Shown here: piece after piece, positions 1 to 29,605 of the stretch
How the letters are laid out: each line of letters starts with the position of its first letter
Numbering within the stretch: the stretch's first letter is position 1
Source of the DNA: a virus
Lineage: Duplodnaviria > Heunggongvirae > Uroviricota > Caudoviricetes
Length of the DNA stretch: 29,605 nucleotides
IMG/VR virus record: IMGVR_UViG_2547132415_000023
Direction: 5' to 3' (one strand)
Translations under genes and position numbers: made by a program
Notes under the pieces: model-generated
Databases searched by the model: none
What the model was told of the DNA's origin: nothing
What the model saw: the letters and a program-made list of their open reading frames with translations, nothing else

Positions 1-17
1 AACACCAGCAAACAGAT

Positions 18-45
18 AAAAAAGGGCCAGCCAATTGGCCAGCCC
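18..45 (-). terminator. Rho-independent terminator candidate downstream of int (minus-strand transcript)
   Basis: On the minus strand 45..24 folds as a 9-bp GC-rich stem (two G.U wobbles) with an AAUU loop, followed by a U6 run (23..18). It lies 3' of the integrase gene on that strand. Confidence 0.55.
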
Positions 46-171
46 TTCTTAACAGGATGTCGCTTAAGCGAAATCTTAGTTAAGACGCTCCTATTTACAC
101 CCCGCAACAAACAAACGCTTACCATATAAAACAATTAGTTAAAGTAATTTTTAATGCAATGAATTGCAGTG

Positions 172-1221
172 TTATGCAACCTCTGCCGCCATATTGTCGC
201 CAACATACAGCGATAACGGATTAAGGGTTACAGCTTGTTCAAGGTGGTCAGGAGCAAAGTGTGCATACTTCATTGTTTCTCGAATATTGGCATGCCCGAG
301 AATTTTCTGCAGTACCAGTATATTCCCGCCGTTCATCATAAAATGCGCACCAAAAGTATGACGCAAAACGTGCGTCTTCTGCCCTTCCGTCAATTCAATA
401 TTCGTTAGTTTGAGCATCTTCTTAAACTCCTGATAGCAGGGTTTAAACATTCTGCCTTGACGTACGGACAACTCGTCGTACAGCCATTTAGGAATAGGAA
501 CTGTGCGATTCTTCTTACCTTTGGTTTTGGTGAACGTCAGTTTATATGGAGAAAGTTGAGGGCGGGTCAATCTCTCCGCTTCCCCCCATCGAGCGCCGGT
601 TGCAAGGCACACCTTAACAATCATGGTGAGGTCTTCTTTGCCGTATTGCTCACAGGCTCGAAACAGCTCCGGGAGCTGAGACAAAGTTAGCCAGGACATT
701 TCTTTCTCAGCCTCTTTGAATACTCGGATCCCATCAAGTGGATTGGGTAGGCTCCACTCCCCTAACCGGCGGAGCTCATTAAACACTGCTTCTAGGTATT
801 GTTGTTCGCGATTGACGGTTATAGGTTTGGCGATCCATTTCGAGGGGTCTTTATGATAACCGTTGTCTATTTCACCACGTAATCGACGGTCACGATAATG
901 AGCCCAGTCTTTCGCGGTAAGGCGAGATGCAATCGGGTCACCAAGCCCATTACATACGATTTGAAGCTTTGCTAACCTCGACTTACTGGCGACTAACGCT
1001 TGACCGTGCAAATTGTGCCAAAGCTGAATAATCTCGCTTAAGCGTCGGCGGTCTTCTTTCTTGCCAAGCCACGGCTTATCTTCACTCTCGCTTTTGGTAA
1101 ATGCTTCGAATGCCTCGGCCTCACCTTTGGTATTGAATTGCCGACGTATACGCCGCCCTTCTCGACCATTTGGATAGAGCTCGCATAACCATTTGCCATT
1201 TTTTTGCTTACTTACAGTCAT
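172..1221 (-). CDS. int: P2/186-type tyrosine integrase
   Basis: 349 aa ORF. N-terminus MTVSKQKNGKWLCELYPNGREGRRIRRQF and C-terminal HVLRHTF..GGNILVLQKILGH..MKYAH motifs (R..HxxR..Y catalytic region) are typical of P2/186 integrases. Terminal position next to the repressor gene fits. Confidence 0.92.
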   Translation of the reverse strand: MTVSKQKNGKWLCELYPNGREGRRIRRQFNTKGEAEAFEAFTKSESEDKPWLGKKEDRRRLSEIIQLWHNLHGQALVASKSRLAKLQIVCNGLGDPIASRLTAKDWAHYRDRRLRGEIDNGYHKDPSKWIAKPITVNREQQYLEAVFNELRRLGEWSLPNPLDGIRVFKEAEKEMSWLTLSQLPELFRACEQYGKEDLTMIVKVCLATGARWGEAERLTRPQLSPYKLTFTKTKGKKNRTVPIPKWLYDELSVRQGRMFKPCYQEFKKMLKLTNIELTEGQKTHVLRHTFGAHFMMNGGNILVLQKILGHANIRETMKYAHFAPDHLEQAVTLNPLSLYVGDNMAAEVA

Positions 1222-1243
1222 AATGTCACCGAGGCAACTCTAA

Positions 1244-1582
1244 TTATTCGCAAAGTGCTGTTGCGGCATCCATTACAGGATCCAAAGGAATTTTTACACC
1301 TGCATACTCTGGACTGTCTTTCCAAACAGCATCAATATTGCTCCCCTCAAGCTTTCCAGACTTTACTCCATCAATAGCAAAACCATTTAATGGGTATCGG
1401 TCATCAGTTGCTTTGTCGTATACAAAGGCATACTTACCGTTAACGCAAGACACCGTAGCTTTTTCAAAAGTTAACGGCCAATCCTCACCAAACTTAGCGC
1501 CATCTAAATCCTGTGTTTTTTCAGCGGCTAAGGAGCCAAAAGAAAAGGTAAGAAGCATAGCTAAAAAGAGTTTACGTTTCAT
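1244..1582 (-). CDS. Small secreted protein (cleavable signal peptide), cargo gene between cI and int; possibly YebY/DUF2511-like
   Basis: Likely true start at MKRKLFLAMLLTFSFGSLAAE (ATG at 1580-1582) with RBS AAGGGA upstream; the longer ORF to 1654 would overlap cI. N-terminus is basic then hydrophobic with an A-x-A-like cleavage site; two Cys in the mature part. It starts 9 nt after the cI stop on the same strand. Confidence 0.6.
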   Translation of the reverse strand: MKRKLFLAMLLTFSFGSLAAEKTQDLDGAKFGEDWPLTFEKATVSCVNGKYAFVYDKATDDRYPLNGFAIDGVKSGKLEGSNIDAVWKDSPEYAGVKIPLDPVMDAATALCE

Positions 1583-1590
1583 AATTTCCC

Positions 1591-2451
1591 TTATACGTGT
1601 TTTTCCAATGTGAAAACTACAACCCCGGCAGGCGTAATGTCGGTAATGTTGCATTCAAACTCAGCAGACTTATTTGACAACCTGACTTTTCCACCAGGTA
1701 AACGAATTACATCAAAAACATCAAGAGCGCCGTCGATATCAATTAACCAGCGACCATTACTTATATTCGAAGCAGAACAGTCGACAAGCCAAGAGGCAGC
1801 TACACCGTCAACAAAAATCAATTCCCCTGAGTTAGAAGGAATCATTGAGGGGTCAGGATGCCACGTTCCTGCATCCTTAAGCTCACCAGATTCAAGACGA
1901 GATTTTTTAATAGAAAAACCAGATGTGACATCTTCCCTGTTAGCTCGCATTTGCCCCTTGCCTGTTGCTAACCATTCCAGTGACGTATCGGTATCAAGAG
2001 CGCATGTAACAACAACATCACCAGGGAAAAAATCTCGCCTTACCCATGTGCTAATTGTGCCAGAGGAAATGCCGAGCAAATCACCGAGCTCCTTTTGCAT
2101 GGTAAAGCCATACGCATCAAGAATCCTACGCAAAACGGTTTTACCACCATTCGTCATAATCTCGTCATAAAGCTCTTTGCCTTTTAACTTGCAACTGGCT
2201 CGCTCGTGATTTGCATTTGCAAGCTCTCCATTTACAAGCCAATTGATATCAGCTCCCGTGTCAAGACAACACCTAACTATGACATTGCCAGGTATTGCAT
2301 CACGCTGAACCCAGCCGCTAACGCTGTGTTTAGCGATACCTAGCAGGTCAGCCAAATCCTTTTGCATCTTGACCCCATAGGCTGACATTAAGCGTTCCAA
2401 TACGCCGTTCGTTGCACTAACACGCCACTGAACATCAAGCTCAGAACTCAT
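1591..2451 (-). CDS. cI: 186-type CI immunity repressor with tandemly duplicated N-terminal HTH domain
   Basis: 286 aa. Residues ~14-75 (VLERLMSAYGVKMQKDLADLLGIAKHSVSGWVQRDAIPGNVIVRCCLDTGADINWLVNGE) and ~102-163 (VLRRILDAYGFTMQKELGDLLGISSGTISTWVRRDFFPGDVVVTCALDTDTSLEWLATGK) are clear internal repeats of a phage CI-type HTH domain. Divergent from the apl/cII operon and upstream of int, as in 186. Confidence 0.85.
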   Translation of the reverse strand: MSSELDVQWRVSATNGVLERLMSAYGVKMQKDLADLLGIAKHSVSGWVQRDAIPGNVIVRCCLDTGADINWLVNGELANANHERASCKLKGKELYDEIMTNGGKTVLRRILDAYGFTMQKELGDLLGISSGTISTWVRRDFFPGDVVVTCALDTDTSLEWLATGKGQMRANREDVTSGFSIKKSRLESGELKDAGTWHPDPSMIPSNSGELIFVDGVAASWLVDCSASNISNGRWLIDIDGALDVFDVIRLPGGKVRLSNKSAEFECNITDITPAGVVVFTLEKHV

Positions 2452-2460
2452 AAAAACCCC

Positions 2461-2497
2461 TACAGATAATTTTATGGGTGTTTACAGAAAACTTTTT
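2461..2497. promoter_or_regulatory. Direct repeats in the cI-apl divergent promoter region (candidate Apl/CI operator sites at pR/pL)
   Basis: TACAGATAATTTT (2461-2473) and TACAGAAAACTTTT (2483-2496) are spaced about two helical turns apart in the 121-bp gap between divergent cI and apl. Confidence 0.3.
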
Positions 2498-2572
2498 ACG
2501 ATCTATAGTGGCATTCATCGACCAAGATGCACACCACTGCACTACATTTCAAACAACAGGAGATAATGCGAT

Positions 2573-2944
2573 ATGTCAGATGCAAAATCAATCTCGACGC
2601 ACGACTCGCAAAACTCACAAAATCAAACTGTGCTGCTAGATCCAACACAGTTTGATGCCATCGTTACCGCCATGCTGCCAGCTCTACAGACAATGATTCG
2701 CTCCGCTATGTCAGACACGATGACTGTGAAAGACTTCGCCGCTACTCGCGGTGTTAGCGAGCGTCTGGTCTGGCAATGGCTCGATGAGGGAGTCCTTCTC
2801 AAAGCTCCGACCAAAGACTTTTCCAACAAAGAGGAAGCTGCTAAACGAAGCCGAACCCTCGTAAACGTAAAAGCATGGCGCGATAAGCTGACTCAACAAG
2901 CGATTGATTGTCGCTACATCGACCAGCGCACCGCTCTTAACTGA
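2573..2944 (+). CDS. apl: Apl/Cox-like excisionase and transcriptional regulator
   Basis: 123 aa, first gene of the rightward early operon, RBS CAGGAG 8 nt upstream. Internal HTH-like segment MTVKDFAATRGVSERLVWQWLDEG. Longer than classical Apl/Cox (~90 aa), so the N-terminal 30-odd residues may be an extension or the true start may be internal. Confidence 0.6.
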   Translation: MSDAKSISTHDSQNSQNQTVLLDPTQFDAIVTAMLPALQTMIRSAMSDTMTVKDFAATRGVSERLVWQWLDEGVLLKAPTKDFSNKEEAAKRSRTLVNVKAWRDKLTQQAIDCRYIDQRTALN

Positions 2945-2976
2945 ATTTGATTATGCAAGTTAGAGGGAATTTAACC

Positions 2977-3486
2977 ATGTTTGATTTTCAGGTTTCCAAA
3001 CATCCCCACTATGACGAAGCATGCCGCATTTTCGCACAGCGTCACAACATGGCGAAGCTGGCCGAGCGTGCAGGTATGAACGTTCAAACGTTACGTAACA
3101 AGCTCAACCCGGAACAGCCTCACCAGTTCACGCCGTCTGAATTGTGGCTGCTGACTGACCTGACCGAAGACTCAACCCTCATTGATGGTTTTTTAGCGCA
3201 GATTCACTGCCTACCATGCGTGCCGGTTAATGAGTTGGCTAAAGACAAATTGCAGTCTTATGTCATGCGCGCAATGCGTGAACTCGGCGAACTGGCGAGC
3301 GGCGCGGTATCTGATGAACGTCTGACCATTGCCCGTAAGCACAACATGATTGAAAGCGTTAACTCCGGCATTCGCATGTTGTCATTGTCGGCTCTGGCGC
3401 TGCATGCACGTCTGCAGACTAATCCAGCTATGTCGAGCGTGGTCGATACCATGAGCGGTATTGGCGCATCGTTTGGTCTGATTTGA
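2977..3486 (+). CDS. cII: 186-type CII lysogeny-establishment activator
   Basis: Sequence from MFDFQVSKHPHYDEACRIFAQRHNMAKLAERAGMNVQTLRNKLNPEQPHQF is CII-like with an HTH. I chose the ATG at 2977; the track ORF starts at 2947 in the same frame. Confidence 0.8.
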   Translation: MFDFQVSKHPHYDEACRIFAQRHNMAKLAERAGMNVQTLRNKLNPEQPHQFTPSELWLLTDLTEDSTLIDGFLAQIHCLPCVPVNELAKDKLQSYVMRAMRELGELASGAVSDERLTIARKHNMIESVNSGIRMLSLSALALHARLQTNPAMSSVVDTMSGIGASFGLI

Positions 3487-3493
3487 GGTGCGT

Positions 3494-3694
3494 ATGCTGA
3501 AAAGTGAACCGTCATTCGCATCTCTGCTCGTTAAGCAAAGCCCCGGCATGCACTACGGCCACGGCTGGATCGCAGGTAAGGACGGCAAGCGCTGGCACCC
3601 GAGCCACTCGCAGGCTGATTTACTGGCTGGCCTCTCTACTCAAAAGCGGGGGGGATCATGGCTATCGAAGCTGTTTCCGCGACTGTTCCGCTAA
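3494..3694 (+). CDS. Hypothetical small early protein (fil-position ORF)
   Basis: ATG at 3494 preceded by GAGGTG RBS; 66 aa; in the early operon after cII. No recognisable motif. Confidence 0.4.
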   Translation: MLKSEPSFASLLVKQSPGMHYGHGWIAGKDGKRWHPSHSQADLLAGLSTQKRGGSWLSKLFPRLFR

Positions 3695-3996
3695 AAGCGG
3701 GTGAACGTCTGGCCGGTCTCAATCATGTTGCCGAATTGCGCGCGAGATATTGGGGCGATAGCTGGAAAGAGGTTGAACGTTTTGTCGATGATATGCGCGA
3801 TAAACGTGACCCACAATTTGAAGAAAATAATCGGGCGCTGGCCGCTATTTTCTTTCTGGCAAAAATACCGGCGGCTCGTCATGAACTCGAATTAAGTGAG
3901 CTGACTACTGACGAGAAAAAGGCGCTTATTACAGCGATGAATCATTTTCGTGCAGTAGTGAGCTTATTTCCCAAACGGCTAACCATGCCGAATTAA
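3658..3996 (+). CDS. Hypothetical early protein
   Basis: 112 aa ORF in the rightward early operon, overlapping the previous ORF by ~37 nt. Not recognised. Confidence 0.45.
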   Translation: MAIEAVSATVPLKAGERLAGLNHVAELRARYWGDSWKEVERFVDDMRDKRDPQFEENNRALAAIFFLAKIPAARHELELSELTTDEKKALITAMNHFRAVVSLFPKRLTMPN

Positions 3997-4063
3997 TCCA
4001 AACAGAAATTTAATGGCGTAAACCCGCCGGGCATCTTATTGCCCGAAATCAGGAGAGTTAATT

Positions 4064-4291
4064 ATGCGTAATACCGAAATCCGTAGTTTTAACACTGATA
4101 GCGATGCGCTGGCCGTATTGCTGACCGATGCAAAAAAAGAAGAGCGTAAAGACCGCGCGCTCGCTGTTTCCATCCGCCTTGAGGCGCTGGCTATCCATAT
4201 TACCAGAGAGGGAATGAGCGGCACCGAAGCTGCCGAACTGCTGCGCCGTGAAGCAACCCGCTTTGAGAATGAATCACAGGAGCTGCACTAA
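4064..4291 (+). CDS. Hypothetical early protein
   Basis: 75 aa, RBS AGGAGAG upstream; its stop overlaps the next start (TAATG). Confidence 0.5.
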   Translation: MRNTEIRSFNTDSDALAVLLTDAKKEERKDRALAVSIRLEALAIHITREGMSGTEAAELLRREATRFENESQELH

Positions 4292-4512
4292 TGGCCGACG
4301 CAATGGATTTAGCACAACTGCGCGAGCAGGAAGACCGCGAACGCCACATCAGCAACGCACGCACCCGTATCGCTGCACCTTCCCGTTTTCTTTGCGAGGA
4401 ATGTGACGCACCAATCCCGGAAGCTCGCCGCATTGCGATTCCGGGCGTGGCTTTTTGCGTAACCTGCCAGCAAATCGCAGAGCTAAAAAACAAACACTAT
4501 CGGGGGGTATAA
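4291..4512 (+). CDS. TraR/DksA-family C4 zinc-finger protein
   Basis: 73 aa with CEECDAPIP....CVTCQ four-cysteine motif near the C-terminus; immediately upstream of gene A. Confidence 0.75.
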   Translation: MADAMDLAQLREQEDRERHISNARTRIAAPSRFLCEECDAPIPEARRIAIPGVAFCVTCQQIAELKNKHYRGV

Positions 4513-4513
4513 A

Positions 4514-6736
4514 TTGGCTGTTCAATTCGCTTATCCGTGGAACGTCCCACGGTCGGCAATCTCCAGCCCATACCTTACTTATGAGCAACAGCATCGCCGC
4601 GACCGTATGTTCGCGGCTTTGCTGCATGCAAAAAAGGTGCTTTCTCTCCAGCCCGACTGCGTGCGGTTAGATGTTTATCGCACTGCTGCGGTGCTGGAGC
4701 AAAATCAGGGTAGTCAACGAGCCAATGCATTTTTAATCAACTTCTGCAAAAAGGCATTGCCGCGTCTTGAAATGGTCGCAAAAAAATACGAATGCGCTGG
4801 TATCAACAGCAAGGTATCAACCGCTGTTTTTGGAAGTCATTTTGATACTCAGCAAATGCAATATCTGTCGTCACGCATGGTTAATATGGTCGCCCGATAT
4901 AACCGTCTCCCGGATATGTCGCGCGCTGATGTTGACCTGTTGGCCGCTGATATTGCTAATTTCATTCGTGGTGAACTTGCCAACATTAATGACCACGGAT
5001 TCGGCGAGCTTAAAACGCTGTACACCTGGTATATTCGTGCTGGCTTTATTTCCCTCCAATTTAACGTTATCCCACCACATTGGGAGCGGGTTGAAAAAAA
5101 ATATGTCGGTGCGGATGAAATCGCACCGGCTATCGCCAAAATGTTTAACGATGGGTGGTGGCGCGGTCGTTTGCGCCGTGTTGCAGCTACGTGGCGCGAA
5201 CACCTGCAAATTGCAGTCGGCAACGTCAGTAAGAAAAAAAACACTTACGCGAGTAAAAACTGCGTGACTGACTGGCGTGAACAAAAGCGCCGCACTCGTG
5301 AATTTCTCAAAGGTCTGGATCTCGAAGACGAAGACGGCAACCGTATCAGCCTGATTGAAAAATATGATGGCTCAGTTGCTAACCCTGCGATTCGCCGCTG
5401 TGAGCTCATGACCCGCATTCGTGGGTTTGAAAACATCTGTAATGAGCTCGGTTATGTCGGTGAGTTTTACACTCTAACCGCGCCGTCAAAATATCACGCC
5501 ACGACTAAAGCCGGTTACCGTAACAGCAAATGGAGCGGTGCCAGCCCGGCTGACACGCAAAACTATCTAACCGGTATCTGGGCGCGTATCCGTGCCAAAC
5601 TACATCGGGAAGATGTCCGTATTTTCGGTATTCGTGTCGCCGAGCCTCATCACGACGGCACTCCACACTGGCACATGCTGATGTTCATGCTGCCGGAAGA
5701 TGTTGAATATGTTCGCTCCATCGTCCGTAAATACGCATGGAAAGAAGACCGCCACGAACTGAAAAGCGATAAATCCAAAAAAGCACGTTTCCACGCCGAG
5801 TCCATTGACCCGGAGAAAGGCAGCGCAACCGGCTATGTTGCTAAATACATCTCAAAAAATATCGACGGTTATGCTCTCGATGGTGAAACCGATGATGAAA
5901 GCGGTGAGCTGCTGAAAGAGACAGCCCCCGCCGTTTCAGCATGGGCTGCGCGCTGGCACATCCGTCAGTTTCAGTTTATTGGTGGTGCGCCGGTGACGGT
6001 TTACCGTGAGTTGCGTCGCCTCGCTGATACCGAAACCGCGCACGGTCTGAGCGTTGAGTTTGCCGCCGTCCATGATGCCGCCGACGCTGGTGACTGGGCT
6101 GGTTATGTTAATGCTCAGGGTGGGCCGTTTGTCCGTCGCGATGATTTACAGGTGCGCACACTGTATGAACCGCGTACCGAGCTTAATCAGTACGGTGAGG
6201 AAACGGTATGTATTAAGGGGGTCTACGATTCCTCCATAGGTGCAGGAAGCCCGATTTTAACCCGGCTCACTCAGTGGAAGATTGTTCCGAAGCGTGCTGT
6301 TGATTTGGCCGTTGACCTTCAGGACGGCAAAGCCGTCCCTCGGAGTTCTGTCAATAACTGTACGGGAAGCGAAAGCGATCCACCGATACTGGATTTAACA
6401 AAACCACTGAGTCGGCGTGAAAGACGAGAATTGACCAACCGACTCAGGAAGCAAAAGCCAGCAGCACGGCGAAAATTCATCCACGGAACGGATGAGCAAA
6501 ACGCAGCTATAGCTAAAACTATCGACGAGATACATCTGACAACCGGCATTAATATCAGCCGGGGCGAAGCCCTGCACCTGATGGCCGGTGGTAAAAGTTG
6601 TTTTGATGGTAAATGGCTACGCGGAACGGCCAAAGGAGAAATATTTTCCGCAGCACCATCGCATGAGGCTAAAGCTCGGAAAATCCTTAATCGTGTTGCG
6701 GCGATGGCTGAAGCATCAAAACCAATACATGAGTAA
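4514..6736 (+). CDS. A: Replication initiation endonuclease gpA (rolling-circle initiator)
   Basis: 740 aa. HxH metal motif region EPHHDGTPHWHMLMF and catalytic-tyrosine region GYVAKYISKNIDGYA are typical of P2/186 A proteins. Position after the early genes fits. Confidence 0.9.
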   Translation: MAVQFAYPWNVPRSAISSPYLTYEQQHRRDRMFAALLHAKKVLSLQPDCVRLDVYRTAAVLEQNQGSQRANAFLINFCKKALPRLEMVAKKYECAGINSKVSTAVFGSHFDTQQMQYLSSRMVNMVARYNRLPDMSRADVDLLAADIANFIRGELANINDHGFGELKTLYTWYIRAGFISLQFNVIPPHWERVEKKYVGADEIAPAIAKMFNDGWWRGRLRRVAATWREHLQIAVGNVSKKKNTYASKNCVTDWREQKRRTREFLKGLDLEDEDGNRISLIEKYDGSVANPAIRRCELMTRIRGFENICNELGYVGEFYTLTAPSKYHATTKAGYRNSKWSGASPADTQNYLTGIWARIRAKLHREDVRIFGIRVAEPHHDGTPHWHMLMFMLPEDVEYVRSIVRKYAWKEDRHELKSDKSKKARFHAESIDPEKGSATGYVAKYISKNIDGYALDGETDDESGELLKETAPAVSAWAARWHIRQFQFIGGAPVTVYRELRRLADTETAHGLSVEFAAVHDAADAGDWAGYVNAQGGPFVRRDDLQVRTLYEPRTELNQYGEETVCIKGVYDSSIGAGSPILTRLTQWKIVPKRAVDLAVDLQDGKAVPRSSVNNCTGSESDPPILDLTKPLSRRERRELTNRLRKQKPAARRKFIHGTDEQNAAIAKTIDEIHLTTGINISRGEALHLMAGGKSCFDGKWLRGTAKGEIFSAAPSHEAKARKILNRVAAMAEASKPIHE

Positions 6737-6812
6737 TTCATATCCATATCATGCACATACAGCAATCGCTCTATTCGTTTTTTTTCTTCCCATCTTTTGC
6801 CAATACGTGATA

Positions 6813-6828
6813 CTGTATAAATATACAG
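6813..6828. promoter_or_regulatory. LexA (SOS) box overlapping the promoter of the downstream small ORF
   Basis: CTGTATAAATATACAG (CTGT-N8-ACAG), within TACTGTATAAATATACAGTA, a 19/20 match to the palindromic enterobacterial SOS-box consensus. 22 bp upstream of the ORF starting at 6850 (RBS GGGAGGG); possible -35 TTGCCA at 6797-6802. Confidence 0.75.
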
Positions 6829-6849
6829 TAACCCTATGGGAGGGATTTC

Positions 6850-7032
6850 ATGGTTGGCGAACATTTCAGCCGAACGCAGCAAAAGTGGGCTTGTGTGCAA
6901 TTTATTGCCGAGGTATCTCTGATTGCAAACTGCAAGCCATCAGACTTAAAGCTCGCGCTCACTCTCATTGCAGACCTAGCAAACAGCGAAAATAACGAAA
7001 CCGAAGATGATAATTTTTATAAGGCTGATTAG
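6850..7032 (+). CDS. SOS-controlled small protein, candidate Tum-like antirepressor N-terminal part
   Basis: 60 aa ORF directly behind the LexA box with a strong RBS. Ends at TAG 7030-7032, in frame with the following DinI-like ORF. Confidence 0.5.
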   Translation: MVGEHFSRTQQKWACVQFIAEVSLIANCKPSDLKLALTLIADLANSENNETEDDNFYKAD

Positions 7033-7035
7033 ATT

Positions 7036-7266
7036 ATGAGAATCAATATCACGTTGGATAAAGAGCAAAAATTAGGGCAACAGATCATTGATGCTTTTCA
7101 GAATGAAATAACACATCGAGTACAATGCGTTTTTCCTGCAACAAAAGTTAACGTTAAGAAAGGGTCAATGACTAGTGTAGAGGCTATCGGATTCGATAAA
7201 GAGACGGACAGAGAAACATTAGGCAGCATATTACAAGAGATTTGGGAAGACGATAGCTGGCGTTAA
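7036..7266 (+). CDS. DinI-family protein
   Basis: 76 aa: MRINITLDK...IIDAF..EITHRVQCVFP...ILQEIWEDDSW matches the DinI pattern (MRIEVTI...RRIQYAFP...ILQETWE..DDW). Same frame as the preceding ORF. Confidence 0.75.
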   Translation: MRINITLDKEQKLGQQIIDAFQNEITHRVQCVFPATKVNVKKGSMTSVEAIGFDKETDRETLGSILQEIWEDDSWR

Positions 7267-7308
7267 ACATAATAACCGTGCTGGCGCAAAAACTAGCTTT
7301 TTGCGTCG

Positions 7309-7349
7309 GCGGGGTTGAGTAACGAGCCCACGAGGCTTAAGTCCTGCCT
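7309..7349. repeat. Imperfect ~40-bp direct repeat, copy 1
   Basis: GGCGGGGTTGAGTAACGAGCCCACGAGGC... compared with GGCGGGGTTGAACAACGAGCTACGCGAGGC... at 7711; each follows a small hairpin placed just after a stop codon. Confidence 0.45.
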
Positions 7350-7465
7350 TTCAAAATTTCTCAATGTGCTATTAATGACACGCCCATGATTAATGAGGCA
7401 TGACCTGAGATGGTTTTATAGTGGCGTTTTGACGGCACTGATTAAAATTCATTGAGGGCGATAAT

Positions 7466-7693
7466 ATGCATCGACTATCAGGTGAAATTCCGCATCACAA
7501 AACCAAAAGCATCAAACTGATGGCCATCGTTCATCGTCTGCAGCAGATAATGGTCAATGAGAATTTGACACCCACAGAGCTGGTCGGGTGTGCCGAAATA
7601 GTCAGGGATAATTACGGCAAGCTGGATAGCATCAGCAGGCCGATACAATACGCCCCCCACCACGTCGACGATAGCAAACGTCGTCAGCGCTGA
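7466..7693 (+). CDS. Hypothetical small protein
   Basis: 75 aa ORF with GAGGGCG RBS, bracketed by the two ~40-bp direct repeats. No recognisable motif. Confidence 0.35.
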   Translation: MHRLSGEIPHHKTKSIKLMAIVHRLQQIMVNENLTPTELVGCAEIVRDNYGKLDSISRPIQYAPHHVDDSKRRQR

Positions 7694-7710
7694 AACTTGT
7701 TTTCAGGGCT

Positions 7711-7752
7711 GGCGGGGTTGAACAACGAGCTACGCGAGGCGTTAGCCCGCCC
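7711..7752. repeat. Imperfect ~40-bp direct repeat, copy 2
   Basis: See copy 1; about 80% identical over ~40 bp. Confidence 0.45.
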
Positions 7753-7956
7753 CGTAGAGACCGCTCCAAACCGTCGCCCTGAATGCCGGTTTTTTTATGT
7801 CATTTTCCCGCGATTTCCCCGTTTTTTAGCCGTGCATGCATCAGGTGCATGGTTTTGCATGCGTCAGTCTTGCCCCTTCTGTCCGTGCGCCGCCAGAGCT
7901 GGCGCGGATCCAGAGTTGTCATGCAACTGCATTAAAACCGACCCATAAAGCGGGCA

Positions 7957-7975
7957 GGCGTGGCGGGGAAAGCAT
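7957..7975 (+). other. cos site (19-nt cohesive-end sequence) of a P2/186-type phage
   Basis: GGCGTGGCGGGGAAAGCAT followed by TGCGCGC matches my recollection of the P2/186 cohesive ends (P2 GGCGAGGCGGGGAAAGCAC). Orientation agrees with a leftward portal gene to its right. Confidence 0.55.
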
Positions 7976-8239
7976 TGCGCGCAACGAACAAAAATGATTT
8001 TTGGAACTTTGATTGTTTTGGCAACGTTGTCTTAATGTAGTTGATGTCTAATGACTTATGTGCTGTCATAGCGGCAATAGCTTGTATGACTCTTATCGAT
8101 AGACTAATTAAATTATATAAATCAGATTACTAATGTGCTAAAGCGATTATAAGACTAACTCCATCATAAATTAAAGAATTAAGTTAGTCTGTTAAAATAG
8201 GTGAATTGAGAGAAAGTAATTTATAAATTAGGAGGAAAT

Positions 8240-9568
8240 ATGAATTGTAATGAACTTTTTTATTCCGCTGACAACCATGCATTAACGTTGCATGAAAGAA
8301 CAAAGTTATCTACGGTTGTTTTAGATAAAGGCATTACAAAAAAGAATGAATTAATAGAGTTTTTGAGAGAGGAATTAAAAGGGTCATTTGGTTGCGACGT
8401 TAAGTTTTGGTTGCAAGGATCATACAAAAGTCACACTCTCATTAAGCCTGTTGATAAGTTTTCTTCATATGATATTGATGTGGGCATTTATTTGTTCTTT
8501 GATGCAGAGGCTGAAGAGATTAATTCAAAGGATGTAAAGGATACGTTGAAAGATGCTTTACTATCTTACTGCGAAATAAATAACGAGGCGAAGATTCAGG
8601 AGTCAAAGAATGCGTGTGAGGGATTAATATTCTCCTCCTTTCTTACAATCGACACCCCTATCTATTATAAAACAACGACAAAAGTAAAACTTGCAACAGA
8701 TAAAGGTTGGAGTGATAGCGATCCAAAAGCTATACAAGACTGGTTAACAAATTCACATGCTACAAAACCAGCTAGAGCATTAATGAAACGGCTCGTCCGT
8801 TACTTTAAAGCATGGGTTAATGTACAGTGGCACGGTACTTCATTTAAAAAAATACCTTCGTTAGCGATAAATGTCCTAGTTGCTAATAACTTAAGTATCC
8901 ATGATAGAGAGGACGATTGTTTTATATATACAGTGTTAGCTATTTGTGAGCAATTAGAGCGCTCAATGGAAGTAGAGAATCCTCTTAATGGCACCAATTT
9001 GCTTGCGATGCCTGATGATGCTTTAACTTTCGCGCATCAAAAGCTTCAACAATTGAAGAAAGTTTGTATAGATTGTATAGATGCCAACGAAAATGAAAGG
9101 AATATAAATTTTTCTAATTTATTCCAACATTATTTCCCTCAGGTAACGATCGTATCAAACGGAGGGGGAACTGGTCTGCCAGCGATTACTACAACCCCAG
9201 AAATATCTGTCTGTCGTTATGATAAACATGGTTCCCACATTGAAACTGTCTTAACGGATCAGTTAACGGTTGATAAAGGTGACTCATTAACATTCACCAT
9301 TTGTAATCCTGGGGCTTTTAGCCCTTATGCTCAGACGAAATGGACGGTTAGAAATGTTGGTAGCCAAGCTAATGATGCCAATGATATAGGGCACATTGAA
9401 TATGGAAAACCCAACGAAAGTCATAAACGGGGAACGTCTTATACTGGCTCGCATACGATGGAATGTATGGTTACTTACAATGGCGCTGTTTTAGGTTTAA
9501 AAGTTATTCAAGTTATAGTACGGCCTGCAATTTCTGTTAAAAGACCTATTAGAAAGTTTTGGAGATGA
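8240..9568 (+). CDS. cGAS/DncV-like (SMODS-type) nucleotidyltransferase with C-terminal extension; candidate signal synthase of a defence module
   Basis: 442 aa, strong RBS AGGAGG at 8231-8236. Pol-beta NTase signature G60-S61 ... D78-I-D80 (QGSYKSHTLIKPVDKFSSYDIDVGIYLF), with further acidic residues downstream. About 140 C-terminal residues are Gly/Thr/Ser-rich and beta-like with no recognised match. Low-GC gene. Confidence 0.7.
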   Translation: MNCNELFYSADNHALTLHERTKLSTVVLDKGITKKNELIEFLREELKGSFGCDVKFWLQGSYKSHTLIKPVDKFSSYDIDVGIYLFFDAEAEEINSKDVKDTLKDALLSYCEINNEAKIQESKNACEGLIFSSFLTIDTPIYYKTTTKVKLATDKGWSDSDPKAIQDWLTNSHATKPARALMKRLVRYFKAWVNVQWHGTSFKKIPSLAINVLVANNLSIHDREDDCFIYTVLAICEQLERSMEVENPLNGTNLLAMPDDALTFAHQKLQQLKKVCIDCIDANENERNINFSNLFQHYFPQVTIVSNGGGTGLPAITTTPEISVCRYDKHGSHIETVLTDQLTVDKGDSLTFTICNPGAFSPYAQTKWTVRNVGSQANDANDIGHIEYGKPNESHKRGTSYTGSHTMECMVTYNGAVLGLKVIQVIVRPAISVKRPIRKFWR

Positions 9569-9572
9569 TAGT

Positions 9573-10151
9573 ATGTGGGAACTAATGCCACCAAAAGCTA
9601 AATACGGCTTATCAATTGGAATTTCTATTCTTATCTTCCTTATGTATAAGGAATGTTTTAAGTTTCCTTTTGCTAGATCTATCTCCTTTACGATCAGTAC
9701 CATTACCATCCTTGCTTGGTTATTTGGAAAGTATTTATGGAAATATATTTATTTTGGTATCTTTAAACGGAATTTTTGCCCAGATTTTAATGGCACGTGG
9801 ACGGCTACGATAAAATCAAATTTTAGCCCGAATACTCAGGTTGAATTTCCATTAAAGATAGAGGCTAATTTCTTCTCTGTTAAGATGACAGGCAATACCA
9901 CTATCGGAAGAACCTACACAAATCTATGTAAAATTGTTCGTGCAGAAGATGATAGTTTCGAGTTGGTATATATGTTTAGAGTTATGAATGACTCTCCATC
10001 TGATTCTGATGCTGTTTTCTATGAAGGGGCGGCGAGGTTACGTGTAGTTGACATTGACTCTATGCAAATGATAGGGGTCTTTTGGACAAATCGATGTTGG
10101 CAAAATAATTTAAACACTGCTGGTTCTATAACTTTAACGAAACAGAGTTAG
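9573..10151 (+). CDS. Small membrane effector candidate: two N-terminal TM helices plus beta-rich C-terminal domain (Cap15-like)
   Basis: 192 aa, starts 4 nt after the NTase stop with its own GGAG RBS. Hydrophobic segments LSIGISILIFLMY (~13-25) and ISFTISTITILAWLF (~37-51); the C-terminal ~130 aa shows alternating hydrophobic patterns suggesting beta strands. Confidence 0.65.
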   Translation: MWELMPPKAKYGLSIGISILIFLMYKECFKFPFARSISFTISTITILAWLFGKYLWKYIYFGIFKRNFCPDFNGTWTATIKSNFSPNTQVEFPLKIEANFFSVKMTGNTTIGRTYTNLCKIVRAEDDSFELVYMFRVMNDSPSDSDAVFYEGAARLRVVDIDSMQMIGVFWTNRCWQNNLNTAGSITLTKQS

Positions 10152-10207
10152 CTTTCATTAATTTCAATCCTACTTTTCTTGGGTCAGGATTAACAGACTC
10201 TGTCAGA

Positions 10208-10238
10208 GTTGGTACGTACCATTTAGTTGGTACGTACC
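10208..10238. repeat. Tandem pair of 10-bp perfect palindromes (GTTGGTACGTACC x2)
   Basis: GTTGGTACGTACC at 10208-10220 and 10226-10238, each containing GGTACGTACC; adjacent CTCTG-T-CAGAG inverted repeat at ~10198-10208. In the convergent gap between the 2TM gene and portal gene ends. Confidence 0.5.
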
Positions 10239-10245
10239 CTATCAT

Positions 10246-11262
10246 CTAATCCTCGTCAATACTGTAATCCTTGAAGCGGACCACTTCCATTCCCAGCCAG
10301 TCATTAATTTCTTTAAATCGCTCCTGCAACGGTGTCAGCTCATTACGTACGAACACCTTTGCCACCTTCTCAACATCACCGAGCGACGCGATGTTTTCAG
10401 GCTTGCCCCCCATTAGCTGGAACGGCACGCGGTGTGCATCGAGCAGGTCAGCGGCGCTCACCTTTTTAATGTTAAAGAAATCATCTTTCGTCGCGACCTC
10501 ACTCAAAGGCACGATCTTGATGCCGTCGGGTTTACCGTTTGGCGCATAGAAAAACAGGTTTTTAAAATTCCCTAGTCCTTTTGAGTCACGCATGGCCGAG
10601 CGCAGCGCATCAACATCCGTGCTGCTTTGTGCCGCATCGGTCACATACATGATGTAACCCGCATGCGCCCCGTTCTGGTAATACTTGCGACGAAAAAGCG
10701 TGGCGGATTCATTCAGCCACGCGGAATTGAGTGCGCTCAGGTATTCCGGCATGCCATAAAGCTCCTGATTGATGTCAGGCTCCAGCAGGTGAAACACCGA
10801 GCCGGGTGCGAACTGGTGCGGGTTGTTAAAACTCGAAATGTACCAGTAAACTCCATCCTCAACGCCACGACGGGTATATTTAGCAGGTGATGTTTCCAGT
10901 TTTATAAGCTGGCCGGTGACGCTCATGCGCTTCTCAAGATAGCCGTTGGCAAAGACCAGATAATCCAGTACGAGGCGGCTGAAATCCTGACGTGACAGCA
11001 GCGGGTGCGGGATGTAGGTACTCGCCAGAATGTTACGTTTCACGTAAATCGGCGAGCTGTGATGAACGGCGGCGCGCAGGCTTTTTGCCAGACCAGAGAA
11101 GTTGACCGGCGGCTCGTACCACTTACCGTTATTGATGCACTCGACATAATCGAGGATATCGCGACGATCCAGAACGGCAGAGGGCTCGCCAAAGGTGAAC
11201 GCCTCCATTTTTTGCGGTGCGCTAACGGTCGTTGTGGTGGGTATCTTCAGTTGCTTTTTCAT
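10246..11262 (-). CDS. Q: Portal protein gpQ
   Basis: 338 aa, size and position (leftward, next to cos, preceding P) match P2 Q. Confidence 0.9.
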   Translation of the reverse strand: MKKQLKIPTTTTVSAPQKMEAFTFGEPSAVLDRRDILDYVECINNGKWYEPPVNFSGLAKSLRAAVHHSSPIYVKRNILASTYIPHPLLSRQDFSRLVLDYLVFANGYLEKRMSVTGQLIKLETSPAKYTRRGVEDGVYWYISSFNNPHQFAPGSVFHLLEPDINQELYGMPEYLSALNSAWLNESATLFRRKYYQNGAHAGYIMYVTDAAQSSTDVDALRSAMRDSKGLGNFKNLFFYAPNGKPDGIKIVPLSEVATKDDFFNIKKVSAADLLDAHRVPFQLMGGKPENIASLGDVEKVAKVFVRNELTPLQERFKEINDWLGMEVVRFKDYSIDED

Positions 11263-11263
11263 G

Positions 11264-13033
11264 TCAGTTAATATCCAGAATTGTCGTTGAATGCATGCCG
11301 CTACCGGCGGAAAGAGGTTCGTTTAACAGGGCGTGCATGGTCGCCCATGCGATATCGGCGTGACTGGCTTCCTCGGTACGGCAGGCCTCGTAGGTGGCGC
11401 TGCGCCCGCTGCTGGTCATGGTTTTGCGAATCGACATAAACGACTGCGTGACGTCGGTCGCCCCGGCGTCGTACTCCAGGCAGCCGCGGCGAATGGTGTC
11501 TTTCGCCTTGAGCACCATTGCGGTTTTCATTTCAGGGGTGTAACGGATGCCGCGTGCAGCCGGGTAGAATGAGCGCACCAACTGGAATACGCCGAGGCCG
11601 AGGCCGGTTGCGTCAATGCCGATGTATTCGACGTTGTATTTCTCGGTCAGTTTGCGGATGCCCTCAGCCTGAGCGGCAAAGTCCATGCCTTTCCACTGGT
11701 GGCGCTCCAGCATGCGGAACTTGCCACCAGAGACCACTGGCGGCGCGAGCACGACGCACCCGGCACTGTCGCCGGTGTGTGACGGGTCGTAGCCAATCCA
11801 GACAGGACGAGAGCCGAACGGATGGTCGGCGAACGGGGCAAAGTCCTCCCATTCCTCCATCACATCGACCATGCAGCGCTGCAGCTCCTCGAACGGGAAT
11901 ACCGACGCTTTATCGTCGACAAACTCGCACATAAACAGGTTCTTAAAGTCCTCATCACTGTTTTCGCGTTTGAGCTGGTCGAGGTCGAACAGGGTGCAGC
12001 CACCCGCAAGGGCGTCCTCAATGGTGACAATCTGCCGCCACTGGCCATCGTCGCAGAGCTGGCCACCGGCGAGCGCGCTGTGACTGATGTCGATTTCGAT
12101 GCGGTCGGCAATCCGGCTGCGCCCCTTGTTGAACAGCTCGCCAGACCAGAAGGGGTAAGCACCGTGCGCCAGCGTGGAAGGTGTCGAAAAATAGGTCGAG
12201 CGCAGGTGCTTTTGCGAGGCCATGCCCGAGGCGACTTTGCGCAGTTTCTGAAAATTCGGGATCCAGAATATTTCATCGACATACAGGTCGCCGTTATGGC
12301 TCTGCGCGGTGTTGGAATTGGTACCGAGAAAAATCAGTTTTGCGCCGTTGTTACCAATGGCAATCGGGTCGCCGGTCAGGTCAACGTCGACCAATCGCGC
12401 AAACTGGATGATGTATTCGCGGAACACGTAAGCCTGCGTTTTACTGGCTGATAAAAATATCTGGTTATGGCCGGTTTTGAGTGCGCGCAGCAGTGCCTCG
12501 CGGGAGAAATAGAACGTCGCGCCAATCTGGCGGGATTTGAGAATGTCACGAATACGGTGCTCCAGTCCTGCGCGGTACCACTGCAACTGGTACTCGAAAG
12601 ACTGGTCGAAAAATAATTCCTCCAGTTTCTCGATAGCCTCGTCGCTGAAAAAATTCTTTTTCGGCTTTTTGCGCTCCCCTTTGTTGCGGTTGGCGACGTT
12701 GGGGTTAAGGTCGGCCTCGTTGCCGGTCTGGCTGTAGCGGTTGACGCGCGCCAGCCGTTCAATCTGCCGTCCGAGCAGGTCAATCTCTTTGAAATCGCCG
12801 CCTGTCTTTTGCGGCTTGGCGATGAGCTGAATCAGCCTAGCCTCAAGGCTGCTTTCAACGCGGGAAATCGGCGCGATGCCGTCCCAGCCGTCGCGCTGCT
12901 TCCAGCTCTGCACGGTCGGGCGCTTGACCTGCAGCATTTCGGCAATCTGTGGCACGGAAAAACCCTGCCAGTAAAGCAGCGATGCCTGCCGTCGCGGGTC
13001 ATGCAACAAGGTTGTATCGGTGGAAATGGTCAT
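11264..13033 (-). CDS. P: Terminase large (ATPase) subunit gpP
   Basis: 589 aa, leftward, directly upstream of Q with a 1-nt gap; size matches P2 P (~590 aa). Confidence 0.9.
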   Translation of the reverse strand: MTISTDTTLLHDPRRQASLLYWQGFSVPQIAEMLQVKRPTVQSWKQRDGWDGIAPISRVESSLEARLIQLIAKPQKTGGDFKEIDLLGRQIERLARVNRYSQTGNEADLNPNVANRNKGERKKPKKNFFSDEAIEKLEELFFDQSFEYQLQWYRAGLEHRIRDILKSRQIGATFYFSREALLRALKTGHNQIFLSASKTQAYVFREYIIQFARLVDVDLTGDPIAIGNNGAKLIFLGTNSNTAQSHNGDLYVDEIFWIPNFQKLRKVASGMASQKHLRSTYFSTPSTLAHGAYPFWSGELFNKGRSRIADRIEIDISHSALAGGQLCDDGQWRQIVTIEDALAGGCTLFDLDQLKRENSDEDFKNLFMCEFVDDKASVFPFEELQRCMVDVMEEWEDFAPFADHPFGSRPVWIGYDPSHTGDSAGCVVLAPPVVSGGKFRMLERHQWKGMDFAAQAEGIRKLTEKYNVEYIGIDATGLGLGVFQLVRSFYPAARGIRYTPEMKTAMVLKAKDTIRRGCLEYDAGATDVTQSFMSIRKTMTSSGRSATYEACRTEEASHADIAWATMHALLNEPLSAGSGMHSTTILDIN

Positions 13034-13198
13034 TGATGCCTCGCCGTAGTGGATTCAGGGCAAGGCTACTTAATGGCCGTCAGTGATTCGCTAAGGTGCT
13101 GTTGTGTGGGCGGTTGTCCAGTCGTCATTGGTGGTCTGGCGTGTCCTGAGTCTGGAAACTGGCGGTGACCAGTAACCTCAACCTCAGGACTCCTGACA

Positions 13199-14053
13199 AT
13201 GGCAAAAAAAGTCTCAAAATTCTTTCGCATCGGCGTCGAGGGTGACACCTGCGACGGCCGCATTATCAGCGGCAACGATATTCAGGAAATGGCCGAATCG
13301 TTTGACCCTCGCGTCTACGGTTGCCGCATTAACCTTGAGCATATTCGCGGTCTCTTTCCTGATGGCGACTTCAAACGCTTAGGCGATGTGGTTGAACTGA
13401 AAGCTGAAATAATTGACGACGATTCTGCGCTTAACGGCAAATGGGCGTTGTTCGCCAGAATCACCCCAACCGACGACCTGATTGCGATGAATAAAAAATT
13501 GCAGAAGGTCTACACCTCAATGGAAATTCAGCCGAATTTTGCCAATACCGGCAAATGCTACCTCGTCGGCCTTGCTGTCACCGATGACCCGGCGAGCCTC
13601 GGCACTGAATACCTCGAATTCTGCCGCAACGCGAAGCACAACCCTCTGCAGCGCTTTAAGGCCAACCCTGAAAACGTCTTTTCCGCTGCCACGCTGGCCG
13701 AACTGGAATTTGAAGACGTTCCCGATACGGTGCTAAACAGCCTGGCAGATAAGGTGAAAGCCATTTTCAGCCGTAAGCAGGTCAGCGACGATGCGCGCCT
13801 GAATGATGTGCATGAAGCGGTGACCACCGTCAGCGAGCATGTGCAGACCAACCTCACTGCGCAGGATCAGCGTCTTTCCGCTATGGAAGCCGCGCTTACC
13901 ACCTTTAAACAGGAACTGACCGGCAAGATTGAAGAAACCAGCCAGGCATTTTCCGCCCTGAAAGCCACCCTCGACAAAACCGAAAGTTTCAGCCAGCCGC
14001 GACGCACGAAAGCCAGCGGCGGTGGTGGCGATGAGCTGCTGACCGACTGCTGA
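13199..14053 (+). CDS. O: Capsid scaffolding protein gpO
   Basis: 284 aa, first gene of the rightward late operon divergent from P; size identical to P2 O. Confidence 0.85.
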   Translation: MAKKVSKFFRIGVEGDTCDGRIISGNDIQEMAESFDPRVYGCRINLEHIRGLFPDGDFKRLGDVVELKAEIIDDDSALNGKWALFARITPTDDLIAMNKKLQKVYTSMEIQPNFANTGKCYLVGLAVTDDPASLGTEYLEFCRNAKHNPLQRFKANPENVFSAATLAELEFEDVPDTVLNSLADKVKAIFSRKQVSDDARLNDVHEAVTTVSEHVQTNLTAQDQRLSAMEAALTTFKQELTGKIEETSQAFSALKATLDKTESFSQPRRTKASGGGGDELLTDC

Positions 14054-14072
14054 TAAACCGCAGACCAGAAAC

Positions 14073-14091
14073 CGGGCGGTAACTCCGCCCG
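14073..14091 (+). other. Stem-loop between O and N (no U-tract)
   Basis: CGGGCGG-TAACT-CCGCCCG, a 7-bp perfect stem with no following T-run; possible RNA processing or stability element. Confidence 0.3.
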
Positions 14092-14129
14092 ATGCAGTGA
14101 CTAACCGATAAATTCAAACAGGAAATACT

Positions 14130-15197
14130 ATGCGCCCGGAAACCCGTTTTAAGTTCAATGCCTATCTGACCCGCGTCGCTGAGCTGAACGGCATCAGCAC
14201 TGATGACGTCAGTAAAAAATTCACCGTCGAGCCGTCCGTCACGCAAACGCTGATGAACAAAGTGCAGGAGTCATCCGCGTTTCTGCAGACGATTAACATT
14301 CTGCCGGTCGCAGAAATGAAGGGTGAGAAAATCGGCGTCGGTGTGACCGGTACTATCGCCAGCACGACCGACACCTCGGGCGATGATGAGCGTAAGACCG
14401 CAGACTTCACCGCGCTTGAGTCCAACAAGTACGAGTGCGACCAGATTAACTTTGACTTCCATCTGAAATATAAAACCCTCGACCTGTGGGCGCGTTTTCA
14501 GGACTTTCAGCGCCGCATCCGTGACGCCATTGTTAAGCGTCAGGCGCTCGATTTCATCATGGCCGGTTTTAACGGTACCACCCGCGCCGCCACCTCTGAC
14601 CGCACCAAAAATCCGATGCTGCAGGATGTAGCCGTCGGCTGGCTGCAGAAATACCGCAACGAAGCCCCGACGCGTGTGATGAGCAATATCACCGATGCTG
14701 ACGGTAAGGTCGTTTCGGCAGTGATTCGCGTCGGTAAAAACGGCGACTATGAGAACCTCGACGCGCTGGTGATGGATGCTACCAACAACCTGATTGACGA
14801 GGTTTATCAGGATGACCCGAAACTCGTTGCCATCGTTGGCCGTAAGCTGCTGGCCGACAAATATTTCCCGCTGGTGAACAAGCCGCAAGAAAACAGCGAA
14901 GCGCTCGCGGCAGATATCATCATCAGCCAGAAGCGAATCGGCAACCTGCCTGCTGTGCGTGTGCCGTACTTCCCGGCGAATGCCGTGTTAGTGACAACGC
15001 TGGAAAACCTCTCTATCTATTTCATGGATGAGAGCCACCGCCGCAGCATTGATGAAAACCCGAAAAAAGACCGCGTGGAAAACTACGAGTCAATGAATAT
15101 CGACTATGTGGTCGAGGCGTATGCCGCCGGGTGTCTGCTGGAAAACATCACCCTGGGCGATTTCACCGCACCTGCAGCACCGGAAAGCGGAGAGTAA
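14130..15197 (+). CDS. N: Major capsid protein gpN
   Basis: 355 aa after O; size and position match P2 N. Confidence 0.9.
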   Translation: MRPETRFKFNAYLTRVAELNGISTDDVSKKFTVEPSVTQTLMNKVQESSAFLQTINILPVAEMKGEKIGVGVTGTIASTTDTSGDDERKTADFTALESNKYECDQINFDFHLKYKTLDLWARFQDFQRRIRDAIVKRQALDFIMAGFNGTTRAATSDRTKNPMLQDVAVGWLQKYRNEAPTRVMSNITDADGKVVSAVIRVGKNGDYENLDALVMDATNNLIDEVYQDDPKLVAIVGRKLLADKYFPLVNKPQENSEALAADIIISQKRIGNLPAVRVPYFPANAVLVTTLENLSIYFMDESHRRSIDENPKKDRVENYESMNIDYVVEAYAAGCLLENITLGDFTAPAAPESGE

Positions 15198-15201
15198 GCC
15201 C

Positions 15202-15951
15202 ATGACGAGCCCCGCACAGCGTCACATGATGCGGGTCTCGGCCTCTCAAGCCGCGCAGCGGGAACAAGCCCCGCTGCGCCATGCAACCGCCTACGAGCAG
15301 ATGCTGGTAAAGCTGGCCGATGACCGCCGCACGTTGAAAACCATCCGTTCAAACGAACTGAAAGCCGCGAAAAAGCGTGAGCTGCTGCCGTTCTATGCGC
15401 CGTGGGTCGCCGGTGTGCTGGCTGATGGCCGTGGTGCGCAGGATGACATTCTGATGACAGTCATGCTGTGGCGTCTCGATGCCGGTGATATCGCTGGCGC
15501 GCTGGAAATTGCGCCATACGCGCTGAAGTACGGCCTCACCTCTGACTATCGCCGCACGACACCTTACATGCTGGTTGAGGAGGTGGCGCTTGCCGCGCTG
15601 CGCCTGCGCGATGCCGGTGAGCCTGTCGACCTCGCATTACTGCTGACCACCCTTAGCCTGACCGACGGCGCTGACGTTCCCGATATGGTGCGCGCTCGAC
15701 TGCATAAGGTGACCGGCCTAACCCTGCGCGATGCCGGTCAGAGCGCCGAAGCACTGGCACAGTTTCAGCGCGCGATGCAGCTCGACCGCAATGCCGGTGT
15801 GCGCAAAGAGATTGAGCGGCTGGAGCGCGCATTGAAGCCAAAGCCAGAGGCAGCATCCCGTAAAACGACTAAACCGCGCACGCGCAAACCTGCCAACAAA
15901 CCGGCGGCAAAGCGCGGGCGTCCACCAAAGGCGGTAAAAACCGCCGGTTAA
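15202..15951 (+). CDS. M: Terminase small (endonuclease) subunit gpM
   Basis: Start trimmed to ATG 15202 (MTSPAQRHMM), just after the N stop; the track ORF from 15106 would overlap N. Basic C-terminal tail KPRTRKPANKPAAKRGRPPK. Confidence 0.8.
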   Translation: MTSPAQRHMMRVSASQAAQREQAPLRHATAYEQMLVKLADDRRTLKTIRSNELKAAKKRELLPFYAPWVAGVLADGRGAQDDILMTVMLWRLDAGDIAGALEIAPYALKYGLTSDYRRTTPYMLVEEVALAALRLRDAGEPVDLALLLTTLSLTDGADVPDMVRARLHKVTGLTLRDAGQSAEALAQFQRAMQLDRNAGVRKEIERLERALKPKPEAASRKTTKPRTRKPANKPAAKRGRPPKAVKTAG

Positions 15952-16044
15952 CTGAACGCTCCCCGAGCCGGGCGGCACGCCGGTCAAAGTGGGTTTTGAC
16001 CCTGACGGCGACCGGCGTCCACCGCCCAACCTAATGAGGTTGTC

Positions 16045-16554
16045 ATGACGACAGTAATACTGAATCAGCCCGACGAACCGCAGGACGTACCGGGCGTGGT
16101 GATTCCCACACCGGAGACGGGCGACGCAGTGATTAAAAACACGTTCTTTTTCCCTGATGTGGATCCGAAGCGGGTGCGCGAACTGATGCGCCTTGAGCAG
16201 ACGGTTTCCGATGCGCGCCTACGTAACGCCATCAAGACCGGCATGGCGGAAACCAATGCGGAGCTTTACGACTACCGGCTGCGCCAGATTGCCGCAGGGT
16301 TTAAGACACTGGCCGACGTGCCTGACGCCGAGGAAATCGACGGCGAGAATGTGCGCGTTTTCCACTACCTCAGCGCCGTGACGGCGATGGCGACCGCCAC
16401 CCTGTATGAACGTTATCGCGGGGTTGAGGCCACGGGCAAGGGTGACAAAAAAGCCGACAGCGTCGAAACCACCATTGATGACCTGTGGCGGGATATGCGC
16501 TGGTCGGTCTCGCGTCTGCAGGACAAGCCGCGCTGCATCGTGGGTCAGCTCTGA
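16045..16554 (+). CDS. L: Head completion/stabilisation protein gpL
   Basis: 169 aa, same size as P2 L, after M. Confidence 0.8.
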   Translation: MTTVILNQPDEPQDVPGVVIPTPETGDAVIKNTFFFPDVDPKRVRELMRLEQTVSDARLRNAIKTGMAETNAELYDYRLRQIAAGFKTLADVPDAEEIDGENVRVFHYLSAVTAMATATLYERYRGVEATGKGDKKADSVETTIDDLWRDMRWSVSRLQDKPRCIVGQL

Positions 16555-16757
16555 TGAAAGTCTACGCGATGCAGGGCGACACCCTCGACGCGCTTTGCGC
16601 CCGGTATTACGGGCGCACTGAGGGCGTGGTCGAGACGGTGCTGCAGGCTAATCCCGGTCTGTCTGAGCTGGGCGTCATTCTGCCGCATGGCACGGCGATT
16701 GACCTGCCCGACGTGGCATCGTCACCCGTAACAGAAACTATCAACCTTTGGGAGTAA
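16554..16757 (+). CDS. X: Tail protein gpX (LysM-like)
   Basis: 67 aa from ATG 16554 (overlaps L stop as TGATG): MKVYAMQGDTLDALCARYYGRTEG..., a LysM-like motif. Size matches P2 X. Confidence 0.7.
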   Translation: MKVYAMQGDTLDALCARYYGRTEGVVETVLQANPGLSELGVILPHGTAIDLPDVASSPVTETINLWE

Positions 16758-16760
16758 ACC

Positions 16761-17057
16761 ATGACAGAAGGGGAAAAAGGCGTCCTGTCACTGTTTGTGA
16801 TTGGCGTGATGATTGTTGTCGGAAAAGTGCTGGCGGGTGGTGAGCCCATTACCCCGCGCCTGTTTATCGGCCGCATGCTGCTCGGCGGTTTTGTTTCAAT
16901 GGTCGCCGGTGTTGTTCTGGTGCAGTTTCCAGATATGTCACTGCCTGCCGTTTGTGGGATTGGATCCATGCTCGGCATTGCAGGTTATCAGGTGGTGGAA
17001 ATCGCCATTCAGCGCCGCTTTAAGTCACAACAGGGGGATAGCGATGCCGGTCATTAA
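16761..17057 (+). CDS. Y: Holin
   Basis: 98 aa with 2-3 hydrophobic TM segments and a charged C-terminus; position before the endolysin. Confidence 0.7.
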   Translation: MTEGEKGVLSLFVIGVMIVVGKVLAGGEPITPRLFIGRMLLGGFVSMVAGVVLVQFPDMSLPAVCGIGSMLGIAGYQVVEIAIQRRFKSQQGDSDAGH

Positions 17058-17541
17058 TACTCACCAGAATATCGCCGCATTTCTGGACATGCTGGCCTAT
17101 TCCGAAGGGACGGCGACGCATCCGCTGACGAAAAATCGTGGTTACGACGTCATTGTCACTGGCCTTGATGGCAAGCCGGAAATTTTCACCGACTACACCG
17201 ACCACCCTTTCGCACATGGCAGACCAGCGAAAGTGTTTAATCGACGCGGCGAAAAATCCACGGCATCAGGGCGTTACCAGCAGCTTTATCTCTACTGGCC
17301 GCACTATCAGAAACAACTCGCATTGCCTGATTTCAGCCCGTTGTCGCAGGACAAACTTGCGATTCAGTTAATCCGCGAACGCGGTGCCATTGAGGATATT
17401 AAGGCGGGGCGTATTGAGCGGGCAATTTCACGGTGCCGCAATATCTGGGCGTCGTTACCGGGTGCCGGTTACGGCCAACGTGAGCACAGCCTCGACAAAC
17501 TGGTCACCGTATGGCGCACCGCTGGCGGGGTAATGGAATGA
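17044..17541 (+). CDS. K: Endolysin (lambda R-like lytic transglycosylase/lysozyme family)
   Basis: Start trimmed to ATG 17044 (MPVINTHQNIAAFLDMLAYSEGT...); the AYSEGT motif is typical of this endolysin family. 165 aa. Confidence 0.85.
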   Translation: MPVINTHQNIAAFLDMLAYSEGTATHPLTKNRGYDVIVTGLDGKPEIFTDYTDHPFAHGRPAKVFNRRGEKSTASGRYQQLYLYWPHYQKQLALPDFSPLSQDKLAIQLIRERGAIEDIKAGRIERAISRCRNIWASLPGAGYGQREHSLDKLVTVWRTAGGVME

Positions 17542-17951
17542 AAATCCTGATTACACTTCTGGTGCTGACTGTGCTCGGGATGTTGTGGTTGCGCCATGAG
17601 AACGGCAATTTATCCCGCTCCTTTGAGACAGCAAACCGCGTCGCGAGCGAACAAAAGACGACGATTGGCATGCTGAAAAATCAGCTCAGTGTTGCCGGTC
17701 AGCTTGCCAGACGTAATGAATCTGCGCAGGTGGCACTGCGTGAACAGCTCGCAAAGGCCAGCGAGGAAGCCAGCCGCCGCGAGCAATCAATAACGAGGTT
17801 ACTTAATGAAAATGAAGCCTTTCGCCGCTGGTATAACGCTGCTTTACCTGATGTTGTGCGTCGGTTGCACATCCGCACCGCCTGCGCCAGCGCCGGTGAT
17901 TGTGGTCAACGGATGCCCGAGAGTGAGCCTTTGCCCGATGCCGGGAAGTGA
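17538..17951 (+). CDS. lysB: i-spanin (Rz-like, LysB)
   Basis: MKILITLLVLTVLGMLWL N-terminal TM anchor followed by a charged, coiled-coil-like periplasmic domain; contains the o-spanin gene in another frame. Confidence 0.65.
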   Translation: MKILITLLVLTVLGMLWLRHENGNLSRSFETANRVASEQKTTIGMLKNQLSVAGQLARRNESAQVALREQLAKASEEASRREQSITRLLNENEAFRRWYNAALPDVVRRLHIRTACASAGDCGQRMPESEPLPDAGK

Positions 17952-18096
17952 CCCGAAAACCAATGGTGACCTGAGCGCAGATATCCGCCGCCTTGAGGGC
18001 GCGCTGATCGCCTGCGCGCTACAGGTCAAAACCGTCAAACACTGTCAGGATGAACTCGATGCAGAAGCACAAAAGCCTGCGCAAAGCGCTGATTAA
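17806..18096 (+). CDS. lysC: o-spanin (Rz1-like lipoprotein, LysC)
   Basis: Signal peptide with lipobox-like LCVGC, Pro-rich mature region, begins inside lysB in a different frame. Confidence 0.65.
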   Translation: MKMKPFAAGITLLYLMLCVGCTSAPPAPAPVIVVNGCPRVSLCPMPGSDPKTNGDLSADIRRLEGALIACALQVKTVKHCQDELDAEAQKPAQSAD

Positions 18097-18526
18097 CGCC
18101 GTGCCGCAGCTCCGAAACAACCCCGATATGCTGCGCCTTTTTGCCGACAACGGCCATACCGATTCCAGACTGGCGAGCTCGCTGTCGTTTGAAAAGGTGT
18201 ACGTGCTTAACGTGGTGGTGACCGACTTCACCGGTGACCTTGATTTGATATTCGTGCCGGTGCAGGCGTGGCTGCGTGAACATCAGCCGGACATTATGAC
18301 CACCGACGACGGGCGGGAAAAAGGATTCACCTGGATTATTGATATCAATAACGACGATTCGCTCGATATCAGTATCAGCCTGAGGCTCACCGAGCGCACG
18401 CTCGTCAAAGAGGTCGACGGCGCGCTGCATGTCAGCTATGCCCCTGAGCCGCCGCTGCCTGAGCCGGTGACGCGCCCGGTCGAGCTGTACGTTAACGGCG
18501 AACTGGTGAGTAAGTGGGATGAGTGA
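18050..18526 (+). CDS. R: Tail completion protein gpR
   Basis: 158 aa in the conserved P2 position after the lysis genes; the start may be the ATG at 18059. Confidence 0.7.
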   Translation: MNSMQKHKSLRKALINAVPQLRNNPDMLRLFADNGHTDSRLASSLSFEKVYVLNVVVTDFTGDLDLIFVPVQAWLREHQPDIMTTDDGREKGFTWIIDINNDDSLDISISLRLTERTLVKEVDGALHVSYAPEPPLPEPVTRPVELYVNGELVSKWDE

Positions 18527-18968
18527 GTTAACCGCACTGCAGGAACGCCTTGCCGGTCTGATTGCCAGCCTGTCACCGGCGGCGCGTCGGCAAATGGCGG
18601 CTGAGATTGCGAAAAAGCTGCGTACCAGTCAGCAACAGCGTATCAAGCGCCAGCAGGCACCAGACGGCACCCCGTATGCGGCACGAAAGCGCCAGCCGGT
18701 GAGGAGCAAGAAAGGTCGGATTAAACGTGAAATGTTCGCCAAACTGCGCACCAGTCGCTTTATGAAAGCCAAAGGCAGCGACAGTGCGGCGGTGGTGGAG
18801 TTTACCGGCAAGGTGCAGCGCATGGCGCGGGTGCATCAGTACGGGCTCAAAGACAGACCAAACCGCAACAGCCGGGATGTGCAGTACGAGGCGCGCCCGT
18901 TACTCGGTTTCACCCGCGACGATGAGCAGATGATTGAAGACGTCATTATCAGGCATCTCGGCAAATAA
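18519..18968 (+). CDS. S: Tail completion / virion morphogenesis protein gpS
   Basis: 149 aa, overlaps the R stop; P2 synteny. Confidence 0.75.
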   Translation: MSELTALQERLAGLIASLSPAARRQMAAEIAKKLRTSQQQRIKRQQAPDGTPYAARKRQPVRSKKGRIKREMFAKLRTSRFMKAKGSDSAAVVEFTGKVQRMARVHQYGLKDRPNRNSRDVQYEARPLLGFTRDDEQMIEDVIIRHLGK

Positions 18969-19036
18969 ATATTGTGTGAACCACCACCGGAGCCGCGCGA
19001 ATTGGCGCGACTCCAGACCAGAGGCATCCTTGCACT

Positions 19037-19672
19037 ATGAATACGTTATCCACGATACAGGAGCTCGCGCGCGCGATTCGCAACCTCATCCGCTCAGGTG
19101 TGGTGACTGAGGTTGATACCGTGCAGGGGCTGTGCCGCGTACAAAGCGGCGGGATCCAGACTACATGGCTGAACTGGCTGACCACCCGCGCCGGTCGTTC
19201 GCGGACGTGGTGGGCTCCCTCGGTCGGTGAGCAGGTTCTGCTGCTGGCAATCGGTGGCGAGCTTGATACCGCTTTCGTGCTGCCGGGTATTTTCTCCGAC
19301 GATAACCCCGCCCCGTCTGCCTCGGCGGATGCGTGGCATGTGGCTTTCCCTGATGGTGCGGTCATTGAGTACGAGCCCGAGACCGGCGCGCTGACGGTCA
19401 GCGGTATCAAAACTGCCGACGTGACGGCATCGGAGTCCATCACTGCAACCGTACCGCTGGTACTGGTGAAAGCCTCGACCAGTATCACCCTCGACACCCC
19501 GGAGGTGATTTGCACCAATAAGCTGACGACAGCGACGCTTGAGGTACAAAAAGGCGGCAAGATGAGCGGCAATATCGAACATACCGGCGGGTCACTGTCG
19601 TCTAATGGCAAGGTACTCCACACCCATAAACACCCAGGCGACAGCGGCGGGCAAACGGGGGCACCGTTATGA
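19037..19672 (+). CDS. V: Baseplate spike protein gpV
   Basis: 211 aa, same size as P2 V; first gene of the baseplate operon. Confidence 0.85.
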   Translation: MNTLSTIQELARAIRNLIRSGVVTEVDTVQGLCRVQSGGIQTTWLNWLTTRAGRSRTWWAPSVGEQVLLLAIGGELDTAFVLPGIFSDDNPAPSASADAWHVAFPDGAVIEYEPETGALTVSGIKTADVTASESITATVPLVLVKASTSITLDTPEVICTNKLTTATLEVQKGGKMSGNIEHTGGSLSSNGKVLHTHKHPGDSGGQTGAPL

Positions 19673-20016
19673 CGGCGCGCTATCAGGGTATGAACCGAAA
19701 TACCGGCCTCGGCATCAGCGACACTGAGCACATCAGCCAGAGCATGCGCGACATACTGCTGACGCCGGTCGGCTCGCGGGTGATGCGCCGTGAATATGGC
19801 TCGCTTCTGTCGGCACTGATTGATATGCCGCAAAACCCGGCGCTCAGGCTGCAAATTATGGTGGCGTGCTATTCGGCTATCCAGAAGTGGGAGCCGCGCA
19901 TCAGGCTTACCTCCATCAACTTTGAGACCGGCGACGATGGCGAAATGTATGTCGATATTACCGGGATGCGTACCGATACCGGTGCGTCAGTTTCAACCAC
20001 TGTTTCACTGAGTTAA
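19669..20016 (+). CDS. W: Baseplate wedge protein gpW (gp25-like)
   Basis: 115 aa, same size as P2 W; overlaps the V stop. Confidence 0.85.
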   Translation: MTARYQGMNRNTGLGISDTEHISQSMRDILLTPVGSRVMRREYGSLLSALIDMPQNPALRLQIMVACYSAIQKWEPRIRLTSINFETGDDGEMYVDITGMRTDTGASVSTTVSLS

Positions 20017-20022
20017 ATCACT

Positions 20023-20931
20023 ATGGCAACCGTTGACCTGAGTCAGTTACCCGTTCCCGATGTGGTTGAGGAACTGGACTATGAAACTATCCTTGCGGAA
20101 CGCATTGCGACGCTGATTTCGCTCTATCCCGAAGACCAGCAGGAGGCCATTGCCCGGACGCTCACACTTGAGTCAGAGCCGATTGTTAAGCTGCTGCAGG
20201 AAAACGCCTACCGTGAAGTTATCTGGCGTCAGCGGGTGAACGAAGCCGCGCAGGCGGTGACGCTGGCCTACTCCGCCGGTAACGACCTCGACGTCGTAGC
20301 CGGGAACAATAATACCGAACGCCTGACCATCACCCCGGCGGATGATACCACCATCCCGCCGACACCTGCCGTTATGGAATCTGATACCGACCTGCGACTG
20401 CGCACGCAACAGGCGTTTGAGGGATTGAGCGTGGCGGGTCCGGTCGGTGCATATGAGTATCACGGCCGCAGCGCCGACGGGCGGGTCGCTGACGTTTCGG
20501 TCGCCAGCCCGTCGCCAGCCTGCGTGACGATTACCGTGCTATCGCGTGAAGGGGACGGCACTGCCAGCCCTGAGCTACTGGCGATTGTTGATAAAGCGCT
20601 GAACGCCGAAGATGTGCGCCCGGTAGCTGACCGGGTGACCGTCCAGTCAGCCGAGATTGTGCCGTACCAGATTGACGCGACGATCTACGTTTACCCCGGC
20701 CCCGAATCTGAACCCATCAGGCAGGCGTCAGAGCAGAAGTTGCAGAGCTACATCAGCGCGCAGCACCGCCTCGGGCGTGATATCCGTCTGTCAGCCATTT
20801 ATGCGGCGCTGCATGTTGAGGGGGTGCAGCGTGTCGAGCTGACATCACCGCAGGCCGACATAGTGCTGAGTAAGTCGCAGGCGTCGAACTGTACCGAGTA
20901 CCAGATAACTATCGGGGGCTCGGATGAATGA
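20023..20931 (+). CDS. J: Baseplate protein gpJ
   Basis: 302 aa, same size as P2 J. Confidence 0.85.
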   Translation: MATVDLSQLPVPDVVEELDYETILAERIATLISLYPEDQQEAIARTLTLESEPIVKLLQENAYREVIWRQRVNEAAQAVTLAYSAGNDLDVVAGNNNTERLTITPADDTTIPPTPAVMESDTDLRLRTQQAFEGLSVAGPVGAYEYHGRSADGRVADVSVASPSPACVTITVLSREGDGTASPELLAIVDKALNAEDVRPVADRVTVQSAEIVPYQIDATIYVYPGPESEPIRQASEQKLQSYISAQHRLGRDIRLSAIYAALHVEGVQRVELTSPQADIVLSKSQASNCTEYQITIGGSDE

Positions 20932-21532
20932 CCGGCTATTACCCGTTGGCTCGTCGCCGCTGGAGGTCGCCGCCGCCGCTGCGTTCTCTGAGATTCAGCG
21001 CGTGCCGGTACCGCTGCGCACCCTGTGGAACTGGCGCACCTGCCCGGTAAAGCTGCTGCCGTATCTGGCGTGGGCGCTGTCGGTCGACAGGTGGGATGAG
21101 AAATGGCCGGAGGCGACAAAGCGCAGCGTCTGCGCGTCCTCGTTTTTCGTCCATCAGCACAAAGGCACCATCAGCGCATTGCGTCGAGTCGTCGAGCCGC
21201 TCGGCTTTCTGATTGAGGTGCGCGAGTGGTGGCAACTCGACGAGGAGCCAGGCACATTCCGCCTCGTTGTTGGCGTCCTCGACAGCGGCATCACTGACGA
21301 AATGTATCAAGAGCTTGAGCGCCTGATTGAAGACGCCAAACCGGCAAGTCGCCACCTGACCGGGCTGGCTATCAGTCTGAGCTCGACCGGCGAACTGTAT
21401 GTCGGCGCGGGATGCTATCACGGCGACGCGCTGACTGTTTACCCCTACACCCCCGAGGAGATTGTCGTCGGCGGTGAATATTACCCGGCCTCGGCCATCC
21501 ATTTGATTGATAACCTGAGAGTGAACGCATGA
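20924..21532 (+). CDS. I: Baseplate/tail protein gpI
   Basis: 202 aa, overlaps J and H ends; P2 synteny. Confidence 0.8.
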   Translation: MNDRLLPVGSSPLEVAAAAAFSEIQRVPVPLRTLWNWRTCPVKLLPYLAWALSVDRWDEKWPEATKRSVCASSFFVHQHKGTISALRRVVEPLGFLIEVREWWQLDEEPGTFRLVVGVLDSGITDEMYQELERLIEDAKPASRHLTGLAISLSSTGELYVGAGCYHGDALTVYPYTPEEIVVGGEYYPASAIHLIDNLRVNA

Positions 21533-22512
21533 CCGCAAAATATTTTGCCATTCTGACCAATCAGGGCGCGGCGCGGCTGGCGAACGCGGCGGCACTCGGT
21601 ACCAAACTCAACCTGACGCAGATGGCCGTCGGTGATGCGAATGGTACGTTGCCGACCCCTGACCCGGCGCAGACGAAGCTCATTAACCAGAAACGCATCG
21701 CGCCGCTGAACCTGCTGACCGTTGACCCGGCCAATACCAGTCAGATTATCGCGGAACAGATTATTCCCGAGAATGAAGGTGGTTTCTGGATCCGCGAGAT
21801 TGGTCTCTATGACGATGATGGTATTCTGATTGCCGTGGCGAACTGTCCGGAGACCTACAAGCCACAACTGCAGGAGGGAAGCGGTCGCACGCAGACCATT
21901 CGCATGATTCTGATTGTGTCGAGCACATCGGCAATTACCCTGAAAATCGACCCGGCAGTCGTGCTGGCAACGCGCCAGTATGTCGACGATAAGGTTATCG
22001 AGGTGAAAGCCTATGCTGATAGTCTGCTGGCCGCGCACCTCGCCGCTGCTGACCCGCATTCGCAGTACCTCAAAACGGCGGATATTGATAAATATATTCC
22101 GGTCGGCTTTCCGCTGCCGTGGCCGCAGGCAACTCCGCCGAGTGGCTGGCTGAAATGCAACGGTGCGGCTTTTGACAAGGCGAAATATCCAAAGCTGGCC
22201 GTCGCTTATCCATCAGGTAATCTGCCTGATTTGCGTGCTGAATTTATCCGTGGGTGGGACGATGGTCGAGGGGTCGATGCGGGCCGAATTTTGCTAAGTC
22301 AGCAAGGAGCCACAGCATTTACTGAATATCATGGGGACGGAGCAACAGGGCAACCACCTCGAAATTATTACACCAATCAGGACTTTGTCAGCTATGCCGG
22401 TACTGGGTTTACTGCTTTTGGTGGAACTGATGTTCGAAAAGACGGAATCACCAATTATATTGGTGTTCGCCCGCGCAACATTGCATTTAACTACATCGTG
22501 AGGGCGGCATAA
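21529..22512 (+). CDS. H: Tail fibre protein gpH (short form)
   Basis: 327 aa with the conserved tail-fibre N-terminus MTAKYFAILTNQGAARLANA. Much shorter than P2 H (~670 aa); the last ~80 codons have lower GC. Confidence 0.8.
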   Translation: MTAKYFAILTNQGAARLANAAALGTKLNLTQMAVGDANGTLPTPDPAQTKLINQKRIAPLNLLTVDPANTSQIIAEQIIPENEGGFWIREIGLYDDDGILIAVANCPETYKPQLQEGSGRTQTIRMILIVSSTSAITLKIDPAVVLATRQYVDDKVIEVKAYADSLLAAHLAAADPHSQYLKTADIDKYIPVGFPLPWPQATPPSGWLKCNGAAFDKAKYPKLAVAYPSGNLPDLRAEFIRGWDDGRGVDAGRILLSQQGATAFTEYHGDGATGQPPRNYYTNQDFVSYAGTGFTAFGGTDVRKDGITNYIGVRPRNIAFNYIVRAA

Positions 22513-23108
22513 TGGCAAAAGCGACACTAAACAAAAACGGCATTGCCACAAAAGCTGGTGATATGACCGTCTATAACTTTGATGGCGAGACGCGCGAATA
22601 TTTATCGGCATCCGTGGAGTTTCTCGCCGTCGGCGTAGGTATTCCTGCCAACTCCTGCACCGATGCTCCCGTCGACGCGAAAGATGGTTTTGCTGTGTGC
22701 CGCGCGACCAGTCTTGATGGGTGGGAATATGTTATCGACCATCGGGGCGAGACCGTGTATGACACTGAATCCGGCCAACCTGTCGAGATAAACGGGCTCG
22801 GTGATTACCCTGATAATATGACCACCATCAAACCGCTGACGACTTATGACCGCTGGAACGGTAGCGAATGGGTTACGGATGCGGATGCACAAAAAGGCGG
22901 TCAGGTTGCGGCAGCGCAACAGAAAAAAGCCTCGCTACTGGCCGAAGCGCAAAGCACCATTAGCCTGTGGCAGACCGAGCTGCAACTCGGCATCATCAGC
23001 GACGATGACAAGGCCAACCTGATTGCATGGATGAAATACATTCAGGCGCTGAACGCGGTCGACACATCAACAGCACCGGATATCGAGTGGCCGGTAAAAC
23101 CGGAATAA
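22512..23108 (+). CDS. G: Tail fibre assembly chaperone gpG
   Basis: 198 aa, starts at the TAATG overlap with H; lower-GC 5' part and a conserved-looking C-terminus. Confidence 0.8.
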   Translation: MAKATLNKNGIATKAGDMTVYNFDGETREYLSASVEFLAVGVGIPANSCTDAPVDAKDGFAVCRATSLDGWEYVIDHRGETVYDTESGQPVEINGLGDYPDNMTTIKPLTTYDRWNGSEWVTDADAQKGGQVAAAQQKKASLLAEAQSTISLWQTELQLGIISDDDKANLIAWMKYIQALNAVDTSTAPDIEWPVKPE

Positions 23109-23113
23109 CGCAA

Positions 23114-23137
23114 GGCGGGCTGATGCCCGTCTTTTTT
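23114..23137 (+). terminator. Rho-independent terminator after the tail-fibre operon
   Basis: GGCGGGC-TGAT-GCCCGTC stem-loop followed by TTTTTT, immediately after the G stop. Confidence 0.7.
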
Positions 23138-23239
23138 ATGATTTGTTTATGTGCCATCCCCTACCCATCGCCGATAAATAGCCCCTCAAAAGACCAGCCA
23201 GGACAATAACACTTGCCCACTAACCACGGAGTTAACCGG

Positions 23240-24418
23240 ATGAGTGATTTTCACCACGGCGTGCAGGTGCTTGAGATTAACGACGGCACCCGCGTCATTT
23301 CCACTGTTGCAACCGCAATCGTCGGCATGGTCTGTACAGCCAGCGATGCGGATGCGGCAACCTTTCCCCTCAACGAGCCGGTACTGATTACCAATGTGCA
23401 AAGCGCCATTGCGAAAGCCGGTAAAAAAGGCACTCTGGCCGCGTCCCTGCAGGCCATCGCCGACCAGTCAAAACCTGTCACAGTTGTCGTGCGTGTTGCC
23501 GAAGGTACCGGAGAAGACGCCGAAGCGCAGACCATTTCCAATATCATCGGCGGCACGGATGAGAACGGTAAATATACCGGCATCAAGGCGCTGTTGACTG
23601 CCGAAGCAGTCACCGGCGTTAAGCCGCGCATTCTCGGCGTGCCGGGTCTCGATACCAAAGAGGTCGCAGTCGCACTTGCTTCGGTCTGTATCAGCCTGCG
23701 CGCGTTTGGTTATGTCAGCGCATGGGGTTGTAAAACCATTTCCGAGGCGATGGCCTATCGCGAGAATTTCAGCCAGCGCGAGCTGATGGTCATCTGGCCT
23801 GATTTCCTTGCATGGGATACCACCACAAACGCCACCGCACCGGCATACGCAACTGCGCGCGCACTCGGCCTGCGTGCCTATATCGACCAGACCGTCGGCT
23901 GGCACAAAACCCTGTCTAACGTCGGCGTGCAGGGTGTTACCGGCATCAGTGCGTCAGTGTTTTGGGATTTGCAGGCATCCGGCACCGATGCTGATCTGCT
24001 CAACGAGGCCGGGGTCACGACACTGGTGCGTAAGGATGGCTTCCGCTTTTGGGGTAACCGCACCTGCTCTGATGACCCGCTTTTCCTGTTTGAGAACTAC
24101 ACCCGCACCGCGCAGGTGCTGGCCGACACGATGGCCGAGGCGCACATGTGGGCGGTCGATAAGCCCATCACCGCATCACTTATCCGTGACATTGTCGACG
24201 GCATTAACGCCAAATTCCGCGAGCTGAAATCAAACGGCTACATCGTGGACGGTGAATGCTGGTTCGACGAGGAATCGAACGATAAGGAAACCCTCAAGGC
24301 CGGGAAACTGTATATCGACTACGACTATACACCGGTTCCACCACTGGAAAGCCTAACCCTGCGCCAGCGTATCACCGATAAATATCTGGTGGATCTGGCC
24401 GAATCGGTCAACAGCTAA
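23240..24418 (+). CDS. FI: Tail sheath protein gpFI
   Basis: Start trimmed to ATG 23240 (MSDFHHGVQVLEINDG...), 392 aa, close to P2 FI (~396 aa). Confidence 0.9.
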   Translation: MSDFHHGVQVLEINDGTRVISTVATAIVGMVCTASDADAATFPLNEPVLITNVQSAIAKAGKKGTLAASLQAIADQSKPVTVVVRVAEGTGEDAEAQTISNIIGGTDENGKYTGIKALLTAEAVTGVKPRILGVPGLDTKEVAVALASVCISLRAFGYVSAWGCKTISEAMAYRENFSQRELMVIWPDFLAWDTTTNATAPAYATARALGLRAYIDQTVGWHKTLSNVGVQGVTGISASVFWDLQASGTDADLLNEAGVTTLVRKDGFRFWGNRTCSDDPLFLFENYTRTAQVLADTMAEAHMWAVDKPITASLIRDIVDGINAKFRELKSNGYIVDGECWFDEESNDKETLKAGKLYIDYDYTPVPPLESLTLRQRITDKYLVDLAESVNS

Positions 24419-24433
24419 GGAGCCTGAAACAAC

Positions 24434-24952
24434 ATGGCACTACCCCGCAAACTTAAATATCTGAACATGTTCAATGACGGCCTTAGCTACATGGGCGTTG
24501 TGGAATCCGTGACGCTGCCGAAGCTGACCCGCAAGCTCGAAAACTATCGCGGCGGCGGCATGAATGGCGCGGCGGCGATTGACCTTGGTCTCGACGATGA
24601 TGCGCTCACCGTCGAATGGTCTGTCGGTGGCCTGCCTGATGTGGCGCTGTGGGCGCAGTACGCCGCGCCGGGTGCTGACGCTGTGCCGTTGCGTTTTGCT
24701 GGCTCTTACCAACGTGACGACACTGGCGAAATCGTGGCGGTCGAGGTGGTCATGCGTGGCCGTCATAAAGAAATCGACGGCGGCGAGAATAAGCAGGGTG
24801 AAAACACCTCGACCAAACTGTCGACCGTATGCACCTATTACCGCCTCACGATTGATGGTAGCGACGTCATCGAAATCGACACCGTCAACATGGTTGAGAA
24901 GGTGAACGGCGTCGACCGTCTGGAACAGCACCGCCGCGCAATCGGGCTGTAA
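24434..24952 (+). CDS. FII: Tail tube protein gpFII
   Basis: 172 aa, same size as P2 FII, directly after FI. Confidence 0.85.
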   Translation: MALPRKLKYLNMFNDGLSYMGVVESVTLPKLTRKLENYRGGGMNGAAAIDLGLDDDALTVEWSVGGLPDVALWAQYAAPGADAVPLRFAGSYQRDDTGEIVAVEVVMRGRHKEIDGGENKQGENTSTKLSTVCTYYRLTIDGSDVIEIDTVNMVEKVNGVDRLEQHRRAIGL

Positions 24953-24960
24953 TTCCCTGA

Positions 24961-24989
24961 CCGGTCAGCACTGCTGGCCGGTTATTAAT
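24961..24989 (+). terminator. Stem-loop / partial terminator between FII and E
   Basis: CCGGTCAGC-ACT-GCTGGCCGG 9-bp stem (one G.U) followed by the U-rich TTATTAAT. Confidence 0.4.
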
Positions 24990-25015
24990 CCCCATTCAGA
25001 GCAGAGAAAAACATC

Positions 25016-25351
25016 ATGGCAAAAGCACCACGTAAAACCGCTGAATTTGTTGATATGGCTGGCAATGAAATTGACACCGTAAACCCGAACGTCGTGACCC
25101 TCGACAAGCCGATTAAGCGCGCCGGTCAGACGATTGATAAAGTCACACTGATTGAGCCGAACGCCGGTACCCTGCGCGGTGTCAGTCTGGCAGCGGTGGC
25201 GCAGTCCGAAGTCGATGCGCTGATTAAGGTATTGCCACGCATGACCTACCCCGCGCTTACGGCGCAGGAGCTTACCGCAATGAACCTGCCCGATATGCTG
25301 TCGCTGGCCGCTAAGGTGATTGGTTTTTTGTCACCGGCTTCGGCGGAGTAG
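25016..25351 (+). CDS. E: Tail assembly chaperone gpE
   Basis: 111 aa, between tube and tape-measure genes; contains the slippery heptamer near its 3' end. Confidence 0.8.
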   Translation: MAKAPRKTAEFVDMAGNEIDTVNPNVVTLDKPIKRAGQTIDKVTLIEPNAGTLRGVSLAAVAQSEVDALIKVLPRMTYPALTAQELTAMNLPDMLSLAAKVIGFLSPASAE

Positions 25352-25503
25352 ATTTCCCGCCCGACCTGTCGACCGATGACCTGATGGCGGATATCGCGGT
25401 GATATTCCACTGGCCGCTATCAGATCTCTATTCCCTGAGCCTGACCGAGCTCATCACATGGCGCGAAAAGGCGCTGCAGCGTAGCGGACACCACAATGAG
25501 TAA
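25016..25503 (+). CDS. Frameshift-extended tail chaperone gpE+E' (-1 shift near 25330)
   Basis: E N-terminus joined to the -1 frame ORF ending at 25503; its end overlaps the T start codon (25496). Confidence 0.65.
25324..25330 (+). promoter_or_regulatory. -1 programmed ribosomal frameshift slippery site T_TTT_TTG (E to E+E')
   Basis: In the E frame the codons are GGT TTT TTG (25322-25330). The -1 frame from this point is open to TAA 25501-25503 and encodes VTGFGGVDFPPDLSTDDLMADIAVIFHWPLSDLYSLSLTELITWREKALQRSGHHNE. Confidence 0.7.
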
Positions 25504-27940
25504 TAACCTGAGACTTGAGGTTTTGCTGAAAGCGGTCGACCAGGCGACCCGACCGCTTAAATCCATCCAGACCGCGAGTAAAACCCTGTCGGGCGATATT
25601 CGCGACACACAAAAAGGGCTGCGTGACCTGAACGGGCAGGCCGCGAAAATCGACGGCTTTCGCAAAACCAGCGCTCAACTGGCCGTAACCGGCCAGTCGC
25701 TGGAGAAGGCAAAGCGCGAGGCTGAAGCGCTTGCCACGCAATTCAAAAATACTGAGCGCCCGACGCGAGCGCAGGCACAGGTGCTCGAATCCGCAAAACG
25801 TGCCGCCGAGGGGCTGCAGGTTAAATACAACAGCCTCACCGAGTCGGTTAAACGCCAGCAACGCGAGCTGGGTGCCGCCGGTATCAATACCCGCAATCTG
25901 GCAAACGATGAGCGGGGGCTTAAAACACGTATCAGCGAGACGACGGCGCAGCTCAACCGGCAGCGTGAAGCATTGGCGAAGGTCAGCGCACAGCAGGCGC
26001 ACCTAAACCGAGTGAAAGAGCGATATAAATCGGGTAAGGAGCTTGCCGGTAACATGGCCGCTGCAGGTGCTGCCGGGGTCGGTATTGCGACAGCGGGAAC
26101 GATGGCCGGGGTTAAATTGCTGATGCCCGGTTATGACTTTGCGCAAAAAAACTCCGAGCTGCAGGCTGTGCTCGGGGTCGATAAGCAGTCGCCAGAAATG
26201 CAGGCGTTACGCAAACAGGCGCGCCAGCTCGGTGACAATACAGCCGCTTCTGCTGATGATGCAGCCAGTGCGCAGATTATCATTGCAAAAGGTGGTGGTG
26301 ATGCGGCGGCTATAGCGGCCATGACACCTGTGACTCTCAACCTGTCGCTTGCAAACAAAAAAACAATGGAGGAAAACGCGCAACTGTTGATGGGGACAAA
26401 AGCCGCCTTTCAACTTTCTAATGACGCGGCTGCGCATATCGGTGATGTTCTTTCAACCACGATGAACAAAACCACCGCTGATTTTCAGGGACTAAGTGAC
26501 TCATTAAGTTACCTTGCCCCTGTTGCGAAAAATGCTGGGGTGAGTCTTGAACAGGCGGCGGCGATTACCGGCACACTTCATGATAATAACATCAGGGGGT
26601 CAATGGCTGGGACTGGCGGCGCTGCTGTTATAACGAGACTACAGGCACCCACAGGCAAAGCATACGATGCTCTCAAAGAGCTGGGAGTTAAAACCTCAGA
26701 CAGCAAAGGCAATACGCGCCCGCTATTTACCATCCTGAAAGAAATGCAGGCCAGTTTTAAGCGCAACAATCTTGGTACCTCACAAAAGGCCGAGTACGTG
26801 AAAACGATATTCGGCGAGGAGGCTATGAAGTCTGCAAGTGTCCTTATGACGGCAGCGGCAAGCGGAAAACTCGATAAGCTAACTGCCACGATAAAGGATT
26901 CAGACGGTAAAACAGAGGAGCTGGTCAAGGTTATGCAGGATAACCTCGGCGGCGACTTCAAGGAGTTCCAGTCAGCATATGAGGCGGTCGGCACTGACCT
27001 CTATGACCAGCAAGATAGCTCATTGCGTCAGCTAACTCAGACAGCAACACGGTATGTGCTAAAGCTTGATGACTGGATCAAAGACAACAAGGAGTTAGCG
27101 GAAACTATCGGCATCATCGCCGGTGGTGCGCTGGCGCTGATTGGTATCATCGGCGGCATTGGTCTCGTTGCGTGGCCGGTTGTCATGGGGATTAATGCAA
27201 TTATCGCCGCTGCTGGCGTGCTGGGTACGGTCTTTACTGTCGTCGGTAGTGCCATTGCGACAGCGCTCGGTGCGATTACCTGGCCGATAGTGGCCGTCGG
27301 TGCGGCGATTGTGGCGGGGGCGCTACTCATCCGTAAATATTGGGAGCCCATCAGCGCATTTTTCTCGGGAGTGATTGAAGGCATCATGAGTGCCTTTGCC
27401 CCAGTCGGGGAAATGTTAGCTCCACTGACTCCCATTTTTGATGGTCTCGGCGAGAAACTGCGCGGCGTCTGGCAGTGGTTTAAAGACCTGATAGCACCGG
27501 TTAAGGCCACGCAGGAAACGCTTGATAGCTGCAAAAATGTCGGCGTCATATTTGGTCAGGCACTGGCCTCTGCCTTGATGGCTCCGCTCAATGTTTTTAA
27601 CAAGCTGCGCAGCGGTGTCGACTGGCTTCTCGAAAAGCTCGGCATCATCAACAAAGAGTCGGACAGCCTCGACCAGACCGCCGCCAAAACCAATGCCGCC
27701 ACACAGGGTAATTCCTACATCCCGGCAACCAGCACATATGGCGGCTATCAGGCTTATCAGCCAGTTACCGCACCGGCGGGGCGCTCTTACATTGACCAGA
27801 GCAAAAGCGAATACAACATCAATCTGCCGGGAGGTGTTGCGCCGGGGCATCAGCTTGACAGACAACTACGCGACACGCTCGAACAGATTGAGCGCGATAA
27901 ACGCGCCCGCCAGCGTGCCAACATGACCCACGACTATTGA
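25496..27940 (+). CDS. T: Tail tape measure protein gpT
   Basis: 814 aa, coiled-coil-rich N-terminal half, Gly/Ala-rich hydrophobic segment (IAGGALALIGIIGGIGLVAW...); size and position match P2 T. Confidence 0.9.
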   Translation: MSNNLRLEVLLKAVDQATRPLKSIQTASKTLSGDIRDTQKGLRDLNGQAAKIDGFRKTSAQLAVTGQSLEKAKREAEALATQFKNTERPTRAQAQVLESAKRAAEGLQVKYNSLTESVKRQQRELGAAGINTRNLANDERGLKTRISETTAQLNRQREALAKVSAQQAHLNRVKERYKSGKELAGNMAAAGAAGVGIATAGTMAGVKLLMPGYDFAQKNSELQAVLGVDKQSPEMQALRKQARQLGDNTAASADDAASAQIIIAKGGGDAAAIAAMTPVTLNLSLANKKTMEENAQLLMGTKAAFQLSNDAAAHIGDVLSTTMNKTTADFQGLSDSLSYLAPVAKNAGVSLEQAAAITGTLHDNNIRGSMAGTGGAAVITRLQAPTGKAYDALKELGVKTSDSKGNTRPLFTILKEMQASFKRNNLGTSQKAEYVKTIFGEEAMKSASVLMTAAASGKLDKLTATIKDSDGKTEELVKVMQDNLGGDFKEFQSAYEAVGTDLYDQQDSSLRQLTQTATRYVLKLDDWIKDNKELAETIGIIAGGALALIGIIGGIGLVAWPVVMGINAIIAAAGVLGTVFTVVGSAIATALGAITWPIVAVGAAIVAGALLIRKYWEPISAFFSGVIEGIMSAFAPVGEMLAPLTPIFDGLGEKLRGVWQWFKDLIAPVKATQETLDSCKNVGVIFGQALASALMAPLNVFNKLRSGVDWLLEKLGIINKESDSLDQTAAKTNAATQGNSYIPATSTYGGYQAYQPVTAPAGRSYIDQSKSEYNINLPGGVAPGHQLDRQLRDTLEQIERDKRARQRANMTHDY

Positions 27941-27953
27941 GGGGGATTAAACG

Positions 27954-28439
27954 ATGATGCTTGCTCTCGGAATGTTTGTGTTTGAACTTCGCACCCTGCC
28001 TTACCAGTCGATGCAGCATTCGAAAGATTATCGCTGGGTGTCCAATGACCGGGTGGGTAAACCACCTGCCTATCAGTTTCTTGGCGAGGGGGAAACCTCT
28101 ATACAGCTTGCTGGTACGCTATACCCCGCTATCACTGGCGGTTGGATCTCACTTAAGGCTGTAGAGGTGATGGCCAATGAAGGCAGAGCGTGGCCGTTGA
28201 TAGAGGGAACCGGAAATATCCTCGGGATGTATATCGTCGATAAAGTATCGACTACACGCACCGAGTTTTTCAGTGATGGTGCGGCCAGAAAGATTGATTT
28301 CACGCTTTCGCTAAAACGGGTTGATGAATCGCTGACAGAGATGTTTGGTGACCTGAATAAACAGGCCAGTGAGCTTCTCGGCTCTGCCGGTAATTTGACA
28401 GATAAACTGCAGGGTATGCCCGGAGGTTTCACTGCATGA
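27954..28439 (+). CDS. U: Tail protein gpU
   Basis: 161 aa directly after T; P2 synteny. Confidence 0.85.
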   Translation: MMLALGMFVFELRTLPYQSMQHSKDYRWVSNDRVGKPPAYQFLGEGETSIQLAGTLYPAITGGWISLKAVEVMANEGRAWPLIEGTGNILGMYIVDKVSTTRTEFFSDGAARKIDFTLSLKRVDESLTEMFGDLNKQASELLGSAGNLTDKLQGMPGGFTA

Positions 28440-29605
28440 TAACGGGGATGGCAATTGACGCCGGTGCCAGCCTTGTACCGGCTTTTATGCTGACGCTGAA
28501 CAGTCAGGACATTACCAGCAACTTCAGCGACCGGCTGATTTCTCTCACCATGACGGACAATAGGGGCTTTGAAGCTGACCAGCTCGACATTGAGCTCGAT
28601 GACACCGATGGGAAAGTCGAGTTACCCCTGCGCGGGGCAGTGCTGACGTTGTGGCTTGGCTGGCAGGGTTCGGCGCTGCTGAATAAGGGGGATTTTACGG
28701 TCGATGAGATTGAGCACCGGGGGGCTCCTGATACCCTGACCATCCGTGCGCGCAGCGCGGACTTTCGCGGCACGCTAAATTCCAGGCGTGAAGAGTCATG
28801 GCACGACACCACCATCGGCGAACTGGTCAGTACCATCGCAAAGCGCAACAAACTGACGGCCAGCATTGCGGAATCGCTGAAAAAAATCCCGGTACCGCAT
28901 ATCGACCAGTCGCAGGAATCCGACGCGGTATTTTTGAGTCGACTGGCTGACCGCAACGGGGCAACGGTATCGGTGAAGGCAGGGAAACTGTTGTTTCTGA
29001 AAGCCGGTAGTGCGATGACGGCCAGCGGCAAACCCGTCCCGCAAATGACGCTGACCCGCAGTGATGGTGACCGTCATCAGTTTGCCATTGCCGACCGTGG
29101 GGCTTATACCGGCGTCACTGCTAAATGGTTGCACACCAAAGACCCGAAGCCACAAAAGCAGAAAGTAACGCTGAAACGCAAGCCAAAAGAGAAGCACCTG
29201 CGCGCACTGGAACACCCAAAAGCAAAGCCGGTCAGCAAAAAGACAAAGGTCAAAAAAGAACAGGAAGCACGTGAGGGTGAGTACATGGCCGGTGAAGCCG
29301 ATAACGTGCTGGCGCTGACGACGGTCTATGCCTCAAAGGCACAGGCGATGCGCGCCGCTCAGGCTAAGTGGGATAAACTGCAGCGAGGCGTTGCGGAGTT
29401 TTCAATCACACTGGCGCTAGGGCGAGCGGATTTATTTCCTGAGACGCCTGTACGCGTGTCAGGCTTTAAGCGCGTCATAGACGAGCAGGCATGGTTAATC
29501 AGCAAGGTGACCCACAACCTCAATAATAACGGTTTCACGACGGGCTTAGAGCTTGAGGTTAAACTCTCCGATGTGGAGTACAGCTCAGAAGAAAATGAGG
29601 AGTGA
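28436..29605 (+). CDS. D: Tail protein gpD
   Basis: 389 aa (P2 D ~387 aa), overlaps the U stop (ATGA); stop codon is at the window end. Confidence 0.85.
   Translation: MITGMAIDAGASLVPAFMLTLNSQDITSNFSDRLISLTMTDNRGFEADQLDIELDDTDGKVELPLRGAVLTLWLGWQGSALLNKGDFTVDEIEHRGAPDTLTIRARSADFRGTLNSRREESWHDTTIGELVSTIAKRNKLTASIAESLKKIPVPHIDQSQESDAVFLSRLADRNGATVSVKAGKLLFLKAGSAMTASGKPVPQMTLTRSDGDRHQFAIADRGAYTGVTAKWLHTKDPKPQKQKVTLKRKPKEKHLRALEHPKAKPVSKKTKVKKEQEAREGEYMAGEADNVLALTTVYASKAQAMRAAQAKWDKLQRGVAEFSITLALGRADLFPETPVRVSGFKRVIDEQAWLISKVTHNLNNNGFTTGLELEVKLSDVEYSSEENEE

Follow-up and report, generated by a model that had tools for sequence, protein, structure and literature searches.

The P2-related phage K139 of Vibrio cholerae (Peduoviridae) carries genes between its repressor and integrase genes: its record gives the order cI, orf2, glo, int, with orf2 encoding a BRCT protein and glo annotated as 'periplasmic protein; involved in phage exclusion'. 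PMC3952083 describes Glo as a soluble periplasmic exclusion protein; the properties of Glo used here are those of the K139 GenBank annotation and of secondary citations. In Rousset 2022 (PMC9122126) the cI-int interval of the K139-like, P2-related phages of the Vibrionaceae is reported as a hotspot for defence genes, and a NAR 2026 survey (PMC13586616) locates 8% of the P2 defence systems in the interval from integrase to primase. A text search of these two papers found neither DUF2511 nor the PSP3-type slot. The Ltp protein of Streptococcus thermophilus phage TP-J34 and its kin are likewise products of prophage-expressed lysogeny-module genes, and exported products of this type block DNA injection at the outer face of the membrane (PMC3952083). 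A cargo position of this kind in the lysogeny module is already known, both from K139 and from temperate phages of Gram-positive bacteria.

Two proteins from outside phages are also relevant. E. coli YebY (b1839; PDB 7n0j), of 113 residues, is encoded by the third gene of the yobA-yebZ-yebY copper-uptake operon. MlbQ (PDB 2mvo, 6qfp), which belongs to the self-resistance of Microbispora against the lantibiotic NAI-107, is a relative of YebY by fold, is extracytoplasmic and has its disulfide at the same place (PMC8689200).

The gene between cI and int in a PSP3-like prophage

The DNA analysed (the window, 29,605 nucleotides; IMG/VR record IMGVR_UViG_2547132415_000023) is a PSP3-like Eganvirus prophage, situated directly downstream of yfiB in E. 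coli. Positions 100..2560 are 100% identical to E. coli strain E66 and positions 1..3600 are 99.8% identical to phage vB_EcoM-613R3, while DNA identity to Salmonella phage PSP3 is 86%. The window also carries a CBASS system, in the classical gpA-gpQ hotspot. The features of the lysogeny region are as follows.

19..50, minus strand: terminator-like site beyond int, a strong hairpin with a T-run behind it, in the host sequence immediately past yfiB (terminator scan; host context of E66)
172..1221, minus strand: tyrosine integrase, 349 aa, last gene of the operon (Pfam Int_N and Phage_integrase; phrog_1)
1244..1582, minus strand, stop codon 1246..1244 included: coding sequence of the DUF2511/YebY family (ORF, PF10709, phrog_2950, match to 7n0j, dN/dS)
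1247..1525, minus strand: predicted mature periplasmic domain, residues 20-112, with the family residues Trp35, Cys46 (1447..1445) and Cys111 (1252..1250)
1526..1582, minus strand: predicted signal peptide, residues 1-19, MKRKLFLAMLLTFSFGSLA (rule check on 43 alleles; YebY alignment; dN/dS)
1587..1592, minus strand: AAGGGA resembling a Shine-Dalgarno sequence; it overlaps the cI stop codon and lies 4 nt upstream of the ATG (read from the sequence)
1591..2451, minus strand: cI repressor, 286 aa, first gene of the lysogenic operon (Pfam; cI annotation in PSP3 and Midge)
2563..2591, minus strand: candidate pL-type promoter facing cI, TTGATT, 17 nt, CATTAT (weak, 8/12 matches; scan)
2573..2944, plus strand: PSP3-type Cox/Apl analogue (Pfam/PHROG searches)
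2947..3486, plus strand: CII (Pfam/PHROG searches)

In 186 the cI and int genes directly adjoin each other, and in P2 the 115 nt that separate C from int hold no annotated gene. The contrast with these two phages drawn in an earlier, sequence-only reading of the window is therefore correct: the gene at 1244..1582 is extra relative to both. That reading also gave the right coordinates (1244-1582) and product length (112 aa) and left the strand, which is minus, unstated. The open reading frame is real. As delimited mechanically it is longer (1244..1654, 136 aa), and its first 24 codons coincide, in a different frame, with the 3' end of cI. The ATG 1582..1580, which begins the 112-aa product with the N-terminal sequence MKRKLFLAMLLTFSFGSLAAEK, is supported as the start by the initial methionine common to all 43 distinct homologues. 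The spacer between the cI stop codon (TAA, 1593..1591) and this ATG is 8 nt long, so that the ATG begins at the ninth nucleotide, in agreement with the earlier description of a start 9 nt after the cI stop; the AAGGGA at 1592..1587 is a plausible candidate for the ribosome-binding site attributed to the gene. On the other side, the stop codon is followed, 22 nt further downstream, by the int ATG at 1221.

The upstream gene encodes a repressor of the 186 type, with two Phage_CI_repr helix-turn-helix domains (PF07022, two stretches, 176 bits) and a CI C-terminal domain (PF16452, 74 bits). On the minus strand, a consensus scan from cI through the end of int revealed no promoter-like site, and a terminator scan found no terminator between cI and int. 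Two weak terminator-like sites, both inside int (346..376), are the only ones from cI through int, and the hairpin at 19..50 is the single strong site on this strand after cI. The candidate promoter at 2563..2591 lies at the start of the cox/apl-like gene, with the geometry of the annotated pL of 186. Co-transcription of the gene with cI, as proposed from the sequence, is thus plausible (gaps of 8 and 22 nt, no promoter or terminator between cI and int), and this layout suggests expression in lysogens.

A protein of the YebY family

The sequence-only reading had noted a loose resemblance of the product to the YebY/DUF2511 family and had proposed a profile search as a check. The resemblance is confirmed. 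Pfam PF10709 (DUF2511, now named YebY) matches residues 29-111 over profile positions 5-87 of 87, with 63.7 bits against a cutoff of 21, and precomputed annotation assigns the same family to all close homologues. The protein also matches phrog_2950 over its full length (1.8e-52); E. coli YebY has a match to this PHROG too (1e-29). In a sequence search of solved structures YebY (7n0j) was the sole match (E 3.7e-7). The phage protein has the YebY/MlbQ fold, a four-stranded antiparallel sheet with packed helices; the AlphaFold model, built from a shallow alignment of 16 sequences, is of moderate quality (pLDDT 69.6). It is almost certain that this is a DUF2511/YebY protein. In a library of 1.84 billion representatives a single cluster exceeds 50% identity to it and the next lies at 37%, which indicates a tight, distinct subfamily.

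Six residues (G32, W35, C46, Y63, A69 and C111) are invariant in an alignment of 17 family sequences, and three of them, W35, C46 and C111, are the counterparts of Trp37, Cys48 and Cys113 of YebY. In YebY, which has been purified from the periplasm, the two cysteines form a disulfide needed for expression (PMC8689200). By this correspondence Cys46 and Cys111 of the phage protein are probably joined in the same way.

The N terminus has the features of a Sec signal peptide, as the earlier reading had stated, by classical rules as well as by homology to the periplasmic YebY. The n-region MKRK (+3) precedes an uncharged hydrophobic stretch of 16 residues and a cleavage site between SLA and AEK with small residues at -3 and -1, and there is no lipobox. 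When the same rules were applied to 43 alleles, nearly all showed an n-region of +1 to +3, 14-17 uncharged and mostly hydrophobic residues (mean Kyte-Doolittle value about 2) and small residues at -3 and -1 before AEK. The hydrophobic leader was found in 43/43 alleles, a rule-based cleavage site in 41/43 and a lipobox in 0/43. The exceptions are the distant alleles L078 and L080, in which the hydrophobic run is shorter and the rules give no cleavage site, as well as L036, where a proline breaks the run. E. coli YebY, experimentally shown to be periplasmic, follows the same plan, with cleavage at the aligned position (between ALA and AP). The first residue of the crystallised YebY chain is Ala21, the counterpart of Ala20 in the phage protein, and cleavage is accordingly predicted after Ala19. 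In a Nei-Gojobori analysis of 50 related loci the leader has a dN/dS of 0.49, against 0.16 for the mature part, and stays hydrophobic. Fast change with hydrophobicity retained is the usual behaviour of signal peptides.

The reading of the gene as an accessory one, whose product is made in lysogens and exported, is well supported, and we consider it probable that this is a lysogen-expressed periplasmic accessory protein.

Occurrence and previous annotation

The gene as such is not new, having already been annotated several times. Its product is 97% identical to PSP3 orf28/gp28, whose record labels it as similar to an E. coli protein; the annotation of phage Midge calls it 'putative periplasmic protein', and RefSeq lists a 'DUF2511 domain-containing protein' in SEN1, SW9, SI22 and E. 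coli genomes. That yebY homologues can lie between the genes for a recombinase and for a CI repressor was already reported in 2021 (PMC8689200). A literature search found no paper that gives this phage gene a function. The 'DUF2511 domain-containing protein' of one proteomics paper was considered and set aside, as it is not assignable to the prophage gene as opposed to yebY.

Among 50,697 phage records the carriers are seven PSP3-like phages only. A tBLASTn search of these records with E. coli YebY and with an actinobacterial-type member found nothing beyond the same seven, so that, at the sensitivity of tBLASTn, there is no support for a frequent occurrence of DUF2511 in other isolated phages such as actinophages. 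In bacterial genomes, this phage DUF2511/YebY branch is widespread. The module is present in 68/5,426 complete E. coli genomes, and P0011, the allele seen most often in Salmonella, appears in 1,924 listed blocks of an assembly collection; it lies between a double-HTH cI and int, adjoining yfiB, in 6/6 places examined. A scan of genome contigs with an alignment of the phage clade gave only 2 loci, because its search patterns were narrow, and scans of viral contigs with single distant members yielded nothing new.

A variable cargo site between the repressor and integrase genes

The content of the cI-int interval was read in 80 IMG/VR loci that encode a PSP3-type CI, 54-100% identical; two of them end right after cI, leaving 78 informative loci. 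A DUF2511 gene occupies the interval in 59/78, accompanied in five by a gene for a bPH and SHOCT protein and in one by a gene for a second signal-peptide protein. Ten loci have instead a gene for a membrane (TM) protein of 187-201 aa with a WYL domain, and four a gene for a signal-peptide protein of 130-137 aa (phrog_3807), a protein that also replaces the DUF2511 protein in E. coli genome E21. One locus (L083) encodes a BRCT protein together with a further protein. The slot is empty in the remaining 4/78, with a spacer of 30-80 nt in which no remnant of the DUF2511 gene was found. These loci are not independent samples, so the counts describe the variety of the slot and not the frequency of its contents.

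Thus, the PSP3-type cI-int gap is a swappable cargo slot and not a core position. The sequence-only reading had named membership of the conserved core of all 186-like lysogeny modules as the outcome that would overturn its view of the gene, and had suggested a comparison with related prophages; the gene is absent from 186 and from 19/78 PSP3-type modules, and its presence is variable, four modules being cleanly without it. In L070, L078 and L080 the DUF2511 gene is kept beside cI although int is not adjacent. The order in L080 is cI, DUF2511, a gene for an FRG protein (PADLOC candidate PDC-S15, 7.8e-55) and one for a GmrSD_N protein. The GC content at third codon positions (GC3) is 31% in the DUF2511 gene of the window and about 50% in the whole window, and 31-34% in the CBASS cargo.

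Like the defence hotspots of P2-like phages, the PSP3-type slot is a variable cargo site between conserved phage genes. Unlike them, it has as its main cargo one small periplasmic protein without a known defence domain, and no defence model of PADLOC-DB 2.0 matches the DUF2511 protein at E <= 0.01. The alternative cargos of the slot look like defence genes and not like metal genes.

Selection, allele exchange and the question of dispensability

In a neighbour-joining tree of 98 taxa, based on 84 columns of the mature domain, the core of the cI-linked proteins is monophyletic in 95/100 bootstraps, support that falls to 27/100 when the three most distant cI-linked alleles (32-37% identity) are added. 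A recent capture of enterobacterial yebY had been hinted at by the first neighbour-joining tree and was abandoned: the cI-linked clade and the E. coli YebY group are sisters in 0/100 bootstraps. We therefore make no claim as to the donor.

In the 50 loci of the Nei-Gojobori analysis, dN/dS is 0.13-0.17 (about 0.16) for the DUF2511 gene, whereas cI has 0.12 and int 0.03. Purifying selection thus acts on the DUF2511 gene, which nevertheless evolves as fast as the repressor gene. Divergent alleles are swapped between otherwise similar modules. Indeed, an allele only 48% identical to that of the window is found in modules whose cI and int are 87% and 95% identical to those of the window (L024, L025). 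The status of the interval as a cargo slot, the separate cI-linked clade, and purifying selection combined with allele swapping are what is new here.

These data bear on the idea that the gene has no function of its own, being either left over from the capture of a host gene and carried along passively, or a DNA spacer that tunes int expression downstream of cI. The gene is dispensable to the module, four modules having an empty slot and 15 another cargo. In addition, one allele lacks a family cysteine. The change, C111W (TGG for TGC at codon 111), belongs to an E. coli prophage lineage about 92% identical to the module of the window. Strain S3 and two IMG/VR contigs show it, and 19 complete E. 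coli genomes contain the exact 70-nt 3' end of this allele. Since loss of either cysteine abolished the expression of YebY (PMC8689200), a successful lineage may carry a crippled allele. Either the protein is dispensable in this prophage lineage or the change is tolerated there, which argues against an indispensable role. Such a functionless gene would nevertheless be hard to reconcile with purifying selection on the mature protein close to that on cI, with a reading frame that is intact in 57 loci, and with the retention of the gene beside cI where int lies elsewhere. Moreover, 40/43 alleles have just the two family cysteines (besides C111W, one has an extra cysteine), and the leader and its cleavage site are conserved to the extent described above. 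We consider the absence of any function of its own very improbable.

YebY and copper

The relationship to YebY raises the possibility of a lysogenic conversion through copper handling. The phage protein would modulate, as YebY does, the importer formed by YebZ (CopD) and YobA (CopC), and would do so constitutively, from the prophage and outside host control; cytoplasmic copper would be altered and, as a consequence, MarR-dependent antibiotic tolerance or NDH-2 activity. Pfam family, fold, tryptophan, disulfide positions and signal-peptide plan are all common to the two proteins. YebY is periplasmic, binds copper only weakly and lowers copper accumulation when it is co-expressed with YebZ (PMC8689200; PMC11923076); the AZY operon is needed for mar activation, and the hosts of the phage gene (E. 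coli, Salmonella, Klebsiella and Enterobacter) are among the taxa in which AZY-type operons have been reported (PMC11923076).

Yet identity to YebY is only about 31%, and the phage proteins form a clade of their own that does not join the YebY group. The phage gene, with its GC3 of 31%, lies in a prophage lysogenic operon and not beside copC or copD, neither of which is found nearby; its neighbours are cI and int where those of an AZY orthologue would be yebZ and yobA, and its product does not group with chromosomal YebY. The mature protein contains no His-, Met- or Cys-rich metal site. Homologues of YebY are also found in many settings that have nothing to do with copper (PMC8689200). The other cargos of the slot, as noted, do not resemble metal genes either. 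A copper-handling role thus appears rather unlikely. Its most specific form, in which a prophage-encoded mimic of YebY, escaping the copper and FnrS control of the host, resets YebZ-dependent copper entry and shifts MarR-dependent multidrug tolerance, is improbable.

MlbQ and immunity to toxins

The other characterised relative suggests an orphan immunity protein that would bind, in the periplasm, an incoming toxin (a bacteriocin, a lantibiotic-like peptide or a secreted effector) and so protect the lysogen against competitors. MlbQ, proposed to confer self-resistance by direct binding of NAI-107, provides the precedent (PMC8689200), and its proposed ligand-binding action may serve as a model for the phage protein. 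Allele diversity and swapping would fit an arms race. A small, periplasmic, disulfide-stabilised protein also has the typical format of immunity proteins.

The differences are substantial: MlbQ is an actinobacterial lipoprotein, has a linker that is long and unstructured and is encoded together with ABC-transporter genes in a lantibiotic cluster, whereas the phage protein has no lipobox and its mature form starts directly with the folded domain. Neither toxin genes nor genes for lantibiotic biosynthesis or ABC-transporter immunity were found in the window or in the related loci. No cognate toxin is known, and the periplasm of enteric bacteria is not normally accessible to lantibiotics. Toxin immunity therefore seems quite improbable as the role of this gene.

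A possible role in superinfection exclusion

Glo is the closest positional analogue of the DUF2511 protein. It too is encoded in a leftward lysogenic operon between cI and int, begins with a signal peptide and, at 137 aa versus 112 aa, is likewise small, and a BRCT protein like that encoded next to glo by K139 orf2 is found in one PSP3-type slot (L083). A BLASTP comparison of the two proteins gave no alignment with E <= 100, so that the analogy is one of position and compartment only; an exclusion phenotype has been reported for Glo alone. Ltp and its kin offer a further parallel, being lipid- or membrane-anchored, unrelated in sequence, and encoded by siphoviruses of Gram-positive hosts.

The proposed mechanism is the following. 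By analogy with 186, the operon cI-gene-int would be read in lysogens from the maintenance promoter (pL) and, during establishment, from the CII-dependent promoter. The product would be exported by the Sec pathway, cleaved after Ala19 and oxidised in the periplasm to form the Cys46-Cys111 disulfide. Protection of the lysogen would then take place at the envelope, through binding of an agent that has reached the periplasm, much as MlbQ is proposed to sequester its ligand; the likeliest target would be a DNA-delivery component of a superinfecting phage, and superinfection exclusion would result. The defence-like character of the site, with FRG and GmrSD_N genes in L080 and a cI-int hotspot in K139-like phages, favours this reading. 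Against it, the two functionally characterised relatives suggest other roles, copper import in the case of YebY and lantibiotic immunity in that of MlbQ; the lack of a PADLOC match and of sequence similarity to Glo, the C111W allele, the weak promoter match and the moderate quality of the structural model also count against it. Exclusion of a superinfecting phage, or protective binding against it, is the function we favour among the alternatives, although only as a possible one suggested by analogy. The candidate role given in the sequence-only reading, lysogenic conversion or superinfection exclusion, is likewise a hypothesis, for which a good precedent exists. Overall, the best explanation, which we put forward tentatively, is a soluble periplasmic protein of the YebY/DUF2511 fold, encoded by an accessory gene of the lysogenic operon and having a protective or exclusion role.

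Implications

If the protein were to act on copper import, a common prophage would alter the metal handling and the antibiotic tolerance of its host. Were it a true mimic of YebY, the carriers of PSP3-type prophages, some 1% of E. coli and many strains of Salmonella, would be affected, by a lysogenic conversion operating through metal import and the antibiotic response and not through phages. If it is an exclusion or immunity factor, it would represent a new fold among the few soluble periplasmic exclusion proteins, and it would hint at a ligand-sequestering mode of action common to YebY and MlbQ. The cargo slot itself extends the K139-type cI-int hotspot to the enterobacterial Eganvirus phages, where it holds several further candidates.

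Other cargos of the cI-int slot

In the window the gap between cI and int holds the 112-aa DUF2511/YebY-family protein, and in other IMG/VR loci encoding a PSP3-type CI (L-numbers) it carries further genes, which are listed here.

Cargo genes in the cI-int slot of related loci
L004 2647..3051, (-): signal-peptide protein of phrog_3807; also in L032, L052, L053, L058 and L041
L045-L050, L069, L081, L082, L084, L089, slot after cI: membrane-helix and WYL protein
L080 4829..7130, (+), following cI and DUF2511: two proteins, one with an FRG domain (PADLOC candidate PDC-S15), the other a GmrSD_N protein
L083 4875..6199, (+), in the slot: BRCT-domain protein
L070, L085-L088, following DUF2511; L079, following a fragment of DUF2511: bacterial PH and SHOCT protein

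The phrog_3807 member, a small protein of 130-137 aa for which no Pfam match was found, is a second cargo of the exported type, distinct from DUF2511; the two occur together in the slot of L041. Ten PSP3-type modules have DUF2511 replaced by a protein of 187-201 aa that has membrane helices at its N-terminus and a WYL domain at its C-terminus; it matches phrog_6785 and, weakly, the WYL models of PADLOC. A two-gene cargo is found in six loci, where DUF2511 is followed by a protein of 166-170 aa that combines a bacterial PH domain with SHOCT. In having a BRCT-domain protein in the slot, L083 is like Vibrio phage K139 with its orf2.

CI repressor and early genes

Genes flanking the slot and in the early region of the window
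1591..2451, (-): CI repressor, 286 aa; two tandem Phage_CI_repr HTH domains, then the CI C-terminal domain
2573..2944, (+): 123-aa PSP3-type protein in the Cox/Apl position; phrog_3554, 3.1e-75

The CI repressor of the window is longer than that of phage 186, which has 192 aa (186 record, cI 22433..23011), and this long form is common to all of the related loci (80/80). A 2011 paper described the CI of PsP3 only by its "longer C-terminal domain". A 2011 paper treated the PSP3-type protein in the Cox/Apl position as a singleton with no detectable domains; the window's 123-aa protein matches Cox-like excisionases weakly (8.3e-5). The early genes also include two on the (+) strand that encode a DinI-like protein (7036..7266, 64 bits) and a DUF5347 protein (3658..3996, 106 bits).

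Defence island and ends of the window

The classical P2 hotspot, from replication gene A to portal gene Q, is occupied in the window by a two-gene CBASS-type defence island, with a GC content of 35-37% against 52% for the phage.

CBASS-type island, 8240..10151, (+)
CD-NTase, 442 aa: PADLOC cyclase, 1.3e-159; Pfam DncV-like NTase and AGS_C
2TM/Cap15-like effector, 192 aa: PADLOC, 1e-29

The window starts in host DNA directly after the yfiB stop. Its first stretch (1..171) includes one feature:
19..50: bidirectional terminator hairpin

The other end of the window (29605) coincides with the stop of tail gene D, and the prophage ogr gene and right attachment site therefore lie outside it.

A natural allele without Cys111

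A natural DUF2511 allele, C111W (TGC to TGG), is present in L090 (1231..1569, (-)), L012, L013 and 19 E. coli genomes. The substitution takes away the C-terminal cysteine of the strictly conserved disulfide of the family. A widespread prophage lineage of E. coli, with about 92% identity to the module of the window, carries it as a fixed change.

Follow-up and report, generated by a model that had tools for sequence, protein, structure and literature searches.

Two paralogous HTH domains, one hypervariable and one conserved, in the CI repressor of PSP3-type phages, with candidate operators for each

The switch of phage 186 is among the best-studied alternatives to that of lambda. Its logic is that of one wheel with one HTH, choosing among a strong pR, a weak pL, and the distal FL and FR sites, and its CI dimers assemble into a 14-mer wheel able to wrap DNA and loop it. 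That single HTH recognizes two sequences unrelated to each other (Shearwin et al. 2002, as cited in PMC3675496). In the annotated record U32222, from which the 186 site sequences were taken, the sites are of the TCTC..GAGA type at pR and read ATTCAC-N5-GTGAAT at FL, FR, and pB. A comparison of P2-like switches records that the CI of PsP3 is longer and ascribes this to "a longer C-terminal domain"; two HTH domains are not described there (PMC3448106). The immunity repressor of the related P2, the C protein, binds direct repeats (PMC2995052) but is a small protein unrelated to CI, with no alignment possible (PMC3448106).

We analyzed the CI of a 29,605-nucleotide stretch of Caudoviricetes DNA (the window). 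Gene order is the same as in the annotated 186 record (int, cI, pR, apl-like gene, cII; Table 1), with cI leading the lysogenic operon beside int and opposed to an apl-cII lytic operon, and the two also share homologous HTH and C-terminal domains and a LexA-controlled Tum/DinI-like region, here a LexA box with Tum/DinI-like ORFs. A sequence-only reading had described the product of cI as carrying two CI-type HTH segments about 50% identical to each other, and gave 186 CI as a protein of about 192 aa with a single such domain. Both statements hold. 186 CI has 192 aa and one HTH, and BLASTP of aa 1-90 of the window CI against aa 91-286 finds 34/66 identities (52%; E 3e-23), far more than expected by chance. 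PF07022 (Phage_CI_repr) is matched in two stretches (whole-protein E 1.3e-52; best stretch aa 106-169), a custom profile places HTH domains at aa 13-77 and 102-166, and AlphaFold2 models two five-helix bundles (helices 17-74 and 103-163). Since both segments are genuine CI-type HTH domains, the second repeat is not a mere linker.

The remainder of the protein also belongs to the 186-type family. PF16452 (Phage_CI_C) matches at aa 180-274 (E 1.3e-20), and the best Foldseek match of the model is full-length 186 CI (2fjr; E 6e-18), with the C-terminal domain superposing on 2fkd at a target-normalized TM-score of 0.88 and an rmsd of 1.6. On this similarity a 14-mer wheel of dimers is plausible for the window CI as well. 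AlphaFold2 predicts a beta-rich C-terminal domain (181-283) and disorder at linkers 78-90 (pLDDT <50) and 169-177; the model carries no information on interdomain geometry (pTM 0.38). With its five-helix PF07022-type HTHs and a beta-rich domain of the PF16452/2fkd fold, the protein is a 186-type CI that departs, with two HTHs and 286 aa, from the canonical single-HTH architecture of about 190 aa. This is a departure at the subfamily level and gives no ground to exclude it from the Pfam family. A family-level match in NCBIfam was not found. The window CI has no Peptidase_S24 match in Pfam, and LexA and lambda C-terminal domains are only distant fold matches in Foldseek, so it does not fall in the LexA/lambda-CI self-cleaving class, whose C-terminal domain has a Ser-Lys dyad for catalysis and an Ala-Gly site for cleavage. 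A remote relative (P0227), unlike the window CI, combines two HTHs with an S24-like end.

Table 1. Coordinates of genes, domains, and candidate regulatory sites in the window
Feature	Position	Strand	Details
int	172-1221	-	
cI	1591..2451	-	286 aa; HTH1-linker-HTH2-linker-oligomerization domain; ORF and Pfam
C-terminal oligomerization domain (Phage_CI_C)	1603..1914	-	PF16452, Foldseek
HTH2, ancestral-position domain	1945..2136	-	aa ~106-169; colinear with the 186 CI N-terminal domain in 2fjr
HTH2 recognition helix ISSGTISTWVRR	2035-2070		aa 128-139
Interdomain linker	2149..2217	-	aa 79-101; disordered stretch, then short helix aa 92-100
Immunity-specific block	2200..2510		HTH1 coding sequence and pR operators
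FL-like operator TTTGCATTTGCAAG (complement CTTGCAAATGCAAA)	2210..2223		codons L77-N81, ~278 bp from pR; proposed HTH2 site
HTH1, added N-terminal domain	2218..2409	-	aa ~15-78; Pfam, own profile, AlphaFold2
HTH1 recognition helix IAKHSVSGWVQR	2302-2337		aa 39-50
Direct repeats TACAGATAATTTT and TACAGAAAACTTT	2461..2495 (2461-2473 and 2483-2495)	+	22 bp apart; second overlaps the pR -35
Candidate lytic promoter pR	2481..2509	+	TTTACA-17 nt-TATAGT; consensus scan 10/12; putative function
Putative lysogenic promoter pL	2563..2627	-	TTGATT-17 nt-CATTAT facing pR; by analogy with 186 pL
apl/cox-like gene	2573..2944	+	123 aa; ORF; first gene of the pR operon
FR-like operator TTTGATTATGCAAG (complement CTTGCATAATCAAA)	2946..2959		between the apl-like stop (2944) and the cII start (2977)
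cII	2977..3486	+	PF06892, E 3.7e-46
Candidate CII/pE dyad ATGTTTG-N13-CAAACAT	2977-3003		inverted repeat at the cII start

The window CI is the CI of PSP3-type Eganviruses, and the double HTH is a fixed architecture of a large and old subfamily. CI identity to the window is 98% for PSP3, 98% for SEN1, 73% for SW9, 73% for SI22, 76% for Midge, 77% for RCIP0057, and 100% for vB_EcoM-613R3; none of these seven differs from the window CI in kind. What they have in common is the order HTH1-linker-HTH2-CTD, a length of about 270-295 aa, and a conserved HTH2 helix ISSGTISTW, and the relatives carry the same palindromes at FL, FR, and the pag promoter (see below). Nearly all of the best 120 homologues have 270-290 aa, two shorter entries being partial, and a scan of one genome per species found the architecture in 57/80 loci, nearly all in Enterobacterales. 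A gene fusion or assembly artifact is out, since the same arrangement recurs in 57 independent genomes and seven phage records. The double HTH thus corrects the literature view of PsP3 CI as a repressor with a longer C-terminal domain. It is not the norm for the wider 186-CI family, where single-HTH proteins dominate (107 versus 27 with two, among the best 150 representatives at 50% identity).

Residues 9-182 of 186 CI (2fjr) align colinearly with aa 105-279 of the window CI (E 1e-21), and the extra module is therefore aa 1 to about 100. Outside its own clade, the nearest relatives of HTH1 are HTH2-type domains (52% identity, versus 39% to the 186 N-terminal domain), as would follow from duplication of the ancestral N-terminal module within the gene. 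The duplication proposed from the sequence alone is consistent with such copying, but it is a property of the subfamily and not peculiar to this repressor. Prophages of Rahnella, Ewingella, Chimaeribacter, Franconibacter, and Citrobacter encode 196-aa CIs with a single HTH (for example L060-L083 and P0133), and these too have the HTH2-type helix. These proteins correspond to HTH2 plus CTD without HTH1, their HTH being up to 83% identical to HTH2 (94% to fragment P0127) with the same helix LSSGTISTWVRR, and their N-terminal leader MQLDELEGGK aligns with the linker LYDEIMTNGGK of the window CI.

The two HTH domains differ sharply in conservation. Among 46 unique homologues, recognition helix 3 is nearly invariant in HTH2 (0.40 bits of entropy) and hypervariable in HTH1 (1.27 bits), and HTH2 as a whole is more conserved than the CTD (0.51 versus 1.53 bits). 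At the DNA level this variation is confined to a mosaic block. Between the window and Midge, identity is 75-95% across most of HTH2 and the CTD, 55-70% at 2200-2400, 17-32% at 2400-2480, and 100% from 2520, and HTH1 coding sequence plus pR is the sole strongly divergent block whether the window is compared with Midge, SW9, or L006. Beyond it, heteroimmune phages are 97-100% identical in the upstream leader and first ~70 bp of the apl-like gene, and the remainder of the gene is 85-97% identical to Midge, where the homologue is annotated as Cox; its product has no Pfam match.

A 14-bp palindrome, CTTGCA-N2-TGCAAG, occurs as a strong site only twice in the 29.6-kb window by position weight matrix (PWM). 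The best match (22.2 bits, versus 9.2 for the best background) is the FL-like site, which lies in interdomain linker codons, exactly at the boundary of the variable and conserved modules, and the second (18.1 bits) is the FR-like site. The stop codon of gene D marks the exact end of the window and the pag promoter lies beyond it, so this promoter was examined in six related phages; CTTG(C/A)AAATGCAA lies over the pag/ogr -35 in 6/6, which represent three HTH1 types. These three positions are those of the annotated 186 sites FL (inside cI), FR (apl-cII), and pB (late-activator promoter), although the window's sites differ from those of 186 in sequence, and its FL lies in linker codons. Across double-HTH loci, allowing up to 2 mismatches, palindromes fall at +150 to +250 in 37/61 loci analyzed and at about +2750 in 3/3 phage genomes, with only ~6 matches elsewhere in roughly 400 kb. 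Under the same mismatch limit, 20/61 loci have an FR copy 450-550 nt upstream of where HTH1 starts, the window and 186 being the cases whose gene context was checked; several lineages have degenerate FR copies.

Nearly all double-HTH loci carry the FL-like site, at +192 or +201, a recognizable copy being missing in a few lineages (Lonsdalea, L036). The site is constrained as DNA, its synonymous positions being frozen. The two Ala codons in the site are GCA in 33/34 and 24/27 sequences and have the lowest codon entropies of 127 degenerate columns, the Asn codon is AAT in 39/39, and replacement of Asn by Phe retains the palindrome. Several observations tie this DNA element to HTH2. In the single-HTH 196-aa relatives (helix LSSGTISTW) the same palindrome is the pR operator itself: CTTGCATTTGCAAG lies between the -35 (TTGACA) and the -10 of a promoter facing away from cI in 18/20 loci, and its distance to the HTH start, 75 nt, equals the modal distance from FL to HTH2 in double-HTH genes (-75 or -72). 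Where HTH2 residue T135 is substituted, the half-sites differ as well (TGTAAG or TTTAAG; 4/4 loci), though the sequences are phylogenetically related and covariation arose independently only a few times, perhaps twice for HTH2. We propose the FL-like palindrome as an HTH2 site.

The pR region presents a different picture. The candidate pR adjoins the cI start, as pR does in 186, and no palindrome-type site is found at 2440-2520 (best PWM score <0). The direct repeats near the cI start, offered earlier as sites that a duplicated repressor might bind, do exist; their core TWWTCTGTA occurs only twice in the window, at the repeats (expected 0.35; 3/100 shuffles reach 2), and the window holds no distal copies of either this motif or the 13-mer. 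As CI-bound sites they are weak candidates, because the promoter-distal copy is variable or absent under the same HTH1 helix: the second copy differs in PSP3 (TATGTA) and L004 (TCTATA), and Pantoea relatives lack the promoter-distal one. Direct repeats of the kind bound by P2 C are thus unsupported as operators here, and the comparative data point to a bipartite set of operators instead. The spacer GAAAACTTTTTACGATC of pR is conserved between the window and PSP3 and the Pantoea relatives with the same HTH1 helix, and among operator candidates for this HTH1 type it is the best conserved. No clear dyad for this type was found at pR, where the conserved part is only the -10/-35 spacer, and inspection of mirror positions by eye gave no long dyad at the window's pR like that of Pectobacterium-type loci.

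Opposite pR, the putative pL was placed by analogy with the annotated 186 pL (TTGCGA-17-CATGAT at the apl start), giving the face-to-face arrangement suggested for the window; it falls below the promoter scan threshold. Weak palindrome-like sites lie at pL, at 2579-2592 and 2614-2627 (PWM 2.7 and 7.5 bits).

Taken with the conservation of the two domains, these comparisons suggest a division of labor in PSP3-type CI, to which we give a probability of roughly 0.6: HTH1 would set immunity at pR, and HTH2 would read distal sites shared across the subfamily. An ancestral single-HTH CI, consisting of an HTH and a wheel-forming CTD, would have gained a second, N-terminal HTH copy. In each CI dimer the conserved HTH2 pair would then bind the 14-bp palindromes at FL inside cI, at FR between apl and cII, and at the pag/ogr late-activator promoter outside the window, while the hypervariable HTH1 pair would bind phage-specific operators over pR (~2460-2510). 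Bridging of pR to the distal sites could follow from the CTD, which would assemble the dimers into a multimer like that of 186. We infer that the FL site may be the ancestral pR operator with its leader, caught in the linker by the duplication. A further step, more tentative than the division itself, is that HTH1 and pR (~2200-2510) form a private, swappable cassette, and that the HTH2 regulon of FL, FR, and pag/ogr is public, common to heteroimmune phages.

The two HTHs of each subunit could instead bind next to each other at every operator, in the manner of bipartite readers of the POU, Myb, or AraC type, with a dimer contacting four successive major grooves, no split between pR and distal sites, and only the HTH2 pair used at the distal palindromes. 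Long flexible linkers would permit such binding, and Pectobacterium/Brenneria-type loci have ~36-bp dyads centered on the pR -35 whose outer and inner elements lie ~10 bp apart. Most HTH1 types have an (A/G)ATCG element directly next to the -10, and the Kosakonia pR site ATCGCAAATGCGAT has its GCAAATGC core in common with the HTH2 palindrome; pR may therefore be read by both HTHs. We nonetheless consider composite operators unlikely. In L024 and L020, which have the same HTH2 helix (ISTATISTW) and differ at one residue of HTH1 helix 3, the pR dyads are ATCGC...GCGT and ATCCG...CGGTT, respectively, so that outer and inner elements both change with HTH1 under an identical HTH2. The window's pR, moreover, lacks a palindrome-type site, and the distal sites are plain 14-bp dyads without a conserved flanking element.

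HTH2 holds the place of 186 CI's single DNA-binding domain and is by far the more conserved of the two, and the LexA box with Tum/DinI-like ORFs means that an antirepressor target must exist. It is conceivable, then, that HTH2 does all the recognition and that HTH1 is a degenerate, non-DNA-binding copy serving Tum-type antirepressor docking, autoinhibition, or extra dimerization. This seems improbable given that HTH1 retains all five helices of the fold along with the invariant scaffold residues R20, Y25, W47, R50, and W71, that its variability centers on helix 3, as is typical of a specificity determinant, and that pR co-diverges with it and has no HTH2-type site in the window. Were HTH2 alone to bind, immunity would be common to all PSP3-type phages, even at a pR identity of 17-32%. 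Slightly less probable still is the view that the palindromes are not CI sites at all and instead bind a host factor, Apl, or CII, or mark a recombination hotspot at module boundaries. The position of FL at just such a boundary would suit it, and the link between CI and the palindromes is comparative. Yet the palindromes copy the positions of 186's mapped CI sites, in single-HTH relatives they occupy the pR -35/-10 spacer directly upstream of cI, where a CI operator is expected, and half-site changes track changes in the HTH2 helix. CII was rejected as the binder, since a different dyad lies at the cII start, where 186 has its annotated CII site and pE; this dyad is the likelier CII site.

If HTH1 and HTH2 do serve pR and the distal sites separately, the two functions could mutate independently, and immunity specificity could diversify by swapping a ~300-bp cassette with the remaining circuit undisturbed. 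The two DNA specificities combined in the one HTH of 186 CI would then be found naturally separated in PSP3-type CI, and the FL operator inside cI would be an ancestral pR operator and 5' leader turned protein linker. A superinfecting heteroimmune relative could also have its late-gene activator, but not its pR, repressed by a resident prophage, which would be a new form of cross-immunity. Genomes of Klebsiella, Enterobacter, Salmonella, and E. coli commonly carry heteroimmune prophages, among which such cross-talk is predicted.

Tandem HTHs are not confined to this subfamily. The repressor of the C. difficile phage phiCDKH01_17 has two XRE HTH domains (PMC11172241) and resembles the window CI in this respect, but it belongs to a different family. 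Further double-HTH lineages exist among CI relatives. The proteins of Klebsiella Elveevirus/Kapieceevirus and of the P0184/P0196/P0198/P0238 groups have two HTHs of the same Pfam family and a CI_C-type end, and they probably arose by independent duplication; in the P0184 group each copy is most closely related to the other (up to 69% identity). None of these repressors (Klebsiella, P0184 groups, phiCDKH01_17) is known to have split specificities. The Klebsiella double-HTH lineage has a different palindrome, GTCACAA-N3-TTGTGAC, in its linker codons, and a partial copy of it (11 nt, one arm) lies near pR/pL.

The duplicated HTH domain that the sequence-only reading had proposed for the CI repressor is borne out by domain searches, alignment, and structural modeling. 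Pfam places PF07022 (Phage_CI_repr) in two stretches of the protein (whole-protein E = 1.3e-52) and PF16452 (Phage_CI_C) at aa 180-274 (E = 1.3e-20), and BLASTP aligns aa 1-90 with the remainder of the protein in a 66-residue match at 52% identity (E = 3e-23). In the AlphaFold2 model (mean pLDDT 75, pTM 0.38), two five-helix bundles, aa 17-74 (HTH1) and 103-163 (HTH2), precede a beta domain spanning aa 181-283 (the CTD), and the linkers (aa 78-90 and 169-177) are disordered. The model's best Foldseek match is phage 186 CI (2fjr, E = 6e-18), and its CTD matches the 186 CTD (2fkd) with a target-normalized TM-score of 0.88. Because aa 105-279 align colinearly with full-length 186 CI, HTH2 and the CTD constitute the canonical repressor, to which a module of the first ~100 aa has been added.

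The duplication is not, as that reading had supposed, an event in the repressor of this phage. CI is 100% identical to that of E. coli phage vB_EcoM-613R3, 98% to that of Salmonella phage PSP3 (Eganvirus), and 73-77% to those of Midge, RCIP0057, SW9, and SI22, and the 8 kb around cI are PSP3-like (int, DUF2511 gene, cI, apl-like gene, cII, fil, and replication gene A). The best 120 matches in a search of 5.8 billion proteins were nearly all 270-290 aa and from Enterobacterales (two were shorter and partial). A one-genome-per-species scan found the double-HTH form in 57 of 80 loci, with hosts including Citrobacter, Enterobacter, Kosakonia, Pantoea, Brenneria, Pectobacterium, Dickeya, Lonsdalea, Rahnella, Buttiauxella, and Serratia, and single-HTH genes of 196 aa in ~20. 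Among the best 150 representatives at 50% identity, 107 proteins had one HTH, 27 had two, 1 had three, and 1 had six weak stretches. In the domain tree, PSP3-type HTH1s form one clade, and HTH2s lie in another together with the 196-aa single-HTH proteins. This distribution makes the duplication an old one, fixed in a large subfamily. Beyond its own clade, HTH1 is closest to HTH2-type domains (52% identity, versus 39% to 186), which fits an intragenic duplication. Elsewhere in the family, the HTH copies of the P0184/P0196/P0198/P0238 proteins are sisters within each protein (up to 69% identity), and the CIs of Klebsiella Elveevirus and Kapieceevirus form a group of their own; these separate double-HTH lineages most likely arose by independent duplications. 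Two remote relatives differ in architecture: in P0227, two Phage_CI_repr HTHs are joined to a C-terminal domain of the S24 peptidase-like (LexA-type) kind, and P0236 has three tandem HTHs without the CI_C domain.

The double HTH itself is not new knowledge, because the PSP3 deposit made the protein public and domain databases flag both HTHs. In the searchable literature, no account of the two heads or of their operator logic came to light; the only discussion of PsP3 CI that we found remarked on its extra length but attributed it to a longer C-terminal domain (PMC3448106).

Across 46 unique double-HTH genes, over which head conservation and codon entropies were computed, the two heads are unequally conserved. 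Mean entropy is 0.40 bits in the recognition helix of HTH2 (ISSGTISTWVRR) and 1.27 bits in that of HTH1, whose variants include IAKHSVSGW, VPSNSVSTW, IHANNVSSW, VPANNISSW, and IAKSNVASW; over its full length, HTH2 (0.51 bits) is also better kept than the CTD (1.53 bits). Compared with Midge, the DNA of the window is 75-95% identical over most of HTH2 and the CTD, 55-70% over HTH1 coding sequence (2200-2400), 17-32% at 2400-2480 (the cI 5' end and pR), and 100% from 2520 rightwards, and SW9 and loci L006 and L007 show the same pattern. HTH1 and pR, which diverge between heteroimmune relatives, therefore make up a compact immunity cassette.

Features of the cI region
Feature	Position	Strand	Remarks
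DUF2511 (YebY-like) gene	1244-1654	-	PF10709, E = 3.7e-17; between cI and int
cI gene	1591-2451	-	ORF, 286-aa product
FL-like site, TTTGCATTTGCAAG	2210-2223		PWM 22.2 bits; ~278 bp left of pR, within cI
Candidate pR, TTTACA / 17 nt / TATAGT	2481-2509		Promoter-like; points away from cI
apl/cox-position gene	2573-2944	+	123 aa
FR-like site, TTTGATTATGCAAG	2946-2959		PWM 18.1 bits; between apl-like stop codon and cII start

Among single-HTH relatives with an HTH2-type helix, the palindrome CTTGCATTTGCAAG or a one-mismatch variant is present in 18 of 20 loci, inside the 17-nt spacer between the TTGACA -35 and the -10 of a promoter pointing away from cI, the expected place of a CI operator at pR. 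The pR of double-HTH loci is without it. At up to two mismatches in 61 such loci, the palindrome lies instead +192 or +201 nt relative to the start of HTH1 (37 loci), ~450-550 nt upstream of that start (20 loci), and at ~+2750 (all three phage genomes scanned), with only ~6 matches away from these three positions in roughly 400 kb. The two sites in the table are the only strong PWM matches in the 29.6-kb window (next best, 9.2 bits), a scan that is partly circular because the matrix included the same site types. In PSP3, SEN1, 613R3, Midge, RCIP0057, and SW9, which span three HTH1 types, a site of the third class overlaps the pag/ogr promoter at its -35; this site falls just outside the window, which stops at the gene D stop codon and so excludes the ogr/pag gene and its promoter. 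These positions are exactly those of the mapped CI sites (FL, FR, and pB) in the annotated 186 record, where the sequence is ATTCAC-N5-GTGAAT and the pR motif is different. Regulatory roles of 186 FL and FR have been described (PMC3675496).

The direct repeats to which the sequence-only reading had tentatively linked the two heads do exist at 2461-2473 and 2483-2495, the second overlapping the -35 of pR, but they are weak operator candidates: the promoter-distal copy is not constant even where the HTH1 helices of phages are identical, and Pantoea relatives with that helix lack it. At pR, phages sharing the HTH1 helix of the window have in common only the -10/-35 spacer GATCGT(T)AAAAAnTTnnCTGTAAA. 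Other immunity types have pR dyads specific to the type. The Kosakonia pR region has a dyad, ATCGCAAATGCGAT, with a second 21 bp further, and those of Pectobacterium and Brenneria have ~36-bp dyads with the -35 at the center. A GATC (Dam site) at 2499-2502 immediately precedes the pR -10 (CGATCTATAGT) and is retained at this position in most HTH1 immunity types (double-HTH loci L001-L058); it may belong to an operator half-site or be a methylation-sensitive promoter feature.

We favor, with a probability of about 0.6, a model in which HTH1 would read pR operators specific to the immunity type, HTH2 would read the FL, FR, and pag sites conserved among types, and the CTD, multimerizing as in 186, would bridge pR and the distal sites through a similar wheel and loops. 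That the palindromes have no relation to CI is, beside their agreement with the 186 sites, highly improbable. A CI in which HTH1 has no DNA-binding role is also improbable, though slightly less so, as the fold of HTH1 is intact, its variability is concentrated in helix 3, and it co-diverges with pR. A composite readout, with both heads engaged at each operator, deserves more weight but still seems unlikely. Room should be left for a partial contribution of HTH2 at pR, where most types have an (A/G)ATCG element and the Kosakonia site has a GCAAATGC core. Two loci, L024 and L020, have the same HTH2 helix (ISTATISTW) and HTH1 helices 3 that are one residue apart (ASW versus AGW); their outer pR half-sites differ to match (ATCGC...GCGT versus ATCCG...CGGTT), so the pR operators track HTH1. 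The two-head model would make the double-headed CI a natural dissection of the dual specificity of 186 CI, and it predicts cross-talk between heteroimmune prophages.

Codon usage indicates that the intragenic palindrome is a DNA element rather than a peptide motif. It encodes L77-N81, where the disordered linker begins, and across the 46 genes its Ala codons are GCA in 33/34 and 24/27 sequences, with entropies (0.19 and 0.50 bits) below those of all other columns among the 127 with at least four-fold degeneracy (median 1.77). Its Asn codon is AAT in 39/39, its Leu codon CTT in all, and its Phe codon TTT in 27/29. Loci L052 and L082 keep the dyad (TTTGCATTTGCAAA) despite an Asn-to-Phe replacement, and in Midge-type and Pectobacterium-type genes it is shifted 9 nt downstream, into other codons. 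T135 of HTH2 is substituted (GTMSAW, GTISSW) in four loci, all four with altered half-sites (TGTAAG, TTTAAG), a covariation that is only suggestive because independent events are few.

In 14 of 15 single-HTH sequences, the palindrome starts 75 nt ahead of the point where the HTH profile begins; in double-HTH genes it starts ahead of HTH2 by 75 nt in 17 sequences and by 72 nt in 15. The helix preceding HTH2 (LYDEIMTNGGK) aligns with the N-terminus of single-HTH proteins (MQLDELEGGK). Spacing and leader alignment would fit a duplicated unit of operator, leader, and HTH, whose inner operator and leader may have turned into the interdomain linker and would now act as FL. In the separate double-HTH lineage of Klebsiella phage ST11-VIM1phi8.4 (locus L087), a different palindrome, GTCACAA-CAA-TTGTGAC, lies at 3544-3570 in the codons linking the two HTH domains, with a partial copy (11 nt, one arm) near the pR/pL region at 3110-3120; concealing an operator in linker codons may be a solution that recurs.

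Several neighboring features were also observed. The apl/cox-position gene had no match in a Pfam search; its PsP3 homolog has been termed a singleton (PMC3448106), and in the Midge record its homolog is named Cox, an annotation based on HHpred. Heteroimmune phages share the upstream leader and the first ~70 bp of the gene at 97-100% identity, and the rest is 85-97% identical to Midge. The 5' part of the gene contains an inverted repeat at 2622-2656 (ATCAAACTGTGCTG / CAACACAGTTTGAT; 14-nt arms, 93% complementary, 7-nt gap) in a region common to PSP3, Midge, and SW9. The DUF2511 gene product has a signal-peptide-like N-terminus; the ORF as listed overlaps the cI 3' end, and the length of the PSP3 homolog (339 nt) implies a start inside this ORF, near 1582. 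A perfect LexA box (CTGTATAAATATACAG, 6813-6828) lies upstream of a 60-aa ORF (6850-7032, +), followed after 3 nt by a 76-aa DinI-family ORF (7036-7266, +; PF06183, E = 1.4e-17), an arrangement reminiscent of the 186 region for the antirepressor Tum, which is SOS-controlled, but divided here between two ORFs. Downstream of replication gene A, a 442-aa ORF (8240-9568, +) matches the DncV-like nucleotidyltransferase PF21654 (E = 3.8e-18) and the AGS-C sensor domain PF18134 (E = 2.2e-17), and from these domains looks like a CBASS-type cyclase carried as prophage cargo. The window, which starts just beyond the att side of int, is a mosaic relative to vB_EcoM-613R3 (ON470592.1), with 99% identity in the early region and 91% at the gene D end (29000-29605).

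Follow-up and report, generated by a model that had tools for sequence, protein, structure and literature searches.

Does the palindrome behind replication gene A place the induction of this prophage under SOS control, and if so, through which protein? The DNA analyzed here, a stretch of 29,605 nucleotides that we call the window, is a prophage of the P2 family and, within it, of the 186/PSP3 group (genus Eganvirus). An earlier note on it, made from the letters, had proposed that a near-consensus LexA box controls an operon downstream of gene A, and that the prophage is induced through an antirepressor rather than by autocleavage of CI. The 186 p95-tum system has been under study since 1989 and is a textbook case. 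We consider it very likely that the box together with tumA-tumB brings about SOS induction of this PSP3-type, 186-like prophage, acting from LexA through TumA on CI. The module itself was already known: it is a near-identical copy of the annotated tumA-tumB of PSP3 and 613R3, and what we provide is a correct annotation, not a discovery.

On the minus strand, the window carries int (172-1221) and the immunity repressor gene cI (1591-2451). The plus strand follows with an analogue of apl (2573-2944), cII (2947-3486) and gene A (4514-6736); the late genes follow cos. When the region from A to cos is compared by megablast, E. coli prophages and vB_EcoM-613R3 are closest (97-98%), the Salmonella phages SW9, SI22, PSP3, and SEN1 come next (88-93%), and then 186 (84%). 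The tumA-tumB pair (6850-7266) lies between A and cos (7959-7977) and is codirectional with A, which is the position of a tum operon.

A near-consensus LexA box behind gene A

The box, TACTGTATAAATATACAGTA, occupies 6811-6830, within the interval 6797-6850 reported earlier. We took as a gammaproteobacterial LexA operator the 16-bp core CTGT-N8-ACAG inside the 20-bp palindrome TACTGTATATATATACAGTA. The box has this core and agrees with the consensus palindrome at 19 of 20 bases, the single mismatch being at a central position. It is the sole site with three or fewer mismatches in the 29.6-kb window, and none of 100 dinucleotide-preserving shuffles of the window yielded one. The near-consensus box is thus confirmed. 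Scoring with a LexA-box matrix, which the earlier note had named as a check, was run as a heterology index of the Berg-von Hippel/Lewis type. The values are approximate; the matrix was built from 21 known E. coli operators. These operators range from 0.5 to 9.4; the box, at 0.8 to 1.2, is inside this range and, with an index of about 1, outscores most chromosomal SOS operators of the set. It is also below all shuffles, in which the best site per window has a mean index of 12.1 and a minimum of 6.6. By sequence, strength and position, 6811-6830 has what is expected of a LexA (SOS) operator, and the literature on 186 and PSP3 suggests that LexA would bind it.

The core CTGT-N8-ACAG, expected 0.29 times in the window, occurs twice. 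The other occurrence (1314-1329) belongs to a weak LexA-like site, GACTGTCTTTCCAAACAGCA (1312-1331), which lies some 90 bp before the start codon of int and inside an ORF of the DUF2511 family. We dropped it as a LexA operator: its index of about 9.1 falls in the range reached by shuffled sequence, so this site is probably due to chance.

We then considered how the box is conserved among relatives. We gathered 80 IMG/VR loci by the C-terminal 198 residues of gpA and not by the box, which avoids selecting on the box itself. TACTGT-N8-ACAGT is found at the same offset after gene A in 77 of the 80, or in 77 of the 78 that can be assessed; of the remaining three, two end before the box at a contig end, and one (L011) is split by an insertion sequence (IS). 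We compared the columns of 65 unique intergenic sequences, extracted by means of a pattern in which the arms are fixed. Invariant columns number 6/6 in the left arm and 5/6 in the right, while the central 8 bases are invariant at 1/8 and come in at least 11 spacer variants. The arm invariance reflects the data, because a looser CTGT-N8-ACAG scan showed no altered arms at assessable loci except the IS-split one. Among the same 65 sequences, 5 of 19 columns are invariant in the 5′ untranslated region and 0 of 15 at 6764-6778. Invariant arms around a free spacer are the pattern expected of a LexA site, as opposed to an RNA stem or neutral DNA.

The promoter and the tumA-tumB transcription unit

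The palindromic box was identified from its alignment with the 186 LexA site, from the consensus and index scoring, and from its conservation. In a four-way alignment, it lies base for base on the 186 LexA site and the -10 region of promoter p95. The left arm of the box, TACTGT (6811-6816), corresponds to the p95-type -10 hexamer. It is 18 bp from a -35-like hexamer, TTCCCA (6787-6792, plus strand), which is aligned with the annotated p95 -35, TTCACA. Directly 5′ of this hexamer is a conserved T tract (6779-6786, plus strand), and across the 65 unique relatives the majority base at 6779-6792 has a mean frequency of 0.95. The homologous interval of the 186 GenBank record carries p95, annotated "SOS-dependent transcription of SOS operon," with -35 TTCACA and -10 TACTGT; a LexA protein_bind feature shares its first base with the -10. 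The next gene after p95 is tum, annotated "expression repressed by LexA; inhibits CI DNA binding." The 3′ end of the annotated 186 promoter feature falls within the box, at about 6823 in window numbering, and this is the likely start site. Since the feature ends inside the box, bound LexA would cover the -10 hexamer and probably the start site.

A generic sigma-70 consensus scan called no promoter at the box. It missed the p95-type promoter because the hexamers TTCCCA and TACTGT are both weak, and we therefore assigned the promoter by homology to 186 p95. On this homology, the box overlaps the core promoter and probably the start site of tumA. The suggestion that the box sits on the likely promoter downstream of gene A holds up well: it is aligned with the 186 p95 -10 and LexA site, both directly after A. 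From the end of the box it is 19 nucleotides to the ATG of tumA (6850), and a Shine-Dalgarno sequence, GGGAGGG (6838-6844, plus strand), can be read directly between them. The 186 fragment homologous to about 6751-7280 serves experimentally as a UV-inducible tum module (PMC7708051).

Upstream of the promoter, directly 3′ of the gene A stop and about 60 to 80 bp from the likely start, is another conserved block, TCCATATCATGCACATACAG (6744-6763). It is invariant at 15 of 20 columns in the 65 unique relatives, which include both Tum and both CI types; the next 15 bp are fully variable. The block has no significant RNA fold and no Rfam match, and the whole window had no Rfam match. We rejected a reading of block and box as a terminator after gene A because neither folds significantly.

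The first gene behind the box, tumA (6850-7032, plus strand), encodes a 60-aa putative antirepressor of the PSP3-type CI. Its product is 98.3% identical to PSP3 TumA, annotated "similar to 5′ end 186 tum; UV induction of prophage," and 100% identical to a vB_EcoM-613R3 ORF annotated "UV induction of prophage"; it also matches phrog_1993. TumA has no match in Pfam, NCBIfam, or PDB, and BLASTP gives no alignment with 186 Tum. By Smith-Waterman, TumA aligns with residues 13-52 of 186 Tum with a score of 60, compared to 21 ± 4 in shuffles, none of 5,000 of which reached 60. By hhalign, the PSP3-type and 186-type profiles match over 32 columns with a probability of 82.5% and an E value of 1e-5. Homology to the antirepressor N-terminal half of 186 Tum, seen by these two methods only, is thus weak but significant. 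PSP3 and Fels-2 have a split tum in which the upstream gene is the antirepressor (PMC3121763); for PSP3 TumA, this role is a personal communication cited in that paper. The 186 Tum protein binds CI and blocks its operator binding (Shearwin et al. 1998, cited in PMC3121763 and PMC7708051), and on this precedent, TumA would bind CI. A literature search under the names tumA and tumB found no papers.

The second gene, tumB (7036-7266, plus strand), encodes a 76-aa DinI-like protein (Pfam DinI, 1.4e-17; PDB 1ghh, DinI, 3e-8), which may modulate the RecA filament. With the C-terminal half of 186 Tum (residues 71-146), it shares 68% identity. Since tumA resembles PSP3 TumA and tumB is a separate ORF of the DinI family, we take the module to be the split tum of PSP3 and Fels-2.

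How far the SOS transcript extends can be judged from the 186 annotation. Behind tumB is a strong RNA hairpin without a clear U tail (7273-7317, plus strand; -27.2 kcal/mol, z = -3.4), located where 186 has its partial terminator t95a; a terminator-like element was called separately at 7280-7297. It is followed by a 75-aa ORF (7466-7693, plus strand) like PSP3 gp37 (phrog_11386, 8e-43) and syntenic with PSP3 and 613R3. This ORF stands in place of 186 orf97 and is a possible distal gene of the transcript. The unit likely ends at a weak stem with a T run (7770-7797, plus strand), the positional equivalent of 186 t95b (2404-2431 in L001). The operon region is bounded by cos, GGCGTGGCGGGGAAAGCAT, whose 19 nucleotides (7959-7977) are identical to positions 1-19 of the annotated 186 cos. 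The same region contains a direct repeat, GGCGGGGTTGA[G/A][T/C]AACGAGC, with one copy after tumB (7309-7328), overlapping the 3′ half of the hairpin, and another after the 75-aa ORF (7711-7730).

The CI repressor and the proposed route of induction

The presumed target of TumA is the product of cI, a 286-aa immunity repressor of the 186 type (Pfam Phage_CI_repr in two stretches and Phage_CI_C). It is 100% identical to 613R3 CI, 98.3% to PSP3 CI, and 32% to 186 CI. Residues 105-279 match the 186 CI crystal structure 2fjr (E = 1e-21), and the C-terminal domain is the 186 CI oligomerization domain PF16452, with matches to both 2fjr and 2fkd. Lambda-type repressors, which cleave themselves, carry a C-terminal S24 domain with a Ser-Lys dyad; in CI, nothing matched Peptidase_S24 at an E value of ≤0.01. 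The earlier remark that no S24 Ser-Lys peptidase is present in the CI C terminus is borne out by this domain assignment. The distribution of the two proteins is also informative. In the phage collection, the 10 records with a TumA of at least 95% identity are precisely those with a CI of at least 73%. The next-closest CI, at 36%, is from Yersinia phage vB_YenM_31.17, which is also the one further phage with a TumA match, a distant one (42%). This co-occurrence supports a cognate antirepressor-repressor pair.

The mechanism that we propose carries steps over from 186 and PSP3, where 186 is induced through the LexA-controlled p95-tum (PMC7708051) and these phages are UV inducible because of tum (PMC2771037). 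The window itself does not contain the host genes lexA and recA. In a lysogen, a host LexA dimer would sit on the box at 6811-6830, over the -10 and probably the start site, and by covering both it would keep tumA-tumB silent. Upon DNA damage, RecA would become active, LexA would cleave itself, and the p95-type promoter would fire. TumA would then bind the non-cleavable CI and block its operator binding, derepressing the early lytic promoter, and the DinI-like TumB probably tempers the activity of the RecA filament. The proposal of SOS induction through an antirepressor instead of CI autocleavage is thus supported by the p95 alignment, the split tum, and a CI that lacks S24. The prophage can be annotated as SOS inducible via LexA, TumA, and CI rather than by repressor cleavage. 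It is predicted to be induced by DNA-damaging antibiotics, with no induction in a lexA(Ind-) host.

Would the box necessarily serve prophage induction? Its control could be limited to the DinI-like TumB, an accessory function of the SOS response, much as host dinI is governed; the 60-aa ORF would then be no antirepressor, and no induction of the prophage would follow. TumA indeed comes without a curated family, a structure, or BLASTP similarity to 186 Tum, and strong conservation with 186 is limited to the DinI-like half. However, the distant homology of TumA to the antirepressor half of 186 Tum is significant, TumA strictly co-occurs with the PSP3-type CI, and the annotation of PSP3 TumA names UV induction, with an antirepressor role reported for it (PMC3121763). 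In 186 itself, it is the N-terminal part that distinguishes active Tum from truncated products annotated as modulating SOS induction. We therefore find it improbable that the box controls TumB function alone.

Still less credible is induction in the manner of lambda, with RecA stimulating CI to cleave itself and the LexA box being incidental. This is the default paradigm for SOS-inducible prophages, and that is its sole recommendation: we found no support for CI self-cleavage, and the C-terminal domain of this CI is PF16452. We give equally little credence to the palindrome being a product of chance or a structural element, such as a hairpin or terminator after gene A, and not an operator for a protein. 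As RNA, the box could form an 8-bp AU-rich hairpin, but the fold lacks both significance (z = -1.3) and a U tail. Shuffled windows did not produce a comparable site, and the CTGT/ACAG arms are invariant around a free spacer, as in LexA sites, where a conserved stem would show compensatory changes. SOS induction through LexA, TumA, and CI accounts for these observations best.

The CI of this group has a feature of its own, two tandem Phage_CI_repr helix-turn-helix (HTH) domains at residues ~14-83 and ~99-173, followed by the 186-type C-terminal domain. The internal repeat scores 183 by Smith-Waterman, compared to 24.6 ± 4.5 in shuffles. A 2011 comparison said of PsP3 CI only that its distinction was a "longer C-terminal domain" (PMC3448106). 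In CIs that are 72 to 76% identical (Midge, SW9, and RCIP0057), the first HTH is divergent, and there is almost no change in the second HTH or the C-terminal domain; the CI variants with a divergent first HTH come with a TumA that is about 98% conserved. One may speculate that the PSP3-type module is functionally distinct from that of 186, with the first HTH setting immunity specificity, TumA acting on the invariant part, and the tandem-HTH CI being an uncharacterized architecture. We hold this only tentatively and think it rather unlikely. If true, a single TumA could act in trans to induce several prophages of the PSP3 type that differ in immunity, like the Gifsy antirepressors.

Related prophages, insertions and cargo

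The window shares the gene order of A, LexA box, tumA, tumB, gp37-like ORF, and cos with its closest known systems, Salmonella phage PSP3 (AY135486 / NC_005340) and also Escherichia phage vB_EcoM-613R3, SEN1, SW9, SI22, Midge, and Klebsiella phage RCIP0057. They have the same LexA box, and the adjoining base 6810 differs, being A in the window instead of C. The window tumB has diverged from that of PSP3 and is near-identical to that of 613R3.

In 186 (U32222 / NC_001317), as in the window, the SOS operon lies after gene A and before cos, the LexA box covers the -10, and CI is of the non-cleavable 186 type. The choice of 186 Tum as the model for an operon in this position was therefore sound, with LexA control of p95-tum known from 186 (PMC7708051) and split tum genes from PSP3 and Fels-2 (PMC3121763). 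The differences are several. Tum is a single 146-aa protein in 186, whereas the window has ORFs of 60 and 76 aa; the antirepressor halves share only about 34% identity over 32 columns; the window CI has an extra N-terminal HTH; and orf97 is replaced by the 75-aa ORF. The box spacer is ATAAATAT in the window and ATGTTTAT in 186. Indeed, two Tum types are found behind the box: the 186 type, mostly fused (146 aa), has spacer ATGTTTAT, and the PSP3 type, always split (~60 aa), has ATAAATAT. More distant parallels are Gifsy-1/2/3 (GfoA and GftA, with dinI) and N15 (AntC), in which a small LexA-repressed antirepressor inactivates a non-cleavable repressor and a dinI homologue is in the operon (PMC3121763). 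Their repressor and antirepressor families are unrelated to those of the window, and the Gifsy order is reversed, with dinI first.

Two relatives have an IS in the AT-rich spacer of the same LexA box. In E. coli ET490 (L084, NZ_CP100947), ISKox3, of the ISL3 family, occupies 712-2053. In L011 (IMGVR_UViG_3300015155_000007), ISKox3 lies at ~3172, and the box is broken off after TACTGTATAAATAT. The junctions read TACTGTATAAATAT / IS / ATAAATATACAGTA, with an 8-bp target duplication, ATAAATAT. The insertion cuts tumA off from the p95-type promoter and disrupts the operator beyond function, and the IS-split prophages (ET490 and L011) are probably non-inducible or misregulated.

Elsewhere in the window, the DUF2511 ORF (1244-1654, minus strand) lies between int and cI and overlaps the 3′ end of the cI ORF. 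A homologue in Midge is annotated as a putative periplasmic protein, another is present at the same position in SW9, and the RCIP0057 ORF at this position is annotated only as hypothetical. It is likely a lysogenic-conversion or moron gene. The 123-aa ORF at the apl/cox position (2573-2944) has no Pfam match and only a weak Cox-like PHROG match (8e-5), in agreement with the literature, in which the PsP3 Apl analogue is a singleton.

The AT-rich DNA between cos and the portal gene carries a type I CBASS cargo (8240-10151, plus strand). A CD-NTase cyclase (8240-9568; PADLOC cyclase, 1e-159; Pfam DncV-like NTFase and AGS_C) is followed by a 2TM, Cap15-like effector (9573-10151), both on the plus strand. 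Although these genes are on the same strand as tumA-tumB, we rejected them as members of the SOS operon, because cos and the region of the t95b-equivalent terminator come between and the CBASS genes have their own AT-rich DNA. This cargo beyond cos sets the window prophage apart from the PSP3 group, and it had no match in 5,426 complete E. coli genomes or in the phage collection. The arrangement A-tumA-tumB-CBASS-portal is found on many public contigs.

Follow-up and report, generated by a model that had tools for sequence, protein, structure and literature searches.

An in-frame TAG as the probable ordinary stop codon of tumA in the two-gene SOS operon of a PSP3-type prophage

Coliphage 186 expresses the protein Tum, which binds the CI repressor and prevents operator binding, from the LexA-controlled p95 promoter (PMC3121763, PMC7708051). 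Tum has been described as an antirepressor apparently fused to a DinI sequence (Lemire et al. 2011, PMC3121763). Its gene is annotated as one 146-aa CDS with the internal products Tum95.2, Tum95.4 and Tum95.5, the last of which is a 76-aa protein made from an internal GTG, and the truncated products are annotated with an SOS-signal-modulating role on RecA. For the division of tum into two genes, Bunny et al. 2002 is reportedly the primary reference. This tumA/tumB split is already known, published and annotated for PSP3, and has been reported for Fels-2 as well; in both phages a stop codon divides tum (Lemire et al. 2011, PMC3121763). The antirepressor role of PSP3 TumA is cited there as a personal communication (PMC3121763). 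The PSP3 GenBank record (AY135486) describes tumA as 'similar to 5' end 186 tum; UV induction of prophage' and tumB as 'similar to dinI and 3' end of 186 tum', in the same layout as found here. The dinI-gfoA/gftA loci of the Gifsy prophages likewise combine a small antirepressor and a DinI homologue in one LexA-controlled operon (Lemire et al. 2011, PMC3121763), although dinI comes first, which reverses the gene order, and the antirepressors show no sequence relationship and act on other repressor families. Deletion of the dinI homologues of the Gifsy prophages had no effect on induction (Lemire et al. 2011, PMC3121763).

Here, the window (i.e., the whole analyzed stretch of 29,605 nucleotides, IMG/VR virus record IMGVR_UViG_2547132415_000023) was found to be a PSP3-like prophage of the P2/186 family (Eganvirus-like). 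The tumA-tumB region is 99% identical to Escherichia phage vB_EcoM-613R3; its close relatives include Salmonella phage PSP3, SEN1, SW9 and other Peduoviridae, with coliphage 186 more distant. The original prediction, made from the letters of the sequence, had pointed to a single TAG between a 60-aa ORF and a 76-aa DinI-like ORF, and had left a nonsense-interrupted antirepressor, a genuine split into two genes and a sequencing error as possible readings. We hold, with a probability of roughly 90%, that positions 6787-7305 are a two-gene SOS operon (tumA, tumB) of a PSP3-type prophage and that the TAG is the ordinary stop codon of tumA. What the analysis shows directly is how the two genes are built and what they are homologous to, that the stop is conserved, that both genes are under purifying selection, and that a LexA box and a cognate CI are present. 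The features of the locus and of the two phage genes that place it are as follows.

1591..2451, minus strand: cI immunity repressor gene, 286 aa, 281/286 identical to PSP3 CI
4514-6736, upstream of tumA: gpA, P2-type replicase gene (PF05840, E=2e-130)
6787..6816, plus strand: SOS promoter, equivalent of 186 p95, placed by alignment to annotated p95 (U32222)
6811..6830, plus strand: near-consensus LexA box TACTGTATAAATATACAGTA, read from the sequence, overlapping the -10 hexamer
6838..6844, plus strand: strong tumA Shine-Dalgarno GGGAGGG, 5 nt before the ATG, conserved in related loci (26/26)
6850..7032, plus strand: tumA, putative small antirepressor gene of 60 codons, with ATG at 6850 and its natural stop TAG at 7030-7032
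7021..7024, plus strand: weak tumB Shine-Dalgarno AAGG, lying within the 3' end of tumA, 11 nt ahead of the tumB start codon
7036..7266, plus strand: tumB, DinI-family gene of 76 codons, with ATG at 7036 and stop TAA at 7264-7266
7280..7305, plus strand: terminator-like hairpin and T-run after tumB, at the same place as the 186 partial terminator t95a

The arrangement of the two ORFs was as first described: a single codon, ATT (7033-7035), lies between the tumA TAG and the tumB ATG, both genes share one frame, and a hypothetical readthrough product of tumA-TAG-ATT-tumB would be 138 aa long. Two neighboring genes share a frame by chance in one case out of three, and because of this prior the in-frame relation of tumA and tumB carries no weight alone. 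The description of 186 Tum in the original prediction, as a protein of ~146 aa with a DinI-like C-terminal half, also proved correct, as Tum is 146 aa long and its residues 71-146 are 68% identical, ungapped, to the 76-aa ORF. The locus resembles 186 in having a LexA-controlled promoter at the same genomic position and two homologous modules (phrog_1993 and DinI-like), the second of which 186 also makes separately as Tum95.5, starting at a GTG opposite the tumB ATG. It differs in consisting of two cistrons, and no single ~146-aa polypeptide with both modules is encoded in the window; what it shares with a 186-type Tum is the homology of both halves and the p95-type, LexA-controlled promoter. 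Resemblance to PSP3 is closer and extends to the position downstream of gpA, the LexA box, the TAG-ATT-ATG junction, TumA (59/60 residues identical to AY135486) and CI.

Homology of TumA to the N-terminal half of 186 Tum was seen at the profile level. TumA matched phrog_1993 (E=1e-31; 1.1e-31), as did 186 Tum residues 1-61 (E=1.4e-22), and hhalign aligned the TumA core (16-47) with 186 Tum 14-45 at E=1.2e-4 and ~34% identity over 32 residues, a degree of divergence that is consistent with different CI specificity. BLASTP gave no pairwise match between TumA and 186 Tum, so the homology rests on the profile matches, and Pfam returned no family for TumA. Three further PHROG families with profiles 61-66 positions long were also matched by the N-terminal half of 186 Tum. 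The conserved TumA core KWACVQFIAEVSLIANCKPSDLKLALTLIADLA, invariant in an alignment of homologues, is present in the window protein. In the AF2 model, TumA forms a hairpin of two helices (8-25 and 30-50) followed by a disordered acidic tail, with a pLDDT of 71 (moderate confidence).

A search of 5.8 billion proteins recovered 208 TumA homologues, and nearly all of the 120 listed were 60-61 aa long. Their source genera include Escherichia, Salmonella, Klebsiella, Citrobacter, Cronobacter, Yokenella, Kosakonia and Pluralibacter, and UniRef gives several of them the name TumA. When 1.84 billion cluster representatives were searched with a profile, 35 relatives were found, none of them fused to DinI. 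A 137-aa representative (P0148) was considered as a candidate fused form and rejected, its C-terminal part being unrelated to DinI; a 109-aa outlier likewise has an unrelated tail. The window protein belongs by length and sequence to the PSP3-type family of stand-alone proteins of ~60 aa, and its setting is that of PSP3 TumA, with gpA of a P2/186-like prophage upstream, a LexA box ahead and a PSP3-immunity CI repressor in the same prophage.

That CI is annotated as such in both phage 613R3 and PSP3, and the near-identity of TumA and CI to their PSP3 counterparts suggests that the two form a cognate antirepressor-repressor pair. As an observation in its own right, the window CI contains two similar tandem helix-turn-helix segments at approximately residues 14-77 and 105-165 (e.g., VLERLMSAYGVKMQKDLADLLGI... 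and VLRRILDAYGFTMQKELGDLLGI...), a sign that its DNA-binding domain may have been duplicated internally. CI of 186 has 192 aa, compared with the 286 aa of the window CI.

The second ORF encodes a complete DinI-family protein. TumB matched Pfam DinI (PF06183) at E=1.4e-17 and 64.2 bits, above the gathering cut-off of 24.2, over profile positions 2-62 of 63, and phmmer aligned TumB 1-75 with E. coli DinI 1-77 (PDB 1GHH) end to end at E=3e-8. In the C-terminal acidic helix, ILQEIWEDDSW of TumB stands opposite ILQETWESADDW of DinI, preserving the ILQE-WE-D-W pattern, and tumB is LexA-controlled like dinI. TumB differs from E. coli DinI, to which it is only distantly related, in being phage-encoded and second in an operon behind an antirepressor. 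Coverage of phrog_189 was restricted to positions 71-148 for TumB, compared with 1-148 for 186 Tum. The first methionine of TumB falls on M1 of E. coli DinI and, in 186 Tum, on V71, where Tum95.5 starts with GTG; since TumB and DinI begin at the same residue, the gene boundary is also the domain boundary.

Upstream of tumA, the p95-type promoter has a -35 hexamer TTCCCA (6787-6792), an 18-nt spacer and a -10 hexamer TACTGT (6811-6816); a generic sigma-70 consensus scan did not call it, and its placement is by homology to 186 only. The LexA box sits 37 nt 5' of the first ATG, that of tumA, and corresponds in the alignment to the LexA site annotated in 186. A CTG-N10-CAG box was present 36-41 nt 5' of the tumA ATG in all loci in which it was looked for (26/26). 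At the other gene, the weak AAGG together with the stop-ATT-ATG junction and its 3-nt gap suggests that tumB may be translationally coupled to tumA.

Conservation of the stop was assessed at 111 loci, comprising 28 GTDB species representatives, 80 IMG/VR contigs, PSP3, 613R3 and the window. At all of them (111/111) tumA ends at ~60 aa with TAG, TAA or TGA and none is fused, a DinI-like ORF follows tumA in 58, and the remaining 53 lack such an ORF in the 400 nt downstream; as the 80 IMG/VR loci were retained as the nearest relatives, proportions among the 111 are not unbiased. For the GTDB species representatives, 21 of 28 lacked a DinI-like ORF within 1.5 kb. Where tumB is present, most junctions consist of a stop, one codon and ATG, and related loci repeatedly show the sequence TATAAGGCTGA(T/A)TAG(A/T/G)T(T/C)ATG. 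The codon between stop and ATG can be ATT, TTT, GTT, ATC or GCG, one relative has TAA as the stop, and the gap, commonly 3 nt, measures 2 nt (Phytobacter), 13 nt (Pantoea) or 94 nt at junctions that are out of frame. Both genes are under purifying selection, with a median pairwise dN/dS of 0.10 for tumA and 0.18 for tumB. Two of the tumA loci (L009 and L012) come from records labeled 'Bacillota bacterium MAG' and 'Chryseobacterium sp.'; they are 84-90% identical to enterobacterial tumA and most likely represent contaminating or mis-binned enterobacterial contigs.

Complete E. coli genomes gave a comparable picture. This type of tumA was found in 81 of 5,426, and 27 of the 81 matched the full region at 97-99% identity; all 10 of the full-length matches listed have two annotated CDS, and among the genomes listed RefSeq placed no pseudogene flag on matches covering both ORFs. 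The 186-type tum region was matched in 42 of the 5,426 genomes, with at least 80% of the region covered in only 5.

These results bear directly on the readings left open by the original prediction. A 186-like fused tum that gained a premature TAG, leaving a crippled antirepressor and a poorly inducible prophage, would place two ORFs in frame one codon apart, and a fused form does exist in phage 186. However, the supposed lesion is shared by the entire set of loci and is spelled with three different stop codons, it persists in the 53 loci that have no tumB close downstream, and neither a lineage-specific stop nor relaxed selection, the marks of a pseudogene, was observed. PSP3 carries the same TAG junction in a tumA noted for UV induction of the prophage, and RefSeq flags no pseudogene in the E. 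coli genomes listed. In addition, the DNA alignment showed that 186 has an extra 12-codon linker joining its two modules and a AAGGAGGG Shine-Dalgarno before its internal GTG; more than a single nonsense codon thus separates the fused form from the split one, and they are not one point mutation apart. The original prediction had further proposed that an interruption would be refuted if homologous prophages consistently encoded two genes with divergent junctions and 186 Tum had no DinI-like half; the former was borne out, whereas 186 Tum does have such a half. Taken together, an interrupted antirepressor is highly improbable. A sequencing or assembly error, for which there is only the general possibility, is scarcely credible, as the junction TATAAGGCTGATTAGATTATG is found letter for letter at 40 loci, among them the window, PSP3 and phage vB_EcoM-613R3, and the two-CDS arrangement recurs in the independent E. 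coli assemblies.

A further alternative is that the TAG is partially read through in a programmed manner, yielding a small amount of a 138-aa TumA-TumB fusion beside TumA and TumB and thereby mimicking full-length 186 Tum. If this were true, a leaky stop would reproduce the multi-product output that 186 obtains from internal starts. The two genes are in frame with exactly one sense codon between them at 53 of 58 junctions, and always so in the Escherichia/Salmonella/Citrobacter/Enterobacter clade, and 186 itself makes both fused and separate products. Shared ancestry within a single clade is nevertheless the simplest explanation of this constancy, and the TAA of one relative, the out-of-frame gaps of others and the absence of tumB from half of the family all count against readthrough; no readthrough-promoting element was identified. 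We consider programmed readthrough very improbable. The remaining reading of the original prediction, a genuine split into two genes, agrees with the PSP3 annotation, with the published description (Lemire et al. 2011, PMC3121763) and with all 111 loci, and is the one adopted here. The TAG at 7030-7032 provides no ground for a pseudogene flag or for a prediction of poor inducibility.

A working model for the two-gene operon can be drawn by analogy, with antirepressor activity, RecA binding and translational coupling taken from work on PSP3, 186 and DinI. In an undamaged lysogen, LexA bound to the box over the -10 hexamer would hold the operon off. DNA damage would activate RecA and lead to LexA self-cleavage, permitting a bicistronic tumA-tumB transcript to be made. 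TumA, with its two helices and acidic tail, would then bind the prophage CI and stop it from binding its operators, which makes it the candidate antirepressor needed for SOS induction and would allow lytic growth to begin. Translation of tumB would be coupled to that of tumA through the stop-ATT-ATG junction and the weak internal Shine-Dalgarno. By analogy with DinI, the complete DinI domain of TumB probably binds the RecA filament and tunes the strength or duration of the SOS signal.

Comparison with PSP3 also indicated that the two genes assort separately. At the nucleotide level, window and PSP3 are 98.9% identical in tumA and 90.7% identical over the junction and the first ~40 nt of tumB, and only 49.2% identical in the remainder of tumB, where identity to 186 is 70.2%. 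Accordingly, the window TumB has 45% protein identity to PSP3 TumB and is nearer to the C-terminal half of 186 Tum (68%), with the breakpoint ~40 nt into tumB. One tumA allele is thus combined with various tumB alleles, with an apparent breakpoint in the conserved 5' end of tumB, and such independent assortment is what two independent genes would show. Those partial E. coli matches that were listed stop at query position 243-286, no further than approximately window position 7075. Window positions 7033-7075, containing the first ~40 nt of tumB (ATGAGAATCAATATCACGTTGGATAAAGA.CAAAAA), are near-identical in the window, PSP3 and 186, with identity falling to 50-70% in the flanks, and this segment looks like a recurrent recombination breakpoint at which tumB alleles are swapped.

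Seen across the survey, the stand-alone antirepressor of ~60 aa is common, the DinI module is optional and exchangeable, and the fused Tum of 186 is the exception. On this basis, the fused 186 Tum looks like a derived gene fusion, in which the internal GTG and its Shine-Dalgarno look like a relic of a formerly separate tumB. For annotation, the 60-aa ORF, which is entered as a 'hypothetical protein' in RefSeq E. coli genomes, would be better described as a putative prophage SOS antirepressor.

Two further features were noted 3' of the operon. Beyond the tumB terminator, an ORF of 75 aa (7466-7693, plus strand) matches phrog_11386 (unknown function, E=8e-43) and occupies the place of PSP3 gp37 (orf37) and 186 orf97; it is possibly reached via readthrough of the partial terminator. 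Approximately 1 kb 3' of tumB and before the oppositely oriented late genes, a two-gene CBASS-like defense cassette spans window positions 8240-10151 (plus strand). Its first gene encodes a CD-NTase/oligonucleotide cyclase of 442 aa (PADLOC PDLC00824, E=1e-159) with Pfam DncV-like NTase and AGS_C sensor domains, and its second a 192-aa 2TM effector (PDLC00682, E=1e-29). The cassette resembles cargo carried by a variable region of this P2-like prophage, and in PSP3 other ORFs (gp37, gp38) take its place.

Follow-up and report, generated by a model that had tools for sequence, protein, structure and literature searches.

A conserved, portable hairpin-and-tail element of about 72 nucleotides marks the left edge of the cos-proximal cargo slot in P2/186-family phages

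Intercistronic and 3'-untranslated hairpins that stabilise messages or serve as processing sites include the REP stabilisers of malEFG, the RNase III sites of T7 and the sib retroregulator of lambda. The SOS operon of phage 186 has two annotated terminators, t95a and t95b (NC_001317), both of which are canonical hairpins followed by a U-tract. In Klebsiella pneumoniae, the small RNA DinR is cut out of the chromosomal dinI message at its 3' end in an RNase E-processed, Hfq-dependent manner. DinR ends at a Rho-independent terminator, pairs with the ribosome-binding site of ftsZ and represses this gene (PMC10907235). The cos-proximal region of P2-family phages is among the best-studied hotspots of anti-phage defence genes. 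This hotspot has been defined by its flanking genes, from gpA to gpQ, and cos ends together with homologous recombination have been proposed to act there (Rousset et al. 2022, PMC9122126; PMC13586616). The route of cargo exchange and the insulation of phage operons from that cargo are open questions. Here, we describe a short element that lies in this hotspot, at its left border. Neither of the two hotspot papers describes it, no annotation for it exists in those GenBank and RefSeq records that we inspected, and it is absent from Rfam.

The window, by which we mean the whole stretch of 29,605 nucleotides analysed (Caudoviricetes, IMG/VR record IMGVR_UViG_2547132415_000023), contains two copies of this element in direct orientation (Table 1). 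A preliminary description had noticed a pair of imperfect direct repeats of about 40 bp, some 400 bp apart, on either side of a 75-aa ORF. The pair is real: the cores at 7308–7327 (GGCGGGGTTGAGTAACGAGC) and 7711–7730 match at 18 of 20 positions, and the two copies start 403 bp apart. The first core begins at 7308 instead of 7309, and the repeating units are about 72 nt long instead of 40 bp. Scanning the window with the covariance model revealed no third copy.

Table 1. Positions of the two element copies and of neighbouring genes and sites in the window
Feature	Position	Strand	Evidence or remark
LexA-box-like palindrome TACTGTATAAATATACAGTA upstream of tumA	6811–6830	+	read from sequence; position equivalent to the 186 p95/LexA site
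tumA-like gene, first of the SOS operon	6850–7032	+	phrog_1993, E = 1e-31; PSP3 TumA annotation
DinI-like gene of the tumB type, preceding copy 1	7036–7266	+	Pfam DinI, E = 1.4e-17; PSP3 tumB annotation
Element copy 1, hairpin and tail	7271–7341	+	covariance model, 66.5 bits, E = 1.2e-18, all 72 model positions
Copy 1 stem-loop	7274–7316	+	arms 7274–7292 and 7298–7316, loop CUAGC 7293–7297; covariance model alignment
Copy 1 tail, GAGTAACGAGC-CC-ACGAGGCTTAAG, diverged from consensus	7317–7341	+	alignments
75-aa ORF between the copies, gp37-like small conserved protein	7466–7693	+	phrog_11386, E = 8e-43, residues 1–65
Element copy 2, hairpin and tail, consensus type as in 186 and Peduoviruses	7674–7745	+	covariance model, 92.1 bits, E = 2e-26
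Copy 2 stem-loop	7677–7719	+	arms 7677–7695 and 7701–7719, loop CUUGU 7696–7700
Copy 2 tail, GAACAACGAGC-TAC-GCGAGGCGTTAG	7720–7745	+	Peduovirus homology stops exactly at 7745
t95b-like intrinsic terminator, AAACCG...CGGTTTTTTT	7768–7796	+	homology to annotated 186 t95b
cos cohesive-end sequence GGCGTGGCGGGGAAAGCAT	7957–7975	+	17/19 match to annotated P2 cosR; 212 bp past copy 2

Each unit consists of an 18-bp stem-loop and a tail of the form GAACAACGAGC-NNN-GCGAGGCGTTAG. The stem follows the plan AAC-N-15 bp / loop / 15 bp-N-GUU, and the tail is single-stranded and conserved in sequence (GAACAACGAGC-NNN-GCGAGGCGUUAG). The earlier picture of a short hairpin followed by a repeat was right about the hairpins, but hairpin and repeat belong to a single unit: the stem has GGCGGGGTT as its 3' arm, and the GGCGGGG motif that begins both repeats is part of this arm in both units. 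The placement of the hairpins immediately after stop codons holds for copy 1, which starts 5 nt past the stop of the DinI-like gene (7264–7266), but not for copy 2, where the TGA of the 75-aa ORF (7691–7693) falls inside the 5' arm. This ORF corresponds to gp37 of PSP3 and its relatives, and its C-terminus is frameshifted at a C-run (7653–7659); relatives stop at a TAG equivalent to 7672–7674, directly before the element.

The resemblance of the two copies is far from the chance level expected of GC-rich sequence. A global alignment gives 49 identities in 73 columns, and the 17-mer GGGGTTGAACAACGAGC with up to three mismatches occurs twice, as compared to 0.04 occurrences expected by chance. 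A profile built from relatives only, from which the window and all window-type copy-1 sequences were left out, detects copy 1 with E = 1.3e-11 and copy 2 with E = 2.1e-23. Copy 2 aligns to phage 186 (L006, 1857–1915) over 59 nt with 91.5% identity, and the RNA fold of copy 1 (7270–7352) reaches −32.8 kcal/mol (z = −3.2). Since copy 1 and copy 2 are as similar within genomes (0.68) as between genomes (0.675), there is no sign of recent duplication or of gene conversion between them; copy 1 makes up old, position-specific lineages. We also rejected coding potential across the element, as the reading frames are broken in copy 1. A search of the whole window against Rfam 15 returned no family at the gathering threshold. 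The sub-threshold matches between 7000 and 8300 (E ≤ 10) are confined to eukaryotic or archaeal snoRNA and plant microRNA families, and we take them as chance.

The element is found in 85 phage records (Eganvirus, Peduovirus and Klebsiella Vimunumvirus), at one or two places per record; carriers include 186, PSP3, WPhi, pro147 and phages of Klebsiella and Yersinia. Among 5426 E. coli genomes, 525 (~10%) carry it at 598 places in total, with a median of one and a maximum of three per carrying genome. Every place that we inspected was in a P2-family prophage, with gene A on one side and cos on the other. REP/BIME repeats occur in tens to hundreds of copies across the intergenic regions of the host chromosome. 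The preliminary description had named a common REP-type chromosomal element as a finding that would refute it; with one to three places per carrying genome, we can dismiss it. One weak covariance model match on the minus strand of another locus (L193, 1465–1534, 24.5 bits) falls within a coding region, and we regard it as a chance hit.

The element is thus a conserved, portable non-coding unit of enterobacterial P2/186-family phages, retained across at least eight genera and two phage genera. It is also dispensable, since the P2 genome does not contain it, 25 of the 75 loci fetched by gene A alone lack it (50 have it), and natural losses occur among the loci fetched by the ORF, namely an internal deletion in L135 and a locus without the element, L137. 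Of the eight loci from other genera fetched by the ORF alone, six contain it.

The alignment of relatives reveals how this structure has been maintained. The 18 pairs of the stem are formed in 94.6% of cells, whereas slid controls pair at only 31–45%. Ten pairs have changed on both sides, in 30 cells, a level reached by none of 500 shuffles. Pairing depends strongly on the strand: hairpins have a mean energy of −26.5 kcal/mol as plus-strand RNA and of −17.1 kcal/mol as the minus strand. Of 98 unique sequences, which together contain 231 G·U pairs, 96 fold more stably on the plus strand, and three positions of the stem pair most often as G·U. With the covariance model, copy 2 scores 92 bits and copy 1 scores 66 bits when read on the plus strand, versus 20 and 17 bits on the minus strand. 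This asymmetry and the G·U pairs indicate that the element works as a folded plus strand. Conservation is concentrated in the element, with pairwise identities of 0.86 for the hairpin and 0.86 for the tail, compared to 0.70 in the ORF next to it and 0.39 in the sequence downstream. The GGCGGGG arm itself varies with compensation (GACGGGG, GGCCGGG). We considered and rejected a minus-strand terminator for convergent cargo: the G·U pairs become A·C mismatches, the minus strand scores 17–20 bits, and cargo is as often encoded on the plus strand. Pairing that tolerates G·T would likewise be compatible with a folded plus-strand DNA.

A stop codon on the plus strand lies at the start of the element or just ahead of it, and the element is always co-oriented with the upstream gene, in at least eight unrelated upstream contexts that include three types of DinI C-terminus, gp37, orf97 of 186 and others. 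These stops close the last plus-strand gene or genes of the SOS (tum/dinI) or early operon. Its flanks fall into 23 upstream and about 49 downstream classes, and the downstream ones begin right after GTTAG. Between the element and cos, some loci have no cargo and others have up to about 3 kb of it (49 on the plus and 33 on the minus strand). The distance from element to cos spans 209–3153 bp, and WPhi carries about 3.4 kb of genes in between. On the right, the slot is bordered in relatives by a conserved junction at the t95b terminator. At cos, the right end of 186 stops at the base equivalent to 7956. On the left, it is the element that marks the edge of the cos-proximal slot in which cargo (defence) genes swap.

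Homology in the window breaks at the same edges. Similarity to 186, Yersinia and EtG phages begins at 7675, and a Peduovirus match covers exactly 7466–7745, from the start of the ORF to the end of the element. Comparison of gene content shows that loci with and without the ORF between elements both exist: in some relatives (L106, L026, L017 and others) DinI, element and cos follow each other with no ORF, and others are arranged as DinI-element-ORF-element, a bracketed order common to PSP3-like relatives. This presence or absence at the element edges indicates that the ORF plus element behaves as a module bounded by the element. The suggestion that the repeats are scars of a cassette insertion therefore caught the breakpoints and the module, but the copies themselves are not scars, since their stems are kept by compensation. 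Like known module-boundary linkers, the element is a short conserved sequence between backbone and variable cargo, with unrelated flanks and breakpoints at its edges. Unlike plain linkers, it is a structured, strand-specific unit, more than a conserved patch.

How might such a unit act? In 186, it occupies 30337–30415, between the stop of orf97 and the annotated p95 terminator t95b (30436–30463), which places it inside the mapped p95 SOS transcript and not at the end of this transcript. In the window, copy 2 is closely followed by the t95b homologue, and copy 1 takes the place of t95a after tum/dinI. The palindrome upstream of tumA likely marks an SOS promoter, judging from its sequence, and the resulting transcript would contain both elements. 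The 186 transcript reads through the element to t95b. In contrast to t95a and t95b, the element has a G+C-rich stem-loop but no U-tract; the stem is followed by GAACAACGAG, or GGGGUUGAAC where it is compared with t95a and t95b. A terminator scan made a single plus-strand call in copy 1, for an alternative mini-stem of 5 bp that draws on the internal run of five T. The element thus resembles stabiliser hairpins in being a stable stem-loop without U-tract, right after stop codons, co-oriented with the operon, inside a mapped transcript (186) and kept by covariation. It differs from them in being restricted to P2-family prophages with one to three copies instead of occurring genome-wide, and in adding a nearly invariant tail of 26 nt.

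From these features we infer that the element may be a structured RNA at operon ends that protects 3' ends or serves processing and insulation, and that doubles as a homology anchor for cargo exchange. We assign this reading a probability of about 0.4. It would act through its plus strand in folded form, most probably as part of the operon's RNA. The hairpin could create a defined, exonuclease-resistant 3' end or an intercistronic processing point. Foreign cargo downstream would then have no bearing on how stable the upstream message is or how it is expressed. The tail, rich in A-R-N, may be a target for an endonuclease or for binding by a factor, for example Hfq. Given that the element is conserved and its neighbours vary, it could also supply the left homology arm for exchange of cargo, with the t95b terminator/cos block as the right arm. 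In this phage a further copy, older and diverged, stands after dinI, and the conserved gp37-like ORF is thereby bracketed.

Two other functions of a folded plus strand deserve attention, although we consider each of them unlikely. One is a role in single-stranded DNA: the displaced plus strand would fold and direct single-strand initiation, or the loading of a primosome or helicase for the lagging strand, during rolling-circle replication. P2 lagging-strand synthesis requires the B protein and DnaB, and we know of no loading site for it. The plus-strand-specific pairing agrees with this idea, as do the constant location, no more than a few kb downstream of gene A with its internal ori, the fixed orientation, and the tandem G·A and mini-hairpin-like motifs of the tail (GCGAAGC in some variants), which are stable in DNA as well. 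On the other hand, P2, the very model for this replication, does without the element, as do one third of close relatives and the natural deletions; two copies 400 bp apart would be superfluous, and the tight abutment to stop codons would be left unexplained. Nor is there any similarity to the A-protein nick site, and a secondary nick site was rejected on comparison with the ori sequences of P2 and 186. The other possibility, which we likewise hold to be unlikely, is a regulatory RNA instead of a passive barrier, either an Hfq-binding 3'-UTR element or a small RNA derived from the 3'-UTR of the tum/dinI operon under LexA control. In genomes without cargo, such as the window, this RNA would consist of hairpin, A-R-N tail and t95b terminator. 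The SOS-type operon with its LexA box and tumA/dinI genes would suit such a role, and of 103 loci, 30 have a terminator within ~30–50 nt after the element, the window among them. The motif AAYAAYAA/(ARN)n is bound by the distal face of Hfq; the tail AACAACGA resembles it and keeps the A-R-N pattern in variants. DinR offers a precedent: like the element, it is a non-coding RNA feature that directly follows a gene of the dinI type within a transcript under LexA control. Unlike DinR, which derives from the chromosomal dinI, the element also follows genes other than dinI, and we rejected homology between the two as the core motif of the element is absent from the supplementary text of PMC10907235. 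Further arguments against a regulatory RNA are the 0.2–3 kb of cargo that separate element and any terminator in ~70% of loci, the consistent lack of a terminator at copy 1, a tail that carries a Shine–Dalgarno-like GAGG and not an anti-SD sequence, the lack of a complementary site in the window, and the lack of a known target.

The modular junctions raise the question as to whether the element could be a recombination site. A phage or host enzyme might recognise the folded plus strand, as in integron attC sites, and capture or swap ORF-plus-element units and defence cargo next to cos as mobile cassettes, in an integron-like manner without an integron integrase. The strand-specific single-stranded fold resembles attC, as does the stem base with AAC on the 5' and GTT on the 3' side, followed by GTTGAAC or GTTGAGT, which fit the R' consensus GTTRRRY. 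The "ORF plus site" layout occurs with several unrelated ORFs, two of the units stand in tandem in the window, and the junctions are nucleotide-sharp on both sides. However, sharp junctions are expected for any selected element in unselected DNA; the 5' box reads (A/G)CAAAC or ATAAC instead of RYYYAAC, with only 3–4 bp paired there, and the R'' box match, bulged bases and central spacer of attC are missing. The 26–30 nt past the first GTT are conserved and the NNN goes with the hairpin type, so that the crossover is not at G|TT and the junction we deduce lies at the far end of the tail. Moreover, cargo lacks an element at its right end, and we found no IntI or other integron-type integrase, and no recombinase, in the cargo classes and neighbouring genes inspected. 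We therefore regard both the attC-like site and the integrase-free cassette junction as very unlikely. The attachment-like duplication entertained in the preliminary description found no support either: both copies are internal to the prophage and bear no resemblance to att sites. That the element has no function of its own, being a leftover duplication scar of a past insertion or a neutral patch of homology, would accommodate its dispensability and relatives that differ by an ORF-plus-element unit exactly at the element boundaries. We think this very unlikely too, given that compensatory and G·U changes uphold stem pairing across diverged lineages and that the element is more conserved than neighbouring coding sequence and retained across so many genera. 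The least credible explanation is that the copies are repeated terminase (cosB-like) sites or other double-stranded DNA protein sites tied to cos. This idea arose because GGCGGGG also occurs in cos, which is correct for the cohesive-end sequence, and copy 2 is indeed close to cos in the window. The variable distance to cos, the intervening genes in WPhi and the compensated variation of the GGCGGGG arm speak against it, as does the strand-asymmetric pairing, which is not what a double-stranded DNA site calls for. P2 packages without the element, and 25 of 75 close relatives lack it.

The element provides a nucleotide-precise left border of the hotspot and an obvious anchor of homology for swapping. 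It also represents a strong, testable candidate for a structured RNA with control over how the SOS (tum/dinI) or early operon ends. The covariance model would improve delimitation of the hotspot and annotation of prophages. Given that the element is non-essential and its function putative, we consider the finding useful rather than startling.

The tail merits a few additional remarks. Its near-invariant sequence would not be explained by a plain exonuclease barrier. Substitutions in GAACAAC preserve the A-R-N pattern (AGU-AAC, AAU-AAC, AGC-AAC), and three nucleotides inside the tail are hypervariable; this triplet travels with the hairpin type and not with the cargo. We rejected a sigma-70 promoter in the tail, since the match TTGAAC-18-TTAGNN is poor and a scan found none there. 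Pairing of the CUCGC loop with GCGAG of the tail into a pseudoknot was also discarded, as divergent loops (CUGG, AUG, GCCUGA, GUACC) occur with an unchanged tail. The octamer GCTGGCGG differs from Chi at a single position and is oriented as would suit RecBCD entering from cos; the octamer varies (GCCGGCGG, GCTGACGG, GTCGGCGG and others), with no true Chi among the variants, and we dropped a Chi-like role. Finally, the tail contains a candidate second hairpin, CGAGC-NNN-GCGAG with tandem G·A, in which no pair has changed on both sides; the hypervariable triplet, G·U changes and a CTCGC variant with Watson–Crick pairing are in its favour.

A repeat finder returned a 44-nt pair with 75% identity and a spacing of 403 bp, and the alignment reaches about 70 nt once one or two indels are allowed. 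A covariance model recovers full-length units at 7271–7341 (copy 1, 66.5 bits) and 7674–7745 (copy 2, 92.1 bits), and no third unit elsewhere in the window. A 17-mer core, allowing up to three mismatches, occurs twice versus 0.04 expected, and a profile made only of relatives, with neither the window nor any window-type copy-1 sequence in it, recovers copy 1 with E = 1.3e-11. These two results show that the similarity is not due to chance, as the preliminary description had allowed; the repeat pair it reported is real and extends to full units. The short hairpin and the repeat that it listed separately are a single unit, whose 18-bp stem (7274–7316; 7677–7719) has GGCGGGGTT as its 3' arm, and the stems of both copies are fully paired despite several differing positions.

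The anatomy of the element was derived from 99 unique instances. A stop codon is followed by (C/T)AAAC or ATAAC, one mismatch and a 15-bp stem topped by an A-run/loop/T-run; the 3' part consists of one mismatch, GTT and the tail GAACAACGAGC-NNN-GCGAGGCGTTAG. Stem positions are paired in 94.6% of cells, and slid controls in just 31–45%. Both-sided changes occur in 10 of the 18 stem pairs (30 cells), and none of 500 shuffles equalled the observed values, so that the 18-bp stem is supported by covariation. The plus-strand RNA folds with a mean of -26.5 kcal/mol, compared to -17.1 for the complement, and in 96 of the 98 unique sequences it is the more stable of the two strands. Three stem positions most often hold a G.U or U.G pair, and the covariance model gives the minus strand only 17–20 bits. 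This asymmetry rules out a double-stranded DNA palindrome serving as a protein site as well as a minus-strand terminator, and points to an element that works as a folded plus strand.

Apart from 2–4 hypervariable nt, the tail sequence is conserved. This pattern would be accounted for by a small hairpin, CGAGC-NNN-GCGAG, containing tandem G.A; the hairpin is fully Watson-Crick in CTCGC variants, and both-sided covariation was not found in it. Near-invariance of the tail suggests a specific partner. Its core AACAAC(G)A resembles an Hfq (ARN)n site, and core variants retain A-R-N. Across 12 diverse loci, identity is 0.86 in both hairpin and tail, 0.70 in the adjoining ORF and 0.39 in the downstream flank.

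The window is a PSP3/186-type prophage (Eganvirus, P2 family), with the gene order around the element given in the table. Over 85% of its first 25 kb it has 97.7% identity to Escherichia phage vB_EcoM-613R3; identity to PSP3 is 88%. The LexA box is the equivalent of phage 186's annotated p95/LexA site. In the window, the 75-aa ORF shifts frame at a C-run (7653–7659): relatives' versions stop at a TAG equivalent to 7672–7674, and here translation continues into the 5' arm of copy 2 to a TGA at 7691–7693.

Features of the window around the two element copies
Feature	Position	Strand	Remarks
Replication gene A	4514–6736		
LexA-box-like palindrome, near-consensus, TACTGTATAAATATACAGTA	6811–6830		~20 nt upstream of tumA-like start
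tumA-like gene	6850–7032		phrog_1993
DinI/tumB-like gene	7036–7266		Pfam DinI
75-aa ORF (gp37-like)	7466–7693		phrog_11386
t95b-like terminator	about 7768–7796		
Cohesive-end (cos) sequence	7957–7975		
Two-gene CBASS cargo	8240–10151	plus	
Portal gene Q	10246–11262	minus	

The element invariably lies 3' of a plus-strand gene and starts at, or at most about 10 nt from, the stop codon. Upstream lie genes with no relation to one another (three DinI C-terminal types, the gp37-like ORF, 186 orf97 and others; 23 flank classes), and about 49 sequence classes directly follow GTTAG. From the last element to cos the distance is about 210 bp in the 30 of 103 loci that are free of cargo, including the window, and up to 3153 bp in the remainder. 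Cargo, on the plus strand in 49 cases and the minus strand in 33, ends on the right at a t95b-type terminator, some 170 bp short of cos, and no partial element was found at this right edge. 186, Yersinia and EtG phages match the window from 7675 to cos, and Peduoviruses match it exactly over 7466–7745; relative to the window, both edges of the element are homology breakpoints. Together with the junctions, this makes the element the left-hand border of the variable region next to cos, known in the P2 literature as the 'TO region' or a defence hotspot (PMC9122126). We found no description of the element in the accessible literature on this region, including that paper.

According to the GenBank annotation of 186, the LexA-controlled p95 transcript ends at t95b (30436–30463), and the element lies upstream at 30337–30415. 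Since the terminator is just downstream, the element must be transcribed on the plus strand without terminating transcription itself. A U-tract is absent from it. This transcript position, the missing U-tract, the placement at stop codons and the plus-strand-specific pairing make a structured RNA module at operon ends the best-supported reading. Such a module may define and protect the 3' end of the upstream message, or provide a processing point, whatever foreign DNA follows, and its conservation could provide a left homology arm for cargo swapping. The element is unannotated, conserved, structured and of a familiar general kind; its precise function is a proposal. By analogy only, the Klebsiella small RNA DinR illustrates that SOS-controlled regulators can arise from the 3' ends of dinI genes (PMC10907235), but DinR is chromosomal. 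The core motif of the element was not found in the supplementary text of that paper.

Several other explanations were weighed against the structured RNA module. Covariation of the stem contradicts a neutral scar, and the terminase- or cosB-type binding site proposed in the preliminary description is wrong, given the variable distance to cos (about 210–3153 bp) and the strand asymmetry. That same asymmetry would fit a role as single-stranded DNA in rolling-circle replication, an idea weakened by the absence of the element from P2 and from one third of the close relatives. An attC-like recombination site, for which AAC/GTT and GTTRRRY are suggestive, is disfavoured by the poor match to the R'' box, by the crossover position and by the absence of an integron-type integrase among the cargo and neighbouring genes inspected.

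In clear two-copy loci, the copies always flank the gp37-like ORF, about 400–430 bp apart. Copy 1 forms distinct lineages tied to the DinI allele, and the two copies in one genome resemble each other no more closely (identity 0.684) than copies taken from separate genomes (0.675). The arrangement is therefore old, with each copy maintained independently, and a recent insertion scar is ruled out. What survives of the suggested gene-cassette insertion are the breakpoints at the element edges and relatives with DinI, element, terminator and cos but no ORF (L106, L026, L017, L102, L014), which would be products of recombination between the two copies or the starting state for insertion.

The element follows the matching genes in close E. 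coli prophages (L001–L004), twice in PSP3 and once in 186, after orf97. BLAST with the 79-nt 186 version matched 85 phage records at 1–2 places each, including Eganvirus (186, PSP3, SEN1, Yersinia and Erwinia phages), Peduovirus (WPhi, pro147, P2-EC58, P24A7b) and Klebsiella Vimunumvirus. Among 5426 complete genomes of E. coli, 525 carry it, at 1–3 places each. P2 has a 38-nt orf91-tin gap and no covariance model match. Two samples were gathered independently of the element. Eight loci from other genera, collected via the 75-aa ORF, include six full units, one internal deletion and one locus with none; among 75 complete loci collected via the gene A C-terminus, 34 have one copy, 16 two and 25 none. 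From these counts and from P2, we conclude that the element is common and conserved but dispensable. Natural loss variants are L135 (Buttiauxella; hairpin removed by internal deletion at 3200–3260, CAAACCCCGCC|AGGCGTTAG), L137 (Entomohabitans; the ORF runs straight to the terminator) and L182 (5697–6017; unrelated sequence joined to a DinI N-terminus, element and t95b both deleted). A weak covariance model match (24.5 bits) on the minus strand of L193 (1465–1534), a relative whose usual site has no element, lies within early-region coding sequence and is probably chance.

Eighteen plasmids also contain the element. The one examined (L141, NZ_CP025141.1), a conjugative Klebsiella pneumoniae IncC plasmid of ~205 kb, holds a P2-like prophage that looks complete (int, cox, A, portal, terminase and capsid genes), with reverse-transcriptase cargo immediately 3' of the element; similar matches occur in about 15 more plasmids of ~120–216 kb from several genera. 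Many E. coli chromosome and plasmid records (among them NZ_CP110511.1, NZ_CP139803.1 and NZ_CP104682.1) have the element at identical coordinates (2623–2691 or 2947–3015), implying that these circular records were rotated to begin at the replication gene A of P2; assembly pipelines that fix the start coordinate seem to have introduced this artefact.

Between element and t95b, a small plus-strand cargo ORF encoding a hydrophobic peptide (...YENPWTTIFLLIVASMCLNSVIGALRGQ) recurs in L004 (1409–1603), L091, L108, L128 and L133; in L003, L087 and L125, deletions have left remnants of the class (CTGGTTACCAGATTGACACC...). The t95b-like stem is weaker in the window (AAACCGTCGCC...GCCGGTTTTTTT) than in relatives (AAACCGGCACC...GAATGCCGGTTTTTTT). 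To the left of cos, the conserved block has near-repeated TGCATGC motifs at 7833–7867 (TGCATGCATCAG / TGCATGCGTCAG, 23 nt apart), which are possible terminase recognition sequences. On the opposite side of cos from the element-bounded slot, before portal gene Q, the AT-rich plus-strand cargo encodes a 442-aa CD-NTase (DncV-like NTase and AGS-C domains; PADLOC cyclase E = 1e-159) and a 192-aa Cap15-like 2TM effector, and is a type I CBASS-like defence system.

Follow-up and report, generated by a model that had tools for sequence, protein, structure and literature searches.

A probable type I CBASS operon as cargo of a cos-adjacent slot in a 186/P2-like Escherichia coli prophage

A low-GC island between cos and the portal gene

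The DNA analyzed here, referred to as the window, is a stretch of 29,605 nucleotides from a Caudoviricetes virus (IMG/VR record IMGVR_UViG_2547132415_000023), and its carrier is a 186/P2-like E. coli prophage. The features that lie around its cos site are the following, in window coordinates:

7675..7956, no strand assigned: GC-rich conserved cos flank on the gpA side, whose last base is the right end of the mature genome
7957..7975, + strand: cos cohesive-end sequence GGCGTGGCGGGGAAAGCAT, identical to the annotated 186 cos (NC_001317.1, bases 1-19)
7976..7982, no strand assigned: TGCGCGC, the last conserved bases ahead of the cargo, kept in 16 of the 17 loci compared (locus L080 differs at the last base)
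7983..10262, + strand: replaced segment (low-GC island) between the blastn breakpoints, running from the leader through the probable two-gene CBASS operon and the hairpin region into the final ~5 codons of the portal gene
7983..8239, + strand: AT-rich untranslated leader, with an AGGAGG ribosome-binding site at 8230-8235
8240..9568, + strand: CD-NTase (cyclic-oligonucleotide synthase), 442 aa, matching PF21654, PF18134, and PADLOC Cyclase
9573..10151, + strand: predicted Cap15-type effector, 192 aa, matching a PADLOC 2TM effector and, by its AF2 model, the Cap15 fold
10152..10245, no strand assigned: hairpin-rich stretch separating the effector gene from the oppositely oriented portal gene, in the place of tW/tQ in empty-slot phages
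10246..11262, - strand: portal gene (homolog of gpQ and 186 W; PF04860), the right border of the slot, its last codons lying in the variable segment

An earlier note on this DNA had pointed to a sharp drop in GC content right after cos and to its recovery at the portal stop codon (10246), and windowed calculation confirms this discontinuity. The GC content is 0.357 in the island (7976-10245) compared to 0.538 elsewhere in the window, with 500-bp bins of 0.31-0.40 within the island (8001-8500 to 9751-10250) and of 0.52-0.63 downstream, and the lowest value among the other 2270-bp stretches of the window is 0.446 (mean 0.545, n=457). The codon-usage check proposed at the same time gives a concordant picture: the two island genes have a GC3 of 0.31 and 0.34, compared to 0.62 in the portal gene and 0.73 in the terminase gene. 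By its composition, the island is foreign.

In blastn comparisons with 186 and a Yersinia Eganvirus, the 186-like homology ends at 7982 and picks up again at 10263, from which position the portal gene shows 79-80% nucleotide identity to 186 W; the large terminase gene comes next. The left edge of the island thereby stands 7 nt beyond the cohesive end, and its right edge falls within the last portal codons. A stretch of about 190 bp that comprises the tW/tQ terminator and the final ~5 codons of the portal gene has been exchanged for about 2280 bp, which represents a net gain of ~2.09 kb. The distance between cos and the portal stop amounts to 2270 bp in the window, 176 bp in 186, and 167 bp in P2; the ~100 bp that the earlier note had assumed for P2 has to be corrected, and the ~2.2-kb foreign insertion that it had recognized between cos and the portal gene stands, with breakpoints at 7983 and 10262.

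Regarding the cos side, window positions 7957-7982 are 100% identical to bases 1-26 of the phage 186 record, whose right end aligns through position 7956, and of 80 related loci, 79 contain the cos sequence with 0-3 mismatches. The island starts right after this cos, which is identical to that of 186, and its proposed position at the left extremity of the packaged genome is borne out. The flank at 7675..7956 is 86-93% identical to 186 and to Yersinia, Salmonella, and Erwinia Peduoviridae, and the 30 nt preceding cos are kept in all 17 loci compared. Read from the sequence, TGCGCGC forms with GCGGGCA (7950-7956) an imperfect inverted repeat (6/7) around both nick sites.

On both sides of the coding part, the island carries putative regulatory elements. 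A block of 32 nt in the leader (8040-8071), conserved at 27 of 32 positions in a three-way alignment with the copies of two related loci, L096 and L093, is a candidate promoter or operator; promoter scans of the leader + strand found no consensus sigma-70 promoter. At the portal end, the segment 10152-10250 folds to three hairpins (-30.9 kcal/mol, z = -5.2), in agreement with the previous description of the island as bounded by cos on one side and by a palindrome-rich segment on the other. The strongest hairpin, with a perfect 11-bp stem (10211-10238), consists of two copies of the palindrome GGTACGTACC, and this double palindrome is kept with the same 18-bp spacing in L096 and L093. The hairpin spacer could act as a terminator, and no U-tract adjoins its hairpins on either strand.

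A cyclase gene and a predicted Cap15-type effector gene

Only two ORFs of at least 100 aa are found in the island, with cos and the portal gene as flanks; both point away from cos, toward the late P-Q (terminase-portal) operon, which runs in the opposite direction. The first one codes for a CD-NTase with a nucleotidyltransferase core (residues ~1-300) and an AGS-C Ig-like domain (residues ~322-428, window 9203-9523). It scores 66.6 bits with PF21654 and 63.7 bits with PF18134, both exceeding the cut-offs, and matches the PADLOC Cyclase model PDLC00824 over its full length (1.3e-159). The GS...[D/E]xD...D signature is present, with G60, S61, D78, D80, and D138 invariant among 37 homologs; the three aspartates align with the catalytic aspartates D131, D133, and D193 of DncV, numbered as in the names of PDB mutant entries. 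By sequence alone, the best PDB matches are to DncV, a clade A enzyme, and the score with the NCBIfam cGAMP-synthase model is 147 for a cut-off of 150. The AF2 model (pLDDT 90) has as its top PDB structure match the CdnB of B. fragilis (7LJO, target-normalized TM 0.87), and AGS-C fusions are near-universal in CD-NTase clades B and H (10.1101/2023.05.21.541620). The enzyme is thus likely clade-B-like, an assignment that comes from its best structural match and its AGS-C fusion rather than from a phylogeny.

The second gene starts 4 bp past the cyclase stop on the same strand, and its product is predicted to have the Cap15 nucleotide-receptor fold. It matches the PADLOC 2TM effector model PDLC00682 (1e-29), and a search of the PDB with its sequence returned chance matches only, so that the link to Cap15 is drawn from structure prediction and fold search. 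More precisely, the AF2 model (pLDDT 83.8) displays the N-terminal helices and the minimal eight-stranded β-barrel receptor expected of Cap15, with hydrophobic helices at residues 7-28 and 33-59 and the C-terminal barrel at residues 74-190, and its top three PDB matches are the Y. aleksiciae Cap15 structures 7N34/7N35 (target-normalized TM 0.79-0.81, rmsd 2.6-2.9 Å). Two caveats accompany this identification: the score with Pfam Cap15_CD_rec, 28.8 bits, is slightly under the cut-off of 31.2, and the hydrophobic segments are short, with a modest hydropathy (19-residue Kyte-Doolittle maximum of 1.46 for a classical threshold of 1.6).

Given that the two ORFs stand alone with phage genes on both sides, and that no ancillary genes (Cap2/Cap3, HORMA/TRIP13, Cap6-8) accompany them, the operon would belong to type I CBASS. 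The pairing of cyclase and effector is kept in all relatives examined, and the comparison of the window, L096, and L093 copies gives dN/dS values of 0.06-0.11 at dS of ~0.9-1.5. Both genes are intact and evolve under strong purifying selection. In terms of distribution, proteins identical to those of the island are encoded on 82 and 220 contigs, with E. coli as the source of the named members. The island gave no megablast match in complete E. coli genomes, plasmids, and phage records, and the cyclase gave no tblastn match in phage records. At ~69% identity, blastn located the cassette in two complete E. coli genomes, in a different (integrase) island, and a scan of one genome per species recovered relatives at only 67-69% amino acid identity, in Vibrio, Photobacterium, and one metagenome-assembled genome.

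These data bear on the view that the cassette is not anti-phage in its present context, being either an inactive remnant or a device serving the phage itself, through lysis timing or the killing of non-lysogens. This view can draw on the fact that no promoter could be assigned and, according to a 2026 preprint, on the capacity of H-NS to silence such AT-rich cargo. However, neither ORF is disrupted, no variation is seen at the catalytic residues, and the dN/dS is low; besides, the close family members CdnB06-Cap15 defend against phages once cloned, and the gene pair also exists outside phages, in the integrase island of the two E. coli genomes, in Vibrio, and in Photobacterium. The probability of this view is considered slight.

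A recurrently used slot beside cos

The occupants of the cos-Q gap in P2-like relatives, whose survey had been suggested in the earlier note, were recorded in 79 related viral contigs or loci with portal proteins 82-97% identical. The gap ranges from 155 to 2838 bp: the slot is empty in 64 of these loci, contains small ORFs in 7, and holds low-GC cargo of 1.3-2.8 kb in 8, with at least 7 unrelated cargos overall. Comparison with 186, P2, and relatives, which had also been recommended, established that the gap normally measures 155-179 bp, which upholds the notion of an insertion in the window. Defense-type genes are represented among the cargos by GmrSD_N/NsnA-like, AAA_15/NsnB-like, and UvrD-like genes. 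The left junction falls at cos+7 in the window and in 7 of the 8 large cargos, divergence setting in immediately after TGCGCGC, and the C-terminal codons of the portal gene vary among cargos. Thirteen of 14 cargos are oriented convergently with the late P-Q operon. The gpA side varies continuously in length, from 757 to 4493 bp, and one locus reaches 9.5 kb; on the portal side, the slot is discrete and usually empty. In the P2-type prophage L096, the same island sits in the same slot, with ~80% identity over the span between cos and the portal gene, indicating that it is an old resident of this position.

This age lends some credit to the idea that the long gap is ancestral and that 186, P2, and most relatives deleted it, with no insertion taking place, since the ~80% identity connects a 186-type and a P2-type prophage. 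Nevertheless, the empty allele is a conserved, GC-rich segment of 155-179 bp with its own terminator, common to both cos variants, whereas the occupied slots hold mutually unrelated cargos, every one of them compositionally foreign (GC 0.34-0.40 vs 0.52-0.56 for the backbone). Ancestral deletion was rejected on the basis of this conserved empty allele and these unrelated foreign cargos, and its probability is very low.

The sharp boundaries and the foreign composition would also be expected of a transposon, an insertion sequence, or an integron-type cassette inserted beside cos by its own machinery. Yet, the ORF list of the island contains no transposase, integrase, or recombinase, and its ends show neither target-site duplication nor terminal inverted repeats, the longest common end strings being 4-5 nt. 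In the same line, the unrelated large cargos have neither common end homology nor target-site duplications or terminal inverted repeats, although the same slot and the same left junction serve them. Insertion by a mobile element's own machinery is thus largely refuted and retains next to no probability. Taken together, the island represents one replacement allele at a slot that is used time and again, and not a one-off insertion.

Proposed function and relation to known systems

With gpA at 4514-6736, cos at 7957-7975, and the portal gene at 10246-11262, the location fits the P2-like cos-adjacent hotspot. Rousset et al., whose data comprise 18,150 gpA-gpQ loci, indeed described the cos-adjacent gpA-gpQ interval of E. 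coli P2-like prophages as a defense hotspot, and their Table S5A includes the arrangement DinI, hypothetical, AGS_C, S_2TMBeta (Rousset et al. 2022, PMC9122126). The island is therefore most probably (roughly 0.87) a cargo allele of the cos-adjacent hotspot of P2/186-like prophages, carrying a two-gene type I CBASS abortive-infection system. Neither the identity of the cargo as type I CBASS nor its hotspot status was part of the earlier reading of the island.

By analogy with the families concerned, the operon would be expressed in the lysogen from its own leader, and infection by another phage would activate the cyclase. The activating cue may be virion assembly (prohead protease/scaffold), as judged from the tested CdnB06-Cap15 relatives: in E. 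coli, operons of this kind restrict phages, and the mutations that allow escape lie in the prohead protease scaffold domain (10.1101/2023.05.21.541620). The cyclase would then produce a cyclic dinucleotide to be bound by the Cap15 β-barrel, upon which the membrane helices of the effector would disrupt the inner membrane. Death of the infected cell before the invader matures would protect the sister lysogens, and hence the prophage.

As for its acquisition, the cassette may have come through exchange between cos-compatible elements, with a first crossover at or beside cos and a second one provided by portal-gene homology. Rousset et al. proposed recombination at cos ends together with a second homologous crossover (PMC9122126), and the exact left end of the cargo at cos+7 fits this idea. 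Because unrelated cargos have this junction in common, lack end homology, and have their second junction in the portal gene, the present data support at the sequence level the idea, published as a speculation, that cos ends seed the exchange of cargo.

A further reading goes beyond this hotspot interpretation in considering the portal side of cos as a mechanistically distinct capture site and the arrangement as a solution to prophage self-immunity. Cargo would enter via cohesive-end joining and would thereby always abut cos+7, the edge of the nick-site inverted repeat. Moreover, since a hairpin without U-tract replaces tW/tQ, late transcripts could run antisense to cap15 and the cyclase gene, and this read-through could shut CBASS down in the lytic cycle of the prophage itself. 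In P2-family phages, gpO, which is encoded at 13199-14053 in the window, is a protease-scaffold fusion. If true, the self-immunity part would be of importance, given that CdnB06-Cap15 relatives have been linked to the sensing of prohead protease/scaffold proteins. This two-part reading is considered unlikely.

Both the hotspot and the system type are already published, so that the increment is small and current understanding is unchanged. The locus nonetheless offers a clean and well-delimited natural case of a temperate phage that carries a probable CBASS at the extremity of the genome it packages, and raises the question of how a phage whose assembly proteins resemble type I CBASS triggers tolerates CBASS during induction.

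Compared to the gpA-gpQ hotspot of Rousset et al., the interval, the neighbors (gpA, DinI, cos, portal), and the short AT-rich defense cargo are the same; the hotspot is treated there as one locus, whereas here it is divided by cos into a variable gpA side and a discrete portal-side slot. In the relevant main-text passages of that paper, CBASS is not discussed as hotspot cargo (PMC9122126). The cos-adjacent hotspot of P4-like satellites likewise places variable defense cargo beside the same cos type (Rousset et al. 2022), but the present element possesses structural genes and is a full phage of the helper type, not a satellite. The exclusion genes old and tin of P2 are also defense cargo of a P2-family phage adjoining cos. 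On the P2 map, they are located on the gpA side, where the mature genome has its right end. Their proteins are unrelated to those of the cassette, which is found on the portal side, at the left end. Concerning the cassette itself, the EaCdnB-Cap15 operon of E. albertii, studied by Duncan-Lowey et al. in 2021, is reportedly a type I CBASS of the same kind. Finally, the cassette resembles in architecture the CdnB06-Cap15 type I CBASS (Richmond-Buccola et al. 2023), another two-gene operon in which a CD-NTase with a C-terminal AGS-C Ig-like domain is paired with a Cap15 effector that combines N-terminal hydrophobic helices with a β-barrel nucleotide receptor, as predicted for the island protein.

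Base composition of the cos-portal interval

Downstream of cos, the GC profile enters a sharp trough, with values of 0.31-0.40 in the 500-bp windows 8001-8500 to 9751-10250, compared to 0.54 in the cos-proximal window 7501-8000 and 0.52-0.63 in the downstream structural-gene backbone. Over its whole length (7976-10245), this island has a GC content of 0.357, while the lowest value of any other 2270-bp stretch in the window is at least 0.446 (mean 0.545, n = 457). It is filled by two plus-strand ORFs, whose GC content at the third codon position (0.31 and 0.34) departs from that of the portal (0.62), terminase (0.73) and capsid (0.69) backbone genes. On the left, the island adjoins cos itself (7957-7975, GGCGTGGCGGGGAAAGCAT, 19 bases): bases 1-26 of the phage 186 record, of which bases 1-19 are annotated as the cohesive end, are 100% identical to 7957-7982, and the right end of the same record aligns as far as 7956. 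On the right lies the portal gene, followed by the large terminase. The GC profile, the third-position values, the cos match to 186 and the portal position thereby bear out the low-GC island between cos and the portal gene described in the earlier note.

Features of the window referred to in the text
1244-1654, minus strand: phrog_2950 ORF, between the integrase and the cI repressor
4514-6736: gpA replication gene
7036-7266: DinI homolog (low GC, 0.38)
8240-9568, plus strand: cyclase (CD-NTase), 442 aa (Pfam, PADLOC, AlphaFold model)
9573-10151, plus strand: effector, 192 aa (PADLOC, AlphaFold model)
10246-11262, minus strand: portal gene (PF04860)

The distance from cos to the portal stop is 176 bp in 186, 167 bp in P2 (not the ~100 bp that the earlier note had claimed) and 2270 bp in the window, a terminator being present in the gap of both phages. 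In blastn comparisons with 186 and a Yersinia Eganvirus, the breakpoints fall at 7982/7983 and 10262/10263; ~190 bp, among them the terminator and the final few codons of the portal gene, have given way to ~2280 bp. The gap was further surveyed in 80 IMG/VR loci whose portal protein is 82-97% identical to that of the window, and in 79 of which cos could be located. Its usual size is 155-179 bp (64/79 loci), rather than that of the window; seven loci have 380-486 bp, with one small DUF2188 or DUF2158 ORF in each of the four examined, and in eight the gap measures 1299-2838 bp. These long gaps are AT-rich without exception (GC 0.34-0.40 vs 0.52-0.56 in the adjoining backbone), which, together with the prevalence of short gaps, indicates a slot that is normally empty and repeatedly filled by foreign DNA. 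The breakpoints and the survey thus uphold an insertion at this place. No transposase, terminal inverted repeats or target-site duplication was found in the island.

The CBASS cassette and its distribution

The first gene encodes a cyclase with a DncV-like nucleotidyltransferase domain and an AGS-C domain, each above the Pfam cut-off, and matches the PADLOC CBASS cyclase model over its full length (1.3e-159). The catalytic aspartates of DncV align with D78, D80 and D138, which, like G60 and S61, show no variation among 37 homologs. The AlphaFold model (pLDDT 90) is closest to Bacteroides fragilis CdnB (7LJO; target-normalised TM 0.87, rmsd 2.5 A), and residues 322-428 form a separate beta-sandwich attached via a disordered linker. 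As for the effector, it matches the PADLOC 2TM CBASS effectors (1e-29) and scores 28.8 bits against the Pfam Cap15 receptor domain, slightly below the cut-off of 31.2. Its model (pLDDT 83.8) shows two helices at the N-terminus and a barrel of eight strands, and the three best PDB matches are all to the Cap15 receptor of Yersinia aleksiciae (target-normalised TM 0.79-0.81, rmsd 2.6-2.9 A); hydropathy values of the protein are modest, and two stretches of 15-17 residues lack charges. The cassette is therefore a CBASS, probably of the CdnB(AGS-C)-Cap15 kind, and of type I because the island holds no ancillary genes.

Exact protein matches were found on 82 contigs for the cyclase and 220 for the effector, the named members being E. 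coli; Citrobacter variants belong to the same 90% cluster. In 23 of the 24 contigs read, the neighbours are mostly those of the same 186-like prophage, in the order int, cI, gpA, 60-aa ORF, DinI, 75-aa ORF, cos, cyclase, effector, portal, the remaining one being a frameshifted variant. A P2-type (Cox/RepB) prophage, L096, carries an 86% identical cyclase in the same slot, with 80% identity to the window across the whole cos-to-portal interval, leader and double palindrome included. An 84% relative, L093, is chromosomal. Its locus (ENA ERZ27238783 k111_3507, about 4346-8406) comprises a P2-type cos, the CBASS island and an apparent truncated portal (134-aa ORF); beside this remnant lies a 320-aa gene with a colicin pore-forming domain, and ordinary metabolic and chemotaxis genes flank it. 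The remnant has the look of a P2-like prophage fragment that became domesticated. In the complete E. coli genomes CP169755 and CP180600 (L008 and L009), a cassette of the same family, with ~69% DNA identity over the two genes only, lies between der and yfgJ/xseA, inside an island bearing an integrase and AlpA and devoid of a cos site; in E. coli, the CBASS module thus travels on two or more types of mobile element. Relatives with 50-72% protein identity occur in Serratia, Pectobacterium, Cronobacter, Vibrio and Photobacterium. Among the window, L096 and L093 copies, dN/dS is 0.06-0.11 at dS ~0.9-1.5 for both genes; the cassette is therefore old in the slot and maintained by purifying selection.

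Junctions, non-coding flanks and other accessory DNA

The cos site and the following TGCGCGC are kept in 16 of the 17 loci compared, empty or occupied, one locus (L080) differing at the last base. Divergence begins directly after this motif in the window, in L096 and in seven of the eight surveyed large cargos; part of the empty-gap sequence is retained before the cargo in L084 and L079. Since TGCGCGC mirrors GCGGGCA across cos at six of seven positions, the cargo start coincides with the end of a symmetric element around the nick sites, an arrangement read from the sequence that may have a functional meaning. At the right junction, each cargo comes with its own terminator hairpin and its own final 5-15 codons of the portal gene, and no sequence is shared at either end among unrelated cargos. 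Thirteen of the 14 cargos point away from cos, convergent with the portal gene. It is an idea of low probability that read-through from the late operon would shut the cassette down while the prophage itself grows lytically. The gpA side of cos, by contrast with the portal side, shows a continuous range of lengths (757-4493 bp, and 9.5 kb in one locus).

Upstream of the cyclase, the AT-rich leader of 257 nt has a conserved AGGAGG site and a 32-nt block (8040-8071) in which 27 positions are conserved in three copies otherwise rather divergent there; no acceptable sigma-70 site was found on its plus strand. A 45-aa minus-strand ORF (7932-8069), which spans cos and whose start overlaps this block, is almost certainly spurious. 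Downstream of the effector, the spacer 10152-10245 contains three hairpins (z = -5.2), the strongest of which, an 11-bp stem without U-tract, occupies the place of tW/tQ in empty-slot phages. Within 10207-10238, AGTTGGTACGTACC occurs twice, 18 bp apart, each copy including the 10-bp palindrome GGTACGTACC. L096 and L093 retain this pair despite only ~80% identity of the surrounding DNA; it may act as a hairpin terminator that lacks a U-tract or as a binding site for a protein.

The other cargos are diverse. L013 (IMG/VR 2740892281_000006) and L064 carry a two-gene cargo (a 275-aa protein, and one of 249 aa that has a hydrophobic segment at its N-terminus) without Pfam match and with only a faint ZorB3 match in PADLOC, a candidate uncharacterised defence pair. 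The slot of L084 and positions 3368-4372 of phage vB_EcoM-613R3 (L003, ON470592.1) encode a 334-aa protein, 90% identical between both phages and without family match; alone among the large cargos, it lies on the opposite strand, and it retains the initial ~50 nt of the empty-gap sequence. Cargos of 2.8 kb occupy L074 (a UvrD-like helicase of 677 aa with a 210-aa partner) and L078 (an AAA_15 ATPase of 522 aa, NsnB/PDC-M55A/AriA-like, with a 370-aa partner faintly matching PDC-M55B). Finally, L065, L080 and L090 have GmrSD_N (DUF262)/NsnA-like proteins of 369-379 aa, each with a partner of ~200-220 aa without PADLOC match, those of L080 and L090 having been compared with PADLOC alone.

Elsewhere in the window, three small genes lie on the gpA side of cos (6850-7693), where a second GC dip (0.39-0.40) is seen at 6751-7500: besides the DinI homolog, these are a 60-aa ORF (phrog_1993), whose ON470592 counterpart is annotated 'UV induction of prophage', and a 75-aa ORF (phrog_11386). 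The phrog_2950 ORF lies in a stretch of lower GC (0.41-0.45) and may be a further accessory gene; in the related prophages L010 and L011, the corresponding ORF has a YebY domain (PF10709). Only ~105 bp (23108-23213) separate the ORFs 22512-23108 and 23213-24418; if these are, as we presume from their position, the genes for tail-fibre assembly and for the sheath, the accessory locus Z/fun of P2 is empty here.

Relation to known CBASS operons and to the published hotspot

AGS-C fusions are found in ~40% of type I CBASS and nearly always belong to clades B and H; several CdnB06-Cap15 operons protect E. coli, above all against T1-like phages, and the mutations by which phages escape lie in the scaffold domain of the prohead protease (Richmond-Buccola et al., bioRxiv 10.1101/2023.05.21.541620). 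Activation loops triggered by protease were described for clades A, D and G, but not for clade B (2026 preprint, PMC12991175). According to the literature, 2',3'-cGAMP is the product of a subset of clade B02 enzymes.

The cos-proximal gpA-gpQ interval of E. coli P2-like prophages is a hotspot (18,150 loci, 1,650 arrangements) from which several defence systems were validated, and the cohesive ends were proposed to serve as recombination substrate in an exchange that a second, homologous crossover would complete (Rousset et al. 2022, PMC9122126). The observation made in the earlier note is real and its interpretation holds; the type of system and the hotspot are both known, and their arrangement has been catalogued before. 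The present data add modestly to this picture in that the hotspot is split by cos, its portal side being a discrete, mostly empty slot in which nearly all cargos converge on the late operon, and in that most large cargos begin at cos+7 without shared ends, thereby supporting the published idea of recombination at the cos ends.

Follow-up and report, generated by a model that had tools for sequence, protein, structure and literature searches.

The window analysed here is the whole stretch of 29,605 nucleotides of the IMG/VR virus record IMGVR_UViG_2547132415_000023 (Caudoviricetes). Between a cos-like site and the portal gene of a P2/186-like prophage it contains only two genes, a CD-NTase (CdnB-like) cyclase with a C-terminal AGS-C domain and a putative 192-aa effector. 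Accessory genes (Cap2/Cap3, HORMA/TRIP13) next to the cyclase were not found between these two borders. The following features are referred to in the text, with coordinates of the window:

4514-6736, plus strand: replication protein gpA, P2/186-type, one border of the hotspot (PHROG 91, E 5e-284; Pfam Phage_GPA in identical loci)
7957-7975, plus strand: cos-like 19-mer GGCGTGGCGGGGAAAGCAT, left edge of the low-GC cassette (alignment of the end of the PSP3 record)
8230-8235, plus strand: Shine-Dalgarno motif AGGAGG, read from the sequence, 4 nt 5' of the ATG at 8240
8240-9568, plus strand: CD-NTase (CdnB-like) gene with C-terminal AGS-C, an ORF of 442 aa plus stop (PADLOC PDLC00824)
8240-9139, plus strand: CD-NTase catalytic core with both lobes, residues 1-300 (PF21654, NCBIfam cGAS, Foldseek)
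9140-9202, plus strand: flexible Gly/Ser/Thr/Pro-rich interdomain linker, residues 301-321 (pLDDT, variability)
9203-9523, plus strand: AGS-C immunoglobulin-like beta-sandwich, residues 322-428 (Pfam match to residues 325-427, 9212-9520)
9524-9565, plus strand: disordered polybasic C-terminal tail, residues 429-442, PAISVKRPIRKFWR (low pLDDT; beyond the Pfam model)
9573-10151, plus strand: Cap15-like transmembrane effector gene, 192 aa, starting 4 nt past the cyclase stop (PADLOC 2TM model)
10246-11262, minus strand: portal protein gpQ, the other border of the hotspot (PHROG 68, E 3e-170; Pfam Phage_portal in identical loci)
13199-14053: scaffold-protease gpO of the resident 186-like prophage

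The cassette has a GC content of 0.34-0.37, compared with 0.47-0.60 in its surroundings, and is located between gpA with DinI/Tum-type genes on one side and the portal and terminase genes of the prophage on the other. The 19-mer at its left edge is presumably the 186-type cohesive end. The right end of the linear record of phage PSP3 (position 30636) aligns to ~7956 of the window, i.e. directly before this 19-mer, and the cassette therefore lies just inside cos. The gene pair is cargo in the gpA-gpQ defence hotspot (Rousset et al., PMC9122126) of a 186/PSP3-like prophage. The cassette recurs with identical neighbours in draft assemblies, and a protein identical to the cyclase (P0001) is encoded on 92 contigs of E. 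coli assemblies. None of 5,426 complete RefSeq E. coli genomes contains the cassette, 83 bp of flank alone having matched, and it was not found in the phage collection searched.

The PADLOC CBASS cyclase model PDLC00824 matches the cyclase over residues 2-441 (E 1.3e-159). Codon 301 (Q) starts at position 9140, the string VTIVSNGGG begins at residue 302, and the stop codon occupies 9566-9568. An AlphaFold2 model of the full-length protein, built on 43 homologues, reaches a pLDDT of 90.7 and a pTM of 0.89. Its last NTase helix comprises residues 284-298; residues 301-320 follow with a mean pLDDT of 55-57 (below 50 in 306-315), and residues 322-428 are then predicted with a pLDDT above 90 as nine beta-strands and one short helix. 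Disorder resumes at residue 429, and the segments 306-315 and 439-442 are the only ones in the whole cyclase with a pLDDT below 50. These predictions bear out the earlier note, which had proposed from the letters alone that a beta-rich additional domain follows the NTase core. The Gly/Ser/Thr-richness that it described was also recovered (28% Gly+Ser+Thr in residues 301-442, 16% in residues 1-300), and the peptide quoted in it is present. Its estimate of ~140 residues is too large for the folded part, which amounts to only ~108 residues between a linker of 20 and a tail of 14 residues.

The N-terminal part is a complete NTase. Pfam PF21654 matches the core with E 3.8e-18, the NCBIfam cGAS model aligns with residues 2-300 over its positions 3-339 of 339, and the catalytic residues G60-S61, D78, D80 and D138 (G-S ... 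D-x-D ... D) are invariant in the family. In a Foldseek search, BfCdnB (7LJO) is the best match to residues 1-300 (E 7e-18, TM-score normalised to the target 0.84), followed by DncV and DwCdnB. This part of the protein is best described as a clade-B-like CD-NTase; the assignment is a prediction from three pointers rather than from a reference-clade phylogeny, namely the top structural match to BfCdnB, 71% identity to an E. albertii homologue and the presence of AGS-C, which fits clade B.

A 2026 preprint (PMC12991175) describes many CD-NTases as being switched on when a prohead protease cuts a disordered loop inside them; it places these activation loops in clades A, D and G only and does not mention AGS-C. 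No internal disordered loop of ~30 residues was found inside the NTase core of the present cyclase, in which no block of residues 1-300 falls below a mean pLDDT of 84 in the AlphaFold2 model. The turn equivalent to the activation loop consists of just four residues (145-148), and a loop-deleted DncV mutant aligns to the cyclase as one stretch, wild-type DncV splitting in two. With no internal protease loop in the core, and with these loops confined to clades A, D and G in the published mapping, clade B would need other means of sensing.

Residues ~322-428 are almost certainly an AGS-C domain. The Pfam profile PF18134 matches with E 2.8e-18 and 66.6 bits (gathering cut-off 26.7) over positions 23-128 of 129, and the C-terminal piece alone matches seven PADLOC CBASS cyclase models in addition to two Pycsar PycC models. 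The domain occupies the position expected of AGS-C, the C-terminus of a nucleotide cyclase, and a complete CD-NTase core precedes it. PF18134 and PF21654 are both present in 61/61 full-length homologues, down to 28% identity. A chance feature is excluded by the Pfam E-value together with the architecture kept in all 61 homologues.

Structural comparison points to the same family. A single-sequence search of the PDB with the C-terminal domain matched no chain; with the family profile, 9ARD ("Cytidylate cyclase") was matched weakly, the shared motifs being RN-G-EA and G-H-ME. The structure prediction and Foldseek search proposed in the earlier note were carried out for the C-terminal region: a separate model of residues 312-442 (pLDDT 90.4) is an all-beta domain, and among solved structures the AGS-C chain 9ARD_A has the top TM-score (0.60), all E-values of this search being weak (1e-3 or worse). 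The label "unassigned", which the domain had received at first reading, is accordingly withdrawn: it is catalogued as PF18134, it is part of PADLOC cyclase models of CBASS and Pycsar, and a homologue has been solved (9ARD). As a named Pfam family, AGS-C dates back to comparative-genomics work on SMODS systems. The domain itself is thus already known, and a prophage-borne example is ordinary.

Searching 1.84 billion representative sequences yielded 125 clusters at E <= 1e-3; among the 125 representatives, nearly all of those with a length of at least 386 aa carry, by family profile, the CdnB-like NTase N-terminally and AGS-C ending 0-20 residues from the C-terminus. A word-indexed protein database searched with the C-terminal piece alone returned 2 matches. 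Several apparent exceptions to this architecture were rejected. Where AGS-C matches are 230-290 aa long and lack a CdnB match, the N-terminal part resembles the C-terminal half of another NTase, and these are regarded as truncated genes. The phmmer matches P0067 (7300 aa, 17 stretches), P0158 (765 aa, 7 stretches; a low-complexity repeat protein) and P0105 are treated as spurious, as the family profile did not recover them. An apparent patatin-AGS_C "fusion" (P0137) was not accepted as a new architecture, because its first AGS-C strands are absent and the junction lies in mid-domain; it is more likely a deletion or an assembly chimera of a capV-cyclase operon.

Within AGS-C, 15 signature residues are 84-100% conserved among 123 representatives (<=50% identity): F352, W368, V370, R371, N372, G374, A377, D382, G384, H385, Y401, G403, H405, M407 and C409. 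All 15 are present in the window cyclase. The polar ones among them are R371 (87%), N372 (98%), D382 (95%), H385 (96%), Y401 (97%) and H405 (92%), and E/Q376 is also near-invariant. Judging from strand order, the polar set K346, R371, N372, Q/E376, D382, H385, Y401 and H405 is predicted to be confined to the loops of one sandwich tip, with the loops 355-364 and 390-394 at the opposite tip; the residues were assigned to the tips from the strand order in the DSSP string of the predicted model, and their clustering follows from this topology. The latter loops are the most variable part of AGS-C, even among the closest homologues, and mean entropy is 1.29 at the conserved tip versus 2.21 at the variable one. 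In all-vs-all comparisons the AGS-C (identity 0.46) and the NTase (0.51) evolve at similar rates, and homologues closer to the query in the NTase are also closer to it in AGS-C (r = 0.95 between the two identities), which indicates that the two form a co-evolving functional unit and that AGS-C is not a shuffled or hypervariable module. Within the family, sequence varies most in the linker 301-321 (all-vs-all identity 0.31, entropy 2.26). The tail is basic in 42/43 family members, in which the last 16 residues have a net charge of +4 to +9; an aromatic residue is usually present as well. The conserved polar tip, the variable loops at the opposite tip and the conserved basic tail are what the present analysis adds, and they provide residues for mutagenesis directed at the AGS-C mechanism.

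The 192-aa protein downstream of the cyclase is likely a Cap15 member by its profile matches. The PADLOC 2TM effector model PDLC00682 matches it with E 1e-29, Pfam Cap15_CD_rec with E 1.7e-6 and 28.8 bits, which is below the cut-off of 31.2, and the Cap15_TM match is weak. Cyclase and Cap15-like gene are, as predicted from their sequences, a two-gene type I CBASS abortive-infection system. Homologous cyclases produce a nucleotide signal at a late stage of infection, and the Cap15 of such systems acts by disrupting the membrane. When one genome of each species was scanned with a narrow alignment, 5 loci were detected; the same gene pair occurs in Escherichia albertii NBRC 107761, with 71% identity in the cyclase and 65% in the effector. 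We take the "Ea" of the enzyme EaCdnB06 to stand for E. albertii, and its strain to be the same as NBRC 107761. Duncan-Lowey et al. 2021 reportedly used the E. albertii CdnB-Cap15 operon as their model system.

According to a 2023 preprint (bioRxiv 10.1101/2023.05.21.541620), AGS-C is an Ig-like fusion of ~18 kDa on ~40% of type I CBASS cyclases, almost always present in clades B and H and never in A, C, D and E; the authors proposed that it senses phages or regulates the cyclase. The suggestion of a phage-sensing or regulatory domain made in the earlier note is this published hypothesis and is not new. In the same preprint (10.1101/2023.05.21.541620), in which the tested B06 enzymes are ~50-75% similar to one another, operons with AGS-C have a wider protective range against T1-like phages and give less protection from some other families. 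Escapers of CdnB06-Cap15 have substitutions in the prohead protease, within its scaffold domain, and become partially cross-resistant to divergent operons sharing AGS-C; purified phage proteins gave no CD-NTase activation in vitro, and the functional evidence on AGS-C is correlative (10.1101/2023.05.21.541620).

The best explanation overall (probability roughly 0.85) is that of an AGS-C domain on a clade-B-like cyclase which, together with the Cap15-like gene, makes up a type I CBASS in a prophage hotspot, AGS-C serving as regulator or sensor. Taken separately, the role of AGS-C as a sensor or regulator of cyclase activation is probable, and direct recognition of a phage protein by AGS-C is a tentative proposal, with odds somewhat below even. 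In the Cell Host Microbe 2024 version of the preprint, some enzymes are said to need AGS-C for defence against select phages. As a mechanism, AGS-C would hold the cyclase off until a cue of late infection, which would probably be linked to virion assembly through the prohead protease or scaffold. The cue would then allow the cyclase to make its cyclic nucleotide, by which Cap15 would be activated and the membrane disrupted. The invariant polar tip might form a constant interface with the cyclase or a common ligand, and the variable loops 355-364 and 390-394 at the opposite tip might tune which phages are sensed. The strong conservation of the polar patch is easier to reconcile with an unchanging small ligand or an intramolecular contact than with the binding of diverse phage proteins.

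The polar tip is also central to a reading of AGS-C as an allosteric sensor of small molecules or nucleotides, in which a metabolite altered by infection would bind this tip and phage proteins would not be recognised directly. Small-molecule or nucleotide sensing is the original sense of the Pfam name AGS-C. Near-invariance of polar and charged positions is what a ligand site typically shows, and a passive Ig scaffold would rarely show it; AGS-C is found on unrelated cyclase folds (CD-NTases and Pycsar PycC), and the failure of purified phage proteins to activate CD-NTases in vitro is in agreement with such a sensor. AGS-C is nevertheless not known to bind a ligand, escape mutations that hit phage structural proteins in an operon-specific manner and the AGS-C cross-resistance point to a cue linked to phage proteins, and the conserved patch could equally be a docking surface for the cyclase, so that a pure small-ligand sensor is unlikely.

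The basic tail invites a further interpretation, in which AGS-C and tail would not sense at all and would instead localise or assemble the enzyme (at the membrane, near Cap15, on nucleic acid or procapsids, or through oligomerisation). The charge and aromatic residue retained in the tail across nearly the entire family favour it, as does the frequent pairing of AGS-C cyclases with membrane effectors (Cap15 here, SLATT6 in CdnF operons) and the exclusive association of the Pycsar-2 subclade bearing AGS-C with TM effectors; Ig-like domains, moreover, commonly mediate oligomerisation. We consider it improbable, since AGS-C also occurs beside the soluble effectors Cap5 and CapV (CdnG09 operons), the nucleotide signal is diffusible and creates no obvious need for co-localisation, and the conserved polar tip is left unexplained.

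A combination of these elements is conceivable at a similarly low probability. In clade-B cyclases, with their lack of the internal loop, AGS-C would then be a tethered regulator with two faces: the polar tip would keep the enzyme off by clamping the cyclase or binding a constant ligand, and the variable tip, linker and tail would engage assembly intermediates of an infecting phage's procapsid (its scaffold or prohead protease), through binding or linker cleavage, and thereby free the enzyme. Because the cassette rides on a 186-like prophage making its own scaffold-protease gpO, such a regulator would also have to ignore the resident gpO; if true, the system would possess a built-in discrimination between self-phage and foreign phage.

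Simple proteolytic release is still less probable. Here AGS-C would autoinhibit the cyclase until a phage prohead protease cuts the linker 301-321, in analogy to the loops of clades A, D and G. That many CD-NTases are activated through proteolysis by prohead proteases (PMC12991175), that the present cyclase has an exposed linker of 20 residues in place of an internal loop, and that the CdnB06-Cap15 escapers map to the prohead protease/scaffold gene are all compatible with it. The escape mutations, however, are in the scaffold domain and not in the protease domain, the linker is the least conserved segment and shows no conserved cleavage motif, the protease study with its loops in clades A, D and G leaves AGS-C unmentioned, and the conserved polar tip would require a separate explanation if release alone mattered.

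The last reading, that the C-terminal region is the ordinary helical C-lobe of CD-NTases misread as beta-rich, is rejected and retains practically no probability: the helical lobe is already accounted for at residues ~162-298, upstream of AGS-C, the NCBIfam cGAS model is exhausted by residue 300, a weak DncV_C match falls at residues 182-258, solved CD-NTases align to the first ~300 residues only so that none covers 322-428, and these residues are predicted as all-beta (pLDDT >90) and match the solved Ig-like AGS-C, which upholds the distinction from the helical lobe made in the earlier note; what speaks for it is a single review applying the label "AGS-C" to the helical C-lobe of DncV (PMC7288161), a usage differing from the Pfam family matched here and from the solved Ig-like domain.

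The control of cyclase activation by AGS-C matters because so large a share of type I CBASS carries the domain and because clade B is devoid of the protease-sensing loop. The finding itself changes little, as AGS-C is already contained in Pfam and PADLOC, a homologue has been solved and operons of the same architecture have been tested with phages. The compact, natural, prophage-borne CdnB(AGS-C)-Cap15 cassette is nonetheless a convenient test case for the mechanism of AGS-C.

Among known systems, the CdnB of Bacteroides fragilis (7LJO) and that of Deinococcus wulumuqiensis (8YSI and related entries) are the best structural matches to residues 1-300. Solved chains of this type (290-331 residues resolved) cover about the first 300 residues of the query at ~20% identity, and none of them reaches AGS-C. 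The protease-sensing enzymes EcCdnG, DncV and EcCdnD (PMC12991175) belong to the same superfamily as the window cyclase; their activating cue is tied to late infection and virion maturation, and a similar cue is proposed for the present cyclase, which lacks the internal activation loop that those three possess.

The AGS-C of the E. coli Pycsar cyclase PycC (9ARD) has an Ig-like beta-sandwich fold like that of residues 322-428, with a sequence identity of just 18%. The catalytic partner differs, being a CD-NTase here and a class III-type pyrimidine cyclase in PycC. The cyclase subfamily described here extends past AGS-C into a conserved polybasic tail, which the Pfam model leaves uncovered. The closest correspondence is with the CdnB06-Cap15 operons (EaCdnB06, PspCdnB06, PpCdnB06 and AspCdnB06; bioRxiv 10.1101/2023.05.21.541620), which have the same layout of a CdnB with AGS-C followed by Cap15. 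The phage-panel tests were made on these CdnB06 operons, whereas the allele in the window is known from its sequence, and as prophage cargo beside cos.

The CBASS cassette, composed of the cyclase gene and a Cap15-like effector gene, lies between the cos and the portal gene of its carrier prophage. This placement follows from the linear record of phage PSP3, the right end of which aligns at window position ~7956, and from an adjoining cos-like sequence, which resembles the 186-type cohesive end. The features concerned are:

7036-7266 (+), DinI/Tum-type gene, between the replication gene gpA and cos
7466-7693 (+), small conserved ORF of PHROG 11386, between gpA and cos
7957-7975, cos-like sequence GGCGTGGCGGGGAAAGCAT
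9524-9565, polybasic tail of the cyclase, PAISVKRPIRKFWR (residues 429-442, one aromatic residue), directly after the AGS-C domain
10205-10240, direct repeat of GTTGGTACGTACC, two copies 16 bp apart, within the short gap that separates the Cap15-like gene from the portal gene
13199-14053 (+), gene of the gpO-type protein of the carrier prophage, assigned by PHROG matches

The DinI/Tum-type gene and the ORF of PHROG 11386 are typical for SOS-inducible 186/PSP3-like phages, and suggest a prophage of the 186 and not of the P2 type. Downstream of the effector gene, the repeat unit GTTGGTACGTACC contains the palindrome GGTACGTACC.

The cassette (window 8000-10200) was found neither among 50,697 phage records nor in 5,426 complete RefSeq E. 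coli genomes, the only match in the latter being 83 bp of flank. Draft and metagenome assemblies contain the identical cyclase protein on 92 contigs (174 index blocks), with the same neighbours.

The polybasic tail is not reached by the Pfam AGS_C model. Its character is kept in 42 of the 43 family members, with a net charge of +4 to +9 and the consensus RRKKIFKGFRR, which in distant members reads PRNPxxPxWTxLRR. A membrane or nucleic acid might be its binding partner. P0137, a 318 aa protein that is not encoded in the window and came from the exhaustive search of representatives, combines a patatin phospholipase domain with the final ~100 residues of an AGS-C domain. As the first strands of the sandwich are missing from its AGS-C part, P0137 probably stems from a capV-cyclase operon, by a deletion or as an assembly chimera, and is probably not a genuine new architecture.

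The gpO-type protein of the carrier matches PHROGs of both head scaffolding and head-maturation protease. T1-like phages escape the CdnB06-Cap15 CBASS via mutations in this class of protein (bioRxiv 10.1101/2023.05.21.541620). As the carrier encodes its own member of the class mutated in escapers, one may ask how the cassette keeps from firing on its own phage after induction.

What the first reader, a model, noticed from the sequence alone, without database searches (positions are those of the whole stretch)
9573..10151. Effector candidate: 2TM anchor plus compact beta-rich domain
Two hydrophobic helices within the first ~55 residues are followed by ~135 residues of alternating hydrophobic/polar pattern, suggesting a beta-barrel-like ligand-binding domain. 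This matches the described organisation of Cap15-type CBASS membrane effectors, but the sequence itself is not recognisable to me, so it may be a new family. The NTase stop and effector start are 4 nt apart, implying stoichiometric co-expression.
Basis: partly seen in the sequence, partly recalled or inferred. Interest (0 to 1): 0.6.

Follow-up and report, generated by a model that had tools for sequence, protein, structure and literature searches.

The report
Cap15 CBASS effector in P2-like prophage
This gene encodes an ordinary member of the already characterised Cap15 family of membrane-disrupting anti-phage effectors, sitting next to its cyclic-nucleotide synthase as a two-gene CBASS defence system that a P2/186-like prophage carries as cargo.

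The parts
9573..10151 (+). cap15-like effector gene (192 aa plus stop)
   Evidence: ORF. 65% identity over 191 residues to E. albertii Cap15, UniProt P0DXA2. PADLOC CBASS 2TM effector PDLC00682, 1e-29. pN 0.107 against pS 0.689 versus L006.
9603..9647 (+). hydrophobic core of predicted transmembrane helix 1 (res 11-25)
   Evidence: No charged residue in 32 of 32 relatives; family-mean KD15 maximum 2.13. AF2 helix 7-28.
9678..9728 (+). hydrophobic core of predicted transmembrane helix 2 (res 36-52)
   Evidence: No charged residue in 32 of 32 relatives; family-mean KD15 maximum 1.78. AF2 helix 33-59. Weak Pfam Cap15_TM match at res 23-57, E 0.075.
9777..10142 (+). Cap15-type eight-stranded beta-barrel, the predicted cyclic-dinucleotide receptor domain (res 69-190)
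9561..9564 (+). GGAG ribosome-binding site of the effector, inside the 3' end of the CD-NTase gene
   Evidence: Read from the sequence; 8 nt before the ATG at 9573.
8240..9568 (+). CD-NTase gene (CdnB-type cyclase with C-terminal AGS-C domain), 442 aa
   Evidence: Pfam DncV-like_NTFase 3.8e-18 and AGS_C 2.2e-17. PADLOC cyclase PDLC00824, 1e-159. 71% identity to the E. albertii CD-NTase encoded next to Cap15. G60 S61, D78 x D80 and D138 align with the DncV active site.
9212..9520 (+). AGS-C (Ig-like) domain of the cyclase (res 325-427)
   Evidence: Pfam PF18134, 63.7 bits against a cut-off of 26.7.
8230..8235 (+). AGGAGG ribosome-binding site of the cyclase
   Evidence: Read from the sequence.
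7983..10245 (.). AT-rich cargo cassette holding only the two CBASS genes, between cos and the portal gene
   Evidence: GC 0.28-0.43 across the cassette against 0.49-0.63 in the flanks; 36% for the two genes against 52% for the window. DNA identity to other E. coli P2-like prophages stops at about 7982.
7957..7975 (+). cos site of the prophage (GGCGTGGCGGGGAAAGCAT)
   Evidence: Two mismatches to the P2 cos sequence I supplied from memory; 0.02 matches expected by chance.
10246..11262 (-). portal gene (gpQ homologue), right border of the hotspot
   Evidence: Pfam Phage_portal, 9.1e-13.
4514..6736 (+). replication gene A (gpA), left border of the hotspot
   Evidence: Pfam Phage_GPA, 2.3e-130.

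Best explanation
The gene encodes a Cap15 orthologue. Cap15 is the membrane effector of a two-gene type I CBASS anti-phage system (CdnB-type CD-NTase with AGS-C, plus Cap15). The system is carried as AT-rich cargo in the gpA-gpQ defence hotspot of a 186/P2-like prophage.

Shown here: gene structure, operon arrangement, homology, fold, an intact cyclase active site, and the prophage context.

Inferred from characterised relatives: when another phage infects the lysogen, the CD-NTase is activated. For clade B06 cyclases, escape mutations map to the phage prohead protease/scaffold. The cyclase then makes a cyclic dinucleotide. The cytoplasmic beta-barrel of Cap15 binds it, Cap15 assembles into higher-order oligomers through its two-helix membrane anchor, the inner membrane is disrupted, and the cell dies before the invader completes replication (abortive infection). 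This protects the lysogen population and so the prophage.

The identity of the nucleotide is not established here.
For: Effector homology: 65% identity, no gaps, over 191 residues to E. albertii Cap15 (UniProt P0DXA2, named 'CD-NTase-associated protein 15').

Cyclase homology: 71% identity over all 442 residues to the adjacent E. albertii CD-NTase.

Family models: 16 PADLOC CBASS '2TM' effector models hit, best 1e-29. All 32 relatives hit PF18153.

Cyclase: DncV-like NTase and AGS_C domains, PADLOC cyclase 1e-159, and catalytic GS / DxD / D aligned to DncV.

Conserved gene pair: the pairing is the same in every context read, namely E. coli, Serratia and Pectobacterium.

Literature: Cap15 has 2 TM helices plus a beta-barrel that senses cyclic dinucleotides, oligomerises and disrupts the inner membrane (PMC10419184, PMC12657230, PMC12657218). 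CdnB06-Cap15 operons with AGS-C defend E. coli against phages (bioRxiv 10.1101/2023.05.21.541620). gpA-gpQ is a defence hotspot of P2-like phages (PMC9122126).
Against: The query itself scores just below Pfam's gathering threshold for Cap15_CD_rec (28.8 against 31.2 bits), and Cap15_TM is only E 0.075. NCBIfam has no model for it.

The two hydrophobic cores are short (15 and 17 residues), and no dedicated TM predictor was run.

No binding, oligomerisation, toxicity or defence data exist for this protein. Its ligand is unknown; uracil-containing dinucleotides are reported for another Cap15, whose partner cyclase I recall to be clade E (PMC10419184).

Members of the same protein family can work with the opposite logic (OptE of Panoptes).
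Confidence: 0.9

Rival explanations
1. Inverse (Panoptes/OptE-like) signalling. The cyclase is constitutively active and its nucleotide keeps the 2TM-beta effector monomeric and harmless. Phage sponges or nucleases that deplete the nucleotide release the effector, which oligomerises and kills the cell.
For: OptE/2TM-beta belongs to the same S-2TM-beta family and uses the same fold with the opposite logic (PMC12657218, PMC12657230). Sequence alone does not tell which state the ligand stabilises.
Against: The partner is a CD-NTase 71% identical to E. albertii CdnB, not an mCpol. The effector is 65% identical to the Cap15 of that operon. CdnB06-Cap15 operons were well tolerated in E. coli and were used with an effector-null control as classical CBASS. 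The cassette holds only these two genes.
Confidence: 0.04
2. The pair is present but non-functional or silent cargo, for example a decayed cassette or one never expressed from the prophage.
For: No + strand sigma-70-like promoter was found by the simple scan in 7250-10300. AT-rich horizontally acquired DNA is often H-NS-silenced (general knowledge; the abstract of bioRxiv 10.64898/2026.09.05.749240 says so for immunity loci).
Against: Both ORFs are full length with good Shine-Dalgarno sites. The catalytic residues are intact. Purifying selection is strong, pN 0.107 against pS 0.689. The identical protein is seen on about 220 contigs. The promoter scan is a crude consensus match.
Confidence: 0.04
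3. A phage membrane protein serving the prophage's own biology (holin-like lysis timing or superinfection exclusion at the membrane), independent of nucleotide signalling.
For: It is a small 2-TM protein inside a prophage. P2-like phages carry exclusion genes such as old and tin at this hotspot.
Against: The prophage has its own lysis cassette elsewhere: Phage_holin_3_2, LysC and neighbouring genes in L001 17189-18524, which corresponds to the window about 428 nt lower. Fold and sequence place the soluble domain in the Cap15 nucleotide-receptor family. The gene always travels with a CD-NTase, also outside prophages, as in the Pectobacterium island.
Confidence: 0.02

Closest known systems
Escherichia albertii CdnB-Cap15 type I CBASS operon (Cap15 = UniProt P0DXA2, CAP15_ESCAL; called EaCdnB06-Cap15 in bioRxiv 10.1101/2023.05.21.541620)
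   Same: Same two-gene order and the same protein lengths: 442/443-aa cyclase with AGS-C, then a 192-194-aa effector. Effector 65% identical, cyclase 71% identical, with no gaps. Same invariant motifs (FCPDFNGxW, YEGAARLRV, FWTNRCW, NTAG).
   Different: The genes are 4 nt apart here, whereas in E. albertii the annotated Cap15 start overlaps the cyclase stop. The genomic setting differs: here the cos-portal slot of a P2/186-like prophage. The closest E. coli relative of the E. albertii protein (L017) lies in a small island next to an AlpA-family gene near xseA/guaBA, and the E. albertii locus L008 has a 199-aa ORF at the matching position that I did not identify. About one third of the residues differ, mostly in the TM hairpin and strand surfaces.
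Yersinia aleksiciae Cap15 beta-barrel (PDB 7N34, 7N35)
   Different: Only 18-21% sequence identity. That protein is reported as a sensor of uracil-containing dinucleotides (PMC10419184); from memory its partner cyclase is clade E. Here the cyclase is clade B-like, so the ligand may differ.
OptE / 2TM-beta effector of the Panoptes (mCpol) system
   Same: Same S-2TM-beta architecture and a membrane-collapse output (PMC12657218, PMC12657230).
   Different: Panoptes pairs the effector with an mCpol di-adenylate cyclase, and the nucleotide inhibits the effector. Here the partner is a CD-NTase with AGS-C, and there is no mCpol in the cassette.
Defence hotspot between gpA and gpQ of P2-like phages (old/tin locus; Rousset et al. 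2022, PMC9122126)
   Same: The cassette lies between gpA (4514-6736) and gpQ (10246-11262), next to cos. It is AT-rich and replaceable: a related E. coli prophage has a DUF2188 gene in the same slot.
   Different: CBASS is not named among the curated systems in the text or the held supplements of that paper. Here the cargo is on the portal side of cos. From memory of the P2 map, old and tin lie on the gpA side.

Membership tests
Cap15 / S-2TM-beta effectors (Pfam PF18153 + PF23471) | Significant sequence similarity to an experimentally characterised Cap15 | tested here: met
   65% identity, 80% positives, E 1e-98 over 191 residues to E. albertii Cap15, P0DXA2.
Cap15 / S-2TM-beta effectors (Pfam PF18153 + PF23471) | C-terminal minimal eight-stranded beta-barrel of the Cap15 cyclic-dinucleotide receptor type | tested here: met
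Cap15 / S-2TM-beta effectors (Pfam PF18153 + PF23471) | Two N-terminal transmembrane helices | tested here: met
   Two charge-free hydrophobic cores (res 11-25, 36-52) are conserved in 32 of 32 relatives. AF2 helices at 7-28 and 33-59. Caveats: the query's 19-residue hydropathy peaks at 1.45-1.46, Pfam Cap15_TM is only E 0.075, and no TMHMM-type tool was available.
Cap15 / S-2TM-beta effectors (Pfam PF18153 + PF23471) | Encoded next to a nucleotide-second-messenger synthase | tested here: met
   The CD-NTase ends 4 nt upstream. The same pairing is seen in L001-L008.
Cap15 / S-2TM-beta effectors (Pfam PF18153 + PF23471) | Binds a cyclic dinucleotide in the barrel; ligand-driven oligomerisation; inner-membrane disruption | not testable with these tools
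   Needs thermal-shift or EMSA assays with the purified barrel, SEC or native PAGE, and membrane-integrity microscopy. The ligand-contact residues of Cap15 could not be checked because the primary paper (Mol Cell 2021, PMID 34784509) is not held.
Type I CBASS (cyclase + effector only) | CD-NTase with intact GS...DxD...D active site | tested here: met
   G60 S61, D78 and D80, and D138 align with the DncV catalytic residues. Pfam DncV-like_NTFase 3.8e-18. PADLOC cyclase 1e-159. NCBIfam cGAS NF041078 scores 147 bits, just under its cut-off of 150.
Type I CBASS (cyclase + effector only) | No Cap2/Cap3 (E1/E2/JAB), HORMA/TRIP13 or other ancillary genes | tested here: met
   The AT-rich cassette at about 7983-10245 contains only the two ORFs; its flanks are cos and the portal gene.
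Type I CBASS (cyclase + effector only) | Confers phage resistance by abortive infection | not testable with these tools
   Shown for related CdnB06-Cap15 operons (bioRxiv 10.1101/2023.05.21.541620), not for this one.
Clade B (B06-like) CD-NTase with AGS-C | C-terminal AGS-C Ig-like domain fused to the cyclase, and close similarity to EaCdnB06 | tested here: met
   AGS_C at 63.7 bits, res 325-427. 71% identity to the E. albertii enzyme. The four B06 enzymes studied are said to be about 50-75% similar to each other. No phylogeny was built here.
Panoptes (mCpol + OptE) | Partner synthase is a minimal Cas10-palm (mCpol) cyclase | tested here: not met
   The partner is a DncV-like CD-NTase. There is no other ORF in the cassette.
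P2-like gpA-gpQ defence hotspot cargo | Variable, compositionally distinct genes between replication gene A and portal gene Q, adjacent to cos | tested here: met
   gpA at 4514-6736, cos at 7957-7975, portal at 10246-11262. GC drop. A different gene occupies the same slot in a related prophage. Hotspot definition from PMC9122126.

The most novel reading that the evidence does not exclude
The only non-routine reading left open concerns the setting, not the protein.

A CBASS whose cyclase clade (B06, with AGS-C) appears to sense late virion-assembly proteins of invading phages (prohead protease/scaffold) is carried by a temperate phage. That phage itself makes a protease-scaffold fusion, gpO (13199-14053). 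The system also sits at the extreme cos-proximal end of the virion DNA.

The prophage would then need, and might have evolved, a way to keep its own assembly from triggering the system, or it might use the trigger during induction.

A lesser variant: this Cap15 subfamily recognises a nucleotide different from the uracil-containing dinucleotides reported for Y. aleksiciae Cap15.
Probability: 0.1. Interest if true: 0.4.

Novelty: new member of a known kind. Interest (0 to 1): 0.14.

Why it matters
It matters little for discovery. Standard defence-annotation tools (PADLOC HMMs) already call both genes, and a 65-71% identical operon has been studied experimentally.

It has modest value in three respects:
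- It is a clean natural example of a minimal CBASS carried as cargo by a P2/186-like prophage, on the portal side of cos. This extends the catalogue of systems found in that hotspot.
- Public records still label the identical protein 'hypothetical protein', so its annotation can be improved.
- It offers a convenient E. coli-native system for asking how a prophage-borne, assembly-sensing CBASS avoids self-activation when the prophage is induced.

Tried and rejected
1. New family. Rejected by 65% identity to Cap15 P0DXA2 and by the fold match.

2. Near-identical DNA of the cassette in complete E. coli genomes and in 50,697 phage records. Only the first 83 nt of the query (the cos region) match. 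tblastn of the effector against the phage records finds nothing. PHROGs nevertheless holds close families for both proteins (phrog_23442 3e-77, phrog_17525 2e-169, both 'unknown function'), and the exact protein is on about 220 contigs elsewhere. The cassette is therefore uncommon in those two collections, not unknown.

3. NCBIfam has no model for the effector.

4. The primary Cap15 paper (PMID 34784509) is not held. I could not check conservation of the published ligand-contact residues or learn the E. albertii CdnB product. Searches for 'EaCdnB' and for 'Escherichia albertii' with 'Cap15' gave nothing further.

5. The afdb50 fold library was unavailable. BFVD gave one meaningful hit, a viral 'SMODS-associating 2TM beta-strand rich effector' protein, E 3.4e-5.

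The E. albertii locus was obtained through the genome scan instead.

7. The promoter/terminator consensus scan of 7250-10300 found no + strand promoter and no terminator after the effector. This is uninformative given the crude method.

8. No tRNA in the window.

Full report
**1. The observation**

The ORF 9573..10151 on the + strand starts with ATG and encodes 192 residues. The preceding 442-codon ORF (8240..9568) ends with TGA at 9566-9568. That leaves the four bases TAGT before the effector ATG. A GGAG lies at 9561-9564, 8 nt before the start. The 4-nt spacing is therefore correct.

The N-terminal third has two stretches without any charged residue: 11-25 (YGLSIGISILIFLMY) and 36-52 (SISFTISTITILAWLFG). 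They are flanked by Lys and Arg. In an alignment of 32 relatives neither stretch carries a charged residue in any sequence, and the family-mean Kyte-Doolittle maxima in 15-residue windows are 2.13 and 1.78. In the query alone the 19-residue window peaks at only 1.45-1.46, so the hydrophobic cores are short.

An AlphaFold2 model built on that alignment has mean pLDDT 84.2 and pTM 0.71. It places helices at 7-28 and 33-59, a short helix at 62-67, and eight strands between 74 and 190.

The gene is real and constrained:
- 37 homologues at 41-99% identity are nearly all 190-196 residues long.
- Against an 80%-identical relative, pN is 0.107 and pS is 0.689.

No dedicated TM-topology predictor was available.

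**2. What it is**

The protein is not unrecognisable.
- It hits 16 PADLOC models of CBASS '2TM' effectors, best 1e-29.
- The Pfam Cap15_CD_rec alignment covers positions 3-122 of the 122-position profile, at 28.8 bits. This is slightly under the gathering cut-off of 31.2.
- All 32 aligned relatives match that model at E <= 0.01, best 4.4e-10.

A look-up of the 90%-identity clusters was decisive. One homologue cluster contains the E. albertii protein that UniProt names CD-NTase-associated protein 15 (P0DXA2, CAP15_ESCAL). A direct BLASTP gives 65% identity and 80% positives without gaps over 191 residues, E 1e-98.

Structure agrees.
- The only Foldseek PDB hits below E 1e-3 are the three Cap15 chains, target-normalised TM 0.76-0.81.
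- A profile of the family finds Cap15 as the best PDB sequence hit (E 0.071), with a shared C-x-P-x3-G-x-W motif at the entry to strand 1.
- In the viral structure library the single significant hit is a 'SMODS-associating 2TM beta-strand rich effector' protein.

The family is large. There are 1123 representatives at 50% identity with E <= 1e-3, and 237 with E <= 1e-10, in a 1.84-billion-protein library.

**3. The partner and the operon**

The upstream 442-aa protein carries a DncV-like nucleotidyltransferase domain (3.8e-18) and a C-terminal AGS-C domain (2.2e-17). It matches a PADLOC oligonucleotide-cyclase model at 1e-159. It scores 147 bits against the NCBIfam cGAS model, whose cut-off is 150.

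Its G60-S61, D78-x-D80 and D138 align with the catalytic residues of V. cholerae DncV. It is 71% identical over all 442 residues to the CD-NTase encoded immediately upstream of Cap15 in E. albertii NBRC 107761.

A preprint calls that operon EaCdnB06-Cap15 (bioRxiv 10.1101/2023.05.21.541620). It reports the following:
- Clade B cyclases of type I CBASS almost always carry the Ig-like AGS-C domain.
- CdnB06-Cap15 operons defend E. coli.
- Phages that escape them carry mutations in the prohead protease/scaffold gene.

The cyclase-effector pair is conserved wherever I read the context:
- a near-identical P2-like prophage contig (L001);
- other P2-like prophages (L006, L007);
- a Serratia P2-like prophage (L004, L005);
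- an integrase-bounded island in Pectobacterium parmentieri (L002, L003).

No Cap2/Cap3 or HORMA/TRIP13 genes are present. This is a minimal type I CBASS.

**4. The setting**

The window is a 186/P2-like prophage. From the gene calls of the near-identical contig and Pfam hits on the window, it carries:
- integrase and a 186-type CI repressor;
- gpA (4514-6736);
- a DinI-family gene (7036-7266);
- portal (10246-11262, - strand) and terminase (11264-13033, - strand);
- scaffold gpO, capsid, lysis and tail genes.

The two CBASS genes have 36% GC against 52% for the window. GC falls to 0.28-0.43 between about 7950 and 10200.

A 19-nt match to the P2 cos sequence (GGCGTGGCGGGGAAAGCAT; the P2 query and the 186 assignment come from memory) lies at 7957-7975, with 0.02 matches expected by chance. 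DNA identity to other E. coli P2-like prophages ends at about 7982. The cassette therefore occupies the slot between cos and the portal gene. A related E. coli prophage has a small DUF2188 gene in that slot.

Rousset et al. 2022 defined the region between gpA and gpQ, next to cos, as a defence hotspot of P2-like phages (PMC9122126). CBASS is not named among their curated systems in the text or the held supplements.

**5. How it most likely works**

Shown here: operon, domains, fold, active site, context.

Inferred from characterised relatives: infection by another phage activates the cyclase. Its cyclic dinucleotide binds the cytoplasmic barrel of Cap15. Cap15 forms higher-order oligomers in the inner membrane and disrupts it, which aborts the infection (PMC10419184, PMC12657230, PMC12657218).

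The nucleotide is unknown. Uracil-containing dinucleotides are reported for another Cap15 (PMC10419184), but this cyclase is clade B-like. I could not obtain the primary Cap15 paper, so I could not compare ligand-contact residues.

**6. Rivals**

- Panoptes-like inverse signalling. It uses the same family, but the nucleotide inhibits the effector. It is possible in principle. It is disfavoured because the partner is a CD-NTase rather than an mCpol, and because both proteins are close orthologues of a classically behaving operon.
- A silent or decayed cassette. This is disfavoured by intact ORFs, intact catalytic residues, good ribosome-binding sites and strong purifying selection.
- A phage lysis or exclusion protein unrelated to nucleotide signalling. 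This is excluded by homology and by the invariable linkage to a CD-NTase, also outside prophages.

**7. Verdict**

The suggestion of a new family is wrong: this is an orthologue of a characterised Cap15. The identical protein is already in public databases as 'hypothetical protein [Escherichia coli]' on about 220 contigs. The inference of stoichiometric co-expression from a 4-nt gap is not warranted.

The finding is a new member of a known kind, of low interest. The only open question worth a bench experiment is how a prophage that itself makes a protease-scaffold protein (gpO) tolerates a CBASS whose relatives respond to phage assembly proteins.

Noticed in passing
window 7957-7975 (cos) relative to 8240-10151: A 19-nt match to the P2 cos sequence lies upstream of the CBASS cassette, so the cargo sits between cos and the portal gene. 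From memory of the P2 map, old and tin lie on the gpA side. In the linear virion DNA the cassette would be at the very end of the genome. L006 has the same layout (cos-like site at 4410-4428, cyclase at 4668-5999).
   Followed up: partly
window 10207-10220 and 10225-10238: A perfect tandem pair of AGTTGGTACGTACC, each containing the palindrome GGTACGTACC, lies 4 nt apart between the effector stop and the portal stop. The core TTGGTACGTACC occurs twice at the same place in L001, L006 and L007 (P2-borne close relatives). It is absent from the other 15 loci, including Serratia, Pectobacterium and E. albertii. Its function is unknown; it could be a protein-binding site or a recombination scar.
   Followed up: partly
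window 7036-7266 (+), with the CI repressor gene at 1591-2451 (-): A DinI-family protein (Pfam 1.4e-17) is encoded just before cos in a prophage with a 186-type CI repressor. This recalls the SOS-controlled Tum antirepressor of phage 186 (from memory) and would make the prophage SOS-inducible. Not tested.
   Followed up: no
L004 7576-9318 (Serratia P2-like prophage): In the Serratia relative the same cyclase-Cap15 pair shares the gpA-portal interval with a 580-aa HEPN_LA2681-domain protein, so two candidate defence cargoes sit in one hotspot.
   Followed up: no
L002/L003 6677-9900 (Pectobacterium parmentieri): Outside prophages, the pair sits in an island bounded by two integrase genes, next to a CcdA/CcdB toxin-antitoxin pair and several unannotated genes.
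   Followed up: no
L018 1062-2549 and 4194-4505 (E. coli O68:H12 P2-like prophage): A related prophage has a group II intron reverse transcriptase/maturase inserted just after gpA, and a DUF2188 gene in the cos-portal slot that CBASS occupies here.
   Followed up: no
L013 and L016 (Vibrio ichthyoenteri ATCC 700023): One genome carries two members of the family on different contigs, 58% and 32% identical to the query. This suggests two distinct S-2TM-beta systems in one strain. Their partner genes were not examined.
   Followed up: no
window 13199-14053 (+), gpO: The prophage's own capsid scaffold gene (Phage_GPO_N) encodes what I recall to be a protease-scaffold fusion. In other phages, escape mutations against CdnB06-Cap15 CBASS map to this functional class. 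Whether the resident CBASS ignores gpO is an open question.
   Followed up: no
window 4514-6736 (+): The mechanical ORF for gpA starts at a TTG and gives 740 aa. The gene called on the near-identical contig gives 709 aa (L001 5035-7164), so the true start is probably an internal codon about 31 codons downstream.
   Followed up: no

Follow-up and report, generated by a model that had tools for sequence, protein, structure and literature searches.

A hairpin closing a CBASS island beside the portal gene of a P2/186-like prophage: a probable transcript-end element

What are two identical palindromes doing between the converging 3' ends of a defence island and a phage portal gene? The stretch of DNA that raises this question (29,605 nucleotides, hereafter the window) is a P2/186-like prophage. 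The replication gene A (4514-6736) is followed by a DinI-like gene, and the cos cohesive-end sequence, GGCGTGGCGGGGAAAGCAT (7957..7975, plus strand), is identical to the cos of 186 and forms the left border of a variable island. This island (7980-10245, 2.2 kb, 31-39% GC vs. approximately 55% in the backbone) is a minimal type I CBASS composed of a CD-NTase (oligonucleotide cyclase, 8240..9568, plus strand) and a Cap15-like effector (2TM, 9573..10151, plus strand). These are its only genes, and it encodes no DNA-binding protein, recombinase or transposase. On the other side of the palindromes lie the portal gene (10246..11262, minus strand), a homologue of P2 Q and 186 W, and the large terminase gene (11264-13033, minus strand). 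Homology to the backbone of other P2/186-like phages resumes within the last few portal codons. The region from gpA to the portal gpQ, beside cos, is a hotspot for defence cargo in P2-like phages (Rousset et al. 2022, PMC9122126; PMC13586616). The type I CBASS island of the window lies inside the same hotspot, but on the portal side of cos. Term searches of these two articles returned no terminator, and the search of PMC13586616 returned no hairpin or inverted repeat either. A reading made from the sequence alone (the sequence-only reading) had placed the palindromes at the cos-Q junction; this name does not apply, because cos is 2.2 kb away.

The repeated unit is a 14-mer, AGTTGGTACGTACC, with one copy at 10207-10220 and the other at 10225-10238 (plus strand). 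The sequence-only reading had described identical 13-mers spaced 18 bp apart; the identity and the start-to-start spacing are correct, but the repeat is longer than reported. Each copy contains the perfect 10-bp palindrome GGTACGTACC (10211-10220 and 10229-10238), with 8 nt between one palindrome and the next. Both copies fall within the 94-bp gap between the effector stop codon (10149-10151) and the portal stop codon (10246-10248, minus strand), as had been stated, and the second copy ends 7 nt before the latter. Lone 10-bp palindromes are common and nothing unusual: the window has 27 of any sequence vs. approximately 29 expected at random (29,600 x 4^-5). A pair of identical 10-bp palindromes separated by 40 bp or less did not arise in any of 200 composition-preserving shuffles. 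No further site matching GGTACGTACC with one mismatch or fewer exists in the 29.6-kb window, and sites with up to two mismatches occur as often as expected by chance (12 vs. approximately 12).

The same gap harbours a small inverted repeat, ACTCTG-T-CAGAGT (10197..10209), which had been reported as a CTCTG/CAGAG component of the junction. It is present, but it is at chance level (approximately 0.2-1 inverted repeats of 5-6 bp are expected per gap of this size). It is kept in the near-identical relatives L005 and L009 only and is destroyed in L012. We excluded it from the element because it is not conserved. A second, weak stem-loop, AATCCT...AGGATT (10166..10191), is lineage-specific and was found in the window, L005 and L009 only.

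Identical palindromes are complementary to each other by definition, and the two arms consequently pair into one hairpin, a point overlooked when they were first described. Its core, GGTACGTACC(A)-loop-(T)GGTACGTACC (10211..10238), has a perfect 11-bp stem with 55% GC and a 6-nt loop, and the stem sequence is the same on both strands. The folding energy is approximately -20 kcal/mol on either strand. Folding of the 121-nt junction gave z = -5.0 and -4.4, and none of 200 shuffles folded as well. The hairpin stands beyond both stop codons, 59 nt from that of the effector and 7 nt from that of the portal gene, as the final element of the CBASS island, at the very edge that faces the portal gene, where the sequence-only reading had located the right edge of the island.

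The defining feature of intrinsic terminators, the U-tract (about five or more U in the 8 nt following the stem), is missing from both strands in the window, which speaks against a terminator. The tail of the stem is CCUAUCAUCU on the plus strand and AACUCUGACA on the minus strand, and a terminator scan did not call the site, in agreement with the earlier remark that this is not a classic terminator. Because of the missing U-tract we do not class the hairpin as a canonical intrinsic terminator, and an efficient one of the classical type is unlikely. None of the Rfam covariance models matched positions 7600-10600 at E ≤ 1. Integron attC sites are imperfect hairpins that contain extrahelical bases and GTTRRRY core sites and occur in the context of an integron integrase. 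Judged by inspection only, the stem analysed here is perfect, without bulges, and its GTTGGTA is one position off the core consensus.

Relatives were collected through homologues of the effector, and the same CBASS-portal arrangement with the twin motif was found at seven further distinct loci (L005/L008, L009, L010/L011, L012-L017, L018, L090 and L143). L009 is identical to the window across the whole junction. L010, L012, L018 and L143 have diverged from the window in the effector gene (79-84% DNA identity) and in the portal gene (84-85%), and the spacer between the effector stop codon and the hairpin (52-81 nt in length) is essentially unalignable (46-61% alignment to the window). Despite this, the 20 stem nucleotides are the same as in the window in L010, L018, L090 and L143 (20/20), and 19/20 are kept in L012, where the second copy is GATACGTACC. 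The gap between the palindromes is always 8 nt long and AT-rich, while its sequence is variable (ATTTAGTT, ATTCAGTT, TTAATTTT, ATTTAATT, AATTATTT). Moreover, the stem and the portal stop codon are exactly 7 nt apart in every relative with the same CBASS. A conserved stem in a fixed register, next to a spacer that cannot be aligned, points to purifying selection that maintains both the stem and its position relative to the portal stop codon.

This conservation bears on the simplest explanation, that the twin is chance or neutral sequence, for instance a recent and functionless tandem duplication of 18 bp. The units AGTTGGTACGTACCATTT and AGTTGGTACGTACCCTAT do resemble a two-copy tandem repeat. 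Such an origin is extremely improbable as a full account, given stems conserved at 95-100% beside a spacer aligning at 46-61% and coding DNA at 79-85% identity, the absence of a twin from the 200 shuffles, and the compensatory changes of L019 described below.

Bidirectional terminators occur at convergent gene pairs in enterobacteria. The hairpin resembles them as a single perfect stem-loop between converging 3' ends, equally stable in both transcripts. L012 even shows their A-tract/T-tract layout, with AAAAG upstream and ATAATTTTT downstream of the hairpin, and it is the only relative with T-runs on both sides. The window and most relatives differ from these terminators in having no flanking A- and T-tracts.

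The most diverged homologous junction, L019 (effector protein 66% identical), allows pairing to be separated from palindromy. It reads AATGGCACGCAC-TTTTAAAA-GTACGTGCCATT, and neither of its arms, GGCACGCACT and AGTACGTGCC, is palindromic, yet they are still complementary to each other with one mismatch. The core stem of L019 carries two double-sided changes, from T-A to C-G and from C-G to T-A, that preserve pairing. Different complementary bases lengthen the stem outward in L010 and L019 (ATAC/GTAT and TAAT/ATTA). Over the eight sequences compared, 5 of the 14 pairs have changed on both sides, and only 1 of 500 shuffles reached the observed covariation. Only two stem mismatches were found, one in L012 and one in L019. 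Both are C.A when read on the plus strand; in the portal-sense RNA they become G.U and the two stems pair completely, which weakly suggests that the element works as RNA, namely RNA of the portal-sense strand. Structure rather than sequence as the selected feature is a suggestive reading of these changes, and it is suggestive only, because they come from eight sequences and mostly from L019.

The divergence of L019 also weighs on the proposal of the sequence-only reading that the twin is a pair of sites for a dimeric protein. In a wider form of this proposal, an operator-like pair or one long dyad site on double-stranded DNA would be bound by a dimeric or tetrameric protein of the host, the phage or a satellite, which would regulate CBASS or the late genes or act as a roadblock to converging polymerases. 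Each arm being a perfect 10-bp palindrome is in keeping with this, as are the strictly conserved length of the AT-rich 8-nt gap, whose sequence varies, and a stem that is nearly invariant across lineages with unalignable flanks. However, the arms of L019 have lost palindromy and kept complementarity, there are no additional sites beyond chance in the window, and no DNA-binding protein is encoded in the island. The site is located 3' of both genes and not at a promoter, and with other cargo the same position holds ordinary terminators. Among the papers listed for GGTACGTACC in a literature search, none was bacterial or phage work, as judged by title and abstract. We consider binding of this kind quite unlikely.

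In P2 and 186, the slot immediately after the portal gene is occupied by annotated terminators, which had also been overlooked. The 186 record (NC_001317) places the terminator tW at 164-187, 8 nt beyond the stop codon of W (portal), and the P2 record (NC_001895) places tQ, a 'putative rho-independent terminator for P operon', at 160-181, 5 nt beyond the Q stop codon. The window hairpin shares with them the slot (7 nt beyond the portal stop codon), the location where the late terminase-portal operon ends, on the side facing cos, and the stem-loop form; the stability of tQ and tW is similar or lower (approximately -16.6 kcal/mol for tW vs. approximately -20 kcal/mol in the window). By contrast, a run of T5-6 follows the stems of tQ and tW, which are GC-rich (GCCGCC/GGCGGC), whereas the window hairpin has a stem with two self-palindromic arms and 55% GC and no T-run on either strand. 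There is no sequence similarity between the window hairpin and tQ or tW, and the window hairpin belongs to the variable cargo region and not to the backbone.

The slot was then compared in 80 viral contigs (L150-L229) with portals 82-97% identical, using the first 60 nt past the portal stop codon. A stem-loop starts 1-14 nt past this codon in 77 of the 80 contigs, the exceptions being L214, L215 and L221. Among the 72 slot hairpins with a stem of at least 7 bp, 60 have no portal-sense T-run, and a hairpin without a U-tract is therefore the norm in this slot. Approximately 32 of those 60 have an A-run on the 5' side, and thus would be terminators for the opposite, incoming strand. In the commonest slot hairpin, AAAATGCCGCC-TCCG-GGCGGCA, the A-run is found on the 5' side in the portal sense. 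This hairpin therefore looks like an intrinsic terminator serving transcription that arrives from the cos side rather than the portal operon.

Different cargo has a different hairpin at the same place. In E. coli D3 (L142) it is AAGCCGCT-AACA-AGCGGCTTTT, in Cronobacter (L022) AAAAGGAGG...CCTCCTTTT, and in L145 and L232 AAAGAAGTTATGG...CCATAACTTCTTT. A search of related prophages for the motif at this junction had been recommended as a check: the motif is kept where the CBASS cargo is the same, and other cargo has other hairpins. We also considered the hairpin as part of the portal backbone and rejected this, since L150, with a portal 97% identical, has other cargo and another hairpin.

Some junctions differ in layout. 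In L007 (E. coli FDAARGOS_1253, 1531-2878), another hotspot cargo is co-directional with the portal gene and there is no hairpin past the portal stop codon; this cargo is therefore presumably co-transcribed with the late operon. Homologous CBASS are present in P2-like prophages of Cronobacter (L022 and L023) and Serratia (L024) with altered surroundings. The portal call is short in L023 (300 aa) and there is none in L022, and in L024 CBASS and the portal gene are separated by a HEPN_LA2681 gene.

Searches of larger collections showed how restricted the motif is. Strict and relaxed forms of it matched one contig among 2.9 million IMG/VR viral contigs, and this contig is the same CBASS prophage. 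In JGI metagenomes the relaxed motif gave 112 matches, of which L090 alone was relevant. Approximately 90 of the 112 belong to an unrelated dispersed repeat, GTACGTACCTCTCTAAGGATACGTAC, which is spread over many contigs of samples Ga0307508, Ga0307512 and Ga0307516 (L030-L141) and probably represents a repeat family from a different organism. When 5,426 complete E. coli genomes were queried by BLAST with the junction or the island, neither the island nor the motif was detected, and the effector had no tblastn match in 50,697 phage records. In species-representative genomes, the exact twin motif was found only in three Streptomyces and one alphaproteobacterial MAG contig, which were discarded as they differ in host group and phage context. 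The hairpin resembles REP/BIME elements in being stable, devoid of a U-tract and located 3' of genes, where it could be an exonuclease barrier. REP/BIME are dispersed in many copies, whereas the hairpin is single in the window; it does not occur in the 5,426 E. coli genomes and occurs once among the 2.9 million viral contigs.

At the portal junction, the motif was seen only alongside this CBASS cargo. Members of the same CBASS family in other contexts (60-65% identity) do not have it, and more distant CBASS homologues found elsewhere have a hairpin at their end too, with another sequence. Since it always co-occurs with this CBASS family, the hairpin could serve CBASS in some other way. In one version, it would serve the CBASS operon alone, as a 3'-UTR element stabilising or regulating its mRNA, and its proximity to the portal gene would be incidental. 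The constant company of this CBASS clade and the hairpins at the ends of the distant homologues agree with that version. The distances do not, since the effector stop codon is 52-81 nt away depending on the relative while the portal stop codon is fixed at 7 nt, nor do the two stem mismatches, which only the portal-sense RNA accommodates, as G.U. A role confined to CBASS mRNA is unlikely.

The restriction to one cargo can also be read as the signature of a recombination or insertion signal, the other proposal of the sequence-only reading. The hairpin would then be the right end of the CBASS cassette, either as the end of a mobile unit or as a structure promoting swaps of defence cargo. It is indeed the last element of the variable region before backbone homology resumes in the last few portal codons, and the mechanism by which cargo is exchanged at the P2-like hotspot is unresolved (PMC13586616). 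Nevertheless, no partner repeat or inverted copy exists at the cos-side edge (7000-10400 searched), there is no target-site duplication, the island encodes neither a transposase nor a recombinase, and the same CBASS family elsewhere does without the motif. Moreover, the fixed 7-nt register and the presence of a hairpin in this slot whatever the cargo favour a transcriptional role. We regard a recombination signal as very unlikely.

The explanation we favour, and consider probable, is that the twin palindromes are one transcript-end stem-loop occupying the tQ/tW slot, where the CBASS and late operons converge. From its structure, position and conservation, and from the covariation described above, we infer that it would act at the RNA level, ending or stabilising transcripts. 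In the window, this slot is also where the late terminase-portal transcript (minus strand) meets the CBASS operon (plus strand). As the hairpin can form in RNA from either strand, it would define or protect the 3' end of whichever transcript contains it. Rather than being an efficient intrinsic terminator, the hairpin more probably works as a pause site or a barrier to exonucleases, or ends transcripts together with Rho or with collisions between converging polymerases. In effect, the portal and terminase genes would be shielded from antisense read-through out of CBASS, and CBASS from antisense late transcription.

A hairpin does not need self-palindromic arms; these arms, together with the near-invariant stem, would also fit sequence-specific recognition. 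The arms may be a by-product of the (GTAC)2 core, or they may be functionally important. In the latter direction, GGTACGTACC-N8-GGTACGTACC as a whole could be a sequence-specific signal, such as a site where a host, phage or satellite protein binds or cleaves, or a DNA hairpin promoting exchange of defence cargo at the hotspot of P2-like phages, that travels as the right boundary of the CBASS cassette; we hold this to be improbable.

If the transcript-end explanation is correct, the CBASS cassette brings its own hairpin to the position of the annotated terminators of P2 and 186, and a CBASS operon expressed in the lysogen and the late packaging operon are insulated from mutual antisense read-through. 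This would be of use for annotating the boundaries of the hotspot and for designing constructs to clone such islands. The hairpin is a real and conserved but ordinary feature that leaves phage and CBASS biology as currently understood. Only the missing U-tract and the self-palindromic arms are unusual.

Other repeats were noted elsewhere in the window. A direct repeat of 44 nt, with copies 75% identical to each other, is located at 7284-7327 and 7687-7730. In each copy, GGCGGGGTTGA.YAACGAGC comes after a small terminator-like hairpin, and each copy is found just past a small ORF (the DinI-like gene at 7036-7266 and an ORF at 7466-7693). A cos-like 14-mer, CAGGGCTGGCGGGG, is present with its variants in four copies (7575-7588, 7704-7717, 7894-7907 and 7955-7968), the last of which overlaps the cos cohesive end; these 14-mers may be terminase recognition repeats. 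The sole other hairpin of the window with a perfect 10-bp stem, GCGCAGCGGG-AACAAGC-CCCGCTGCGC (15253-15279), lies just past the ORF at 14130-15197.
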